A DNA stretch of 64,000 nucleotides from Ranitomeya imitator (Eukaryota): NCBI RefSeq assembly GCF_032444005.1, contig NC_091287.1, positions 504,494,001-504,558,000 of the forward strand, read 5' to 3'. Positions 1 to 64,000 of this stretch are shown piece by piece (positions within the stretch are counted from its first letter, which is position 1; each line of letters starts with the position of its first letter). The notes under the pieces were generated by a model. The model was not told the origin of the DNA. It worked only from the letters and a program-made list of their open reading frames with translations, and ran no database searches. Made by a program: the position numbers and the translations under genes.

Positions 1-315
1 CACAAGGGATCGTAAGGCAAGACTCCATTAAAAATGGATCTGGAGTGAAGCATTCATCTGCAAGTGATCAGCCATCAGACAGGTAATACTGGCTCTTCTT
101 CCTCTCACATTTACTCACTTATCATCTTAGAGACAAAAGAGGAAAGTTTGTTACTGCTTATGTATTTTCAGCTTTCCAGCATCACTGGATATATACAACT
201 AAAAGAGGGGTGTGAAATAGGATATTATTATCCATATTATTATCCATATTATTATCCATTGGCTGCAGTGTTACTCTGAATACCTTAGTAACATTTACTG
301 TATTATATCAGATTC

Positions 316-1320
316 CTTTCCTCCATCCTTGTCTCCCTCTTCTTTTTCCTTTCTTCTTTGCATCCTATTGTATTTCTTTCCTTCCGTCTACCCTTTTCCC
401 TACTCTGTCTCACTTCATCTCTTCCTTCTCCTCGTAGTTTTCCTTCCTTCCTTCCTTCCTACTCTCTGTCCTTCCTTGCTTTCATCCTTCTTCTCCCTGC
501 CTCATTCACTTTCCTCTTTCATCCTTACCCCTTCCTTCCCTCCATCTTTTCCTTCCTTCCTTCCTTCCTTCCTTCCTTCCTTCCTTCCTTCCTTCCTTCC
601 TTCCATCCTTCCTTCTCTCTGTCCTTTCTTCCTTCTTCTCCCTGCCTCATTCACTTTCCTCTTTCATCCTTACCCCTTCCTTCCCTCCATCTTTTCCTTC
701 CTTCCTTCCTTCCTTCCTTCCTTCCTTCCTTCCTTCCTTCCTTCCTTCCTTCCATCCTTCCTTCTCTCTGTCCTTTCTTCCTTCTTCTCCCTGCCTCATT
801 CACTTTCCTCTTTCATCCTTACCCCTTCCTTCCCTCCATCTTTTCCTTCCTTCCTTCCTTCCTTCCTTCCATCCTTCCTTCTCTCTGTCCTTTCTTCCTT
901 CTTCTCCCTGCTTCACTCACTTTCCTTTTTCATCCTTACCCCTTCCTTCCCTCAAACTCTTCCTTTCCTCCATCTTTTGCTTCCTTCCTTCCTTTCTTCC
1001 CTCTTCCCTTCCTTTCTTACTTACTCCCTTTCTTCCTCTCCCTGCCTCACTCACTTTCCTCTTTTATCCTTATCTATTCCTTCCCTCCATCTTTTCATTC
1101 CTTTTTTCCTTCTCACATTTCCTATCATTCTTTCCTCAATTCTTTTCTTACCCATTTTCCTAACCTTTTTAAAAAAATTTCTTTTCCATTATTTTTTTTT
1201 TATTTCCTTCATTCCTTACATCCTTCTTTCCCTACTTCCTTTCTTCCTTTTTCATTCTCCCTTCACTCCCTACTTTCTTCGCATCCTTGCCTTCTTTTAT
1301 TATACCTTCCCTCCTTTACA
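316..1320. repeat. Polypyrimidine (TTCC)n low-complexity tract with internal duplicated blocks
   Basis: Almost purine-free top strand; pure TTCC runs alternate with a recurring block cttctccctgcctcattcactttcctctttcatccttacccc (near 490, 635, 785, 900, 1035). Confidence 0.95.
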
Positions 1321-1799
1321 TTATTAGAACACACAGAAATTATGAGATGCATCAGAATAAATGATGACTTGGAGGAGATCACAATCCGTATTCAGCGGAT
1401 TAGCTACAACCCCAGTATTACATAGGGGCATCCACATCGTGGTGCATTGGCTTGTTGGGGGCAGCATTTCCAAACATTTTCTTTTTAATTGCAGCCATTG
1501 ATCAGAGCTTCCATTACCTGAAATACCTGATTGACACTTGCATTTCCATTATTATAGTTTTTTTTCGCATTCATTATAATAGCTAGAATCCATGGTTAGA
1601 ACATAGCATTCAGCTAATCTTTTGACATTTGGAAGATCAGCCTGTGCTCAATAGCTAATTAATGGCTTGAGTCTGCATAATAAAATGTCGATATATACCG
1701 TTTGTTGCTGTGTAAACCTGTTTTTATAATTACGGTTGGAAATTCTGTGTTGGATATAAACTTACTTCAACGTGTAATGAAGTAGTGAGTATTCTAAGG

Positions 1800-4500
1800 T
1801 TCTCTGGTGCTACGAAATTCATGGGGATCTCTGGGACTATGGAATTCATGGGGATCTCTGGGACTATGGAATTCATGGGGATCTCTGGGAATAAGGAATT
1901 CATGGGGTTCTCTGGGAATACTCAATTCATGGTGTTCTCTGTGACTATGGAATTCATGAGGTTCTCTGGGACTATGGAAAACATGGGATTCTCTGGGACT
2001 ATGGAATTCATGGGGTTTTCTGGGATTATGGAATTCATGGAGTTCTCTGGGAATATGGAATTTATGGGGATCTCTGGGAATACGGAATTCATGGGGACCT
2101 CTACAACTATGGAATTCATGGGATTCTCTGGGAATACAGAATTCATGGGATTCTCTGGGAATACAGATTTCATGGGGTTCGCTAGAACTATGGAATTCAT
2201 GGGGTTCTCTGGAACTATGGAATTCATGGGGTTCTCTGGAATAATGGAATTCATGGGGTTCTCTGGAACTATGGAATTCATTGGGTTCTCTGGGATTATG
2301 GAATTCATGGGGTTTTTGAGTCTATGGAATTCACAGGGTTCTGTGGAACTATGGAATTCATGAGGTTCTCTGGGACTATGGAATTCATGGGGACCTCTGC
2401 GACTATGGAATTCATGGGATTCTTTGGGAATACGGAATTCATGGGGTTCTCTGGGACTATGGAATTCATGGGGTTCTCTGGGACTATGGAATTCATGGGG
2501 ACCTCTGCGACTATGGAATTCATGGGATTCTTTGGGAATACGGAATTCATGGGGTTCTCTGGGACTATGGAATTCATGGGGTTCTCTGGGACTATGGAAT
2601 TCATGGGGTTCTCTGGGACTATGGAATTCATGGGGTTCTATTGGTCTATGGAATTCATGGGGTTCTCTGTGACTATGGAATTCATGAGGTTCTCTGGGAC
2701 TATGGAAAACATGGGGTTCTCTGGGACTATGGAATTCATGAGGTTCTCTGGGACTATGGAACATGGGGTTCTCTGGGACTATGGAATTCATGGGGTTCTG
2801 TGGAACTATGGAATTCATGAGGTTCTCTGGGACTATGGAATGCATGGGGATCTATGGGAATACGGAATTCATGGGGTTCTCTGGGACTATGGAATTCATG
2901 GGGTTCTGTGGAACTATGGAATTCATGAGGTTCTCTGGGACTATGGAATTCATGGAGTTCTCTGGGTCTATGGAATTCATGGGGTTCTCTGGGACTATGG
3001 AATTCATGGGGATCTCTGGGAATATGGAATTCATGGGGTTCTCTGGGTCTATGGAATTCATGGGGTTCTCTGGGACTATGGAATTCATGGGGATCTCTGG
3101 GAATAAGGAATTCATGGGGTTCTCTGGGAATACTTAATTCATGGTGTTCTCTGTGACTATAGAATTCATGAGGTTCTCTGGGACTATGGAAAACATGGGA
3201 TTCTCTGGGACTATGGAATTCATGGGGTTCTCTGGGATTATGGAATTCATGGAGTTCTCTGGGACTATGGAATTCATGGGGATCTCTGGGAATACGGAAT
3301 TCATGGGGACCTCTACGACTATGGAATTCATGGGATTCTCTGGGAATACAGAATTCATGTGATTCTCTGGTAATACAGAATTCATGGGGTTCGCTGGAAC
3401 TATGGAATTTATGGGGTTCTCTGGAACTATGGAATTCATGGGGTTCTCTGGAATAATGGAATTCATGGGGTTCTCTGGAACTATGGAATTCATTGGGTTC
3501 TCTGGGATTATGGAATTCATGGGGTTTTTGAGTCTATGGAATTCACAGGGTTCTGTGGAACTATGGAATTCATGAGGTTCTCTGGGACTATGGAATTCAT
3601 GGGGACCTCTGCGACTATGGAATTCATGGGGTTCTCTGGGACTATGGAATTCATGAGGTTCTCTGGGACTATGGAATTCATGGGGTTCTCTGGGACTATG
3701 GAATTCATGGGGTTCTCTGGGACTATGGAATTCATGGGGTTCTCTGGGTCTATGGAATTCATGGGGATCTCTGGGAATATGGAATTCATGGGGTTCTCTG
3801 GGAATACTCAATTCATGGTGTTCTCTGTGACTATGGAATTCATGAGGTTCTCTGGGACTATGGAAAACATGGGGTTCTCTGGGACTATGGAATTCATGTG
3901 GACCTCTACGACTATGGAATTCATGGGATTCTCTGGGAATACGGATTTCAGGGGGTTCTCTGGAACTATGGAATTCATGGGGTTCTCTGGGACTATGGAA
4001 TTCATGGGGTTCTCTGCGACTATGGAATTCATGGGGTTCTCTGGGACTATGGAATTCATGAGGTTCTCTGGGACTATGGAATTCATGGGAGCTCTACAAC
4101 TATAGGGATTCTCTGGGAATACAGAATTCATGGGGTTCTCTAGGAATACAAAATTCATAAGGTTCTCTGGAATAATGGAATTCATGGGGTTTTCTGGAAT
4201 AATGGAATTCATGGGGTTCGCTGGAACTATGGAATTCATGGGACTCTCTGAAACTATGGAATTCATTAGGTTCTTTGAGTCTATGGAATTCACGGGGTTC
4301 TCTGGAACTATGGGGTTCTCTGGGACTATGGAATTTATGGGGTTCTTTGAGTCTATGGAATTCACGGGGTTCTCTGGGACTATAGAATTTATGGGGTTCT
4401 CTGAGACTATGGAATTCATGGGGTTCTCTGGGACTATGGAATTCATGGGGACCTCTGTGACTATGGAATTTGTGGGGTTCTCTGAGATGTCTGGATTCAT
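1800..4500. repeat. 27-bp minisatellite (GGAATTCATGGGGTTCTCTGGGACTAT)n
   Basis: About 100 diverged tandem copies, each with an EcoRI site; explains the MEFMGFSGT / NSIVPENPM pseudo-ORFs. Confidence 0.98.
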
Positions 4501-5438
4501 GGCTTATCCTTATTATAGGTCATCATTTTTAGATCAGTGGGGGGTCTGACTCTCAGTACTCCAAGAGTCACTCAGTTCCCTTTAAATATGAAAGGGTATA
4601 AAGTGTCCTAAAATGCTTATGATTCATTTTAATAGACCATACTATATTACAATGTCTTGGAACGTTCTCATCGTCACTTTTCTCCTATGAATATTTTGAA
4701 GGAACACCACAGTACGTCTTTCTGGAATCAGCATGAGATCATGGTGGTTTATTACAATACCACATGGACAATTAAAGAATGGTTCTGGAGGAATCTGGGT
4801 CCCATTGGTGAAATTGGAGACTTCCTTTAATTTCTTTTGCCAAGGGGCCTCCACCGGCCTTAATTCACCTCCGAAGACAGAGCATTGGCAAAAGATGTTG
4901 ACTCATTAAAAAAACCGCAAGGGCGGCGAGAAGTTGGCACCTCATTTTATCACAATTCGGGCATTAAGAGCACGGCACCTCATTAGAATACAGCCTGAGC
5001 AATTTTCTCAATTCTTCACCTCCAAACTACAAAGCTACGGAGGAAAGTTAATGATGAAACATTTGTAGAATAACTCCGCTGCGGCTTGGTGAGGAAACAC
5101 AAAGCTCTCCTCCTCTTTAATTATGCAGCTTCACAATGAGCGGCCGCACAATGCCGCCCGAATGAATTTTTTTGCTCAACATTTGCTGTGAAATAGAATT
5201 TTCAGCACGACTATTTTAATGGTTTCCGCTGATGGCAACAGTCTGTTTGTCTTCTCGGCGGATAATGACATTTTCACATGTTTCTTTCCTCCTCCACATG
5301 AGGAGATGTGCCGGAGAGAAGTGATTGAGAGACATGTCTCGCTATATTAGATAAATGCTCGCTACTGGTGCCACCTCTCAGCTTTCACATAGTCACTTGC
5401 CGCACCAGTCTAAGACTCTGTATACTTTCTTCCTAACC

Positions 5439-6096
5439 TTAAAGGGACACTGTCACCCCCTCCAGCCGTTATAAACTAAAAGAGCCACCTTGTGCTGCAG
5501 TAATGCTGCATTCTAACAAGGTGGCTCTTTTAGTTTTTGGTGCCGTTATTGCCAAAATAAAGCGTTTTATAATTTTGCCAAAATACCTTTCTTTAGACCT
5601 GGAGGCAGGTCTTAACCCCCCTGCTGGAAACGCCACACTGCCGTCACTCATATCTTCTGGGGTATCGGGCACCGCCCCCTCCGCGCTGTTTTCCCATGAA
5701 ATCCGGCGCCTGCGCTGTTTAGTACTGGCTGGGGCAGGCGCAGTGAGCTCTGGCCGTCTGACCTCACATGCAAGACACCTGCAAGAGCTCACTGCGCCTG
5801 CCCCAGCCAGTACTAAACAGCGCAGGCGCCGGATTTCATGGGAAAACAGCGCGGAGGGGGCGGCGCCCGGCGCCCCAGAAGATATGAGTGACAGCAGTGT
5901 GGCGTTTCCAGCAGGGGGGTTAAGACCTGCCTCCCTGTCTAAAGAAAGGTATTTTGTAAAAGTTATAAAACGCTTTATTTTGGCAATAACGGCACCAAAA
6001 ACTAAGAGAGCCACCTTGTTAGAATGCAGCATTACTGCAGCACAAGGTGGCTCTTTTAGTTTATAACGGCTGGAGGGGGTGACAGTGTCCCTTTAA
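5439..6096. mobile_element. Fold-back T2/Kolobok-type MITE
   Basis: TTAA at 5439-5442 and 6093-6096; termini AGGGACACTGTCA...TGACAGTGTCCCT; arms ~300 bp and near-perfectly inverted. TTAA TSD with AGG termini is the amphibian T2-MITE signature. Confidence 0.85.
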
Positions 6097-6947
6097 ATAA
6101 GTGAATGGGAGCCACTCAGCGTTCATTAGGTAAGACAACGAATAAAAGGGGATTTCATGCTATTGCCTTCACGAACGTTTAGGCTGCGGTCACACAATCG
6201 TGTATACCCTCCTTTGAGAGAATCTCGTTGATTATGCAAATCACACTCTGATCAGGGTGCGATCCAATTTTCTCTCATGAGGAGAAGATGGAGAAAAGCA
6301 AAATTCTCATTCTTCTTCGTTCTAATAGTCTGTGGAAATCAGACTGCACTCAGATGTCATGCGATTGCAGTAATTTAGTTGCACAGTCAAGTGCGATCCA
6401 ATAATCGGGTCAAACTCGGGCATTCTGCAATCAAGCAAGTTCCTGGCACCATAAAACAACATTGGTCCTCTCAATGAAGGAAAGATGAGTAAGAAAAGAT
6501 GACTCTGCACTGTTACTTTATGGCAAATTAAAATGGCTGCTCTTTGATCTGTCTTCAGGAGTGCACTGCTCCCCTACCTCACGGCTTCCTGTTTGCCCTG
6601 GAGCACTGTGCTTCTGATTGATGGACAGTTTGGACTTGTTGCACCATTGTGTTCTCTCTGAGGCAGCATCGGAGTATCAGTGATCTGGCCATCTTCTGAG
6701 CAGCGTTATGAACTCTGTAGAGAAGAGCTTGGAAATGCTGCACTCTTTGCCTAGGAAACCAGCCACTCTGATAGACTGCATAAGTGGGCGGTAATCCAGG
6801 CAAAGATCAGTAACCAATAGGGTTGCAAATCCCTTCTTTCTTGAGAATGGTGTGGATTTTTAATAAGGCATAAATTGCAAAGTTGTTTTATTTTACAAAT
6901 AATTTGTTTTAAAAGGGTAAAAAAAAACCCACAATGAGAATAATCCT

Positions 6948-7302
6948 TTAAGAGTGTTGTCCGGCCTTAGGGTAAAAGTCTGTGACTGCAAACTTGTAAA
7001 TCCTCACACCGTGCGCACAGCAGGCTGTGAGGATTCTACTGTGCTGGCACCAGAAGTAGCGGGCTCGTGACCGCAAGAATGTCGTTTACATACATTCTGT
7101 CACCTGCCGACTAGATGTGCCAATGCAAGAGTATCGAGCCGGGGCAGACACGTCTAGTCAGAATGTGGCCAGAAGTGTATAAATCTGCAGGGGCACCAGA
7201 GAATCCTCACAGTACCCGGAGAGCACGACGTGAGGACTCACAAGCCTGCAGTTACCCAGAGTAGCTGTAAACTTCTTCCCTAACGCTGGACAACCCCTTT
7301 AA
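6948..7302. mobile_element. Degenerate T2/Kolobok-type MITE
   Basis: ttaagagtgttgtcc ... ggacaacccctttaa; internal inverted motifs aatcctcacac / gtgaggattct. Confidence 0.65.
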
Positions 7303-8110
7303 TACTTGAGACATTCATAATATACCGGCCCATGAACTGGAAAACTCACTAATTCCTAATGCATGAAAATACAACTCTGCTAGTGATCTGATGTGCTGTC
7401 TATTATGGGAGCCATGGGACGTATTTCAGGCCTCCACAATATTTTGGGATGACCACCGTTTACCATTGGAAAGCCTAATCAATCTTTGTAATGACTCAAT
7501 TTCTGTAATATTGCTGCCACCACCTGTACGCTAAGCACCATATCGGCCGTCTAGTGTTCTTGCACTAAACTCTGTGCTGTCCTTATTTTTTTTGCTTTGG
7601 CCTCATTTTCTGGCCTGTTCATTCCGGTAGAAGGCGATATTTTTCCGCTCATCCTTGTCTCTGCAGCACATGTGTATCAGTAACAAGTGTAAATGTCACC
7701 CAGCCATCGACTTCATCTAGTAATTGTATGTCAGCTAATCCACACCTCACAGAAAGGTCACTGTCATCAATTAATAACGCCGGGGAGGGGGGGGGAACAA
7801 AAGTTTCTATATGTCGTTCCTTCCTATGGAATTCCTTAGGCAGTGGGGTGTAAAACTGTGTGGAAGGAACGAAGGGGAACTGTTTTCTTAAGGGGCAAGA
7901 TAGTCTGTTAATTTTATTAGAATCCATGCTTTTGTAATACAAATCAATATATTGGCAGCTTGTGATGCAGCAGACTGGCATTGAGTTCTCTAAAAATGAC
8001 ACCCAAATCTTCTCAATGGTAGACTAAATATTGAATATAGAACCTTATTCTTCTAAAGAGTGAACAGATTTGCATTTTTTTTCTTCCCATTTGGCCATTG
8101 TGTAGTCACA

Positions 8111-8757
8111 TACAGCGGATGTAAGAATTCTACACATCTCTGTTAAAATATCAGGTTTTTGTCATGCAAAACAATCACATCAAGAAGAACCATTTCAGAA
8201 CTTTCCACCTTTATTGTCTCCCATAACCTGCACAGATCCATCGAGAAACACACTGATATAATTTTGAGGGGGGAATAAAAATACCACACATTGTTTCAGA
8301 AGTGTGAACACCCTCTTATAGTTTCAGATGTGGGTGTGTTCAGAATTAGCCATTCACATTTGAACTCCTAGTAAAAATTAGTCAGTACACAGCTACCACC
8401 ATGGCTATTCTAGTAGGATTTTCCTGACTTTCTCTTAGTTGTATTTTAGAGCTAAAGTTAAGGTCCATAAACAGCTTACAACACAGCAAAGGGAACTCCA
8501 TTGTTGAAAGTTATCAGTCAGGAGAAAGGTTCAAAAATTTTCCAAGGCATTAGATATACCAGGAACATTGTGCAGATGATCATCAATAAGTGACTGAAAT
8601 TTAGCTCAACAGTGCCATTACATTAAACTGAATGTCGCTCAAAAATTGATGAAAAGACAAGAAGAAAATTGATCCACGAGGGTGGGAAAAGGCCTACAAC
8701 AACATTAAAGGAGCTGCATGAATATCTGACTAGTACTAGTTGTGTACTGCACATGAC
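8111..8757 (+). mobile_element. Tc1/mariner left end and decayed transposase N-terminus
   Basis: TA-CAGCGGATGTAAG terminus, inner repeat aagtgtgaacaccc, and decayed coding remnant resembling KLIREAAKRPTATLKELQEYL (ORF 8669). Confidence 0.75.
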
Positions 8758-9133
8758 CGGAAGTTCTGAAGTAAAGATGGCTTCCGGTCATGCACAGTAC
8801 TTATCTGAAGCCGGGTATCCTACACTTGGCTTTCCAGACATATTGTCCCTGTCGAAATGAGCGGCCCTCACGCAAGATTTGCGTGAGCTGGCAATGAGGC
8901 AGGCTCATGCAAATTGTTATCACATCAATAGGGGCGTGATAATATAGAAACAGGTATGTCTAGTTTGGGGAAACTGAAGTCACATCAACTAGTCAAAGCC
9001 CTCATTAGCATAGGGAACGGGGACCTTCTACTGAAATACATAATACAGGGCTGGTTAGGGAGGGAGTTTAATCATACATAGGTGAATGATGCTGGGTTGG
9101 TGGGTATGGGGGACCTGACAGGTTCCCTTTAAT
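8757..9133. mobile_element. T2/Kolobok-type MITE fragment (right end only)
   Basis: Ends ctgacaggttccctttaa; left end not found; abuts the Tc1 remnant. Confidence 0.5.
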
Positions 9134-9344
9134 TCCATCTCCTATCTGTATAGGTCGTGTAAAATGATTATAGGGTCTCCGTGTGGGATTAACTTGGACG
9201 CAGGTTTAAACATGTGGCTCAACACAAAGATATGTGTAAGACAATTAACTTAAAGGATTTATGAACCAAACATGTGCCAAACAGATCTGTCTTCAGATCG
9301 CCTTTCTTCCGTCTTAATCAGACCCTTTGCTCCTTCAGACGACA

Positions 9345-10070
9345 ATTGTCAATTCACCCACTTGGCTTTTTACCTATTTTTCCATTACAACCTGTGTTTC
9401 AGTATTTTCATAATCTGATTTGTGTGTGTTGCATCAACACTAAATAGTCTAAGTTAGTGAAGTGAGAAAAATATAGGCAAAAATTAAATTTCTGGGATAA
9501 CATAAATAAAAAATGCCTTGTGCATATGTATTCACCCCATTTGCTTTGAAGTCCCTAAACATTTATGGTACAGGCAATTCCCTTCATAAGTCCCATTCTT
9601 AGTGACAGCACGTCCCCCTGTGTGCAATCTAAGTGTCCCATGGTCTGTCAGTGTATACACTTTACCTTTTCTGAAAGGCCACAGAGGCTGCAACACCATT
9701 AACAAGAGTCATCACTGACCAAACACCATGAAGACCAAGGAGATCTCCAAACAAGTCAGGGACGAAGTTGTTGAGAAGTACAAATCCGGGTTGGGTGAGC
9801 ACCATCAAATCCATTATCATCATGCTGTGGGAATGTTTTTTGGCAGCAGAAACAGGGAAAATGGTCCAAGTCGCGGGGAACATGGATGGTGCAAAACATG
9901 GGTATATTCTTGAGCAGTACCTGTTTCAGTCTGTCAGTGATTTGATACTGGGACGGAGGTTCTCCTTCCAAGAAGACAATGGCCCAAAGCATACTGCTAA
10001 AGCAACATTCGAGTGGTTTAAGGTGAAACATGTAAATGTTTTGTAGAGGCCTAGTCAAAACCCAGACCTA
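9345..10070 (+). mobile_element. Internally deleted Tc1 transposon remnant
   Basis: MKTKEISKQVRDEVVEKYKSGLG at 9728 (Tc1 N-terminus) joined by deletion to FQEDNGPKHTAKATFEWFKVKHVNVL (second catalytic Asp region of the DD34E domain). Confidence 0.9.
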
Positions 10071-11219
10071 AAACTAGGGGTGGGGAACCGTTTTTCATCC
10101 AAGGGCCAGTTGGTTATTTATACCATCACTTGGGGCTGTACAAAATTCTGAACTTAAAAATTACCCTACTATATTTGGTCAAATATTTAATTAACTCACC
10201 CCTAATGTGACGGGTGGAACTACTTCTGGTTGATTTGGCTGTGATGTTAGGTGGTATGGATGATGTTCCTACTCATTACTGCTTTTCCAGGATTGCGCCG
10301 AAGCACAGGATAATCTTTGCGATGAAAAGTTTCGTAAAGAACTTGCAGCAGTAACTCGTACCAAACAAGTGGGAAATTTATCACTACTCATGTAACATGT
10401 ATAAAACTCAAGCAGTGAGAGATCTGCAGTATACTGTGAGATAGCGCTACCTGAGTGGGTTGGGGGACACTTGCTTGGCAACGGGTTTAAAGCACTCAGG
10501 CGCGGTTTCTCACAAAAAAAAGAGTCTATCCGATTTATTTAGACTCATAAACCTCGTCACAAACAGTTCACTATATACATCAACGGAACACATTAACTAC
10601 CGACAGTCTGATCCAATGGCAGATACTTCTCTGCCCGTAACCCCCTTTATCTGGAGTTACCTTACAGGAGCTCCTGGTCCACACACTGACTCCTGTAGCT
10701 TCCCCAACACAGTAGCCATCCCAGGCTCTGCAGATACGGCCTCTCCATGCGCTATTCAGGAAGTCCAGTCCCAGGCACTTCCAACACACAGGCCATCAGT
10801 CCATGGTCTCACCATGTGCTTCCAGGAATCCAGTCCACTCCAGGACATTCCAACACACAGGCCATACACTCTGAACACTCAGGTCCATACACTCTGAACA
10901 TGTGACCCAAACCCTGGTCACATTATGTAGCTGTAACCACCCCCATAGGTGGGAGATGTGTGGTTAGTCAGACCCGCCCAGCTCTCCAACTAACCCTGCA
11001 AGCCTCCCTTTTAAACAGTGCAAATACTTGTGGGACTACAGGTCCCAGAACAACAACATTACTGGCTTACAGCGCGGACTCCCTCTGCGACACATATCGG
11101 CCATTTACAATCATTACGGACACTGTTTCATTATCATCAGTACAGATACGCCTCCATGCGTATCCTGAGGAGCACATACAGCGCCCCCTGGCTGTAACAT
11201 GGGTCACTGCTTCACAATG

Positions 11220-11790
11220 CATAACATAGGAGACACCGAGACTGCTGTACCTACATCACATAGGAGACACAAAGACTGCTGTGTATCTACAATATAGGAG
11301 ACCCTGAGACTATTGTATACACATTGCACAGGAGACACTGAGACTGCAGTATATACATCACAGTGCAGACTCCGAGACTACTGTATAAACGTCACATAGT
11401 TGATAGAGACAAAGCTGTATACATTACATAGGAGACACTAATACTGCTGCTTATACAACACATAGGCGACACCGATACTACTGTGCATAAATCACATAGG
11501 AAACACTGAGAATGCTGTATACATCACACAGGAGACACTGGGGCTAGAGTATGTACATCATGTAGGATACATTGGAGCTGGAGTATATACATCACAGGAG
11601 ATATGGGGGATGCAGTATATATATCACATGAGGCTTGGGACTAGGAAAAATACACAGAAGCCATGGGGCTGCGGTATATAGATCACAGGAAACATGGAGC
11701 TTCGGTATATAGAACAAAAGATACATGGGGCTAGAGCATATACATCACAGGAGGAGACATGGGCTGCAGATTATACATCACAGGTGCAAC
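11220..11790. repeat. Degenerate ~34-35-bp tandem repeat
   Basis: Recurring catcacataggagacaccgagactgctgtata-like unit. Confidence 0.8.
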
Positions 11791-12296
11791 ACGGAAGCTG
11801 CCACTTTGGTCTTCTGTGGAACAGGAGCGCATCAAGCTAATTCCACCCACGAAGTACATTTTTATGCTGGCACTGGATATGATGTAATCTTTAATTGTAC
11901 ATGCTGCAGCATTCAGTACTGTGATCGCTCTCACAGAGCAAGAAGAAATTCAAGGGCCAGCTGCCGTCAAAATGAACCTGCTGACCAAAAATACTGCAGT
12001 TCCTGGGAGGCTTGCCTCCCACTCCCATTTTTTTCTAGCATTTTATGTTTGTTAAAAACATCATGTAAACTGTCTGATATATATTTTTAATGTTAAATGC
12101 ATTTTTAAGGGGTATTTAGGCATCCAAATTGTTATTTTTTATGCAAGTAATGAATATTAGTACCTACATTATCAAGGCTAAGTTCACACAACCATATAAA
12201 AAAAACTTTTATGATTTTCATCCAGAAAAGAGGGATGATATTTCAACTACCGGTATATTGTCATTTGTATGGCATCCGGTTTTATATATCAGCCAT

Positions 12297-12610
12297 ATAA
12301 GGGGTTGTCCAGGATTACGGTATTTATCGCTTCTGCTGGCGATTCAGCTTCTCCCCGTCGACAGAACAGCTCTTCTGATTGACACCCGGCTTGTAGGAGT
12401 TATGCAGCAGTGAGCCGGTTGTCGTCGGCAGTCCCGTCCCGTCAACAGAGTAGAATGGAACAGAAACCGCTGCTCAGTCGATGTGATGTCAGCGGAAGCC
12501 ACGGATTCACCTGTGACTGCAGATATGCCGGCACAACAGGCAGGTAGTTGCTTGTGAGTTCCTAGGCCTACACAACAAAAAAAAAAATAGTCCTGGATAT
12601 TTCCATTTAA
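12297..12610. mobile_element. Degenerate T2/Kolobok-type MITE
   Basis: taaggggttgtccagga ... tcctggatatttccatttaa termini. Confidence 0.5.
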
Positions 12611-12903
12611 TAAAATGTAAAATTGTCCAAAACAATCCATTTCCTATATTAACCCTTTCACGACATCCGCCATATCTGCATGGCGCAAGTTGGATGCGGC
12701 TGGTTCCTGGGTTAAGCTCGCGCCATACTACCAGGCAGGTCAGGGCTGTGTGCTGCAGTCAGGACCTGCTTCTAACAATTGCGGGTGGAGCGTAGCTCTA
12801 AATTGTTAACCAGTTAAATGCTGCTGTCAATCGATCGCTGGTCGCCACGACAGCGAGGGGTCTTATTGAAGACTACTGTGCTTGTCATTCAGGACCTCTT
12901 TTG

Positions 12904-13378
12904 TAAATAGTCTCTTCAGAGATGAAAAGGACTAGAACTCTAGTGCCACATATTGGAAGTAGCAATCCTAACAGTCAATGTCGACCCTTTAACGAGCCTT
13001 GTCACATGACTTAGGATAAAAGCCAAACCAGAATCTCAATCTGCAGACACTGTGTTTTGGGGTACTGCCTCTCGTCAGTGCAAAGTGGAGATCTGGTTTG
13101 GCTGTGTGAGAGGCGTCTGACCGGGATCCAAGAAGTAGCGTTTCTCCTTGCGGTGAGTGACATTGGCTTTTATCCTAAGTCATGTGACAAGGCTCGTTAA
13201 AGGGTCGACATTGACTGTTAGGATTGCTACTTCCAGTAGGTGGCACTAGAGTTCTAGTCCTCTTACTCTCTGAAGAGACAATTTGCATATTTCCCAGAGG
13301 AGCATTGCGGCTTTGTCTCCTCATCTCGACATGCTTATCATGTGACTCTCCGCAAGGAGGAACGATATTTCTTGGATC
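12904..13378. mobile_element. Penelope-like retroelement fragment with inverted structure, nested in the piggyBac-like element
   Basis: Flanked by 14-bp direct repeat CAGGACCTCTTTTG (12890-12903, 13379-13392); inverted arms 12910-13027 / 13162-13279; contains a hammerhead motif. Confidence 0.75.
13040..13084 (-). ncRNA. Decayed minimal type I hammerhead ribozyme
   Basis: Minus strand UUUGCA-CUGACGA-GAGG-CAGUA-CCCC-AAAA-CACAGUGUC^UGCAGA: 6-bp stem I, canonical CUGANGA, palindromic stem III; GAAA reads AAAA. Confidence 0.8.
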
Positions 13379-14588
13379 CAGGACCTCTTTTGAAATCCTG
13401 CCTGTGGCTGGGCTTCAAAGGAGACCATAATTTTTGCAATAGACAGCGATGTTGTATAAAAAAAATAAAAAAAAACCCACAAAGTTCAAATCACCCCCTT
13501 GTTCATCCATTAAAAATAAAGATCTAAAAAAAAAATAAACATGTATTAATCAGAAAAGTCCGATCTATCAGAATATGAAAATAATTAACCCGATCGGTAA
13601 ACTCTGTAAACAAAAAATTCAGAATGCCAAAATTATGTTTATTTGGTTGCTGTTCCACTAAAAATGTGATCAAAACGTCACATCCATCCCAAAATGGTAT
13701 AAATAAAAATGTCCTCTTGCCCCATCAAAAAAAATAAGCCATAAAACGGCTCCATCAGCCGAAAAATGAAAACATACGGGTCATGGAAAATGGGGACACA
13801 AGCCAGAATATTTTGCTTTTGAAAACTTATGAATTTTTTTTCACCACAAAAATAATAAAAAAGGGACATGTTTGGTATCTCCGCAATCATACTGATGAGC
13901 AGAATGATATTGAAAGGTCATTTTTACAGCAAAATGTACACCATAAAAACAATTCCCAAAAAAACAATGTCAGAATTGTAGATTTTTCTTCACCATTTTT
14001 CTCCACTTGGAATTATGTTTCCCATTTTCCAGTACACTATGTGGTAAAATGAAGGGTGCCATTCAAAACTATAACTTGTCCCACACAAAAAAAAAGCCCT
14101 CCTATGTCTATGTTGTCAGAAAAATAAAGGCGTTATGACTCTGGGAAGAAGGGGAGGAAAAAAGGAAAACACAAAAACAGAAAATGGCCATGTCGTGAAG
14201 GGGTTAAGATGCAATACAACGGAAAAAATCGGATACTATATCGGATCCGATTTTTTTTTTTTTCTGCGCATCTGGGGAATTGGATGCGAAATTTGCAGGG
14301 AGCCAGTGGTTTAAAAAACAAATACCACTAATAAATACTAACACATTTATATTTTGCTCAGCATTTAAAATAAGTAGAGGTTAACGGGAGAAAAAAAAAT
14401 AAAAACAGATACTGACATAAAAGACTAAAAAAACACTCACTGACTAAAGGCAATAAAAAATGTCCCTATTGGCTTACAGCCAACGGTAGGCCTCAGTGAT
14501 TTTTTTTTTACTGTAAAAAAATGTGCAAAATAAGATAAAAAGCTTAAAAAAATATTTATCAAACTGTATAGAAACCAAACTATCCTTA

Positions 14589-14679
14589 TTGTCCAGGGCA
14601 ACCAATCACAGCTCAGCTTTGATTTTATATTATGCTTTTGAAAAATGGAAGCTTGGCTGTGATTGGTTGCTATGGGCAA
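14589..14679. repeat. Short palindromic MITE-like remnant
   Basis: gggcaaccaatcacagc ... gctgtgattggttgctatggg inverted pair. Confidence 0.55.
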
Positions 14680-15023
14680 CAGAGACCATTTTGCGTTTAG
14701 ATTGTTTCATAATGCCAAACGCCACTCTGTAGTGTACCTTGTGTTATATACCTTGGCAGAGACTGTATATTTACCTTTTCTTTATAGAAACAATTGTGGT
14801 CAGAGTAGACTATCTGCCTAGGCCTCATGCCTGTCATGGCGACCGCCACTTTAGTTTATGTTCAGTAATATCAGCCCTTCATCAAGAAAAGGCCTAGATT
14901 CATTATCATGATAAAAGGTTTCCATAATCCAATAAAAAAAAAAAAATAGAAATTCTGGAAACAATCGAATATTTCAGTTCTCCACCTCCAGTGGTCATGA
15001 ATGGTATGAGAACATTCCTGAAA

Positions 15024-15201
15024 GGCCATGTTCACACGTTCAGTATTTGGTCAGTATTTCACCTCAGTATTTGTAAGCCAAAACCAGGAGTGGGTGAGAA
15101 GTACAGAAGTGCTGATGTGTTTCTATGATACTTTTCCTCTCCTGATTTTTACAAATACTGAGGTAAAATACTGACCAAATACTGAACGTGTGACCGTGGC
15201 C
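15024..15201. mobile_element. PIF/Harbinger-like MITE
   Basis: ~55-bp TIRs ggccatgttcacacgttcagtatttggtcagtatt / aatactgaccaaatactgaacgtgtgaccgtggcc; TAA on the right, AAA on the left. Confidence 0.7.
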
Positions 15202-17181
15202 TAAGGCTTCCTTAGCACACATTTTTTTAGTACCTCATTTTGGTATAAAAACGCATGTATAAACCCATTCATGCATTTTTTTCTTCCATTTTTCAGTAGG
15301 TTCTGGTATTTTTTTTCTTTTTTAAATCAATAAGTTTTTAGTACCTGGGGCTCTTTATGCTGTTTTTTTTGTTAGCTGCATTTTTAACAACATATTCTGC
15401 AAATTCTGGAAAAGAAAAGACACAAACACAGAAAAAAAGACAACATCAAGTTAAAAAATGCAGTGAAAGGAAAAAAAACAAGCGCTACAAATAGAATTTT
15501 TTTTCTCTCTGTGTATGTGAAGTCACATACACCGTACATTTAAAAAGTTAGTTTGCTCTCACAGTGGGAGTTCTTCCACTTATCCATTCCTGAGCGTCCT
15601 CCACTCAAGCACACAGCACCATAAATACGTAATTTACACACAAAAACCCACGTGATGTCTATGTGAATTTACACTATTATTCATAAGCAGATGTACATTT
15701 AACTTCAGCAGCTGCCCTATTCCCGAAGTTGCCCATAGGCAGCTGCCTACTGTGCCTGTCAGTATATTCTTCCTGCTTTATGAGATCTTCAGTGTGCTCT
15801 CAACGAAATAAAATGATTTGGTAACGAAAAGGCGCAGTCATAGTCATCCCTCAGCTTCTCAATTATAGAAATTGCGAGCAATAAGGGATAAGATTGGGGC
15901 TGAAATGGGAGACATATTAAAGTCTTATGAGGAAGATTAAACTCCTAATCTTCTAAGGATGATTAGATTTCTAACACTGTGTAGTACGTTAAAGTATCAT
16001 GCTTTGACTTTGCTGCGGCCATTACTGTCTTGCGTATATGACACTGATGCTTTCCTTGAGTTAATGAACCAACTTTATACTAAATCTGCTCCCATGGGGC
16101 TTTGACGAGCATTCTCCATAAAGGCTATTAAATGTGTACACATTGATTTACTAATAATGCACGCTGGGTGCTTGTGAATGCCCGAAGACTGTTTATAACT
16201 GAGAAATTATCTGATACTTAGTCACAAAATACATATTTAATTTTGCTCCAGATAAAGTTGTGGTTTATGTAAATTTACAAAGATTGGTCACATACATATT
16301 GTAGAAATGTCTATTTTGCTTGCTAAGTGTTCAGTTTTTTCAACTGCCCTTTTAGGGCCTATTTTAGCTTATGTCCACTCCTATTAACTAATGCTGAGCA
16401 GGGTCAGATGAGAATTGCCCTAAAGGCCTCCATACACATTAGGATAACGTAGGCTGACCCCTTAAAATACCAATGAGTTTAGTAGACAGTCTAATGTGAA
16501 TGTGAAGGGGGCTCAGGGCCTGTTCTGACTTCTCTTCACCCTGACACCCCACTTCTAAAGGGTCATTTTCCCATGTGTGTTGTGCTCGCTCTGCACTTAC
16601 TTGTGGGCCAGAAGCCTCTGCTACATCTGTGTCCTTGGGACTGGGATTAGTAACACACTCTAGGAGACCTTGGGTCCACTTCAACAGTTTTGGCTTTACT
16701 GTACAGTTCAGATACATTCGGCATACAGTGCCTCTGGTTGATGTTCCCATAAAACAGTACACTTCAAGGTCCTACCTCTGCCTGAACTATCCCCACCTCA
16801 ACGGCTCTTGTTGGCACAAGGGACTCCCCTTTCGGCAACCCAGCTTTCTTGAGACTAGCCACCCTTACCTCTTGCTCTTCCCCGGTCGGCCTTCTCTTAG
16901 GAGAATATGAGAATTGTGGACTTCAATGCCTCTTCCGGGCCATAGGTCCCGGACTATCCGGAGATCTATGCTAGACTCTCGGTGCGCCTTCCAGCTGTTT
17001 GGAAGCTTGGCACTGTTAGGCCCCATCGCACCTTGTACGTGAACTTGAGCCTTTCACTAACCCTGTCTGAAACCTTGACTGCCCAATCAGGAAGTGCTTC
17101 CCCTTTTTGTTTGCTGTAACCCTCCCAGTATGTGGGCTATTCCCCAACCATTTGACTGTATCTTACCCAGTGTGTAATAGC

Positions 17182-17527
17182 TACAGCTGCTTCTCACAAA
17201 ATTAGAACATCATCAAAAAGTTAATTTATTTCAGTTCTTCAATACAAAAAGTGAAACTAATATATTATATAGTCATTAGAGTGATGTATTTCAAGTGTTT
17301 ATTTCTGTTAATGTTGATGATTATGGCTTCCAGCCAATGAAAACCCAAAAGTAATTATCTCAGTAAATTAAAATACTTTATAACACCAGCTTGAAAAATT
17401 ATTTTAAAATCCGAAATATTGGCCTACTGAAATGTATGTACAGTAAATGCTCTCAATACTTGGTCAGGGCTCCTTTGGCATCAATTACTGCATCAATGCG
17501 GCGTTGCATGGAGGCGATCAGCCTGTG
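17182..17527 (-). mobile_element. Tc1 terminal fragment (TIR plus transposase 3' end in reverse)
   Basis: TA-CAGCTGCTTCTCACAAAATTAGAA terminus followed by ctcaatacttggtcagggctcc...catggaggcgatcagcctgtggc, typical antisense Tc1 C-terminus. Confidence 0.75.
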
Positions 17528-17640
17528 GCGACTTGGATTTCCTTGACAGACAGAGGCCGTGACCAATGAATATCTGTGACAGACAGACAGACAGACTGAA
17601 GGACAGAAAGACGGAAGTGACCCTTAGACAATTATATAGT

Positions 17641-17670
<30 letters not shown>
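17528..17670 (-). mobile_element. Fragment of an unclassified, probably Helitron-like, repeat
   Basis: Reverse complement of the element start at 22790-22890 (ataattgtctaagggtcacttccgtc with (CTGT)n), ending in an (AT)n tract. Confidence 0.5.
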
Positions 17671-17675
<5 letters not shown>

Positions 17676-18379
17676 CAATAACACGTTTGCAATGCTCATA
17701 ATTGAGCTCTAATAGTATAATATTTGCAACAAGCAACTAACAATGCTGTCAGTGGACAGAGGGGAAAAAAAGACAAAAGTCATATCCAAAGTTTCAGAAC
17801 AGGTGCTAAGGGCGCAGTTAACCCATTTAGCGGAACACCCCTGACAAAATACTATTGTATCATCCCTTCAAAGCCCCACATATATATATATATATATATT
17901 GCACAAGATCGGTTCCTCAATATATTACCTTTAACCCCTTAGTGACAGAGCCAATTTGGTACTTAATGACCAGGCCAATTTTTGCAATTCTGACCACTGT
18001 CACTTTATGAGGTTATAACTCTGGAACGCTTCAACGGATCCCGCTGATTCTGAGATTGTTTTTTCATGACATATTGTTCTTCATGTTAGTGGTAACATTT
18101 CTTCGATATTACTTGCGATTATTTGTGAAAAAAACGGAAATATGGCGAAAATTTTTAAAATTTTGCAATTTTCAAACTTTGTATTTTTATGCCCTTAAAT
18201 CAGAGAGATATGTCACGAAAAATAGTTAATAAATAACATTTCCCACATGTCTACTTTACATCAGCACAATTTTGGAAACAAAATTTTTTTTTGTTAGGGA
18301 GTTATAAGGGTTAAAAGTTGACCAGCAATTTCTCATTTTTACAACACCATTTTTTTTTAGGGACCACATCACATTTGAA

Positions 18380-20745
18380 GTCATTTTGAGGGGTCTATAT
18401 GATAGAAAATAATGAAGTGTGACACCATTCTGAAAACTACACCCCTCAAGGTTCTCAAAACCACATTCAAGAAGTTTATTAACCCTTTACGTGCTTCACA
18501 GGAACTGAAACAATGTGGAAGGAAAAAATGAACATTTAACTTTTTTTTGCAAACCTCTTAATTCAGAACCATTTTTTTATTTTCACAAGTGTAAAAATAG
18601 AAATGTAACCATAAATTTTATTATGCAATTTCTCCTGAATACGCCAATACCCCATATGTGGGGGTAAACCACTTTTTGGGCGCACCGCAGAACTTAGAAG
18701 TGAAGGAGCGCCGTTTGACTTTTTCAATGCAGAATTGGCTGGAATTGAGATCGGACACCATGTCACATTTGGAGAGCCCCTGATGTGCCTAAACAGTGGA
18801 AACTCCCCACAAGTGACACCATTTTGGAAACTAGACCCCTTAAGGAACTTATCTAGATGTGTGGTGAGCACTTTGAACCCCCAAGTGCTTCACAGAAGTT
18901 TATAACGTAGAGCCGTGAAAATAAAAAATCGCTTTTGTTTACACAAAAATGATCTTTTCGCCCACAAATTCTTATTTTCACAAGGGTAACAGGAGAAATT
19001 AGACCACAAAAGTTGTTGTGCGATTTCTCCTGAATACGCCAATACCCCATATGTGGGGGTAAACCACTGTTTGGGCGCACCGCAGAGCTTGGAAGTGAAG
19101 GAGCGCCGTTTTACTTTTTCAATGTAGAATTGGCTGGAATTGAGATTGGACGCCATGTCGCGTTTGGAGAGCCCCTGATGTGCCTAAACAGTGGAAACCC
19201 CCCACAAATGACACCATTTTGGAAACTAGACCCCTTAAGGAACATATCTAGATGTGTGGCGAGCACTTTGAACCCCCATGTGCTTCACAGAAGTTTATAA
19301 CGTAGAGCCGTGAAAAAAAAAATTGCATTTTTTCTACAAAAATGATCTTTTTGCCCACAAATTTTTATTTTCACAAGGGTAACAGGAGAAATTAGACCAC
19401 TAAAGTTGTTGTGCAATTTCTCCTGAGTACGTCGATACCCAATATGTGGGGGTAAACCACTGTTTGGGCGCACCGCAGAGCTTGGAAGAGAAAGAGTGCC
19501 GTTTTACTTTTTCAATGTAGAATTGGCTGGAATTAAGATCGGACGCCATGTCGCGTTTGGAGAGCCCCTGATGTGCCTAAACAGTAGAAATCCCCCACAA
19601 GTGACCCCATTTTGGAAACTAGACCCCCCATGGAACTTATCTAGATGTGTGGTGAGAACCTTGAATGCCCAAGTGCTTCACAGAAGTTTATAATGCAGAG
19701 CCGTGAAAATAAAAAATATTTATTTTTTCCACAAAAAAGATTTTTTAGCCCCCAAGTTTTTATTTTCACAAGGGTAACTAGAGAAATTGGACCCCAAAAG
19801 TTGTTGTCCAATTTGTCCTGAGTATGCTGGTACCCCATATGTGGGGGTAAACCACTGTTTGGGCGCACGGCAGAGCTCGGAAGGAAGGAGCGCCGTTTTG
19901 GAATGCAGACTTTGATAGAATGGTCTGCGGGTATTATGTTGCGTTTGCAGAGCCCCTGATGGACCTAACCAGTAGAAACCCTCCACAAGTGACCCCATTT
20001 TGGAAACTAGACCCCCCAAGGAACTTATCTAGATGTGTGGTGAGAACTTTGAATGCCCAAGTGCTTCACAGAAGTTTAGAATGCAGAGTCGTGAAAATAA
20101 AAAATATTTTTTTTTCCACAAAAAAGATATTGTAGCCCCCAAGTTTTTATTTTCACAAGGGTAACAGGAGAAATTGGACTGCAATAGTTGTTGTCCAATT
20201 TATCCTGAGTACGCTGATGCGCCATATGTGGGGGTAAACCACTGTTTGGGTGCACGGCAGAGCTCGGAAGGGAAGGAGCGCCTTTTTGGAATGCAGACTT
20301 TGATAGAATGGTCTGTGGGCATTATGTTGCGATTGCAGAGCCCCTGATGTACCTAAACTGTAGTAACCCCCCACAAGTGACCCCATTTTGGAAACTAGAC
20401 CCCCCAAGGAACTTATCTAGATGTGTGGTGAGAACTTTGAATGCCCAAGTGCTTCACAGAAGTTTAGAATGCAGAGTCGTGAAAATAAAAAATATTTTTT
20501 TTCACAAAAAAGATATTGTAGCCCCCAAGTTTTTATTTTCACAAGGGTAACAAGAGAAATTGGACCCCAGAAGTTGTTGTCCAATTTATCCCGAGTACGC
20601 TGATGCCCCATATGTGGGGGTAACCCACTGTTTGGGCGCACGGCAGAGCTCAGAAGGGAGGGAGCACCATTTGACTTTTTGAGCGCAAAATTGGCTGTCG
20701 TGTTTGGAGACCCCCTGATGTACCTAAACAGTGGAAACCCCCCAA
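18380..20745. repeat. ~390-bp tandem repeat, 6 copies, inside the piggyBac-like element
   Basis: Landmark ccccatatgtgggggtaa at 18650, 19045, 19438, 19833, ~20220, ~20606. Confidence 0.95.
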
Positions 20746-20749
20746 TTCT

Positions 20750-21623
20750 AGCTCCAACCCTAACCCTAACACACCCCTAACCCTAATCCCAACCTGATCC
20801 ATAATCCTAATCACTAACCCTAACCATAATCACAACCCTTACCCCAAAACAACCCTAATGTCAACCCTAACCATAACCCTAATCAAAACCCTAAATCCAA
20901 CACACCCCTAATCCTAATCTCAACCCTAACCTCAAACCTAACCCTAATCCCAATACACCCCTAATCACAACCCTAACCTTAACCCTAATCCCAAACCTAA
21001 CCCTAATCCCAAGCGTAACCCTAATGCCAACCCTAACCCTAATACCAACCCTAATCCAAACCCTAACCCTAATCCCAGCTCTAACCCTAACTTTAGCCCC
21101 AACCCTAGCCCTAACTTTAGCCCCAACCCTAACCCTAGCCCTAAGGCTACTTTCACACTTCCGTCGTTTGGCATCCGTCGTTTTGGACAAGAAACGGATC
21201 CTGCAAATGTGCCCGCAGGATGCGTTTTTTGCCCATAGACTTGTATTGCCGACGGATCGTGACGGATGGCCACACGTTGCGTCCGTCGTGCACTGGATCA
21301 GTTGTGTTTTGGTGGACCGTCGGCACAAAAAAACGTTCAATGAAACGTTTTTTTGTACGTCGCATCCGCCATTTCTGACCGCGCATGCGTGGCCGTAACT
21401 CCGCCCCCTCCTCCCCAGGACATAGATTGGGCAGCGGATGCGTTGAAAAACTACAGCTGCTGCCCACGTTGTGCACAATTTTCACATCGTGCGTCGGTAT
21501 GTCGGGCCGACGCATTGCGACGGCCCCGTACCGACGTAAGTGTGAAAGAAGCCTAACCCTAAATTTAGCCCTAACCCTAAATTTAGCCCCACCCTAACCC
21601 TAACCCTAGCCCTAACCCTAGCC
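20750..21623. repeat. Degenerate telomere-like (CCCTAA)n tract, interrupted by a MITE
   Basis: taaccc / taatccc / tagccc variants at 20750-21144 and 21554-21623. Confidence 0.9.
21142..21556. mobile_element. PIF/Harbinger-like MITE
   Basis: TAA TSD at 21142-21144 and 21554-21556; TIR GGCTACTTTCACACTT / AAGTGTGAAAGAAGCC. Confidence 0.9.
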
Positions 21624-21767
21624 NNNNNNNNNNNNNNNNNNNNNNNNNNNNNNNNNNNNNNNNNNNNNNNNNNNNNNNNNNNNNNNNNNNNNNNNNNNNN
21701 NNNNNNNNNNNNNNNNNNNNNNNNNNNNNNNNNNNNNNNNNNNNNNNNNNNNNNNNNNNNNNNNNNN
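21624..21767. other. Assembly gap
   Basis: Run of N. Confidence 1.
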
Positions 21768-22619
21768 GCTGTTCTCCTGCCGGCCGGCAGATGGAGACAG
21801 ATGGCGGGCGCACTGCGCATGCGCCCGCCATTTTCTTCTGCCGGCGGCCAGGAGAAGCAGCAAGAGGATCCAGGGACACAGGTGAGTATTGTAGGGTCCC
21901 CGAATCCCCCTATTTCTCTGTCCTCTGATGTGCGATTACATCAGAGGACAGAGAATTACACTTTACTTTTTTTTTTTTTTTTTTTTGCGGTCGCAGGTAA
22001 ACAGTTAATTACCGGCGATCGCAAAATAGGGGTCGGTAAAACCGACCCCGATCATGCTCTTTGGGGTCTCGGCTACCCCCGGCAGCCGAGACCCCAAAGA
22101 TTCTCGCGGGGGCGGGCGCACTGCGCATGCGCCCGCCATTTTGAAGATGGCGGCGCCCACCGGGAGACACGAGGAGCATCGGGGGAGATAGGTGAGTATT
22201 GGGGGGCTACCTGGGACCCCCTTTCTCTGTCCTCCGATGTGCGATCACATTGGAGGACAGAGAAATTAAAGAGATCGCGTTTTTTTTTTTTTTTTGCGAT
22301 CGCCGGTAAACGGTTAATTACCGGCGATCGCAAATGCGGGGTGGGTTAAAAAAACCCTGAATCATGTTCTCTGGGGTCTCGGCTACCCTCGGCAGCCGAG
22401 ACCCCGGAGAAAATCGGCCTCTGGGGGGCGCTATTCACTTTTTCCACAGCGCGGTTAATTAACGGCGCTGTGGTTTAAGTACCCTTAGCGGCCGCCGTTA
22501 AAAGGCGTATCGGCGGTCGCTAAGGGGTTAAACGTGTCCCACAAAAGATCCACTGCCAAGTGACAGGCTGTGCCTCCGAACCCCAACACGCATTTCGCGG
22601 TTGCTTTTTCCTGGGGGCT

Positions 22620-22800
22620 ATATATCTATTATCTATATATCTATTATCTATCCATTATCTATCTATCTATTATCTATCTATTATCTACTATCTATTATCT
22701 ACTATCTATCTATTATCTATCTATTATCTATATATCTATCCATTATCTATCCATTATCTATCTGTTATCTACTATCTATCTACTATATTATATATATTAT
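22620..22800. repeat. Degenerate (TATC)n microsatellite
   Basis: Direct inspection. Confidence 0.9.
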
Positions 22801-23040
22801 ATATAATTGTCTAAGGGTCACTTCCGTCTTTCTGTCACAGATATTCATTGGTCGCGGCCTCTGTCTGTCATGGAAATCCAAGTCGCTGATTGGTCGTGGC
22901 AAAACGCCCACGACCATTGCCATGACCAGTCAGTGGCGGGCACAGTCCAGCGGAAAAATGGCCGCTCCTTCCTCCCCTCAGTCAGTGCGTGCTCCATACT
23001 CCCCTCCAGTCAGCGCTCACACAGGGTTAATGGCAGCATT
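22790..23040 (+). mobile_element. Unclassified, probably Helitron-like, repeat 5' part
   Basis: tatataattgtctaagggtcacttccgtc start embedded in a microsatellite; second inverted copy at 17528-17670; superfamily is inference. Confidence 0.45.
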
Positions 23041-23112
23041 ATGCCCAGATAATACCCTGACTCCTGATTCAGTACTAATCTGAAACCTCCATCCTCCACC
23101 CAGTGATAATTC

Positions 23113-23531
23113 CTGACACCAACCCCTACAGAAAGCACAGACAGGGAAAACCAAAAACGCACCACGCCGCAAACACACTCAGGAAAACACTATAATGTGC
23201 ACAGGGCAAATCAAAACACAAATATAGGAAGGAGAAATATGACAAAGGATCATACACCACCAGACATGATATTTCCACTCCAAGACCACCACTCCGAACC
23301 GAGATCACCAGGCACAAGACACAAGCTATAATCGGCATTGCCCAAACTTCAGAAGAACTATTTAAAGGCCGTGGGCGTGACCCAGCCTCCAATCCGAGTA
23401 CCAGCTAGATTAACTCCGGACAACCTAGATAAAATCTAGCCGGCGCCACTGAGCGCATAGTGGACGAATGCAGAATTACCGCTGTCTGTCGGACGCCCTA
23501 GTGTGAATAGTGAATAGCGTCCGACATGACA
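23113..23531 (-). mobile_element. LTR-like fragment (Ty3/Gypsy type)
   Basis: Minus strand begins TGTCATG, has a TTTAAATA TATA-like box then a T/G-rich U5-like tract; other end and TSD not found. Confidence 0.5.
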
Positions 23532-23539
23532 TATATATG

Positions 23540-24535
23540 GCACACAGATGAATGACAAATGGCAGTTATTTGAACTTTCTTTTCTTGGCTGATCTGTGAT
23601 GTACAGCTTCTGGGTTGTCTCTCATCAAGCTCCAGCAATAGTCAGCCATCATATGTGAGTCCCACCGGCCTTGATACCGTTCTTCCATTGTTTTAATGTC
23701 CTGATGAAAACGCTCCCCTTGTTCCTCGCTCACATCCCCAAGGTTCTCTGGAAAAAAGTCCAAATGGCCGTGTAAATAGTGAATCTTCATCCTCATTCTA
23801 CATCCAAGATTTCGCAGACTCATTAGTAGCTCTTCCACAATCTCTTCATAGTTGTCTGCTTTCTTATTCCCTAGAAAATTCTGCACCACATTACAAAATG
23901 CATTCCAAGCTCTTTCTTCTGTCTCATTCATTGATGTGATAAAATTTGGGTCTCTCCTAATTGTTCTTAATTGAGGTCCATCAAATATTCCAGCCTTTTT
24001 CTTCTCTTCACTAAGACCAGGAAAAGTTGAACATATATAGTTAAAGCATTCTCCACTGTGATTGAGAGCTTTGACGAACTGCTTCATCAATCCAAGTTTT
24101 ATGTGTAAGGGAGGAAAGACAATGTCCTTCCTATCCACTAGAGGATCATGGATGACATTCTTATCGCCAGATGCCAAACTCTGTCGCTGAGGCCATTCAG
24201 TTTTCACCCAATGCTCTGCTGTAGCTCTACTGTCCCAGTAGCACAGAAAACAAGGGTGTTACCATAACAAATGGGAATTATGCATGTTCAAAGAAAACAA
24301 AGATATTCTCACATTTATTGGGAGACCAAATGAAAGCTAAATTTACCTTAGTGAACTGTATAAACCGGCACTTTTCATACAATACTTATATTTATCATGG
24401 AATTCTTGAAAATGGGCTATTTACCTATAACGTGATAGAGAAATTATAAGATCAGATTTGAATTCAGCACAATCAAATTAGTCTAAAACTGTTCTTAAAG
24501 TCCATGCCAGAAATTTTTTTTGTAGACCAGTGTTA
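23540..24535 (-). mobile_element. Internally deleted CMC/Chapaev3-type DNA transposon
   Basis: Minus-strand terminus TAA-CACTGGTCTACAAAAAAA at 24535-24515; 5' non-coding end fused to the transposase C-terminal half. Confidence 0.85.
23566..24258 (-). pseudogene. Chapaev3-type transposase, C-terminal fragment
   Basis: Motifs PCFLCYWDSRA, PPLHIKLGLMKQFVKAL, KIHYLHGHLDFFPENLGDVSEEQGERFHQDI, YQGRWDSHMMADYCW; open to the stop at 23566; in-frame TAA upstream at the deletion junction. Confidence 0.9.
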
Positions 24536-24626
24536 TCTATCTATTATGTACTATCTATCTATTATCTATCTACTATCAATATATTATCTATCTTTTATCT
24601 ACTATCTATTATCTATCTATTATGTA

Positions 24627-24661
<35 letters not shown>

Positions 24662-24818
24662 TATCTATCACATATCTATCTATTATCTATCACATATCTA
24701 TCTATCTATTATCTATCATCTATCTATTATCTATTATCTACCTGTTATCTACTATATATCTATCTATTATCTATCTACTATCTATTATCTATCTATTTTC
24801 TATCTATTATCTATCACA

Positions 24819-24903
<85 letters not shown>

Positions 24904-24912
24904 CACTATCTA
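24533..24912. repeat. (TATC)n microsatellite, perfect at ~24820-24902
   Basis: Direct inspection. Confidence 0.97.
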
Positions 24913-27053
24913 TATGTACCACAACATCATAATAGTTGCAAGTTTTGTGACGCAATATAAATCCACACAGTTTTTGCAGGTGAAGAAAACGTGTAAAATT
25001 GGTCTTGTCTATAAAAAAAACACATAGCAGTTATTAATACGGTTTTTTTACTATATGGTTTAAGCCTTCTATTGTACCAGTCCCAATAAACATGTCTAAA
25101 CTAATGTTTTCTCCTGTTAGTACACTACTCTAAGCGCACTCTACCAGAAATGCCTGTCTGAATCAGCGCTGAGGCTGCAGTAATCACAGGATTCTTTTTA
25201 GCAATCAAGCTTTTTCTCTCTTCCCATAATTAAATAAGATATTCAAATTGATTTATTTATTTCTCTTTGACTATTTATCAATCAATCTACGGTATCTATC
25301 TATCCATCCATCCATCATTATCTCTCTATTTCTGTAGCTAGGAGCAGGGAGGAAGTAAAGGACTCTAATTATTCTAGAATTCTTCTACTTTATCTCATGA
25401 ATGCAGAATGTAGCCTGAAGGTGAACAATATAGAGCATCCATTTTTAATTTTGGGTTTATCCAGAGAGTTGATAGGTGGATCACTAGGGTTACACTTCAA
25501 GATGCAATGTAACCCCCTACATTAAAGGGACATTTATTAAAAATATATGATTTTGCCATTTATGAATTATGATTATTATTATTATTATTATCATTACATT
25601 GGCATAGAGGGAACAACGGCAGCTCCATGCGGTTACTCCATGAGTTAGGGGAGATTATTTGGATGCATAGAGACCGGTCGCAGGATGGTTCCTAGCGCAG
25701 CATTTTGAATGCTCTTTAGAGCTGTGATGCATGAAGGTCAATTAGCAGAAGGTTAGACTCGTTAGGCTGGGAGACACGAGGACATGCATTAGTGTTAGCT
25801 CCAAAGTGACATAAGAGCTAATGGATTTAAAGAATATTGGTAGCACGCTTAGGACCGATGCAAGGTATCTGTGTGTGAAAACGTTTATTTAGTATCACAC
25901 GAAGCTGAACAGTGAAGAAGGAAGCAGAGCCTTCTGGGACTTGTAGTTTGTGAGCGTCACTAGGAATCCAGAGCACAAGTCTTTATAATGGTCAGAGCAT
26001 GAGGGAAGCAGGATGGGGAATATTTACCAAAAGTGTCAAAATGTTCTAAAATCTACCCAACGTGACAAATGCACTAAGCATAATTATTTAGCGGAAATCT
26101 ATGTTTTGGCACAAATGTGGTGTACCAGCCTACTGGATCAACAGAACTGCACCCTGCTAGATCATTGCTCAGCCCTTGCGGGAAATCAGAACCACCAAGA
26201 GAGCAGCAGAATAAGAGCAGGTGCAGACAAGCGTTCTTTCGGTCCGAGTGTGATCCAAAAAAACATGGGCCAATCTTAGTCTATGGGGACGTGCAGACAT
26301 TAAATATGGTCTTAGGCCAATTATATTTTCCTAATCCATATTTATTAATATAATGAAATCATCCTTTATCACTATTTGGCCCCAATATTTTTTTTTTTTG
26401 CATTTGGATGAAATAAGCCCGGACTGATGGTTCATATCTACAAGCAACATCACCATTGATCATCTGTCAATATCTGTGAATCCATCGTCTTCTGAAATTG
26501 TCACTTAGCGGAGATGCTGGCAGTCAGCAGTTTTCCTAAGAGTTCCCCTTCTTAACGGCAACAATGATTTTCTCAATGATGGATGTCGAAGGCCGTTCTG
26601 AATATCTTTTGTTGCTTTGCTTGACCTGAATATTTTCTGTATCTTTGCTCCATCTGAATTCCTTGGTGAATTTCGACTCCTCGGTATCGGCTGACAATGT
26701 TCCTGCAGAGAACGTCCAGACTTGTCATGATAATGTTAGTCCGAGAGTTACATGGCGGCATTTCCTCCCTAAGCACACAGTAACTATAGGGATTGCCCAT
26801 TTCTGGATTAACACTTAGGGGCTAATTTGTCATTGAATTTGCTTGTTTTATTTTTCTCATTTTTGGCAATTTTTTCACTTTGCCTGTTTATTTTTCACTT
26901 GTTTTTTTTTGTGGCTTTTTAAAGCTCTTTGACACTTTTTTTGTTTACAAATATGGAGCCAATTCCATTTTTTTTTCCCTTAGTCATTTGCATCTTTTTC
27001 AAACGTCACACATTTTTTGCACAATTGTAATTATTTTTTTTCCCCACAATTGT

Positions 27054-27333
27054 GGGCAGTACAGTGGCTCAGTGGTTAGCACTGCAGCCTCGCAGCGCTG
27101 GGGTCCTGGGTTCTAATCCCACCAATGACAACATCTGCAAGGAGTTTGTATGTTCTCCCCGAGTTTGCGTGGGTTTCCTCCGGGTTCTCTGGTTTCCTCC
27201 CACATTCCAAAGACATACTGATAGGGAATTCAGATTGTGAGCCCCATTGGGGACAGTGATGATAATGTGTGCAAACTGTAAAGCGCTGCGGAATATGTTA
27301 GCGCCGTATAGCAATAAAGATTATTATTATTAT
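27054..27333 (+). mobile_element. tRNA-derived V-SINE with L2-like 3' tail
   Basis: A box TGGCTCAGTGG (27065-27075), B box GGTTCTAATCC (27109-27119), V-domain gtttgtatgttctcccc...ggtttcctcccacattccaaagac, tail gattgtgagcccc...tgtaaagcgctgcgg...(ATT)n. Confidence 0.92.
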
Positions 27334-27819
27334 ATTTTAAATGATTGCCTCCAATAAAGTCATCTTTGAATCTGCCGAAAATTGATCAACATTATGTGTT
27401 ATTTTTGATTGATTAATTTGTTGAAAAATCCTCCAAGGCAAAAAAAAGAAAAACAATACAAAAAAAAAATAACCATACTTTAAAAAAGCTGCCTTAATTT
27501 TTCATTCACATAGATTTTTTTTTTTGTGCTTTTTGAGAGTAGCGATGTATATAATTTTTTACGTAATGAATAAGGAGAGCTTTGTGTGTGTTTGTTTGCA
27601 TTATACTAAATAACCCATTACATTAATTCCGTGGTTTATTAGTCGTAGGATACCTACTAAATTTAGTTTTTCATGTAATATGTAATATATGTGAAGATTT
27701 AAAAAAGTGTGCAATTGTGTTCTAGTAACCCTAGTGGAGTACAAAATCTACTAGTTTTTTTGTGGAGTTGAAGACTACATACAACATCTTAAAGCTTATT
27801 GTAAAGGTCATACGACATT

Positions 27820-28042
27820 TGGTGTCCCGCAAGGTCTCTGAGGTTGACGGGACAGGTGTCCACCAAGGTCTCTGAGGTTGACCGGACAGGTGTTCCCCAT
27901 GGTCTGATGTTGACGAAACAAGTGTCCCCCCAGGTCTCTGAGGTTGACGGGACAGGTGTCCCCCAAGGTCTCTGATGTTGACGAAACAGGCAGGTGTCCC
28001 CCAAGGTCTCTGAGGTTGACGGACAGGTGTCCCCCATGGTCC
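27820..28042. repeat. ~34-bp tandem repeat, ~7 copies
   Basis: gacaggtgtcccccaaggtctctgaggttgacgg units. Confidence 0.9.
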
Positions 28043-28074
28043 GATCATTTCATTGGGAAATCCAGTCACTCTAC

Positions 28075-28539
28075 TGAAAGGTGGTGTCACCATCAGCATA
28101 AACGTACTGTGATCACACCCAGGATTTCACCCCTCAAACTAGTTAAATGCACTTGTAGCTCATTCACAGACAATGCCAACAATACCTTTACATGGCCAGG
28201 CTATAGGACTATTGTCGATCTGAAGCCTCTGTCACTCCAGCTCTATTTCCCACCCGTCACCACCTCCTTCTGCTTGACTGAAGGTTCCTTTGTCTGAAGT
28301 CACACTGTCAGTGAAAGAGGAGGAGATGGCACTGGGCGGGGAATCGAGCTGGAGTGACGGAGAATTTAGATCTACCATAGCCCTTCAGCTAGATTTACAT
28401 ATCACTTCAAACACTGATTTCTCAGTAATGGAGGAATGGACTGGTCATGTAAAGGTATTGCAGGACTTGTCTTTGAAAGAGCTACAGGCACATATAAATA
28501 GTTTGGGAGGTGAAATCCTGCTGACGGATTCCCTTTTAA
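28075..28539. mobile_element. Old fold-back T2/Kolobok-type MITE
   Basis: Inverted pairs 28119-28200 / 28441-28521 and 28231-28285 / 28310-28352; right end ctgacggattcccttttaa. Confidence 0.6.
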
Positions 28540-29764
28540 GCAATTCAAGAGGCTGCGATTGTAGAGTCTTCCAATTCTGCCTATAGGGCAGGAGATTATT
28601 CCAAAAACAGGGAATCTTATTAACCGTTTGTTCTTGGAGCAGTAGCACATAGGGAAGTGCTCACCCCCTCTACTGTAGTACAATAAAACATGGCTGCAGA
28701 TTAAGGACCATGTACCGACTGCCACCAATGGACGTTGGGGAGAACACAGTGTACTGTGAGCTCCCCCTATTGGTGACTACAGGTAGCCAGAATTCAGTTT
28801 TTTTTATCCCTATGCAGTGTATATAAAAAATGTAGCTCTAACGTTTCTAAAAAAAATATATCAGAAAAGGAATTAGCTCAGAATATTGCACCTATACACG
28901 CGGTGTCAAGAGGCGGAAGTTCATTTATGCTCCTCCATCTTCTTTTAAGAAATTGAGCCCTATTACTATTTCTTGAAAGGCTGGGTGTTAATATGACAGC
29001 CATATGGCTACTCACCGAGGTCGCCCAAACTCCTTCCCGGCAAGTCTATCGGGTCCTCATTTCATAGGTTTGGGAATAATGGCCATATGAGTTATCACCA
29101 AGAGACAGATATACAATGTGAAATGAAACCTGTACAGTGCGTTTGTAGTAACCTTTCTTGGCTTTGTGTTGAGAGGTCCATAATACAGTTCCCGGTGGCA
29201 TTTTTGCTCCTATATGCAGTGAATATTCCCTAGACGTGGACGTTGCCATCTTCCAGGCTGGACATTGCTCACTGAGCTCCATCTAGTAATAGCACTAATG
29301 AGTTATATGCGGCTTTCTGAATCAGCCATAGTTCTGTAAGATCGGTGATGTGCTCGGAGAGTCGCGAGCTCATTACATTACAGTAATTACATGGCTTCTG
29401 TAGGTTTCCCGCAGTATTTTCTTCACTATGTCTCAGATTCTGCTTGTTCGAGGGCATTTTATTCATCTCTACATCATTTCGATATAACAGCCATCTAGTA
29501 ACATTTCATAGTTATGAAATCACAAATTTGTATCTGTTTTATGCGTACAGTACTTGAGCTGTATTTTATGCCTTTTTATTAGATGATAGAGATCCTTCCC
29601 AGCTGGGAGGGAGGCGGGTTACAGTGCAGAGAAATGGCATACTTCCTATGGATGGATACGTAATTAGCTCTCCTCTTCTGTGTTTTCTGGAGTTCCTGCC
29701 CCCCGTCAGTACAGAAAAGGAAACTGGTTAGCTGTGTGAGAGAACGTTGATGTAGTTCTTCTTA

Positions 29765-30735
29765 TAAAGACCACCGATGGTAAATGGAATATCACAGGCT
29801 AGGCATTGTTTAATGGGAAACGGATGGACAAATTAGCTCTCCTCGAGAAGAATGGAGACTAGATACCAGATTTAAAAGTTTTAAATAACTAAGACTGTTC
29901 TGACTCTATATCTAGCCTGCTAGTATGGGGCTTTTGAGACACTATTTCTATGGATGACTCTATGTACCAGTACACACACTAAGTGATTTCATCAGATGGC
30001 CAAACTCCACTCCAGAGGCACATATGAAGATTCTAGAAGAAGGATTATTTTCAAGCAGAATTCTTGGATTATGCACAATTACAGCAGGTAGAAAGACCTC
30101 CAATGTGAATGGAATCTTACAGGCTAGGCAATGTTTCATGGGAATCGGGTATACAAATGAGCTCTCCTTGAGAAGGATGTACTTAAAAGCTTCAAATAAG
30201 ACTATTCTGACTCTAGAACTAGGCTGCGAGTATGGGGCTTTTGAACTTTTCTATGGATGTCACTATGTACCAGTACTCGCACAAAGTGATTTTATCAGAT
30301 GGCTTAACTCGACTCCAGAGGCACATGTGAAGATTCCAGAAAAAAGTTTATGTTCAAGCTGAATTCTTGTGTTATGCACAATTACCGTAGGTAAATAGAC
30401 ATCTGATGGTGAATGGAATCTTACTCTCTAGGCAATGTTTCATGGGAAACAGGTATACAAATGAGCTCTCCTTGAGAAGGATGGAGAGGAGAGACCAGAT
30501 TTAAAAGTTTTAAATAAGACTATTCTGACTCCATATAACTAGGTAGCAGCTCGCGAGTATTGAGTTTTTGAGGCACCTATTCTCTGGATGTCCCTATGTA
30601 CCAGTACTCGCACAAAGTGATTTTATCAGATGATTTAACTCAATTCCAGAGGCACATGTGAAGATTCCTGAAGAAGGTTTATTTTCAAGCTGAATCCTTG
30701 TGTTATGCACAATTACAGTAGGTAAAAAGACAATT
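29765..30735. repeat. Diverged tandem triplication, unit ~305-330 bp
   Basis: gcacat(a/g)tgaagattc at 30018, 30321 and 30653, with collinear flanks. Confidence 0.9.
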
Positions 30736-31454
30736 CTAAACCAGAGCTGTGTAGAGATGATGCTAGCAAAATGGATGACAAACACTGATTGGGGAGGAAG
30801 AAAGAAGGGTGGGGTTAGTGACATCAGAGCTTGTGAGACAGGGAGAGAGATGGGACAAACCTCTAAAATTCAAACCTGATTACACGTCAACAATACAATG
30901 GCAACACAATACTGTATGATGCCCAAGTCGTGGGCCACGACAATGACCTCTTTGGTTGTCTTTATATGTGTCATTTTTATGCTGTCTGCTCATGCAGTTT
31001 ATGAAGCCAAAGCTAAAATAGGAGATGATTAAAAAAAAATAATAATAATTCCTATATAATTGCTCTACTTTTACAATCCGCCCCTGACATTGACTTTAAA
31101 AATTTCAAGAAAAAATGCACATGTAGAAAACAAAGCGCACCACCCTGCAATCCACTGAAGTTTCTTCTAGCCGCATAGTTTCCAGATATGCTATATAGGG
31201 ACTGCTCCAGTACAGCAGAGTGATATTTGGTGTTACCTGGTGGTGCTGTTCTCTGGTTTAATGATTCTCATATGCTATAAGAGAGGAAATAGCCAAGTGG
31301 GGTCTTCATGAGTCGGTCCTACAGATTTGGAGGATTTGGAGCTACCGCAAGGAAGAGTTGGAAAATATTGCCAATTATAGATGTGCCATGCTTATAGGCT
31401 CCTACCCCCTAAAAAAAGACTAAATACTGTCATAATTCAACAAAGTGTCAGTTT

Positions 31455-31632
31455 AAGGGCGTGCATATTTATAAAACCACATTATTATAGTTCTTTATTT
31501 TTATTTTTCCAGCCGAAAAGATTTTAGTTTATTTTTCAATTGAATAACATGAAAGGGGGGAAATGTTCTGAAATGATTCCTCTTGGTATGATTTTTTTTT
31601 TTATAACAAAACCCTGACTTTTATATCCACTT
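31455..31632 (+). mobile_element. Tc1 right-TIR remnant
   Basis: gttctgaaatgattcctcttggtatg...acttttatatccact resembles the reverse complement of the Tc1 left end at 8113-8210. Confidence 0.6.
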
Positions 31633-32808
31633 TCTGCACAGTAGACATTAGAGTTGGCAATATCGAATTGATTCCAGTCCATCGTTCACGTCCAGATGGG
31701 AGCAGAAGAACCATCTCATACCTGAGGAGGGCATCCGCAGCTATTCGTTTATTTAGCCAGCCCGGCATGACGCACAAGTAACGTAGTGCCAGCAGAGGTG
31801 TGAATGCCGTTGGGTTTAGAGAAGGCTTTCCCGATCGCAGACAGATACCATAGACCACTTTCTTGACCGATGAACTAGGACGTGCAAGTTGATTCCCACC
31901 AACTCTTGTAGACATCACTGCAATGTACTGATGCTCATGAGCCAGTAGAGAACTCCACCCCAAGCTACTTGAAGAACTTCTGTCCGGTATCTGGTATCTT
32001 CAGGTCAGCCGGGCAGTGTCACCATGTCGGTCACGGGTACATACGGTGACATGAAATCCCCTGATTGATAGATTGGATCCTGTAATAGATGTGCTACGAT
32101 GTTAGCTGTATTGTCTCTGTTCTGGCTATGAAACAAACCGCACCGTGAGGAAGCTGACACCGCTCCGTAACCGCAAACCGGCGTTTCCTCCTAATGAATG
32201 AAGCAGCTACAATAGATAGTCATCGCTGCCACTGATGATTATACTCTGGCATACTACAGCCAGTTTATTGCCCAGCATGTTGGCATGTCCAATATTGTGA
32301 ATAGCATCTCTGCACCAAGAGGCATAGAAGCTAAACTCTGCACAGAAATAGTTTGCTACATGTATTATTAAATGGGTGTTCCTGGCATCACTAATTGGTA
32401 CTATATTATTTATATCATATACAGTAAGTGGTGGTTTCATTCACTTGTCCCACATGATAGACTTAAATGTATTCTGCCTATTGTCAAGTCTTTTTTATTC
32501 TGTATTTATTGCTCACGCTGACAAGTATAATCAGGTCTGGACACTGGTAGTTTGGGCGGTAAGTTTAAAGGGGACGACTGGTCACTTTATTTATTTCCCT
32601 TATTTTAGAGGGATTTTCAGAAGTTTGCTTCACATTGAGCTTAATGATATCAGAAATATAAGAAGTAAAAAATGACCTGTTTGATTCTATAGGACATTGT
32701 GGTCATTCTCTGTAACATATTATTGTGCAGGAGGAGGAAGGAGGAGCTGTGCCAGGAACGTCACCCTTGGTCACTGCTGTGATCCTTTGTCCTTTTTGCT
32801 TCTGGCGT

Positions 32809-33850
32809 AAAGAGTACCTATCACCAAAGTTTTCCTGCTGAACTGGGCACACAATGTAATGGTGATTATAGAGTGGAATAAAATGTTTTTATTTATATTT
32901 AAAATGTATTTAGCACCCAATTAGTTAACTTTTTTTAAATAAACTCCATGTGGGTGTTATCCGCGTTTTTACTGTGGCAAAAACTTCTTCTTCTGTATCA
33001 TGCTGACCAATCATAAGCTGGTAGCAACACAGTGGAAAAAGAACACGCCCCTACAATAATCCAAAGCAGGTTTCTCAGTGTGTGAGATGTAACGTTACAG
33101 CTGTGATCGCCTGGTCTGACCTCCTGCATGATTAGAGAGCACAGATGGCTAACACCTTTTAGATTATATCCCTGCAGCTGAGTTTAGCTGTGTCATATTA
33201 CAAACCCTGTTATTAGATTTCCCCCTCTCGTAGCACTGTCTTCTCTGCTGCACTGCCCCTTCTACACATTACCTGTCTGGAAATCAGAGCTCAAAGTGTC
33301 GGTATCACACTTCTGTATGTCATGGTCAGCTTGTGATGGCTCTGCTCTGTATGTCTTCTCAGATATCAGTTGTCCAGAGCAGTCTACTACTATATGAGAT
33401 GTAATGACACCCTGTTCTCACTGCAGAGAGATTACAAATTGCTTAAGCACAGCAGACATATGTGGGATTACTGATATTTTGCAGACAATATAGGGGAAGG
33501 CAGCACAGCAGAGCTGAAAATGCTGTGAAAGGAGGAGAACTAATGCTGCACTTTCCCCACACAAACCTTGTCTGATTGGTGTTAGTCATCTGTGCTTTCT
33601 AATCATGCAGGAGGTTAGCCCAGGACACCAGGGCTGTATACTTACATTTGACACACCGAGAAATCTGCTCTAAGTTACGGTGGGGGCGTGTTCTTCTTCC
33701 CTTTGTGTTGCTGCCTGCTTATGATTGGTCAGCATCATACAGGGAGAAGAAGTACCTGCCCCCAGTGAAAACTGTCTGATACCTAAGTTAACCTATTAGG
33801 TGCCAAATACTTCGATTGCTAATATTGCTTTAAAACTCAGACAAAATTGT
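32809..33850. mobile_element. Old fold-back element (probably T2-like)
   Basis: Inverted pairs 32993-33052 / 33682-33742 and ~32905-32930 / 33785-33805; termini uncertain. Confidence 0.5.
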
Positions 33851-34469
33851 ACAATGGCACAGATTTAGGAAATAAGATATGAAGATTGTCCAGGATTATG
33901 GAAAGCATAGCTGTTCTCATTCAAAAACAGTGGCATGCCTTTTCATGGTATTTCTGCTCCATTCACTTCAATAGAGCGGAGTTATAATACCAGCCAGAAC
34001 TAATGTAAAGTTTTTGGTACTGTTTAAAAAAACAAAACAGCCATAGTTATCAAATGCTTCATAGTCCCTTTAGAGAGGTTGTCCCTTAATAGAATAGCAT
34101 AGATAGCAACTACTTAGATTGCTCCTTTAACCACTGAAAGGGGTTGTATTTTTTTAATCCTTTCGTTTCCTGTGCAAAAAAAAAAACAAAAACAATGTGG
34201 CTGCCGCAGTGGCTTCAACATCACCACTTCAGTCAATCATTTGGCTGAACTAACTAGTGCCGTCTATATAAATATCACATAAGTGATTGGCTGCAGCTGT
34301 CATGATGTCGATGTTGCAGCCACCTTTGTGCAGAGAAAATCAACACGATAATAAAAGAAATTAAATAAAAAAATCTGTTAGCACATTTTGACACCAGCAC
34401 AACGTAGACACCCTGATTCCAGGAATGTGCCACTCACTGGGCTATTTGATGTAGTTTCGATAAAATCAC

Positions 34470-34647
34470 AATTTTATCTGTTGATTATCACTAAAGGACT
34501 AGTAAGCCTGCTGTCAGGTAGTCCTCCATTTTCATGAGCTCTGTATAACCCCACCCCTACCTCTGATTGGCAGCTTTCTGCTTATGCACAGTGTAAATGG
34601 AAAGCTGCCAATCAGTGGCGTGGGCTGGGTTACACAGAGCTCAGCAG
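34470..34647. mobile_element. Internal palindromic core of a T2-like MITE family
   Basis: ctgattggcagctttc...gaaagctgccaatcag; the same family occurs at 55182-55540. Confidence 0.6.
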
Positions 34648-34649
34648 TG

Positions 34650-35290
34650 TGTCATGTCCTCTTGGGAGGTCTGGGGTTAGACAATAGTTAGTATTGGGAA
34701 TTTAAGGTCTCCCATTTACCCTGTGTGTTTTGTTCCACATATTAAACTGACTGTGTTTCTTTTGGCGCTGATGAGGTTAACGACTCTTTGAATGCTGGTT
34801 GAAAACATACTGATCCATCTCACAGCTGTTTCTGACCTGCTCATATTCTCTCTCTATAAAACCTGGCTAGACCTTCTCATCTTCTCCTGGTAAAGTTTAC
34901 TTCCTGAATTGCTGGAGTTGGTGTGCTGAAGTTGGAGTTTGTAGTTGCTGCTGGAGATTGTTGTCTGCTGGTTTTGAGTGTATGCTTTCTCCTTAATCCT
35001 ATTCCCATTTGGTTAGTACCTCTGCCTATCCTTCCCTTGATTTCTCTCTACCCTTGATGAGGGGTTTTGTATGCAAGTTGTTTTTTGTTATCCCTGTTTT
35101 TCTTACGTGTTTATACACTAACATATCTGGTCCAGGCCACCTGGGGATGATGAGAAGACAGCATATCAGGAGCATACGGTAGTAGGTTGGAGACTCGGGC
35201 CTCTCTACCATCAAATGTACCCCCGGCACAGGGATAGTTGGGGCCCCAGTTCCAGGGACAGTTTGAGGCAGGGTTTCCGATGGAGTAACA
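34650..35290 (+). mobile_element. Solo LTR-like element (Ty3/Gypsy type)
   Basis: TGTCATG...GTAACA termini, TATAAAA at ~34856 followed by a T/G-rich tract; no matching TSD seen. Confidence 0.55.
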
Positions 35291-36669
35291 AAATCCTGGT
35301 GACAGATTCCTTTTATGTGGTTGAAGACACAATCTTATTTCTTGTTGTCTAGGCTGCTGTACTTCTTTATAGTTGCACTGGTTTGTTCCAGTGTTATCTG
35401 AGGCCTCTATGAAAGGAAGCAGTGACCGTTACAGCAATAGATGTGCCAGAATCCTAATAATTGGGTTGCACAGACTGCAATACTGTGGCGGCGGGTGCTG
35501 TCGGCTACCGGTCCTCCTATGAATGACGCCTCTTCCCGGCTGTCTCACGGTTGCTTAGTCAGGGGTAGTTCACAATGTATGTTCTCATTATTTTCCTGCG
35601 CTCGGCTGTTTTTCTCTCCAGGCCGCTGGGAGGAGTTCGGGGATTACAATGTGCCTGTGCGCCTTCAGCTCTCCCCTTACGTGATTTTGCCATCATTCCC
35701 GGCAGCATATTAAAGGGGGAAAAAAGGCGTCATAAAATCACGATTATTGGGAAAGTTTCTATCCACTGGTTTACAAGGTGCGCTGGAAATGAATGAGTTT
35801 GATTAGGATGATTATGGCGGCTGGTAGCTATTAGCCATGGCACAAATACTGCAGGCTGTGTCATGTCAATGCAGAGAATCACATCTGACGGGGCTGGAAT
35901 CACTGACTTTTTTTTCCCCCCTCCATGTGTTCTTAAAATAGATGATCGTCCTTTCATTAGATTGCGGTTGCATTATAGAACAACGTTGGGGAATGGGAGG
36001 GATGCTGCTCATTTTAATTGAACAGGGGGGAAGAAGACATTAAAAGCGTAATTTGCTGAATCTCCCATTATCTTGCGCAGGCTATAGCCGTTTACACACC
36101 AGGGAGAACGCTGGGCCGCGCTGCTCCTGCCTGCAGCCATGGAGCATTAGTGGAACGCACAACACAAATGAGAATTATTCGTTAAAATGGCTTCTCCATA
36201 CTACGCCTGCATCCTTTCCCAGCTATGGTAATCCGCCATGGTCGGGACACAGGGATCCGGCAGCAAGATAGGAAATTACCCCCCTCCAGAAAAAAAAACC
36301 AACAATTAAAAAAACAACAACTCTGGAACAGTAAGGATCAGGCCGGCACATTACGGGTGCCAGCGGTCAGTGTGTAATCGCTAATACTGCCCTGGTTACT
36401 AGGACTGCCGAGAAAATGTGTATTAAAGAAACCCCGTGCCAATCCCAGGGCAGCTGGATCAGCAGGGACATTAATGCCTTTCTTAACCCATTGCTTGTCT
36501 CCTGGCAGGCGCGCGCATCACCGCTTTTATGCTGACTGAGCGCAGAGTGGCACAGGCAGCGCTGTGTGGTTGGAGGCTTCCAGCACTGTGAGGGTTAACA
36601 GTTGTAAGCTATTCTGAATGAGGCAGAAGCCAGGGATATTTGTTCTAAGATTTCTAAGATTATTATTTA

Positions 36670-37610
36670 NNNNNNNNNNNNNNNNNNNNNNNNNNNNNNN
36701 NNNNNNNNNNNNNNNNNNNNNNNNNNNNNNNNNNNNNNNNNNNNNNNNNNNNNNNNNNNNNNNNNNNNNNNNNNNNNNNNNNNNNNNNNNNNNNNNNNNN
36801 NNNNNNNNNNNNNNNNNNNNNNNNNNNNNNNNNNNNNNNNNNNNNNNNNNNNNNNNNNNNNNNNNNNNNNNNNNNNNNNNNNNNNNNNNNNNNNNNNNNN
36901 NNNNNNNNNNNNNNNNNNNNNNNNNNNNNNNNNNNNNNNNNNNNNNNNNNNNNNNNNNNNNNNNNNNNNNNNNNNNNNNNNNNNNNNNNNNNNNNNNNNN
37001 NNNNNNNNNNNNNNNNNNNNNNNNNNNNNNNNNNNNNNNNNNNNNNNNNNNNNNNNNNNNNNNNNNNNNNNNNNNNNNNNNNNNNNNNNNNNNNNNNNNN
37101 NNNNNNNNNNNNNNNNNNNNNNNNNNNNNNNNNNNNNNNNNNNNNNNNNNNNNNNNNNNNNNNNNNNNNNNNNNNNNNNNNNNNNNNNNNNNNNNNNNNN
37201 NNNNNNNNNNNNNNNNNNNNNNNNNNNNNNNNNNNNNNNNNNNNNNNNNNNNNNNNNNNNNNNNNNNNNNNNNNNNNNNNNNNNNNNNNNNNNNNNNNNN
37301 NNNNNNNNNNNNNNNNNNNNNNNNNNNNNNNNNNNNNNNNNNNNNNNNNNNNNNNNNNNNNNNNNNNNNNNNNNNNNNNNNNNNNNNNNNNNNNNNNNNN
37401 NNNNNNNNNNNNNNNNNNNNNNNNNNNNNNNNNNNNNNNNNNNNNNNNNNNNNNNNNNNNNNNNNNNNNNNNNNNNNNNNNNNNNNNNNNNNNNNNNNNN
37501 NNNNNNNNNNNNNNNNNNNNNNNNNNNNNNNNNNNNNNNNNNNNNNNNNNNNNNNNNNNNNNNNNNNNNNNNNNNNNNNNNNNNNNNNNNNNNNNNNNNN
37601 NNNNNNNNNN
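36670..37610. other. Assembly gap
   Basis: Run of N. Confidence 1.
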
Positions 37611-38846
37611 GTATAAGCCGACCCGAGTATAAGCCGACCCCCCTAATTTTGCCACAAAAAACTGGGAAAACTTATTGACTCGAGTATAAGCCTAGGGTGG
37701 AAATGCAGCATTTACCGGTGAATTTCAAAAATAAAAATAGATCATTATTTCCCCATAGCTGTGCCATATAGTGCTCTACACCATTCATATTTCCCCATAG
37801 CTGTGCCCCATATAGTGCTCTGCACCGTTCACTGTGCCCCATAGCTGTGCCATATACAGTGCTCTGCACCGTTCACTGTGCCCCCTAGCTGTGCCATATA
37901 CAGTGCTCTGCACCGTTCACTGTGCCCCATAGCTGTGCCATATACGGTGCTCTGCACCGTTCATTGTGCCCCCTAGCTGTGCCATATACGGTGCTCTGCA
38001 CCGTTCGCTTTGCCCCCTAGCTGTGCCTTATACGGTGCTCTGCACCGTTCGCTGTGCCCCCTAGCTGTGCCTTATACGGTGCTCTGCACCGTTCACTGTG
38101 CCCCCTAGCTGTGCCTTATACGGTGCTCTGCACCGTTCACTGTGCCCCATAGATGTGCCATATACGGTGCTCTGCACCGTTCACTGTGCCCCATAGATGC
38201 TCCACATTAATCTGTGCTGCAGCTGCTGCTGCTGCAATAAAAAAAAAAAAAAACATACTCACCTCCCTTGATTGCAGCTCCCGGCGTCTCGTTCCGGCGC
38301 CTCCATCTTCCCGGCGTCTCTGCTCTGACTGATCAGGTAGAGGGCGCCGCGCACACTATATGCGTCATCGCGCCCTCTGCCTGATCAGTCAGAGAGCGCA
38401 GACGCCGGGAAGATGGAGGCGCCGGCCGGGAAGATGGATCGGCGCCCGGCGGCTGGAACGAGGACAGGTGAATATAACATACTCACCTAGTCCTGGCGAT
38501 CCTCGCGCTGTCCCCTCCTGTCTTCGGCGCTGCAGCTTCTTTCTCTATCAGCGGTCACCGGCACCGCTGATTAGAGAAATGAATAAGCGGCTCCGCCCCT
38601 ATGGGAGGTGGAGCCGCTTATTCATTTCTGTAATGAGCGGTCCCACGTGACCGCTGAAGAGGGGAAGAAGCTGCAGCGCCGAAGCCCGTGGGACGGCAGG
38701 GACAGCGCGAGGATCGCTGGGACTAGGTAAGTATACCCCAGCGCCCTCAGCCCCTCACCTGCCGACCCCACCGCTACCGTGACTCGAGTATAAGCCGAGG
38801 GGGGCACTTTCAGCCCTAAAATTTGGGCTGAAAATCTCGGCTTATA
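37611..38846. mobile_element. pogo/Tigger-like non-autonomous element, termini lost in gaps
   Basis: Subterminal repeats ctcgagtataagccga at both ends, finishing ctcggcttata; internal inverted modules at 38290-38425 and 38520-38700. Confidence 0.7.
37755..38200. repeat. 44-bp tandem repeat inside the Tigger-like element
   Basis: ctgtgccatatacggtgctctgcaccgttcactgtgccccctag, ~9-10 copies. Confidence 0.95.
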
Positions 38847-39486
38847 NNNNNNNNNNNNNNNNNNNNNNNNNNNNNNNNNNNNNNNNNNNNNNNNNNNNNN
38901 NNNNNNNNNNNNNNNNNNNNNNNNNNNNNNNNNNNNNNNNNNNNNNNNNNNNNNNNNNNNNNNNNNNNNNNNNNNNNNNNNNNNNNNNNNNNNNNNNNNN
39001 NNNNNNNNNNNNNNNNNNNNNNNNNNNNNNNNNNNNNNNNNNNNNNNNNNNNNNNNNNNNNNNNNNNNNNNNNNNNNNNNNNNNNNNNNNNNNNNNNNNN
39101 NNNNNNNNNNNNNNNNNNNNNNNNNNNNNNNNNNNNNNNNNNNNNNNNNNNNNNNNNNNNNNNNNNNNNNNNNNNNNNNNNNNNNNNNNNNNNNNNNNNN
39201 NNNNNNNNNNNNNNNNNNNNNNNNNNNNNNNNNNNNNNNNNNNNNNNNNNNNNNNNNNNNNNNNNNNNNNNNNNNNNNNNNNNNNNNNNNNNNNNNNNNN
39301 NNNNNNNNNNNNNNNNNNNNNNNNNNNNNNNNNNNNNNNNNNNNNNNNNNNNNNNNNNNNNNNNNNNNNNNNNNNNNNNNNNNNNNNNNNNNNNNNNNNN
39401 NNNNNNNNNNNNNNNNNNNNNNNNNNNNNNNNNNNNNNNNNNNNNNNNNNNNNNNNNNNNNNNNNNNNNNNNNNNNNNNNNNNNNN
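38847..39486. other. Assembly gap
   Basis: Run of N. Confidence 1.
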
Positions 39487-39750
39487 TTTGTACATGGAAA
39501 CACAAGAAGCGACGGAATGAAACTGGAAGGGAGAAGATATAGATTAGATATTAGGAAAAGCTTTTTGACAGTGAGGGCGATCAATGAGTGGAACAGGCTG
39601 CCACAAGAGGTGGTGAGTTCTCCTTCAATGGACGTCTTCAAACAGAGGCTGGAGAGACATCTGTCTGAGATGGTGTAGTGAATCCTGCACCGAGCAGGGG
39701 GTTGGACACGATGACCCTGGAGGTCCCTTCCAACTCTACCATTCTATGAT
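39487..39750 (+). mobile_element. CR1 LINE 3' end (family different from 44104)
   Basis: ORF2 C-terminus (aggaaaagctttttgacagtgagggcgatc...tggaacaggctgcc) and classic 3' UTR ggttggac...gtcccttccaactc...ATTCTATGAT. Confidence 0.92.
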
Positions 39751-39788
39751 GGATAGATAAATAGAAGGTAGGATAGATAGTTTGATAC

Positions 39789-39839
<51 letters not shown>

Positions 39840-40375
39840 TGAGATGGATGAATGGATAGAACGTTAGATAGATGGAGTTGGACATGGGTTGTATGGTGAG
39901 TGAAAGGGATAGAAAATAGACAAGAACAATAAATGTGAGATGAAAAGACTGGAGAAAGATAGATAAAGAGATACATAAATACTCAAAGGATGGATAGATG
40001 GATGGATGATAGATTTGAGACCGATGTTAAAGAGAAGGGATAGAAAATAGATATGAAAAAAGATTATAAAATAGATTCAAGAATATTTTGATATAAGACA
40101 GAAAGACTGGAGATAGAGACATGGATAATGTATAGATGGGTATGAGACAGATTTAATAGATAGATAGATAATGGATAGATGATAGATCAATAGATAGATA
40201 ATTTATAGATAGATAATAAATAGAAAGATAGATAGTAGATAAATAGATGATAGATAGATGGATGATAGATAGATAGATAATAGGTAGATAATAGATAGAT
40301 AATAGAGATAGATAATAAATAGATAATAGATAGATGATGGATAATAGATAGATAGATAGAGAGATGATGGATGAT
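39751..40375. repeat. (GATA)n / (GGAT)n purine-rich microsatellite
   Basis: Direct inspection. Confidence 0.93.
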
Positions 40376-40379
40376 GGCT

Positions 40380-41253
40380 TTTCCCATATATTTCCATGCC
40401 CGGTCCTGTAGTTTGGGAGCCCCCGTCCTGGGGCAGGTAACCCCTCTGCGCCTCTTCCGTGCTGCCCCCTCTCTGGGCTGAGTGCCGGCGACCATTGGCT
40501 GCAGCCCTGTGAATGGGAGGCGGTGGTGGGAGGTGCTGCAGCAGCTGCGCGTCCTCCCCGCTCTCAGACTGGAGTAACCGGAGAGATGCCGCGTCCTCCG
40601 ATGTTTTCTGACTTGTGAGCTGTTATTCCCGGCAGCCAGATGTGGCGGATCCCCTGACGCCGGCATCTCTGCACCGCGCGGCTGTCACCGGCTGACAGGA
40701 ATATGAGCGGAGGACGCGCCGGCGACCGGCTTCTTCACGTTTCTGCCACCCGGCTTCTTCCCGTTTCTGCCGCCCGGCTTCTTCACGCTTGTGCCACCCG
40801 GCTTCTTCCCGTTTCTGCCACCCGGCTTCTTCCCGTTTCTGACGCCCGGCTTCTTCCCGTTTCTGCCACCCGGCTTCTTCCCGTTTCTGACGCCCGGCTT
40901 CTTCCCGTTTCTGACGCCCGGCTTCTTCACGCTTGTGCCGCCCGGCTTCTTCACGCTTGTGCCGCCCGGCTTCTTCACGCTTGTGCCGCCCGGCTTCACG
41001 TTTCTGCCGCCCGGCTTCTTCACGTTTCTGCCGCCCGGCTTCTTCACGCTTGTGCCGCGGAAGCCGGTCCTTCTCTGCGCTGCTGCCGGTCCGGGCACCG
41101 CGGCGAGGACGCGCAGTCTTCTCAGTCCTAATGCCGGCCCGGTGGTCGCTCCTGTGTCCGGGGGAGCCGGCGGAGCCCGCCCGGCATGTCCGCTGTGGGA
41201 GCCGTGTGTAGCAGCAGCCACTGTGTAGCCGGGCGGCGACTCTACAGAGGAAC
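40380..41253 (+). promoter_or_regulatory. rims2: CpG-island promoter and 5' UTR of the putative RIM2-beta transcript
   Basis: Sharp rise in GC and CpG; inverted CCAAT box ccATTGGct at 40494-40498; GC-box-like gggaggcggtgg at ~40515; leads to ATG 41254. TSS not determinable. Confidence 0.7.
40726..41058 (+). repeat. 24-bp VNTR (CCCGGCTTCTTCCCGTTTCTGCCA-like), ~14 copies
   Basis: Direct inspection; lies between the promoter motifs and the start codon. Confidence 0.96.
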
Positions 41254-41396
41254 ATGCAGTTCGACACTCTCCGCCAGTTCTGCAACACCGTCCTGTCTCA
41301 TTTTCACGAGGCTTTCCCCACTCCCCCCAACATCCTCCAGACTCCCCCCAACATCCTCCAGAACGACCTGTTCGGCCAGACCCTGAACAACTCCAG
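41254..41396 (+). CDS. rims2: First coding exon of RIM2-beta (regulating synaptic membrane exocytosis 2, beta isoform)
   Basis: 47 codons + AG, then donor CAG|GTATGT (phase 2); in-frame upstream stop at 41209; A at -3. Without the 7-aa duplication the peptide matches 32/41 residues of the human RIM2-beta N-terminus as I recall it (MQFETLRQVCNSVLSHFHGVFSSPPNILQNELFGQTLNNAR). The identification is from memory and needs BLAST. Confidence 0.8.
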
Positions 41397-42024
41397 GTAT
41401 GTAAGGCGGGCAATGTCGCCCCCCATCTATGTGTGCATTGTGCCCCCTACACATTCCTATAGCGCCAACATATGCCACCGCGTCGTACAAGCACTGCAGA
41501 CACTTATAGATTCCTTTTTTTAACCTTTCAATATATTTTTTTTATTATTGAGGTGGGGGAGGGGATTAGTACATAAAAGACCCCCGCCCCCCCCCCCCCC
41601 CCCCCCAAAAAAAAAAAAAAAAAAAATACAGGGAGACTATAGAAACTATAAGGTATGGAGAGATAAAAATCCGAAATAACGTGGCTCTGCTGCATCCCAC
41701 TTGTGCCCACCGATAGAAATCACATCCAATGGGGGCGACGAGAGGATAAACAAGGGGGGACGTAGCTATTGACCCCACAAGATTGATTGATCAGGTGGGA
41801 TTTGGTGCATTCCATAATGTGTTCACACCATATACTTTTATTGCGCGGAAGTGATTGATGGTTGCCCCTCCGTCGCCCCCTCGCACGCCTTGCTCCTAAG
41901 CGATCCCCCATTAATAAGCAGCGGTCAGGGATTACTTGCAGCTGTGGAGATGCTGCTTCTTGTGCGAAGAAATGCTGGATAGCTCCTACTATGTGCAAGA
42001 CGCAGCAATATCCTCCACGGCTAA

Positions 42025-44103
42025 TCATCCCCTATAGAGGCTGCCATTATCAATCACCCCCTATAGAGGCTGCCATTACTGATCATCCCCCATAGAATCT
42101 GCCATTACCGATCATCCCCTATAGAGGCTGCCATTACTGATCATCCCCTATAGAGACTGCCATTAGCGATCACCCCCTATAGAAGCTGCCATTACCGATC
42201 ACCCCCTATAGAGGCTGCCATTACCGATAATCCCCTATAGAGGCTGCCATTACCGATCACCCCCTATAGAAGCTGTCATTACTGATCATCCCCCATAGAA
42301 TCTGCCATTACCAATCATCCCCTATAGAAGCTGCCACTACCAATCATCCCCTATAGAAGCTGCCATTACCGATCACCCCCTATAGAGGCTGCCATTACCG
42401 ATAATCCCCTATAGAGGCTGCCATTACCGATCACCCCTATAGAAGCTGTCATTACTGATCATCCCCCATAGAATCTGCCATTACCGATCACCCCCTATAG
42501 AGGCTGCCATTACCGATAATCCCCTATAGAGGCTGCCATTACCGATCACCCCCTATAGAAGCTGTCATTACTGATCATCCCCCATAGAATCTGCCATTAC
42601 CAATCATCCCCTATAGAAGCTGCCACTACCAATCATCCCCTATAGAAGCTGCCATTACCGATCACCCCCTATAGAGGCTGCCATTACCGATAATCCCCTA
42701 TAGAGGCTGCCATTACCGATCACCCCCTATAGAAGCTGTCATTACTGATCATCCCCCATAGAATCTGCCATTACCAATCATCCCCTATAGAAGCTGCCAC
42801 TACCAATCATCCCCTATAGAAGCTGCCATTACCGATCACCCCCTATAGAGGCAGCCATTACTGATGATTCCCTATAGAGGCTGCCATTACTGATCATCCC
42901 CTATAGAGGCTGCCATTACCGATCACCCCCTATAGAAGCTGCCATTACCGATCATCCCCTATATAGGCTGCCATTACCGATCATCCTCTATAGAGGATGC
43001 CATTACCGATCATCCTCTATAGAGGCTGCCATTACTGATCATCCCCTATAGAAGCTGCCATTATTGATCATCCCCTATAGAGGCTGCCATTGCCGATCAT
43101 CCTCTATAGAGGCTGCCATTACCGACCATCCCCTATAGAGACTGCCATTACTGTTCATCCCCTATAGAAGCTGCCATTATTGATCATCCCCTATAGAGGC
43201 TGCCATTACTGATCGTCCCCTATAGAAGCTGCCATTATTGATCATCCCCTATAGAGGCTGTCATTACTGATCATCCCCTATAGAAGCTGCCATTATTGTT
43301 CATCCCCTATAGAGGCTGCCATTACTGATCGTCCCCTATAGAGGCTGCCATTGCCGATCGTCCCCTATAGAGGCTGCCATTGCCGATCATCCCCTATAGA
43401 GGCTGCCATTACTGTTCATCCCCTGTAGAGGCTGCCATTACCGATCGTCCCCTATAGAGGCTGCCATTGCCGATCATCCCCTATAGAGGCTGCCATTACT
43501 GTTCATCCCCTGTAGAGGCTGCCATTACCGATCACCCCCTATAGAGGCTGCCATTACCGATCGTCCCCTATAGAGGCTGCCATTACCGATCACCCCCTAT
43601 AGAAGCTGTCATTACTGATCATCCCCCATAGAATCTGCCATTACCAATCATCCCCTATAGAAGCTGCCACTACCAATCATCCCCTATAGAAGCTGCCATT
43701 ACCGATCACCCCCTATAGAGGCAGCCAGTACTGATGATTCCCTATAGAGGCTGCCATTACTGATCATCCCCTATAGAGGCTGCCGTTACCGATCACCCCC
43801 TATAGAAGCTGCCATTACCGATAATCCCCTATAGAGGCTGCCATTACCGATCATCCTCTATAGAGGATGCCATTACCGATCATCCTCTATAGAGGCTGCC
43901 ATTACCGATCACCCCCTATAGAAGCTGCCATTACTGATCATCCCCCATAGAATCTGCCATTACCGATCATCCTCTATAGAGGATGCCATTACCAATCATC
44001 CCCTATAGAAGCTGCCACTACCAATCATCCCCTATAGAAGCTGCCATTACCGATAATCCCCTATAGAGGCTGCCATTACCAATCATCCCCTATAGAAGCT
44101 GCC
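42025..44103. repeat. 29-bp minisatellite (ATCATCCCCTATAGAGGCTGCCATTACCG)n, left part
   Basis: Tandem units with 29-bp period and recurring variant blocks. Confidence 0.98.
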
Positions 44104-46260
44104 AATATTGTACAGTTTCACCTGTCTTTCACTAGGGGGACTTGTCAGGGAGTCACAAAAACACTGAACTTTAGGAAGGCAAAGTTTGACCAGCTTAGAG
44201 ATGCCCTTAATCTGGTAGACTGGGACAATATCCTCAGAAATGAGAATACAGATAATAAATGGGAAATGTTTAAGAACATCCTAAATAGGCAGTGTAAGCG
44301 GTTTATACCTTGTGGGAATAAAAGGACTAGAAATAGGAAAAACCCAATGTGGCTAAACAAAGAAGTAAGACAGGCAATTAACAGTAAAAAGAAAGCATTT
44401 GCACTACTAAAGCAGGATGGCACCATTGAAGCTCTAAAAAACTATAGGGAGAAAAATACTTTATCTAAAAAACTAATTAAAGCTGCCAAAAAGGAAACAG
44501 AGAAGCACATTGCTAAGGAGAGTAAAACTGATCCCAAACTGTTCTTCAACTATATCAATAGTAAAAGAATAAAAACTGAAAATGTAGGCCCCTTAAAAAA
44601 TAGTGAGGAAAGAATGGTTGTAGATGACGAGGAAAAAGCTAACATATTAAACACCGTCTTCTCCACGGTTTTCACGGAAAATGAAATGCTAGGTGAAATC
44701 CCAAGAAACAATGAAAACCCTATATTAAGGGTCACCAATCTAACCCAAGAAGAGGTGCGAAACCGGCTAAATAAGATTAAAATAGATAAATCTCCGGGTC
44801 CGGATGGCATACACCCACGAGTACTAAGAGAACTAAGTAATATAATAGATAAACCATTATTTCTTATTTTTAGTGACTCTATAGCGACAGGGTCTGTTCC
44901 GCAGGACTGGCGCATAGCAAATGTGGTGCCAATATTCAAAAAGGGCTCTAAAAGTGAACCTGGAAATTATAGGCCAGTAAGTCTAACCTCTATTGTTGGT
45001 AAAATATTTGAAGGGTTTCTGAGGGATGTTATTCTGGATTATCTCAATGAGAATAACTGTTTAACTCCATATCAGCATGGGTTTATGAGAAATCGCTCCT
45101 GTCAAACCAATCTAATCAGTTTTTATGAAGAGGTAAGCTATAGGCTGGACCACGGTGAGTCAGTGGACGTGGTATATCTCGATTTATCCAAAGCGTTTGA
45201 TACCGTGCCGCACAAGAGGTTGGTACACAAAATGAGAATGCTTGGTCTGGGGGAAAATGTGTGTAAATGGGTTAGTAACTGGCTTAGTGATAGAAAGCAG
45301 AGGGTGGTTATAAATGGTATAGTCTCTAACTGGGTCGCTGTGACCAGTGGGGTACCGCAGGGGTCAGTATTGGGACCTGTTCTCTTCAACATATTCATTA
45401 ATGATCTGGTAGAAGGTTTACACAGTAAAATATCGATATTTGCAGATGATACAAAACTATGTAAAGCAGTTAATACAAGAGAAGATAGTATTCTGCTACA
45501 GATGGATCTGGATAAGTTGGAAACTTGGGCTGAAAGGTGGCAGATGAGGTTTAACAATGATAAATGTAAGGTTATACACATGGGAAGAAGGAATCAATAT
45601 CACCATTACACACTGAACGGGAAACCACTGGGTAAATCTGACAGGGAGAAGGACTTGGGGATCCTAGTTAATGATAAACTTACCTGGAGCAGCCAGTGCC
45701 AGGCAGCAGCTGCCAAGGCAAACAGGATCATGGGGTGCATTAAAAGAGGTCTGGATACACATGATGAGAGCATTATACTGCCTCTGTACAAATCCCTAGT
45801 TAGACCGCACATGGAGTACTGTGTCCAGTTTTGGGCACCGGTGCTCAGGAAGGATATAATGGAACTAGAGAGAGTACAAAGGAGGGCAACAAAATTAATA
45901 AAGGGGATGCGAGATCTACAATACCCAGATAGATTAGCGAAATTAGGATTATTTAGTCTAGAAAAAAGACGACTGAGGGGCGATCTAATAACCATGTATA
46001 AGTATATAAGGGGACAATACAAATATCTCGCTGAGGATCTGTTTATACCAAGGAAGGTGACGGGCACAAGGGGGCATTCTTTGCGTCTGGAGGAGAGAAG
46101 GTTTTTCCACCAACGTAGAAGAGGATTCTTTACTGTTAGGGCAGTGAGTATCTGGAATTGCTTGCCTGAGGAGGTGGTGATGGCGAACTCAGTCGAGGGG
46201 TTCAAGAGAGGCCTGGATGTCTTCCTGGAGCAGAACAATATTGTATCATACAATTATTAG
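44104..46260 (+). CDS. CR1 ORF2 reverse transcriptase (N-terminally truncated, uninterrupted)
   Basis: RT motifs NYRPVSLTS, QHGF, YLDLSKAFDTVPH, SGVPQGSVLGP, IFADD; frame open upstream of the M at 44266 back to 44104. Confidence 0.93.
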   Translation, partial: NIVQFHLSFTRGTCQGVTKTLNFRKAKFDQLRDALNLVDWDNILRNENTDNKWEMFKNILNRQCKRFIPCGNKRTRNRKNPMWLNKEVRQAINSKKKAFALLKQDGTIEALKNYREKNTLSKKLIKAAKKETEKHIAKESKTDPKLFFNYINSKRIKTENVGPLKNSEERMVVDDEEKANILNTVFSTVFTENEMLGEIPRNNENPILRVTNLTQEEVRNRLNKIKIDKSPGPDGIHPRVLRELSNIIDKPLFLIFSDSIATGSVPQDWRIANVVPIFKKGSKSEPGNYRPVSLTSIVGKIFEGFLRDVILDYLNENNCLTPYQHGFMRNRSCQTNLISFYEEVSYRLDHGESVDVVYLDLSKAFDTVPHKRLVHKMRMLGLGENVCKWVSNWLSDRKQRVVINGIVSNWVAVTSGVPQGSVLGPVLFNIFINDLVEGLHSKISIFADDTKLCKAVNTREDSILLQMDLDKLETWAERWQMRFNNDKCKVIHMGRRNQYHHYTLNGKPLGKSDREKDLGILVNDKLTWSSQCQAAAAKANRIMGCIKRGLDTHDESIILPLYKSLVRPHMEYCVQFWAPVLRKDIMELERVQRRATKLIKGMRDLQYPDRLAKLGLFSLEKRRLRGDLITMYKYIRGQYKYLAEDLFIPRKVTGTRGHSLRLEERRFFHQRRRGFFTVRAVSIWNCLPEEVVMANSVEGFKRGLDVFLEQNNIVSYNY

Positions 46261-46366
46261 GTTCTGTAGAAGGACGTAGATCTGGGGATTTATTATGATG
46301 GAATATAGGCTGAACTGGATGGACAAATGTCTTTTTTCGGCCTTACTAACTATGTTACTATGTTAC
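44104..46366 (+). mobile_element. Young 5'-truncated CR1-clade LINE
   Basis: Open ORF2 from the endonuclease end (NIVQFHLSF) to the stop at 46260; 3' UTR and (TATGTTAC)n tail; splits the 29-bp array. Confidence 0.95.
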
Positions 46367-47467
46367 ATTACTGATCATCCCCATAGAAGCTGCCATTACT
46401 GATCATCCCCCATAGAATCTGCCATTACCGATCATCCTCTATAGAGGCTGCCATTACGATCATCCTCTATAGAGGCTGCCATTACCGATCATCCCCTATA
46501 GAGGTTGCCATTACCGATCATCCCCTATAGAGGCTGCCATTACCGATCATCCCCTATAGAGGCTGCCATTACCAATCATCCCCTATATAGGCTGCCATTA
46601 CCGATCATCCTCTATAGAGGCTGCCACTACCGATCATCCTCTATAGAGGATGCCATTACCGATCACCCCCTATAGAAGCTGCCATTACTGATCATCCCCC
46701 ATAGAATCTGCCATTACCAATCATCCCCTATAGAAGCTGCCATTACCGATCACCCCCTATAGAGGCAGCCATTACTGATGATTCCCTATAGAGGCTGCCA
46801 TTACCGATCATCCTCTATAGAGGATGCCATTACCGATCATCCTCTATAGAGGCTGCCATTACTGATCATCCCCTATAGAAGCTGCCATTATTGATCATCC
46901 CCTATAGAGGCTGCCATTGCCGATCATCCTCTATAGAGGCTGCCATTACCGACCATCCCCTATAGAGACTGCCATTACTGTTCATCCCCTATAGAAGCTG
47001 CCATTATTGATCATCCCCTATAGAGGCTGCCATTACTGATCGTCCCCTATAGAAGCTGCCATTATTGATCATCCCCTATAGAGGCTGTCATTACTGATCA
47101 TCCCCTATAGAAGCTGCCATTATTGATCATCCCCTATAGAGGCTGCCATTACTGATCGTCCCCTATAGAGGCTGCCATTGCCGATCGTCCCCTATAGAGG
47201 CTGCCATTGCCGATCATCCCCTATAGAGGCTGCCATTACTGTTCATCCCCTGTAGAGGCTGCCATTACCGATCGTCCCCTTATAGAGGCTGCCATTGCCG
47301 ATCATCCCCTATAGAGGCTGCCATTACTGTTCATCCCCTGTAGAGGCTGCCATTACCGATCGTCCCCTATAGAGGCTGCCATTGCTGATCATCCCCTATA
47401 GAGGCCGCCATTGCCGATCATCCCCTATAGAGGCCGCCATTACTGATCGTCCCCTGTAGAGGCTGCC
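46367..47467. repeat. 29-bp minisatellite, right part
   Basis: Same unit resumes in register (gctgcc | attactg) after the CR1 tail. Confidence 0.98.
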
Positions 47468-47783
47468 CCCCGACCTCCGGAGCCCCTGGTGTGGATATCT
47501 GCATAGTACATGACGGAGCCACGTATAACGTCTTAAATATTGCAGATCATAGTGAGGCAAATATAACAGCGATCCGCACCACCAAAGTAAAACTCACTGT
47601 GAACGGTCCGGTAGATGAACCTATGCTGGTCTGCTAGATATCGGGTGCTGTAGCCGAGAAAGCCTTCGAACGTGCATATGAGCAAAAAGAGATGCAGCAG
47701 CACTCACCAATCTTCTGTGCAGGTTACTTTATTAATACATCAACTTCACGGCACGGGGGTGTGTGTCCAAGGTAATGTGAGGG

Positions 47784-47830
47784 CTGAACGACGGCCGTTT
47801 CGCACCTGTCCGGCGCTTCAACGGGTTCAA
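47784..47830 (-). ncRNA. Minimal type I hammerhead ribozyme motif (variant core), left arm
   Basis: Exact reverse complement of the 48852-48898 motif. Confidence 0.75.
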
Positions 47831-48851
47831 TGTGTGGACGGACGTGACGCCTTAAGAGGAGTGCTCGAACCCCGCACCCTCCTCCGGCTACACTCCGCCC
47901 ACTCACAGTACAAACTATTAAAATCACAATAAAACATACAATTAAAAATAAATGATAGTACGACAAAGTACACATTAGCAAACAATTGTTTGTATGTCGG
48001 CCACTAACAAATAGCGAAGAATATTCCATATCTTTGTGCCTTCTATCTGCATGAGCCGACGTTAAGAAGTAACAGACAATCAACTGAAAATCCCTGTATC
48101 GCAGAGAGAATATTTATGTGGAATATATGTGTCTGATTGGTTACAATCTCTCTATCCACCTATAGTGCCAAGGGGCACAAGGGGCATCACCTGTCTACGT
48201 CTGTGTGTCAGTGCCAAATAGGACGTAGGTACTCAGATGTATGAACCCAACTTATTATGCATTACATATACAACTATGAAGGGCCAAATTGTTTCTTGAT
48301 GGGACTCCATAAATCTCATAAAAAAATAGATCTAACGAAAAAGTAGACATGTCTATTTTTTTATGAGATTTATGGAGTCCCGTCAAGAAACAATTTGGCC
48401 CTTCATAGTTGTATATGTAATGCATAATAAGTTGGGTTCATACATCTGAGTACCTAAGTCCTATTTGGCACTGACACACAGACGTAGACAGGTGATGCCC
48501 CTTGTGCCCCTTGGCACTATAGGTGGATAGAGAGATTGTAACCAATCAGACACATATATTCCACCTAAATATTCTCTCTGCGATACAGGGATTTTCAGTT
48601 GATTGTCTGTTACTTCTTAACGTCGGCTCATGCAGATAGAAGGCACAAAGATATGGAATATTCTTCGCTATTTGTTAGTGGCCGACATACAAACAATTGT
48701 TTGCTAATGTGTACTTTGTCGTACTATCATTTGTTTTTAATTGTATGTTTCATTGTGATTTTAATAGTTTGTACTGTGAGTGGGCGGAGTGTAGCCGGAG
48801 GAGGGTGCGGGGTTCGAGCACTCCTCTTAAGGTGTCACGTCCGTCCACACA

Positions 48852-48898
48852 TTGAACCCGTTGAAGCGCCGGACAGGTGCGAAACGGCCGTCGTTCAG
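48852..48898 (+). ncRNA. Minimal type I hammerhead ribozyme motif (variant core), right arm
   Basis: UUGAAC-CCGUUGA-A-GCGCC-GGACA-GGUGC-GAAAC-GGCC-GUC^GUUCAG: stem I, 5-bp stem II, GAAA, palindromic stem III ACGGCCGU, GUC site (cleavage after 48892). Confidence 0.75.
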
Positions 48899-50095
48899 CC
48901 CTCACATTACCTTGGACACACCCCCCCCGTGCCATGAAGTTGATGTATAAATAAAGTAACCTGCACAGAAGATTGGTGAGTGCTGCCGTATCTCTTTTTG
49001 CTCTTAAATTTTGCAGAGGCTTTTATACTTTTATGGTAGGTGGGGCGACATATAACGTAAGACCCCCTCCCCCTCCGATATCTATTTCTTGGTATGGTTT
49101 CCTAGCGAAAAAGGTTAGTTGTGAATTCTCACCTGTCTGGCTGAGCACCCATTCACCAATTCCACGGACCCCCACCACCACCAATACACATGATCGGTTC
49201 TGACACGTGTGACCAGTGGGGACGGTGTAGTAAGCCATTGTCGGACACCTGTCACGGCGGCTTATCTCTTGTGGGAATAAAAGGATATGTTTAAATCGAA
49301 CTTGTCTGATCCCTTCTTCCCCCTCCCCCACAATATCATCTGTCAGGGAGGACACCAATCTAATGAGTATGTGGGCCACAAGATAAATCGCTGGTCTTTG
49401 AGCTTAATAGATGGGTGATTTTTATTTGCCCTGGTGGGCTGGGGGAGTGCATGGTTAATTGGGGCTCCTAAGCTGGAGAGCCACCACCTAAAGCTGATTG
49501 ATCGCTGACTTTTGCTCTAGATTTGATTTTTTCCCTAGATTTTTTTAGAACAATATCAAAAACCTATTAGAATCCAAGTAAAGTACCGTAAGTGGTAGTG
49601 ACGTGGAAATGCTGGCGTCCGGCCAGCAGAGAGGGATCGGATGGTGAAGGTTACCTCTGCGCCCACGCGGCCTGCTTTATTACCTGTCCTCTCAGTGTGG
49701 GACACTCACATTTATCCACAGAGCGCTGCTGCTGCAGAACTGCTCGCATGTCTTACATTGTCCCAACATCTCCGCTGTTTTCATAAGCAGCATTGATTGT
49801 GAAATGTTTGGGGTTTTTTTTTGCCTTTAAAGTGTCCGTTCCACAAGGGGATTGTAAGATGGAAATGGATATCCTATAATGTGGAGAGTAACACGTCGCC
49901 CCGAGCGGGGTCTTCATCTACCAAGGCACAAGGGACGAATAACGAGACAGATCCTCTAACGCAGAGTCTTGGCTAGGCTTCTCTTCACATGGGGGCACAT
50001 TTAGGACCCTGGCAATGCAGAGTGGCTTTTTGGACCAGCTCCATTAATCAGCTCCCATACTCCATCAGTCCCCCCGGGAATGCCCCTGTATTGGG

Positions 50096-51134
50096 CAGGG
50101 GTGGGCAATTAATTTTCCCAAGGGGCCACATGAGAGACCTTGACTGTTGTGGAGGGCCGAACCAATAATTCTGTTTAATATTAATTATAATCATTATTTT
50201 ATATGAATGTTAATTGTATCCCTTAATATTGAGCAAAATTAAGTATGCCGACACCCCCTATATACTGTATGAGCCCACACACAGCCCCAATATATATGTA
50301 TAGTAGGAGACCCCACATAACCCCTACATAAAGTATGAGCCCCCTATGTACAGTATGAGCCCAACAGAGCCCCCTTACATACAGTTTGAGCCCCCTATAT
50401 ACAGTACGAGACCCCACATATTCCCCTTAAATGCAGTATTAGCCCCCTACATTCTGTATGAGCCCCCTACATACAGTATAAGCTCCCACATAGCCCCCTA
50501 CATACAGTATAATCCCAACATAGCCCCTCTATATAAAGTATGAACCCCTTAATACAGTATGAGCCTCCACACAGCCCCCTATATACATCATGAGCCCCAA
50601 CACAGCCCCCTTACATACAGGTTGAGCCCCCACACAGTCCCCTGTATACAGTATGGGACCCCACATATTCCCCCTAAATACAGTATAAACCCCCACATAG
50701 CCATCTATATACAGTATGACCCCCAACACAGCCCCCTTACATACATTACGATCTCTCACACAGTACCCCTATATACAGCATAAGCCCCCACACAGTACCC
50801 TTATATACAGTGTGAGCCCCAAATAAACCCCTATATACAGTGAGACCCCAGAAAACATCCCATACCTGTCTCCCGTTCCCCTGGCGCTCTGCCCCGGTCT
50901 CCGGTGCACACAGGCGTGATGTAGTGACGGGATAGTGTCTCAGTTGCACACACTGATTGGTGGGAGGATGTTTTATAGCGGTGGTACCTCGACACGAGAT
51001 GTGGGTGGGAGAGGGCATGGTGCGGTCAGTCGGGCACTGTTTTTAGCCCATTAGGTGTCTCCGTTTGTGGACCGGTTTGGAACAGTAAGAGGGCCGGATG
51101 TGGCCCGTGGGCCGCACTTTCTCCAGATCTCCTG
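50096..51134. mobile_element. hAT-like non-autonomous element with internal degenerate tandem repeat (50250-50850)
   Basis: CAGGGGTGGGCAA start; ggcccgtgggccgcacttt subterminal end; 8-bp TSD not confirmed. Confidence 0.5.
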
Positions 51135-51884
51135 TCCATGGTCCCACTGTGATGGACTCCAGTAGAGATGGTTTTGCTCCTGGTCTGTGTCCTCCTCCTG
51201 CCTAGTTAAAAACATAGCTGCAAATAGACCTATGGGGCCCATTAGGGCCCAGGACCCATCAGATCATCCCGAAATCCTATACGTGGTATCTCATATTTGA
51301 TATAGAATGATACAAATATAATGTTTTGTAACCCAGAGGATCATAGAAATTATGTACAGTCTGAATATAGAATTTATAACATATTCCTTTTATATAATTG
51401 CATGAATTATTCTGGAGATGATCCCTGTAGCTAATAACAATCATATTTATATATAATAGTAAATAAAAGTGTATATCACGAAGAGCGAGCCTCACCCTCC
51501 TCATCTCCCAATTACGCCTCCTTGTAAATCCGTACCAGTCATACGCCAAGGAGGAGGATGGAAACTCACAGTGCCCAGTACTGAACGCGCAGCTTCCTGT
51601 GGATAGAATTGTGCCAATTACTTCATCTTCACTTGTCCTTACCACTAATTACCCCTGCTGGCCATAATTTACACATAATTCATATGGAAATCCACATTAC
51701 GGAGGATAAAAAGAAAACACAAACAAATGAACATCTTGTTGCTATTGAATGTCTGCCCTAGTTACAGACTTATCCACAGTCCTACAGAAGGAAGGATCCT
51801 TTAGACCCCCTCTTAAAGAGGCCCTGACATCAGGTCAAAAGTGGAACATTTTTGCTCTCATTTTATTCCCATTACTTCCCAGAA

Positions 51885-52080
51885 TTATTATTATTGTTAT
51901 TATTTATTATTATTATAGCGCCATTTATTCCATTTAGTACAATAACCTTAGTCAATACAAGTCACGACTGGTACAGGAGGAGAGGACCCTGCCCGCGAGG
52001 GCTCACAATCTACAAGGGATGGGTGAGGATACAGTAGGCGAGGATAGAGCTGGTCATGCAGTGGTTTGGTTGTTGTTGTA
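51885..52080 (-). mobile_element. L2-type LINE 3' end
   Basis: Minus strand gattgtgagccctcgcgggcagggtcctct...ggaataaatggcgctataataat tail. Confidence 0.7.
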
Positions 52081-52174
52081 GTTTTTTTCTTTTAAAACTG
52101 CAATATGGTTCCAGAGATATGGGCCTTTTTTATTTAGTGCACGCCTTTTATGGTCTTTATCAAGAGAACGTGAC

Positions 52175-54940
52175 TCATAAAATTCTATCAGGGGCGTGGC
52201 ATTTAGCATTCTATGCGGAGGTGTGGCTCATAGAATTCTATGCGGGGCAGGCTAATAGAGCTCTCTGTGGGGAGGGGCTAATAGAATTCTATGCAGGGGC
52301 GGGGCTCTTAGAATTCTATGCGTGGCGTGGCTAATAGAACTATGTGGGGAGGGACTAATAGAATTCTATGCGGGGCGTGGCTAATAGAACTCTGTGGGGA
52401 GGGACTAATAGAATTCTATGAGGGGTTGGGGCTCTTAGAATTCTATGCGGGGCGTGGCTAATAGAACTATGTGGGGAGGGACTAATAGAATTCTATGCGG
52501 GGCGTGGCTAATAGAACTATGTGGGGAGGGACTAATAGAATTCTATGCGGGGCGTGGCTAATAGAACTCTGTGGGGAGGGGCTAATAGAATTCTATGAGG
52601 GGCTTGGGCTCTTAGAATTCTATGCTGGGCGTGGCTAATAGAACTATGTGGGGAGGGACTAATAGAATTCTATGCGGGGCATGGCTAATAGAACTATGTG
52701 GGGAGGGACTAATATAATTCTATGAGGGGGCGGGGCTCTTAGAATTCTATGTGGGGTGTGGCTAATAGAACTCTATGTAGGGAGGGACTAATAGAATTCT
52801 ATGCGGGGCGTGGCTAATAGAACTCTGGGGAGGGACTAATAGAATTCTATGAGGGGTTGGGGCTCTTAGAATTCTATGCGGGGCGTGGCTAATAGAACTA
52901 TGTGGGGAGGGGCTAATAGAATTCTATGAGGGGGCAGGGCTCTTAGAATTCTATGCTGGGCGTGGCTAATAGAACTATGTGGGGAGGGACTAATAGAATT
53001 CTATGCGGGGCATGGCTAATAGAACTATGTGGGGAGGGACTAATATAATTCTATGAGGGGGCAGGGCTCTTAGAATTCTATGCGGGGCGTGGCTAATAGA
53101 ACTCTATGTAGGGAGGGACTAATAGAATTCTATGCGGGGCGTGGCTAATAGAACTCTGTGGGGAGGGGCTAATAGAATTCTATGAGGGGTTGGGGCTCTT
53201 AGAATTCTATGCGGGGCGTGGCTAATAGAACTATGTGGGGAGGGACTAATAGAATTCTATGCGGGGCATGGCTAATAGAACTATGTGGGGAGGGACTAAT
53301 ATAATTCTATGAGGGGGCGGGGCTCTTAGAATTCTATGCGGGGCGTGGCTAATAGAACTCTATGTAGGGAGGGACTAATAGAATTATATGCGGGGCGTGG
53401 CTAATAGAATTCTATGTGGGGAGGGACTAATAGAATTCTATGCGGGGCGTGGCTAATAGAATTCTATTCGGGGCGTGGCTAATAGAATTCTATGTAGGGA
53501 GGGACTAATAGAATTCTATGCGGGGCGTGGCTAATAGAATTCTATGCGGGGCGTGGCTAATAGAATTATATGCGGGGCGTGGCTAATAGAACTCTATGTG
53601 GGGAGGGACTAATAGAATTCTATGCGGGGCGTGGCTAATATAATTATATGCGGGGCGTGGCTAATAGAATTATATGCGGGGCGTGGCTAATAGAATTCTA
53701 TGTGGGGAGGGACTAATAGAATTTTATGCAGGGCGTGGCTAATAGAACTCTGTGGGGAGGGGCTAATAGAATTCTATGAGGGGTTTGGGCTCTTAGAATT
53801 CTATGCTGGGCGTGGCTAATAGAACTATGTGGGGAGGGACTAATAGAATTCTATGCGGGGCATGGCTAATAGAACTATGTGGGGAGGGACTAATATAATT
53901 CTATGAGGGGGCGGGGCTCTTAGAATTCTATGTGGGGTGTGGCTAATAGAACTATGTGGGGAGGGACTAATAGAATTCTATGCGGGGCGTGGCTAATAGA
54001 ACTCTGTGGGGAGGGACTAATAGAATTCTATGAGGGGTTGGGGCTCTTAGAATTCTATGCGGGGCGTGGCTAATAGAACTATGTGGGGAGGGGCTAATAG
54101 AATTCTATGAGGGGTTGGGGCTCTTAGAATTCTATGCGGGGCGTGGCTAATAGAACTATGTGGGGAGGGACTAATAGAATTCTATGCGGGGCATGGCTAA
54201 TAGAACTATGTGGGGAGGGACTAATATAATTCTATGAGGGGGCGGGGCTCTTAGAATTCTATGCGGGGCGTGGCTAATAGAACTCTATGTAGGGAGGGAC
54301 TAATAGAATTCTATGCGGGGCGTGGCTAATAGAACTCTGTGGGGAGGGGCTAATAGAATTCTATGAGGGGTTGGGGCTCTTAGAATTCTATGCGGGGCGT
54401 GGCTAATAGAACTATGTGGGGAGGGACTAATATAATTCTATGCGGGGCATGGCTAATAGAACTATGTGGGGAGGGACTAATATAATTCTATGAGGGGGCG
54501 TGGCTAATAGAATTCTATGCGGGGCGTGGCTAATAGAACTCTATGTAGGGAGGGACTAATAGAATTATATGCGGGGCGTGGCTAATAGAATTCTATGTGG
54601 GGAGGGACTAATAGAATTCTATGCGGGGCGTGGCTAATAGAATTCTATGCGGGGCGTGGCTAATAGAATTCTATGTAGGGAGGGACTAATAGAATTCTAT
54701 GCGGGGCGTGGCTAATAGAATTCTATGCGGGGCGTGGCTAATAGAATTATATGCGGGGCGTGGCTAATAGAATTCTATGTGGGGAGGGACTAATAGAATT
54801 CTATGCGGGGCGTGGCTAATAGAATTATATGCGGGGCGTGGCTAATAGAATTATATGCGGGGCGTGGCTAATAGAATTCTATGTGGGGAGGGACTAATAG
54901 AATTCTATGCAGGGCGTGGCTAATAGAATTCTATGCGGGG
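52175..54940. repeat. 24-26-bp G-rich minisatellite (GGCTAATAGAATTCTATGCGGGGCGT)n with higher-order alternation
   Basis: Three unit variants (gcggggcgt, gtggggagg, gaggggttgggg) in recurring order. Confidence 0.98.
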
Positions 54941-55181
54941 TCAGGGCATTTGTCTGCTCTGTATTATTACCTTGTGAACAACACTCCCTGGTTAAGACCA
55001 TGCACTAAATAAAAAGGCCCATATCTCTGGAACTGTATGGTGGATTAAAAATAATCAACAAAACAACAAAAATATCCCAGAATACTCAAGGAAGCAGCAG
55101 TAATAAAATGGTAAACTGTCAATTTCTAATCTAGTAGCAGGTCCTCTTTAAATTGGTCTTCTAAATGGGTAAATCACACAT

Positions 55182-55540
55182 TAAAGGAAATCTGTAACCG
55201 GGGTTCTGCTACCTAATCTGACAGCAGCATGATGTGGAGAAGAGACCCTGATTTCAATTCTAGTTTTGATAAAATCCGTGTTTTATCAGCAAGAGATTAT
55301 CACTAGGGGACTAGTAAATTTGCTGCCATATTCATAAGTGCTATATAACTCCGCCTCCCACCACTGATTGGCAGCTTTCTGCCTATGCACAGTGTAAACA
55401 GAAGCTGCCAATCAGTGATGTGGGTGGGGTTATAGAAAGCTCAGCATTCAGAGGACTGGTAAATATTTAGCAGATAAAACAGTGATTTTATCATAACTGC
55501 AGCAAACAGCCCGTAAGTGATGCATCGCTGGAATCAGGGT
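55182..55540. mobile_element. T2/Kolobok-type MITE (left end and palindromic core)
   Basis: ttaaaggaaatctgtaacc start; core shared with 34470-34647. Confidence 0.65.
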
Positions 55541-56064
55541 CTCGTCATCTACTTTGTGTTCTCTTTATGGTAATAAATATCTGATAATTCCATTGTATTT
55601 AAATTATTTTTCTCTTTTGCATCTTCTAAAATACAAGAAATAGGGCCTGCATTTTGTTTACAAAACAGCGTCACACGTGTCCTCTGGCTGGGTCTGGTAT
55701 TGCAGTTAATTTCATTTAAGCTATGAGGGTCTGAGTGACTCCAGCCTTGAGAGACTTTGTTCGATCCTGAACTGACATAGCATAAATGTGTCGCCAATGT
55801 GGTAACAACTACACAAATACTACTGAATGGTTCTTTAAGGGATTTATCAGAATTTGCATGTGGTCGACTGATGCTGATAGTTTTATCTGTTACACGGCAC
55901 CTGCATGTAAGGCCTCTTTCACACGTCCAGGTAATTCTGGTACCGGAGAAATCGGTACCGGAAGTGTCCGTGTGCTCACTTAGCACATCAGTGTGGCACA
56001 CGTGCGGCAGCCGTGTGCCGACTGAGGACCACACGGACCGTGCAGGAGACAGCGCTACAGTTAA

Positions 56065-56091
56065 GCGCTGTCCCCTGCATGCGGTGCTGAA
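56065..56091 (-). promoter_or_regulatory. Non-canonical REST/NRSF RE1 site, 9-bp spacer
   Basis: Minus strand TTCAGCACC-gcatgcagg-GGACAGCGC; both half-sites perfect. Confidence 0.55.
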
Positions 56092-56588
56092 GCCGGTATT
56101 CATCCCTTCTTCCCAGCTGGAAAGAAGGAATGAAAAATCTTTTTTTTCTCTTTTCTCTTAAAAATAAATTTTGCGCGTTCCCTCCCGCATCCCATCCCCT
56201 GTGCGCCCCCCCCCCCCCACTTGCCAGGAAATACTCACCGACACCCAGCTCCAGCGATGTCTCCTCTCAGCGCCAGCAGCAGGCCCTGTGTGAGCGGTCA
56301 CGTGGTCCCGCTCATTACAGTGAGGAATATGCACATATTCCTCACTGTAATGAGCGGGACCACGTGACCGCTCACACAGCACAGGCTGCAGCCGCTGAGA
56401 GGAGACATCGCTGGAGCTGGGTGTCGGTATTTCCTGGCAAGCGGGGGGGGGGGGCGCACAGGGGATGAGGGGATGGGAGGCGGGAGGGGATGCACAAACT
56501 TTATTTGTAAGGGGAAAGGGAAAAAAAAAAAGATTATTCATTCCTTCTCTCCAGCGAACGCTGCTGGGAAGAAGGGATGAATTCCGGC

Positions 56589-56614
56589 TTCAGCACCACG
56601 GGGGGGGACAGCGC
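56589..56614 (+). promoter_or_regulatory. Non-canonical REST/NRSF RE1 site, 8-bp spacer
   Basis: TTCAGCACC-acgggggg-GGACAGCGC; both half-sites perfect. Confidence 0.55.
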
Positions 56615-57555
56615 TTACTGTAGCGCTGTCTCTCCTGTGGGCGGTACGTGCACACGGAGGAGAGTACACACTGTTCTCCGTGTGCACGTGTTCGGGACGC
56701 TTTGTGGACCGTGCTGCCGGAGAAAAACGGACATGTCTCCGACACATGGTCCGTGAAAACACGGTGACATGTGCATAGACCCATTCATTTGAATGGGTTT
56801 ACGTGTGTCAATGTCTCCGGTACGTGAGAAAACTGTCAGTACACGTACCGGAGAAACTGACATGTGAAAGAGGCCTAAGGGTTCCATTCCTTTGTGTATA
56901 CCGCTCATGGTTACAGACTAATAACAAAGCTTGTGCTGTCAGACTCTGCAGTCAGGCTACAAAGCTAGAAACATTCTGGTTGTGGTTTCACCCTCACAGG
57001 CTCCATCATAGGTGTCCTTGAGAAAGCTCATCAATATCAGATCTGTGATGGTTCGACACCCAAACCCCACACCAGTCATCTGCTATTAGATCTGCTGTCA
57101 GCCTGATATAAATATACAGCACACCTCTGGTCAGTCTGTAGAGTCGGCTGCCATGCACTGCGGATAAGCTCCCATTGAAGAGACTGCGGCCCGATCTGCA
57201 GTTCTCAGCAGGGGCCACTATACAATAAGCAGGGCTGTGCTGTTCATCTCTATTCACTGTTTATATCCAACAGCCAATTAAGTCAAGAACAGCTGGTAAG
57301 TGACGATGTGTCGGACCACCGCCTATCTATCGGACTACAATAGGTCATCAATATTATTTGCTCAGACAACCCCCTTTAAAGTCACACCTCTGATGGGGTC
57401 AGTGACGTTGAAAGTAGAACCAGAACGTTCAAGTCTGTATAGTCTCACTAGGACCAAAGAGAAACTTCAGTTGACATGAGAGCAGTTTACACAAATCAAT
57501 AGCTTTTTTTTTTCCTTTTTAATGAACATCCTTGATCTCACCTATCATGTGTTAC

Positions 57556-57997
57556 TTAAAGGGAATCTGTCAGCAGGTTTTTGCTACCTCATGTGAGAGC
57601 AGCCTGATGTAGGCAAAGAGAAGCTGAATCCAACAATGTATCACTTTGATTACTGGGTGCAGCCATTCTGACACAATTAGCAATTTTTAGATTTAGCAAT
57701 ACAGCAGAGCTGAGGAAGCTAACCCCGCCCACACTACAGCTGACCACACCCACACCAGGCTTTGTAAATACAATGTACATAGACAGTGAGGTGCCTATCA
57801 CAGGAGGGGGCGTGTCAGACTAGCATGCACGCGCTGCTGTGTCCCAGCAATGATTAAGCTCCTGACCCTAAAACAATCATTGCAAGCAAACAAAACCATA
57901 GACCTTGATAAGAGGCATCTCTGACATGTGTGTTTTAACCCCTGCCTTATGCTGTATTCAGATTACATAGGAGAAATCTGCTGACAGATTCTCTAAA
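57556..57997. mobile_element. T2/Kolobok-type MITE
   Basis: ttaaagggaatctgtcagcag ... ctgctgacagattctctaaa termini. Confidence 0.75.
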
Positions 57998-58347
57998 ACT
58001 TGGGCTCTGAGTCTTCAATCAGTTTTCACCAGAATTCTGGTGTAAAATACTTTGAAATGTCGCACAATTTTCTGCCGTTTTTCTGCTAGTCCTGGATTGC
58101 TTTTCCCAAGTGGGGCAGGGCGGGGTGTGGCGAAGCCTTTCTGACAAATTCATCATCATTTTTATGGTGTGAATTACACCAGCAATGTACGGCAGTCGCC
58201 GGCTGGAGCAACCTATCTGGTGGTAACACAAGACAATTAAGAGCCGCTCAATGAATTTGATGCATCTTACTCCAGCGCTCCTTACTGTTTTCTTATGTCG
58301 CAGAAGGGATTTTGGACCTCCTTAGTCACCAGACTCCGGGTGTGATT

Positions 58348-59153
58348 GCTGCCTCTGCATTCCCCGCGGCTACCTCTGCATTCCCCTCGGCTACCTCTGC
58401 ATTCTCCGCGGCTACCTCTGCATTCCCCTCGGCTACCTCTGCATTCCCCTCGGCTACCTCTGCATTCCCCGCGGCTACCTCTGCATTTCCCATGGCTACC
58501 TCTGCATTCCCCGCGGCTACCTCTGCATTTCCCATGGCTACCTCTGCATTGCCCATGGCTACCTCTGCATTCCCCAAGGCTACCTCTGCATTCCCCACGG
58601 CAACCTCTGCATTCCTCGCGGCTACCTCTGCATTCCCCGCGGCTACCTTTGCATTCCCCACGGTTACCTCTGCATTCCCCGCGGCTACCTCTGCATTCCC
58701 CACGGCTACCTCTGCATTCCCCACGGCAACCTCTGCATTCCCCACGGCAACCTCTGCATTCCCCGCGGCTACCTTTGCATTCCCCACGGTTGCCTCTGCA
58801 TTCCCCAAGGCTCCCTCTGCATTCCCAGCGGCTACCTCTGCATTCCCCGCGGCTACCTCTGCATTCCCCTCTGCTACCTCTGCATTCCCCACGGCTACCT
58901 CTGCATTCCCCGTGGCTACCTCTGCATTGCCCACGGCTACCTCTGCATTCCCCACGGCTACCTCTGCATTCCCCTCGGCTACCTCTGCATTCCCCGCGGC
59001 TACCTCTGCATTCCCCGTGGCTACCTCTGCATTGCCCTCGGCTACCTCTGCATTCCCCACGGCTACCTCTGCATTCCCCTCGGCTACCTCTGCATTCCCC
59101 GCGGCTACCTCTGCATTCCCCGCGGCTACCTCTGCATTCCCCTCGGCTACCTC
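58348..59153. repeat. 21-bp minisatellite (GCTACCTCTGCATTCCCCGCG)n, left part
   Basis: Tandem units; source of the ATSAFPA / LPLHSPR / GNAEVAA pseudo-ORFs. Confidence 0.98.
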
Positions 59154-60002
59154 GGCAGATGAGGTTTAACAATGATAAATGTAAGGTTATACACATGGGA
59201 AGAAAGAATCAATATCACCATTACACACTGAATGGGAAACCACTGGGTAAATCTGACAGGGAGAAGGACTTGGGGATCCTAGTTAATGATAAACTTACCT
59301 GGAGCAGCCAGTGCCAGGCAGCAGCTGCCAAGGCAAACAGGATCATGGGGTGCATTAAAAGAGGTCTGGATACACATGATGAGAGCATTATACTGCCTCT
59401 GTACAAATCCCTAGTTAGACCGCACATGGAGTACTGTGTCCAGTTTTGGTCACCGGTGCTCAGGAAGGATATAATGGAACTAGAGAGAGTACAAAGGAGG
59501 GCAACAAAATTAATAAAGGGGATGGGAGAACTACAATACCCAGATAGATTAGCGAAATTAGGATTATTTAGTCTAGAAAAAAGACGACTGAGGGGCGATC
59601 TAATAACCATGTATAAGTATATAAGGGGACAATACAAATATCTTGCTGAGGATCTGTTTATACCAAGGAAGGTGATGGGCACAAGGGGGCATTCTTTGCG
59701 TCTGGAGGAGAGAAGGTTTTTCCACCAACATAGAAGAGGATTCTTTACTGTTAGGGCAGTGAGAATCTGGAATTGCTTGCCTGAGGAGGTGGTGATGGCG
59801 AACTCAGTCGAGGGGTTCAAGAGAGGCCTGGATGTCTTCCTGGAGCAGAACAATATTGTATCATACAATTAGGTTCTGTAGAAGGACGTAGATCTGGGGA
59901 TTTATTATGATGGAATATAGGCTGAACTGGATGGACAAATGTCTTTTTTCGGCCTTACTAACTATGTTACTATGTAACTATGTTACTATGTTACTATGTT
60001 AC
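59154..60002 (+). mobile_element. Short young CR1 insertion, same family as 44104-46366
   Basis: Aligns to 45539-46366 with about nine substitutions and one 3-nt indel; longer (TATGTTAC)n tail. Confidence 0.96.
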
Positions 60003-60706
60003 CTCTGCATTCCCCGCGGCTACCTCTGCATTTCCCATGGCTACCTCTGCATTCCCCGCGGCTACCTCTGCATTCCCCACGGCTACCTCTGCATTACAGA
60101 CGGCTACCTCTCCATTCCCCTCGGCTACCTCTGCATTCCCCTCGGCTACCTCTGCATTCCCTTCTGTTACCTCTGCATTCTACCTCTGCACTCCCCACGG
60201 CTACCTCTGCATTCCCCACGGCTACCTCTGCATTCCCCGCGGCTACCTCTGCATTTCCCGCGGCTACCTCTGCATTCCCCGCAGCTACCTCTGCATTCCC
60301 CGCGGCTACCTCTGCATTTCCCGCGGCTACCTCTGCATTCCCCGCGGCTACCTCTGCGTTCCCCGCGGCTACCTCTGCATTCCCCACGGCTACCTCTGCA
60401 TTCCCTGCGGCTACCTCTGCATTCCCCTCAGCTACCTCTGCATTTCCCGCGGCTACCTCTGCATCCTACTGTACCTCTGCATTCCCTGCGGCTACCTCTG
60501 CATTCCCCTCAGCTACCTCTGCATTCCCCGCGGCTACTTCTGCATTCCCCTCTGCTACCTCTGCATTCCCCGCGGCTACCTCTGCATTCCCCGCGGCTAC
60601 CTCTGCATTCCCCGCGGCTACCTCTGCATTCCCCGCGGCTACCTCTGCATTCGCCGCGGCTACCTCTGCATTCCCCGCGGCTACCTCTGCATTCCCCACG
60701 GCTACA
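60003..60706. repeat. 21-bp minisatellite, right part
   Basis: Same unit resumes after the CR1 tail. Confidence 0.98.
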
Positions 60707-61238
60707 CCCTGACCCCATTATAGAACGGGACTACGATGTCTTACACACAGAAATAAATAAATCCCGATGACTTGTGCTGAATAAGTGTATTACTTTTTAT
60801 GATGTGGATGCGAAAACTCATTTAATACTTCCAAAACTCCCGTTTGCCCTAGTAATCCGGTTTTATGGTTTGGCTTGCAGCTACTATTGGAGCTCGTTTA
60901 TATCCTGCATGCTAGACTGCTTTTTTGCCATCTTACGGCACAGTATTTCACACGATGAGTGCAAAATTGTGCAAGTCCTAAGGGAAGCCATTTATCTGTG
61001 ATCACCAGGAGACATGACTTTTCTTCATATTCTTCCGTAACTCACATTGATTTTATTTTACCCATTTCTGAAGTTGTAAATGACTTAAAAGCCTTCAGCT
61101 CAGATTGTGTGTTTATGGACGGAATGGCCGTCTATTTATCTGTCTCTCTGACAGTATATCTATCTGTAAAATAGCTCTGCCAACCTCTTACAAGAAGGAA
61201 AGACTTCTGCCGCTTGGAACCCAGTGACTGGCGAGGGC

Positions 61239-61856
61239 TGTCATGTCCCTTGTTGGTTTCCTTGGGCTTATTTCCTATGTCAGTGCCACATCTATAGGAA
61301 TGAACATGGGATACATTTCATCGTAAAGTATGTTACTGTCATTTATGTGTGTGGGTGTTTTAACAATGTGAGAGATGTGAGGGAAAGACAGAAATAAGTA
61401 ATGGCCATAGTGGTAGTTGGAAGGTTGGTTGCTCGTGATAAGGTTGGGTCAGAAGGCAGCAAGGGCTTAGTACCGTAACTGCCTGCATCCAAGTTCCCTA
61501 CTAGACATTCAGTGTCTGCATTATAGCTAGCTAGAAGTAGGGGTGAGTAGCAAATATGCTGAGAATATCACTATAACCTCTGCCCCAGGGTTATGAAGAG
61601 GCTTACAGGTGAGCAGGCAGGAAACGCCAGCTCCAGGGGAAGAGTGAAGATACGGTAAGTATTGTCACCCACAAGGGGCAAGATGGCCACACCAGAGGGA
61701 GTCTGCATACAAGTGAATGCAGTGGATTTTCGCCACTAAGACAGCAATGAAACGGATGCCGGAGTGTGAATGATTGATAAGTGGACACGGTAAGGTGGCT
61801 ACAAAAGCTACAGTGGTGCATTACTGATAGGTGGCCGAGAGAGAGGGCCTGTGACA
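61239..61856. mobile_element. Possible solo LTR
   Basis: TGTCA...TGACA inverted termini 618 bp apart; TSD only partly matches. Confidence 0.4.
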
Positions 61857-62747
61857 AGTCCCGGACATGAGATGGACATGGAGGCTGAGCCCTGAGTCCT
61901 CTTCTTCTGTTTACATAGGTTTTAAGTTAAAGAGGAAATGTCACTTGCCAAAAATCTGTAATTGTTATATCTGATATAAACGCCGCCATTCTCCTGAATC
62001 GGGCGTTGTTTCTCTTTTGTTCTCTTCCATATGTGTAGTTCTAGTCTCGTCATCCAAGAAGGTGGGATTCTCATGAAGACGCCCATAGAGGAGAGTTGAG
62101 GACCACGCCCACTTGGCTAACGAGACTAGATTTATATACAGGAAACAGATGGTTGTACTTCAGGAACACGAGAAAATCAACGCTGGATTCAGAATAACAC
62201 CGGCATTTATACCTGGAATTTTTTTTTTACATATTAATGAGAAGTGAGAGCTCATCTTTGTGTATAGTTACATAATCTATTTACATGGTAATGTGGATTA
62301 TTTCTTCATTTGTTCTGATTCAGAGGCATAGCTAGGGTTTTGGTTCAGGAGGGCAAAGCTTCTGAGTGGGCCCCTAACCAGGTAACCTTGATTACAACTC
62401 GGTGATGCACCCTAATAGTGGAGGAGAACCTCAGCAGATGACCGCACTGTTACTGAAGATAATCTCTATATAAAGACCAACATGGATATTACCGCCATAT
62501 GGTCAGTGGTAGATACCAGTCCTACAGAACAAATAACAGATCACTGCACAGTTACAGATAATCTCTTACCGCTGACGTTCTTTCTGATGGAATCGTTCAT
62601 TTTTCCCATCTTTTCCATCTGGCCCAGACCGACATGACAACTTCTTCCAGCCAGGACTCATCTGCAGAGAATACAACAAAGACAAGTTTCACTTCTCTTA
62701 TTCCAGCCCCATCACCATCTATTCCCAACCTGCACAAACTCCTCATC

Positions 62748-64000
62748 CTGATACCCCAATACTGAGCCGCTGCTGCCGTATGTGTCCCTATTACTGCACC
62801 TGATACCCCAATACTGAGCCGCTGCTGCCATATGTGTCCCTATTACTGCCCCTGATACCCCAATACTGAGCCGCTGCTGCCGTATGTGTCCCTATTACTG
62901 CCCCTGATACCCCAATACTGAGCCGCTGCTGCCATATGTGTCCCTATTACTGACCCTGATACCCCAATACTGAGCAGCTGCTGCCGTATGTGTCCCTATT
63001 ACTGCCCCTGATACCCCAATACTGAGCCGCTGCTGCCGTATGTGTCCCTATTACTGCCCCTGATACCCCAATACTGAGCCGCTGCTGCCGTATGTGTCCC
63101 TACAACTGCCCCTGATACACCAATACTGAGCCGATGCTGCCATATGTGTCCCTATTACTGCCCCTGATACCCCAATACTGAGCCGCTGCTGCCGTATGTG
63201 GTCCCTATTACTGCACCCGATACCCCAATATTGAGCCACTGCTGCCGTATGTGTCCCTATTACTGCCCCTGATACCCCAATACTGAGCCGCTGCTGCCGT
63301 ATGTGGTCCCTATTACTGCACCCGATACCCCAATACTGAGCCACTGCTGCCGTATGTGACCCTATTACTGCACCTGATACCCCAATACTGAGCCGCTGCT
63401 GCCGTATGTGTCCCTATTACTGCCCCTGATACCCCAATACTGAGCCGCTGCTGCCATGTGTCCCTATTACTGCCCCTGATACCCCAATACTGAGCCGCTG
63501 CTGCCGTATGTGTCCCTATTACTGCCCCTGATACCCCAATACTGAGCCGCTGCTGCCGTATGTGGTCCCTATTACTGCACCCGATACCCCAATATTGAGC
63601 CACTGCTGCCGTATGTGTCCCTATTACTGCACCTGATACCCCAATACTGAGCCGCTGCTGCCGTATGTGTCCCTATTACTGCACCTGATACCCCAATACT
63701 GAGCCGCTGCTGCCGTATGTGTCCCTATTACTGCCCCTGATACCCCAATACTGAGCCGCTGCTGCCGTATGTGGTCCCTATTACTGCACCCGATACCCCA
63801 ATATTGAGCCACTGCTGCCGTATGTGTCCCTATTACTGCACCTGATGCCCCAATACTGAGCCGCTGCTGCCGTATGTGTCCCTATTACTGCACCTGATAC
63901 CCCAATACTGAGCCGCTGCTGCCGTATGTGTCCCTATTACTGCACCTGATGCCCCAATACTGAGCCGCTGCTGCCGTATGTGTCCCTATTACTGCACCTG
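62748..64000. repeat. 52-bp minisatellite running off the window end
   Basis: tgataccccaatactgagccgctgctgccgtatgtgtccctattactgcacc, ~24 copies; possibly internal to an element starting cagaggcatagctaggg at 62321. Confidence 0.97.

What the first reader, a model, noticed from the sequence alone, without database searches (positions are those of the whole stretch)
47531..49017. Penelope-like fold-back insertion with twin hammerhead ribozymes in the RIM2-beta first intron
Seen: a 16-bp TSD brackets a 1.45-kb insert whose core is a near-perfect inverted repeat (two ~650-bp arms, 21-bp spacer), each arm carrying a hammerhead fold, AATAAA and a GGTGAGT donor. Established: Penelope-like elements have pseudo-LTRs, often leave inverted copies, and encode minimal type I hammerheads thought to act as dimers. 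Inference: a recent, ORF-less PLE insertion placing one ribozyme sense and one antisense to a synaptic gene pre-mRNA.
Basis: partly seen in the sequence, partly recalled or inferred. Interest (0 to 1): 0.8.

Follow-up and report, generated by a model that had tools for sequence, protein, structure and literature searches.

The report
Penelope-type fold-back insertion, degenerate hammerheads
A 1.45-kb protein-free jumping-gene fragment of the Penelope type landed head-to-head in an intron of a poison-frog synaptic gene after the split from a sister species; it is a clean but ordinary example, and its two "ribozymes" have an altered core and probably do not cut.

Summary
A 1455-bp insert (47547-49001) sits between 16-bp direct repeats that match at 15 of 16 positions. 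It consists of two inverted copies that overlap over 649 nt and differ by 11 substitutions and 1 indel. A contig from a sister species runs straight from 47547 to 49019, so that species has the empty site with one copy of the target. This is therefore a real, lineage-specific insertion with a true target-site duplication.

Each arm carries a motif with the architecture of a Penelope minimal hammerhead: helices I to III, an extra base before G10.1, a G10.1-C11.1 pair and a palindromic helix III. The catalytic box reads CCGUUGA instead of CUGANGA (U4C and A6U). Rfam finds no hammerhead, and the lowest-energy monomer fold pairs the core shut. The two motifs lie on opposite strands, so they cannot form a hammerhead dimer. 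Any transcript that spans the insert folds into a roughly 650-bp hairpin.

Only the motif-bearing outer 200 bp or so of each arm is high-copy, in two species. The inner part is unique to this locus. Each arm has a private end: 130 nt at one 3' end and 21 nt at the other 5' end. This fits two separate cDNAs, as expected from the dual-strand priming described for Penelope-like elements (PLEs).

The insert has no ORF, and I could not make a direct link to an RT/GIY-YIG element. The kind is known, and this scan has noted it many times in this genome. Interest is low to moderate.

The parts
47531..47546 (.). Left copy of the 16-bp target-site duplication (AT-rich, TCTTAAATATTGCAGA)
   Evidence: 15/16 identical to 49002-49017. 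The sister-species contig has one copy and no insert (X25 record 9).
47547..48330 (-). Left element copy, 784 nt, sense on the minus strand (5' end at the centre, 3' end at 47547)
   Evidence: Inverted-repeat arm. Orientation is set by the hammerhead-like motif. An X3 paralog contig is collinear with 47549-47874.
47547..47676 (-). 130-nt 3' extension ('tail') present only on the left copy. Its last 56 nt form a 10-bp-stem hairpin that ends at the insertion boundary.
   Evidence: No mirror in the right arm. Contiguous with the arm in the X3 paralog. Moderate copy depth, 83 against 8.4. Hairpin seen in the fold.
48331..49001 (+). Right element copy, 671 nt, sense on the plus strand. It ends 109 nt after the predicted hammerhead C17.
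   Evidence: The right junction is spanned by a mismatch-free 1155-nt contig from the likely source sample (X2 record 5, 48968-50122).
48331..48351 (+).
   Evidence: The X3 contig aligns across 48333-48415 with 2 mismatches in 83, so it is continuous through the spacer into the right arm.
48852..48898 (+). Hammerhead-like motif, right copy. Helix I UUGAAC/GUUCAG; core CCGUUGA plus an extra A; helix II GCGCC-GGACA-GGUGC; GAAA; palindromic helix III ACGGCCGU; C17 at 48892.
   Evidence: Descriptor scan. No Rfam hit. MFE is a rod, not a junction. Highest copy depth of the insert.
47784..47830 (-). Hammerhead-like motif, left copy, identical in sequence to the right one
48946..48981 (+). TATAAATAAAG (TATA-like box / AATAAA) followed 22 nt later by GGTGAGT. 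Mirror signals lie at 47702-47733 on the minus strand. A CCAAT (48542) and a GGGCGG (48782) lie upstream.
   Evidence: Motif positions. Reading them as a promoter, poly(A) signal or splice donor is inference only.
48416..48807 (+). 392-nt inner block (mirror 47875-48266), present in both arms but absent from the X3 paralog and not repeated elsewhere in the laid contigs
   Evidence: Depth 16.4, about 2 x the single-copy 8.37, in X2. Zero depth in sister species X25. The X3 contig joins 47874 to the equivalent of 48267.
49002..49017 (.). Right copy of the target-site duplication

Best explanation
This is a non-coding retro-insertion made by Penelope-like-element (PLE) machinery. The template RNA consisted of pseudo-LTR-type sequence: promoter-like boxes, a minimal-hammerhead-shaped motif, and about 110-240 nt downstream of it. 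It was copied into an AT-rich intronic target in this poison-frog lineage after the split from a sister species. Two cDNAs were made, one primed from each nicked target strand 16 bp apart. They started at two different internal sites on the RNA, 130 nt apart. Both ran 5'-ward and stopped 21 nt from each other, and they were joined head-to-head. The result is a 1455-bp fold-back flanked by a 16-bp duplication. The hammerhead-shaped motif is a relic or variant of the PLE minimal hammerhead with U4C and A6U in the catalytic box. Here it is most likely catalytically weak or dead. In a host pre-mRNA that spans both arms it is buried in a roughly 650-bp perfect-ish RNA duplex. Shown: the insertion, the TSD, the empty site, the two-copy anatomy, the private ends, the non-canonical core, the copy-number profile and the absence of an ORF. 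Inferred: the PLE enzyme as the agent, dual-strand priming, and inactivity of the motif.
For: The empty site in sister species has one target copy and the skip is exactly 1455+16 bp (X25 record 9). IR anatomy and 1.7% arm divergence. Each arm has a private terminal extension that a paralog contig shows to be family sequence (X3 record 15), so neither arm can be a copy of the other. No poly(A), no ORF or Pfam domain, and no tRNA-like part. The motif meets the non-descriptor traits listed for PLE min-HHRs: a base between positions 9 and 10.1, a G10.1-C11.1 pair, and palindromic 15.2-16.2 plus loop 3 (PMC4209133; 0 chance hits in 150 simulated windows). The motif region has the highest repeat depth (up to about 5400 against 8.4 single-copy) in this species and the sister species, with loop-length variants confined to loop II. 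Published PLE hallmarks: an inverted 5'-truncated copy and a tail at one end only (PMC8557442); nicking and extension of both strands, internal RT start sites and an AT-rich ATT target (PMC11167929); dual min-HHRs on opposite strands 100-700 bp apart (PMC4209133). The right copy ends 109 nt past C17, on the same scale as the 85-92 nt in the Anolis element (PMC11167929).
Against: No RT/GIY-YIG ORF is in or beside the insert, and no sequence link to an autonomous PLE could be made with the tools. The only support for such a link is unchecked scan notes. The one-sided extension is 130 nt, not the published 30-40 nt. The catalytic box fails the hammerhead consensus at two conserved positions, and Rfam is silent. 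The inner 450 nt or so of each arm is not repeated in the laid contigs, so the template may have been a chimeric or rare variant RNA. Contigs cannot prove the central junction in long molecules.
Confidence: 0.75

Rival explanations
1. One reading: two functional hammerhead ribozymes, one sense and one antisense to the host pre-mRNA, able to self-cleave (as dimers) and so to cut the synaptic gene's transcript.
For: The hammerhead architecture is far above chance. The motif region is the most conserved, highest-copy part of the insert. A U4C core variant supports viroid infectivity despite low in-vitro activity (PMC3088659). The Anolis PLE hammerhead is protein-assisted (PMC11167929). Unchecked scan notes report the same CCGU[N]GA core in many PLE copies of this genome, which would suggest selection.
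Against: Two conserved U-turn positions are changed. Comprehensive single and double mutagenesis found low activity and no rescue in the CUGA turn apart from the C3-G8 pair swap (PMC9901934), and A6C gives <0.1 per min (PMC3088659). There is no Rfam hit. The monomer MFE pairs the core. Only one motif per transcript is in sense, so no dimer can form. The fold-back duplex of -1285 kcal/mol would sequester it.
Confidence: 0.07
2. One ordinary insertion, followed by or coupled to a hairpin event: snap-back second-strand synthesis on the first cDNA, or a later DNA-level palindromic duplication.
For: The arms meet almost exactly head-to-head, and the centre is a small loop-like 21 nt.
Against: The copy that owns the 21-nt centre (right) lacks the 130-nt 3' end, and the copy that owns the 130 nt (left) lacks the 21 nt. 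A paralog shows both extras to be family sequence. A snap-back product cannot contain sequence that its template lacks. A single TSD flanks the whole insert.
Confidence: 0.1
3. A non-PLE element: a fold-back or long-TIR DNA transposon (MITE), a DIRS-like element, or a LINE/SINE with 5' inversion.
For: Long inverted repeats define Foldback and some MITE families. A CR1/L2-like LINE lies 1.3 kb upstream.
Against: A 16-bp TSD is far longer than DNA-transposon TSDs. The two termini are not inverted copies of each other, because the left end has 130 unmirrored nt. There is no poly(A) or microsatellite tail. LINE twin priming gives non-overlapping segments, not a 649-nt overlap. The element shows no similarity to the rest of the window. 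The motif has PLE-specific min-HHR traits.
Confidence: 0.05
4. Assembly artefact: the inversion or the whole palindrome was created by the assembler.
For: PLE tandem/inverted structures are known to trouble assemblies (PMC8557442). No listed contig spans the whole insert.
Against: The arms differ at 12 positions, and artefactual palindromes are normally identical. The right junction is spanned by an exact 1155-nt contig, and the central bins are covered at about twice single-copy depth. The insert length plus the TSD equals exactly what the sister-species contig skips.
Confidence: 0.03

Closest known systems
Penelope-like elements (Poseidon/Neptune-type of vertebrates): 5'-truncated, pLTR-only insertions with an inverted copy
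   Same: Head-to-head 5'-truncated copies, an extension at one end only, a variable-length TSD in AT-rich DNA, no poly(A), a hammerhead-type motif upstream of the 3' end, promoter-like boxes and a splice-donor-like site in the repeat (PMC8557442, PMC11167929, PMC4209133, PMC6765202).
   Different: No RT/GIY-YIG coding sequence and no demonstrated homology to a coding PLE. The one-sided extension is 130 nt rather than 30-40 nt. The hammerhead core is non-canonical. The inner 450 nt or so of the arms is locus-unique.
PLE minimal hammerhead ribozymes (min-HHR; Cervera & de la Pena 2014)
   Same: Type I layout, short helix I (6 bp), a 5-bp helix II closed by G10.1-C11.1, a bulged base between A9 and G10.1, an 8-nt palindromic helix III (ACGGCCGU) suited to dimer formation, and a GUC cleavage triplet.
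   Different: The catalytic box is CCGUUGA instead of CUGANGA (U4C, A6U). These changes make the box complementary to AACGG of the GAAAC-GG segment, so the predicted fold is a rod. Activity was not tested.
Animal non-LTR retrozymes (non-autonomous PLE derivatives; PMC7229834, bioRxiv 10.64898/2026.07.22.740005)
   Same: Protein-free, hammerhead-bearing, a few hundred nt long, abundant in amphibians, related to PLE pLTRs and presumably mobilised by PLE enzymes. A 502-nt paralog contig of very high depth exists in a run of unknown kind.
   Different: This copy has no tandem monomers. There is one motif per copy with a non-canonical core, and no evidence of circular RNA.
LINE-1 twin-priming 5' inversions
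   Same: Two cDNAs primed from the two target strands and joined in inverted orientation, with a TSD.
   Different: L1 inversions join non-overlapping parts of one RNA and end in poly(A). Here both copies cover the same 649 nt and there is no poly(A).

Membership tests
Penelope-like element insertion | Single ORF with telomerase-like RT and GIY-YIG endonuclease (autonomous members) | tested here: not met
   No ORF over 119 aa and no Pfam domain in the insert. The nearby RT ORF is a CR1/L2-like LINE. This feature is not required of a truncated or non-autonomous copy.
Penelope-like element insertion | Inverted 5'-truncated copy adjacent to the main copy, forming inverted repeats | tested here: met
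   Two head-to-head copies of 784 and 671 nt with a 649-nt overlap. Feature as described in PMC8557442.
Penelope-like element insertion | 'Tail' extension at one end only, reflecting two internal RT start sites | tested here: inconclusive
   There is a one-sided 3' extension, but it is 130 nt long against the published 30-40 nt (PMC8557442, PMC11167929).
Penelope-like element insertion | Target-site duplication in AT-rich DNA, no poly(A) tail | tested here: met
   16-bp TSD containing TTAAATATT, confirmed by the sister-species empty site. There is no A-run at either 3' end.
Penelope-like element insertion | Sequence homology of the repeat to the pLTR of an RT/EN-coding PLE | not testable with these tools
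   No animal repeat library or genome-wide search was available. Protein-route and metagenome searches found nothing. Only unchecked scan notes claim the same core in full PLEs.
Hammerhead ribozyme (type I, Rfam RF00163 and clan) | Match to the curated covariance models | tested here: not met
   No hammerhead family hit at gathering score or at E<=10. Published min-HHRs also needed a special descriptor, so this carries limited weight.
Hammerhead ribozyme (type I, Rfam RF00163 and clan) | Conserved core C3 U4 G5 A6 N7 G8 A9 ... G12 A13 A14 and A15.1-U16.1, H17 | tested here: not met
   GAAA, A15.1-U16.1 and C17 are present. The 5' box is C C G U U G A, so positions 4 and 6 deviate in both arms.
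Hammerhead ribozyme (type I, Rfam RF00163 and clan) | Three helices around the core | tested here: met
   Helix I 6 bp, helix II 5 bp, helix III 2 bp plus a palindromic loop. There were 0 chance matches in 150 simulated windows. The thermodynamic MFE prefers a rod instead.
Hammerhead ribozyme (type I, Rfam RF00163 and clan) | Self-cleavage at the H17 site | not testable with these tools
   No raw RNA reads were available, and all the runs laid are contigs.
Non-LTR retrozyme | Tandem head-to-tail monomers, each with a hammerhead, giving circular RNA | tested here: not met
   No direct or tandem repeat inside the insert. Circular RNA cannot be tested here.

The most novel reading that the evidence does not exclude
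The CCGU[N]GA box may not be decay. It may be a conserved, functional variant of the PLE hammerhead in dendrobatid frogs. It could be a protein-assisted or conformationally switched ribozyme: rod when alone, junction when bound or dimerised. Alternatively it could be a hammerhead-shaped RNA handle kept for RT recognition rather than cleavage. This intronic fold-back would additionally load the host synaptic-gene pre-mRNA with a roughly 650-bp dsRNA, a substrate for ADAR or Dicer. My data are compatible with conservation: the motif region has the highest copy depth in two species and the indel variants are confined to loop II. They do not show it. The only direct claims are unchecked scan notes.
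Probability: 0.12. Interest if true: 0.6.

Novelty: new member of a known kind. Interest (0 to 1): 0.3.

Why it matters
As a single locus it matters little. Fold-back, hammerhead-bearing, ORF-less PLE or retrozyme insertions are documented in amphibians and were noted repeatedly by this scan in this genome. It has two modest values. First, it is an unusually well-anchored example, with the empty site seen in a sister species. Its two arms each carry a private end, which argues for two independently primed cDNAs. That is the in-vivo footprint expected from the both-strand nicking and internal RT initiation so far shown only in vitro for an Anolis PLE. Second, it belongs to a set of copies with a doubly substituted hammerhead box. 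If that box is conserved family-wide, it would be a natural test of what the PLE hammerhead is for. For the host gene, the practical consequence to check is a long intronic dsRNA hairpin plus a sense-strand AATAAA and a GGTGAGT donor.

Tried and rejected
- **Rfam.** Searches at gathering score and at E<=10 gave only spurious miRNA-precursor hits on the palindrome centre and no hammerhead.
- **Other copies in the window.** blastn of the element against the window found none.
- **Coding or RNA-gene content.** Pfam on all ORFs of the insert gave nothing, and ARAGORN found no tRNA-like part.
- **Neighbouring RT ORF (44266-46260) as the autonomous partner.** Rejected. Its relatives carry an APE-type endonuclease, so it is a CR1/L2-like LINE.
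- **Reaching paralogs through spurious ORF translations.** Two homology searches found no candidates.
- **Metagenome scan.** An exact 21-nt motif gave 0 hits.
- **The 392-nt gap in the X3 paralog as a splice.** Rejected. The borders are not GT-AG on either strand.
- **Snap-back hairpin model.** Rejected, because each arm holds family sequence that the other lacks.
- **Naming the host gene.** An ESM-Atlas look-up and a solved-structure search gave nothing usable.
- **Lunse et al. 2017 (PMC5785218).** Not held in the library.
- **The search of earlier findings by sequence.** Blank.
Full report
**What is in the sequence**

- The repeat finder reports inverted arms 47755-48330/48352-48927 at 99% and 47677-47759/48924-49006 at 94%, with 21 nt between them.
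- A global alignment of the two copies in sense orientation gives a 649-nt overlap with 11 substitutions (7 transitions, 5 at CpG) and one 1-nt indel, or 1.7% divergence.
- The 16-mers at 47531-47546 and 49002-49017 match at 15 of 16 positions.
- The insert between them is 1455 bp (47547-49001).
- It is not symmetric. The left end carries 130 nt (47547-47676) with no counterpart on the right.
- No other copy of any part of the element lies in the 64-kb window.

**Is it a real insertion?**

Yes. I laid Logan contigs of four public runs on 47465-50500.

A 1285-nt contig from a second species (organism B, run X25, record 9) matches 50120 down to 49019. At the very next base it continues with 47547 down to 47465. 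It therefore skips 1471 bp, which equals the 1455-bp insert plus one 16-bp repeat. So the sister species has the empty site with a single target copy.

The flanks of the two species differ at 58 of 1187 aligned bases (4.9%). The arm-to-arm divergence of 1.7% is about a third of that. The insertion is therefore younger than the species split but not brand new.

In the likely source sample (X2), an exact 1155-nt contig spans the right junction (48968-50122). The central bins are covered at about twice single-copy depth (15.5-16.4 against 8.37), as expected for two collapsed arms. Together with the 12 arm differences, this makes an assembly artefact unlikely. Only long reads could close that question fully.

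The best protein matches of a neighbouring LINE ORF are 98% identical to Ranitomeya imitator proteins. Earlier scan notes also call this genome a poison frog.

**Anatomy of the two copies**

A 502-nt contig of very high depth (514) comes from another sample of the same species (X3, kind not on record). It is a paralog, 96% identical.

- It is collinear with 47549-47874. So the unmirrored 130 nt are part of the element, contiguous with the left arm.
- It then jumps to the reverse of 48415-48333, running through 19 nt of the so-called spacer with only 2 mismatches in 83. So the 21-nt 'spacer' is element sequence that belongs to the right copy.

The structure is therefore two copies abutting head-to-head: a left copy of 784 nt on the minus strand (48330 to 47547) and a right copy of 671 nt on the plus strand (48331 to 49001). 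The right copy reaches 21 nt further 5'. The left copy reaches 130 nt further 3'. Neither can be a copy of the other. This rules out a simple snap-back hairpin or a later palindromic duplication and points to two separately made cDNAs.

The same paralog lacks a 392-nt inner block (47875-48266, mirrored at 48416-48807). The borders of that block are not splice sites.

**Copy number along the insert**

| Region | Summed contig depth, this species | Sister species | Third species |
|---|---|---|---|
| Outer ~200 bp of each arm (47669-47872, 48791-48994) | 900-3000, up to ~5400 at helix II of the motif (single-copy = 8.4) | 560-2450 (single-copy = 10.5) | only 50-76 |
| 130-nt tail | 83 | not noted | not noted |
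| Inner 47873-48790 | ~16, i.e. just this locus | none | not noted |

The repeated, conserved module is thus the motif-bearing part. The rest is a rare variant or captured sequence. Indel variants among the other copies fall in loop II of the motif (47809-47812), which leaves the stems intact.

**The 'hammerheads'**

Both arms carry the identical 47-nt motif (48852-48898 plus strand, 47784-47830 minus strand). Read as a type I hammerhead it has:

- helix I UUGAAC/GUUCAG;
- a box CCGUUGA followed by an extra A;
- helix II GCGCC-GGACA-GGUGC, closed by G10.1-C11.1;
- GAAA;
- an 8-nt palindromic helix III, ACGGCCGU;
- GUC, with C17 at 48892.

The extra base before G10.1, the G10.1-C11.1 pair and the palindromic helix III are the traits that Cervera and de la Pena listed as emerging beyond their search descriptor in PLE minimal hammerheads (PMC4209133).

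I wrote a descriptor with these traits that allows up to two mismatches in CUGANGA. It hits only these two sites in the window, on both strands, and nothing in 150 simulated windows of the same dinucleotide content. The descriptor was written after I had seen the motif, which inflates this somewhat. Even so, the resemblance is not chance.

The motif nevertheless fails as a canonical hammerhead.

- Positions 4 and 6 of the U-turn are changed (U4C, A6U).
- Rfam finds no hammerhead at gathering score or at E<=10.
- The lowest-energy fold of the monomer pairs CCGUU with AACGG of the GAAAC-GG segment. This closes the core into a rod. The energy is -19.2 kcal/mol, z = -1.75, and it is the same in both arms.

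Published mutagenesis bears on this:

- All single and double mutants in the CUGA turn have low activity, with no rescue except for the C3-G8 pair swap (PMC9901934).
- A natural A6C variant cleaves at <0.1 per min, and the phosphate after A6 contacts U4 (PMC3088659).
- U4C lowers activity considerably but still supports a viroid in vivo (PMC3088659).
- PLE minimal hammerheads are in any case weak in vitro (PMC4209133).
- In the one reconstituted PLE the hammerhead is protein-assisted and dispensable for insertion (PMC11167929).

I conclude that the motif is a hammerhead derivative that is probably weak or inactive. This is inference; no cleavage data exist.

The idea of the two motifs acting as a dimer does not work geometrically. 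They lie on opposite strands, so any one transcript has one sense motif and its complement. The whole insert is predicted to fold as a roughly 650-bp duplex of -1285 kcal/mol.

**What kind of element, and how it got there**

The insert has no ORF above 119 aa, no Pfam domain, no tRNA-like part, no poly(A) and no internal tandem repeat.

Its layout matches the published PLE signature:

- strong 5' truncation, an inverted 5'-truncated copy next to the main copy, and an extension at one end only (PMC8557442);
- a hammerhead-type motif in the repeat (PMC4209133);
- promoter-like boxes and a donor-like site, namely CCAAT 48542, GGGCGG 48782, TATAAATA 48946 and GGTGAGT 48975, in line with promoters and introns reported in pLTRs (PMC6765202).

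The Anolis Poseidon enzyme nicks and extends both target strands. It prefers AT-rich ATT sites and starts reverse transcription at two internal RNA sites 85-92 nt past the hammerhead cut (PMC11167929). Here:

- the target is TCTTAAATATTGCAGA;
- the right copy ends 109 nt past C17 and the left copy 243 nt past it;
- the right junction shares a 2-nt TC microhomology with the RNA sequence that follows in the longer copy.

The most economical mechanism is dual-strand target-primed reverse transcription from staggered nicks 16 bp apart. The two cDNAs would start at sites 130 nt apart and be joined at their 5' ends.

Two things do not fit neatly. The extension is 130 nt rather than 30-40 nt, and the inner block is locus-unique.

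I could not link the repeat to an RT/GIY-YIG element.

- The only RT ORF nearby (44266-46260) belongs to a CR1/L2-like LINE.
- Routes to paralog sequences failed.
- Unchecked first-reader notes from other windows of this genome report the same CCGUUGA, CCGUAGA or CCGUNGA box in pLTRs of full Penelope copies and in two diverged subfamilies. If that is true, it supplies the missing link and suggests that the variant box, with variation precisely at the free position 7, is conserved. I did not test those notes.

**Host context**

A plus-strand ORF starts at 41254 and runs to a canonical AG|GTATGT donor at 41396/41397. The peptide is conserved. A 200-aa eel protein begins with it and continues into an acidic, arginine-rich stretch. 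From memory I recognise that stretch as the RIM linker; no tool confirmed this.

No further exon of that protein is found in the window. The insert therefore lies about 6.1 kb into what is most likely the following intron, with the right copy in the sense of the gene.

The 'RIM2-beta' label itself is not verified. No RNA run was available, so effects on the transcript are untested.

**Comparison and verdict**

This is a new member of a known kind. It works like, and most likely is, a PLE-mobilised, non-coding pLTR/retrozyme-type insertion. Membership in the hammerhead ribozyme family fails on the core and on Rfam, although the architecture is clearly hammerhead-derived.

The same class has been reported many times by this scan in this genome and in the literature for amphibians (PMC4209133; PMC7229834; bioRxiv 10.64898/2026.07.22.740005).

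Its merits are the proven empty site and the two-private-ends anatomy that supports dual-strand priming. Its open point is whether the doubly substituted box is conserved.

Confidence in the main explanation is 0.75, and interest is 0.3.

Noticed in passing
window 46366-47467: A 29-bp minisatellite with 38 copies at 89% match (TRF score 1649). It starts about 100 bp after the LINE ORF and ends 64 bp before the insertion target. PLE clades are reported to favour repeat-rich or AT-rich targets, but here the insert is beside the array, not in it.
   Followed up: partly
window 44266-46260 (+): An intact 664-aa ORF with an RVT_1 domain (E 6.6e-35). Relatives carry APE-type endonuclease domains (CR1/L2-like LINE). 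The best hits are 98% identical to Ranitomeya imitator proteins, so this is a young LINE copy unrelated to the Penelope-type insert.
   Followed up: yes
window 50095-50500: An extremely high-copy repeat (summed contig depth 10,000-40,000 against about 8-10 single-copy) shared by three frog species, with sharp loose-end boundaries at 50095/50096 and many internal deletion variants.
   Followed up: no
window 41254-41396 (+): The conserved first exon carries the 21-bp in-frame duplication (TPPNILQ twice). The closest database protein (P0001, 98% identical, from a Logan assembly) has the heptapeptide only once, so the duplication is specific to this genome or allele.
   Followed up: partly
window 47549-47874 joined to 48333-48415 (run X3, record 15): A 502-nt paralog contig of depth 514 in a run of unknown kind lacks the 392-nt inner block. 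It extends 59 nt beyond the element's 3' end and 34 nt beyond its 5' end. It could be an abundant transcript or a tandem/circular unit of the parent family (contig length minus k-1 would give about 472 nt).
   Followed up: partly
It shares no blastn similarity with the 47.5-kb element, so it belongs to a different family if it is a PLE at all.
   Followed up: partly
window 47547-47602: The last 56 nt of the longer copy form a hairpin with a 10-bp stem (TCATAGTGAG/CTCACTGTGA) that ends exactly at the insertion boundary. This recalls the stem-loop at the RT start site of the Anolis PLE, though it is not AC-rich.
   Followed up: no

What the first reader, a model, noticed from the sequence alone, without database searches (positions are those of the whole stretch)
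56065..56614. A MITE carries two long-spacer REST/RE1 elements into a neuronal gene
Seen: both arms of the Harbinger-like MITE contain perfect RE1 half-sites (TTCAGCACC and GGACAGCGC) in the right order, separated by 9 and 8 nt; the spacers differ between arms while the half-sites are invariant. Established: REST binds canonical 2-nt-spacer sites and also non-canonical sites with longer spacers, and silences synaptic genes. Inference: this MITE family could spread REST sites genome-wide and here sits ~15 kb downstream of the RIM2-beta promoter.
Basis: partly seen in the sequence, partly recalled or inferred. Interest (0 to 1): 0.7.

Follow-up and report, generated by a model that had tools for sequence, protein, structure and literature searches.

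The report
Frog transposon carrying REST-like silencer motifs
A very abundant poison-frog jumping-gene fragment, inserted here only after two sister species split, carries at both tips of its inner hairpin a near-perfect long-spacer version of the motif bound by the neuronal-gene silencer REST; it is a good but untested candidate REST site, not a shown regulator of the host gene.

Summary
TTCAGCACC and GGACAGCGCT lie in RE1 order at 56064-56091 (minus strand, 9-nt spacer) and 56589-56615 (plus strand, 8-nt spacer). These are the only such pairs in the window, where about 1e-5 are expected by chance. Spacers of 8 and 9 bp are the only non-canonical spacings that silence in a human reporter screen (PMC9903721).

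The anatomy needs revising. The unit that inserted is a 965-bp Harbinger-type MITE (55911-56875) with a TAA target duplication. A contig from a close relative shows the clean empty site. The RE1-like sites sit at the tips of a 552-bp fold-back module nested at its centre.

The tip module is very high-copy in this species and its relative, and nearly absent in a more distant poison frog.

Within this copy the half-sites are not measurably better conserved than neighbouring sequence. The spacer is simply hypervariable: it carries CpG-type changes and a G-run.

I could obtain no other family copies, so no family consensus was built. There are no REST binding data.

Verdict: a sequence-competent, transposon-borne atypical RE1 pair that is probably a young neutral passenger. 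It is a new member of a known kind (transposon-borne RE1s). Regulation of RIMS2 is unsupported. The scan has not noted this motif on other DNA.

The parts
55908..55910 (.). Left copy of the TAA target-site duplication of the outer MITE
   Evidence: sequence. In one search (tables 5, 5c, 8), X6 record 25 joins ...CCTGCATG directly to TAAGGGTTCC, skipping the element, so the relative has a single TAA.
55911..56875 (.). Outer 965-bp Harbinger/PIF-type MITE, the unit that inserted here. Terminal inverted repeats are 55911-55927 and 56859-56875 (GGCCTCTTTCACAC...). A subterminal direct repeat GGTACCGGAGAAA occurs four times.
   Evidence: I9, D1; summed contig depth is 1e4-4e5 against 5-22 in the flanks. 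About 100 contigs per run end at 56876/56878 and continue into unrelated AT-rich sequence, in all four runs.
56876..56878 (.). Right copy of the TAA target-site duplication
56046..56060 (.). Left stem of the outer element's central hairpin (GAGACAGCGCTACAG). It pairs with 56618-56632. With the inner module removed, the site reads as a 33-nt near-palindrome around TTA.
   Evidence: (I10, I11, I15).
56064..56615 (.). Inner 552-bp fold-back module. Its arms differ by 8.2% substitutions and 8 indel events. It is flanked by TTA/TTA, or by TA/TA with perfect AGCGCTGTCC tips. It is built of tip cassettes (56064-56139 and 56540-56615), T/C-rich and C-run segments, and a core palindrome.
   Evidence: DNA fold of -314 kcal/mol, z = -37.6; the segments differ 100-fold in abundance.
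56064..56091 (-). RE1-like site, left arm: TTCAGCACC, 9-nt spacer GCATGCAGG, GGACAGCGCT
56589..56615 (+). RE1-like site, right arm: TTCAGCACC, 8-nt spacer ACGGGGGG, GGACAGCGCT. With six G removed it equals the 21-bp consensus at 20 of 21 positions.
   Evidence: consensus from PMC3529185.
56231..56430 (.). Core palindrome, centred at 56332/56333. It belongs to an older family that is also abundant in the more distant frog and is homologous to the palindrome at 38479-38734. It carries CACGTG boxes, and its left end reads ATACTCACC (the mirror motif in the right arm has a 4-nt deletion).
   Evidence: alignment; bin 56302-56355 has depth 1.4e5 in X18, while the tips have 233.
56618..56632 (.). Right stem of the outer element's central hairpin (CTGTAGCGCTGTCTC)
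   Evidence: (I10).

Best explanation
A 965-bp non-coding Harbinger-type MITE (TAA duplication) jumped into this intron in the Ranitomeya imitator lineage after its split from a close relative. It arrived as a ready-made composite. Nested at its centre is a 552-bp fold-back module whose two tips each carry an atypically spaced RE1 (perfect left half, 9/10 right half, spacers of 9 and 8 bp). The motif is a trait of a very high-copy tip cassette shared by the two close species, not something that evolved at this locus.

By the rule measured in human cells, such sites should bind REST. In that model the two zinc-finger groups sit on the half-sites and finger 6 is looped out across the 8-9 bp gap, giving weak silencing. 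Frog REST most likely can bind them on naked DNA (inferred).

At this locus the copy is most likely a young, neutral passenger with no shown effect on the host gene. The spacer difference between the arms reflects CpG decay and G-run slippage, not selection on the half-sites.

Shown: the motif, the anatomy, the insertion, the abundance. Inferred: REST binding. Unsupported: regulation of the gene.
For: Motif and chance. The 8/9-bp rule and the zinc-finger-6 model: PMC9903721. The same consensus works in zebrafish in a REST-dependent way: PMC3529185. Empty site in the relative and the TAA duplication: X6 record 25 (depth 22 = single copy, skips 55888-56876). Abundance: at place 56598, depth is 131,868 (X1), 89,691 (X2) and 140,459 (X6) against flanks of 5-22, and only 167 in X18. 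No best-supported alternative letter is listed inside either site, whereas 56576 is listed. The listed spacer length variants (+G, +T, an ATGT variant) all give 9 nt (tables 3, 4, 7). The arms differ by 8.2% substitutions against 5.1% flank divergence between the two species, so the palindrome predates the insertion. Half-sites 0/19 against about 5 events in 70 neighbouring columns; spacer 5/9, of which 3 are CpG-to-CpA type. Transposon-borne RE1s that bind REST are known (PMC1557810; PMC4777549).
Against: There are no binding, chromatin or expression data for any frog. One search hid 136 of 176 variant rows, so per-position conservation across the family is not established, and no family consensus could be built. 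Consensus-level RE1 look-alikes in human ERV class I do not bind REST (PMC1557810). Thousands of copies would far exceed the usual number of REST sites (about 2,000 characterised in mammals, PMC4777549), so most copies are probably not occupied. The contig depth used for abundance is explicitly not a copy number.
Confidence: 0.55

Rival explanations
1. Chance resemblance. The tip sequence is simply the terminal inverted repeat or protein-binding end of a fold-back transposon. It is kept because transposition or hairpin pairing needs it, and REST does not bind it usefully in vitro or in vivo.
For: The motif sits at the very tip of the module, where transposon ends are constrained anyway. The same GACAGCGCT word recurs in the outer element's central hairpin, which suggests a structural or transposition role (I10, I11, I15). 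The neighbouring tip sequence is as conserved as the half-sites. About 1.4 such pairs are expected by chance per genome, and any that lands in an amplifying family gets multiplied. The core of the same element also carries CACGTG boxes, so motif look-alikes are easy to find in it. hERV class I RE1 look-alikes do not bind REST.
Against: An 18/19 match with exactly the two functional spacings is far tighter than the degenerate-consensus matches that failed in hERV. The chance of such a match in a few Mb of distinct repeat sequence is about 1e-3 under a random model (scaled). REST recognition of this consensus is conserved from fish to human.
Confidence: 0.25
2. The copies are working REST silencers. 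This one damps the internal RIMS2 promoter outside neurons, and the family has rewired the REST regulon in Ranitomeya.
For: Sequence competence under the human 8/9-bp rule. Two sites lie about 500 bp apart. Duplicated RE1s in LINE2, Alu and L1 bind REST and sit near genes with REST-target functions.
Against: The insertion is absent in the close relative, so nothing shows constraint at this locus. 8/9-bp sites are weaker than canonical ones. The mariner long-spacer NRSE binds NRSF but is dispensable for silencing. The copy number is very high. Neither expression data nor a canonical RE1 in the window mark this gene as REST-controlled here.
Confidence: 0.12
3. The relevant property is the hairpin, not the motif. 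If transcribed within the intron, the 587-nt near-perfect palindrome forms long double-stranded RNA and feeds small-RNA pathways. As DNA it could form a cruciform that is fragile or prone to deletion.
For: Predicted fold of -314 kcal/mol against -102 for shuffles, z = -37.6. Many variant joints and deletions within the family (table 5).
Against: No RNA run holds the stretch. No Rfam family matches. This reading does not explain the RE1-like motif and is compatible with the other explanations.
Confidence: 0.08

Closest known systems
Atypically spaced (non-canonical) RE1/NRSE sites of human REST (Mouri et al. 2022, PMC9903721; Johnson et al. 2007; Tang et al. 2021)
   Same: Left and right half-sites in the canonical order and orientation, separated by 8 or 9 bp instead of 2. 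Both half-sites are close to the consensus.
   Different: Those sites are defined by ChIP-seq occupancy and reporter repression in human cells. Here only the sequence is known, in a frog, on a repeat with thousands of copies.
Transposon-mediated RE1 duplication in mammals (LINE2, Alu, L1; Johnson et al. 2006, PMC1557810)
   Same: A REST motif is embedded in a repeat family and is thereby copied to many loci, including introns of neuronal genes.
   Different: Those are retrotransposons with canonical 21-bp sites and were shown to bind by EMSA and ChIP. This is a DNA-transposon MITE module with long-spacer sites at its inverted-repeat tips, untested.
Long-spacer NRSE inside mariner transposase genes (Bire et al. 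2016, PMC4777549)
   Same: A DNA transposon carrying a non-canonical NRSE with a long (10-bp) spacer, which bound human and fugu NRSF in EMSA.
   Different: That motif lies in coding sequence, constrained by a conserved peptide, and was not needed for silencing. Here it lies in non-coding tips with 8/9-bp spacers.
PIF/Harbinger-derived (Tourist-like) MITEs
   Same: 3-bp TAA target duplication, short terminal inverted repeats, no coding capacity, very high copy number, insertion polymorphic between close species.
   Different: It carries a nested fold-back module. No link to an autonomous Harbinger of this genome was tested here.
hERV class I RE1-like motifs (Bruce et al. 2004; Johnson et al. 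2006)
   Same: A repeat family whose sequence matches an RE1 consensus.
   Different: Those match only a degenerate consensus, score below the matrix cutoff and do not bind REST. The frog sites match the high-information consensus at 18 of 19 half-site positions.

Membership tests
Atypically spaced RE1 (REST site) | Left half-site matching positions 1-9 of the REST motif (TTCAGCACC) | tested here: met
   9/9 in both arms.
Atypically spaced RE1 (REST site) | Right half-site matching positions 12-21 (GGACAGCGCC) | tested here: met
   9/10 in both arms; the last base is T, not C.
Atypically spaced RE1 (REST site) | Half-sites in canonical order and orientation with an 8- or 9-bp spacer | tested here: met
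   Spacers are 9 nt (56074-56082) and 8 nt (56598-56605). The rule is from PMC9903721.
Atypically spaced RE1 (REST site) | Occupied by REST (ChIP, CUT&RUN or EMSA) | not testable with these tools
   No frog REST binding data are available.
Atypically spaced RE1 (REST site) | Represses a linked promoter in a REST-dependent way | not testable with these tools
   Needs a reporter assay.
PIF/Harbinger-type MITE (outer element 55911-56875) | 3-bp TWA target-site duplication, with an empty site elsewhere | tested here: met
   TAA at 55908-55910 and 56876-56878. The single-copy contig of organism B has one TAA and no element.
PIF/Harbinger-type MITE (outer element 55911-56875) | Terminal inverted repeats, no coding capacity, many copies | tested here: met
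   I9, 18 nt at 94%. The two module ORFs that were searched have no relatives. Depth is 1e4-4e5 against 5-22 in the flanks, and family ends pile up at 56876 in four runs.
PIF/Harbinger-type MITE (outer element 55911-56875) | Ends shared with an autonomous Harbinger of the same genome | not tested
Independent MITE (inner module 56064-56615) | Its own target-site duplication, and copies in unrelated contexts | tested here: inconclusive
   The flanks fit TTA/TTA or TA/TA. The tip cassette differs from its neighbours in abundance and species range. No copy in another context could be read.
Transposon-dispersed transcription-factor sites | The motif is part of the family consensus and is kept in many copies | tested here: inconclusive
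   No best-supported alternative letter is listed inside either site, and the listed length variants stay at 8-9 nt. However, 136 variant rows were hidden and no alignment of copies could be made.
Exapted cis-regulatory element of the host gene | Orthologous conservation under constraint | tested here: not met
   The whole element is absent at the orthologous site of the close relative.

The most novel reading that the evidence does not exclude
The tip cassette is a true REST-recruiting module. A DNA-transposon family has sown thousands of working 8/9-bp-spacer RE1 silencers through Ranitomeya genomes within the last few million years. This would create species-specific REST targets such as this synaptic gene, or a genome-wide sink that titrates REST.
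Probability: 0.12. Interest if true: 0.75.

Novelty: new member of a known kind. Interest (0 to 1): 0.42.

Why it matters
Transposon-borne REST sites are documented in mammals for retrotransposons. A young, very abundant amphibian DNA-transposon module carrying near-consensus half-sites at exactly the two functional non-canonical spacings would be a natural experiment. Thousands of near-identical sites with 8- or 9-bp spacers, and presence/absence differences between sister species, would let one test how far sequence alone predicts REST occupancy and silencing, and whether transposons rewire a neuronal repressor network outside mammals. As it stands it is a sequence-level prediction. The copy in this gene shows no sign of having been co-opted.

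Tried and rejected
Attempts to obtain more family copies for a consensus all failed.
- No second copy of the tips is in the window.
- A viral-contig scan with a subterminal anchor found nothing.
- The metagenome scan gave 5 hits, all GC-rich bacterial chance matches.
- Searching element ORFs as if they were proteins (52 aa and 127 aa) gave nothing.
- I tried to fetch other stretches of this frog's genome through its annotated LINE proteins. These were found, but no DNA was returned because the assembly file is too large.
- Earlier-findings look-ups by sequence and by words were blank.

Other results.
- Rfam gave no match.
- No canonical RE1 with up to 3 mismatches exists in the window.
- Gene identity was not re-tested.

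Rejected readings.
- Assembly artefact: the arms differ by 8% plus indels, and independent contigs cover both junctions.
- 'Half-sites more conserved than neighbours' as evidence of selection: not significant once the 9-nt indel counts as one event.
- The whole-window repeat call only found a minisatellite.

Full report
OBSERVATION. On the plus strand the right arm reads TTCAGCACC (56589-56597), ACGGGGGG (56598-56605), GGACAGCGCT (56606-56615). On the minus strand the left arm reads TTCAGCACC (56091-56083), GCATGCAGG (56082-56074), GGACAGCGCT (56073-56064). Against the canonical 21-bp site TTCAGCACC-AC-GGACAGCGCC, as printed in PMC3529185, both sites score 9/9 on the left half and 9/10 on the right half. 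A scan allowing 1 left and 2 right mismatches and any gap from 0 to 30 found only these two pairs in 64 kb. No dinucleotide shuffle gave any. The analytic expectation is 1.3e-5 per window, about 0.01 for the 755 windows so far noted in this genome, and about 1.4 for a 6.8-Gb genome. The two sites are mirror copies of one inverted repeat, so they count as one event. There is no canonical RE1 with up to three mismatches anywhere in the window.

ANATOMY.

Outer element. Laying contigs of four public runs on 55600-57200 showed single-copy depth in the flanks: 5-8 in the two runs of organism A, 22 in organism B, and 4.6 in organism E. One single-copy contig of organism B (record 25, 807 nt) runs from the left flank straight into the right flank, skipping 55888-56876. 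Once its 23 bridging letters are aligned, organism B reads ...CCTGCATG-TAA-GGGTTCC. The window reads ...CCTGCATG-TAA-[GGCCTCTTTCACAC...GTGAAAGAGGCC]-TAA-GGGTTCC. The inserted unit is therefore 55911-56875 (965 bp). It has a TAA target duplication and 17-18-nt terminal inverted repeats (I9), which is the signature of a PIF/Harbinger-type MITE. In all four runs about a hundred contigs end at 56876/56878 and continue into unrelated AT-rich sequence, which confirms the family terminus.

Inner module. At the centre of the outer element lies a hairpin, GAGACAGCGCTACAG-TTA-CTGTAGCGCTGTCTC. The 552-bp module 56064-56615 sits in its loop. It is flanked by TTA/TTA, or equally well by TA/TA with perfect AGCGCTGTCC tips. 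The whole 56046-56632 stretch is a palindrome. As single-stranded DNA it folds at -314 kcal/mol against -102 for shuffles.

Mosaic structure of the module. The core (about 56231-56430) is homologous to another palindrome at 38479-38734, and it is abundant even in organism E (depth 1.4e5). The tip cassettes that carry the RE1-like sites are abundant in organisms A and B. At place 56598 the depth is 131,868 (X1), 89,691 (X2) and 140,459 (X6). They are almost absent in organism E (167). The tool warns that summed contig depth is not a copy number, so I read this only as 'thousands of copies in the two close species, few in the distant one'.

AGE. The flanks of organisms A and B differ at 31 of 610 positions (5.1%). 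The two arms of the module differ by 8.2% substitutions plus 8 indel events. The palindrome is therefore older than the insertion, and the composite arrived as one ready-made unit, moved by its outer ends. The alternative, a precise loss in organism B, cannot be excluded but leaves no footprint. The species is Ranitomeya imitator: a LINE reverse-transcriptase ORF at 44266-46260 is 98% identical to proteins annotated in that species, in line with earlier notes.

HALF-SITES VERSUS SPACER. Within this copy the half-sites show 0 differences in 19 columns. The neighbouring tip sequence is nearly as clean: three substitutions and one 9-nt indel in the 60 columns inside, and one indel in the 18 columns outside. 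The raw Fisher test gives p = 0.066 with every indel column counted. With indels counted as single events (about 5 events in 70 columns) it is clearly not significant.

What stands out is the spacer: 5 differences in 9 columns against 13 in 97 flanking columns (p = 0.007). Three of the five are CpG-to-CpA type changes, and the right arm has an eight-G run. Hypermutable CpGs and slippage are enough to explain the contrast.

Across the family, one search lists no best-supported alternative letter inside either site, while it does list 56576 just inside the right site. The listed length variants are all +1: a G after 56599 (4.6% of depth in X1, 21% in X6) and a T after 56600 (1-8%). Each turns the 8-nt spacer into 9. 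A subfamily in organism B (21 contigs) reads ...CAGCACC-ATGT before 56601, which again gives 9 nt. This is suggestive of a family trait kept at 8-9 nt. It is not proof, because 136 of 176 variant rows and 22 indel rows were not shown, and one copy lacks the right half altogether (joint 56009-56077).

WHAT THE LITERATURE SAYS.
- A genome-wide reporter screen found that non-canonical REST motifs silence only when both half-sites keep the canonical order and are spaced by 8 or 9 bp. Such sites are weaker than 2-bp sites. This agrees with ChIP-seq enrichments and with a model in which zinc finger 6 is unbound and stretched across the gap (PMC9903721).
- The same consensus silences transgenes in zebrafish in a REST-dependent way (PMC3529185). 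Human and fugu NRSF bind the same probes (PMC4777549). Recognition by frog REST is therefore a fair inference.
- Transposon-borne RE1s are known. LINE2, Alu and L1 copies bind REST in EMSA and ChIP, whereas hERV class I look-alikes do not (PMC1557810).
- Mariner transposase genes hold a 10-bp-spacer NRSE that binds NRSF but is not needed for silencing (PMC4777549).
- I found no report of RE1 motifs in MITEs or in amphibian repeats.

MECHANISM AND ODDS. Most likely (0.55) this is a sequence-competent atypical RE1 pair carried passively by a composite Harbinger MITE. It would bind REST on naked DNA, but this copy is a young neutral insertion. A chance resemblance in a transposon end with no useful REST binding gets 0.25. 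A working silencer of the host gene or a rewired regulon gets 0.12. The hairpin as the functional feature (double-stranded RNA or cruciform) gets 0.08, and it is compatible with the others. I see no benefit to a promoter-less MITE from recruiting REST, which favours chance or capture of a host site over adaptation.

LIMITS. No other copy of the tip cassette could be read. The viral, metagenome, ORF-as-protein and encoding-contig routes all failed. The sequencing-run look-up and the read-laying run were single-use, so neither could be repeated with other settings. No RNA run holds the stretch. Runs of N (from 38848) were left as they are.

VERDICT. This is a new member of a known kind, of moderate interest, and it needs a family-wide alignment and a REST binding test.

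Noticed in passing
window 42024-44104: A 29-bp minisatellite, about 72 copies at 88% identity (unit ATCATCCCCTATAGAGGCTGCCATTACCG), just downstream of the putative internal first exon.
   Followed up: partly
window 38479-38734 (and a second small palindrome at 38294-38425): A palindromic element homologous to the core of the focal module (about 68% column identity), next to another hairpin element and an N gap. It shows that the core is an independent, older fold-back family.
   Followed up: partly
window 56231-56239; 38479-38490 and 38723-38734: The ends of the core palindromes read ATACT(C/T)ACCT inward. That equals the first ten bases of U1 snRNA and is the complement of the 5' splice-site consensus, so outward-facing AG|GTAAGTAT or G|GTGAGTAT donor-like sites flank the element. 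In the focal copy the mirror motif in the right arm is broken by a 4-nt deletion. Rfam gave no U1 match. The meaning is unknown.
   Followed up: no
window about 56299-56304 and 56361-56366; also 38645-38650: Perfect CACGTG boxes (GGTCACGTGG) are conserved between the focal core and the 38.6-kb element. This is another transcription-factor-like word in the same repeat, and a reminder of the look-elsewhere effect.
   Followed up: no
window 55938-55951, 56712-56725, 56818-56831, 56843-56856: Four copies of GGTACCGGAGAAA-like words in the subterminal parts of the outer MITE. They are candidate binding sites for the Harbinger DNA-binding partner protein.
   Followed up: no
window 44266-46260 (+): A 664-residue ORF with a reverse-transcriptase domain (RVT_1, E = 7e-35), 98% identical to proteins annotated in Ranitomeya imitator. 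It is a young LINE fragment in the same intron.
   Followed up: partly
window 55654-55707 and 57004-57057: Two short flank segments have contig depth in the hundreds to about 1,200 in all four runs, so they are small pieces of other repeats beside the MITE.
   Followed up: no
window 40700-41230: Long ORFs on both strands with a repeating KREEAGR / PGFFPFL pattern. This is a GC-rich tandem repeat immediately upstream of the putative first exon.
   Followed up: no
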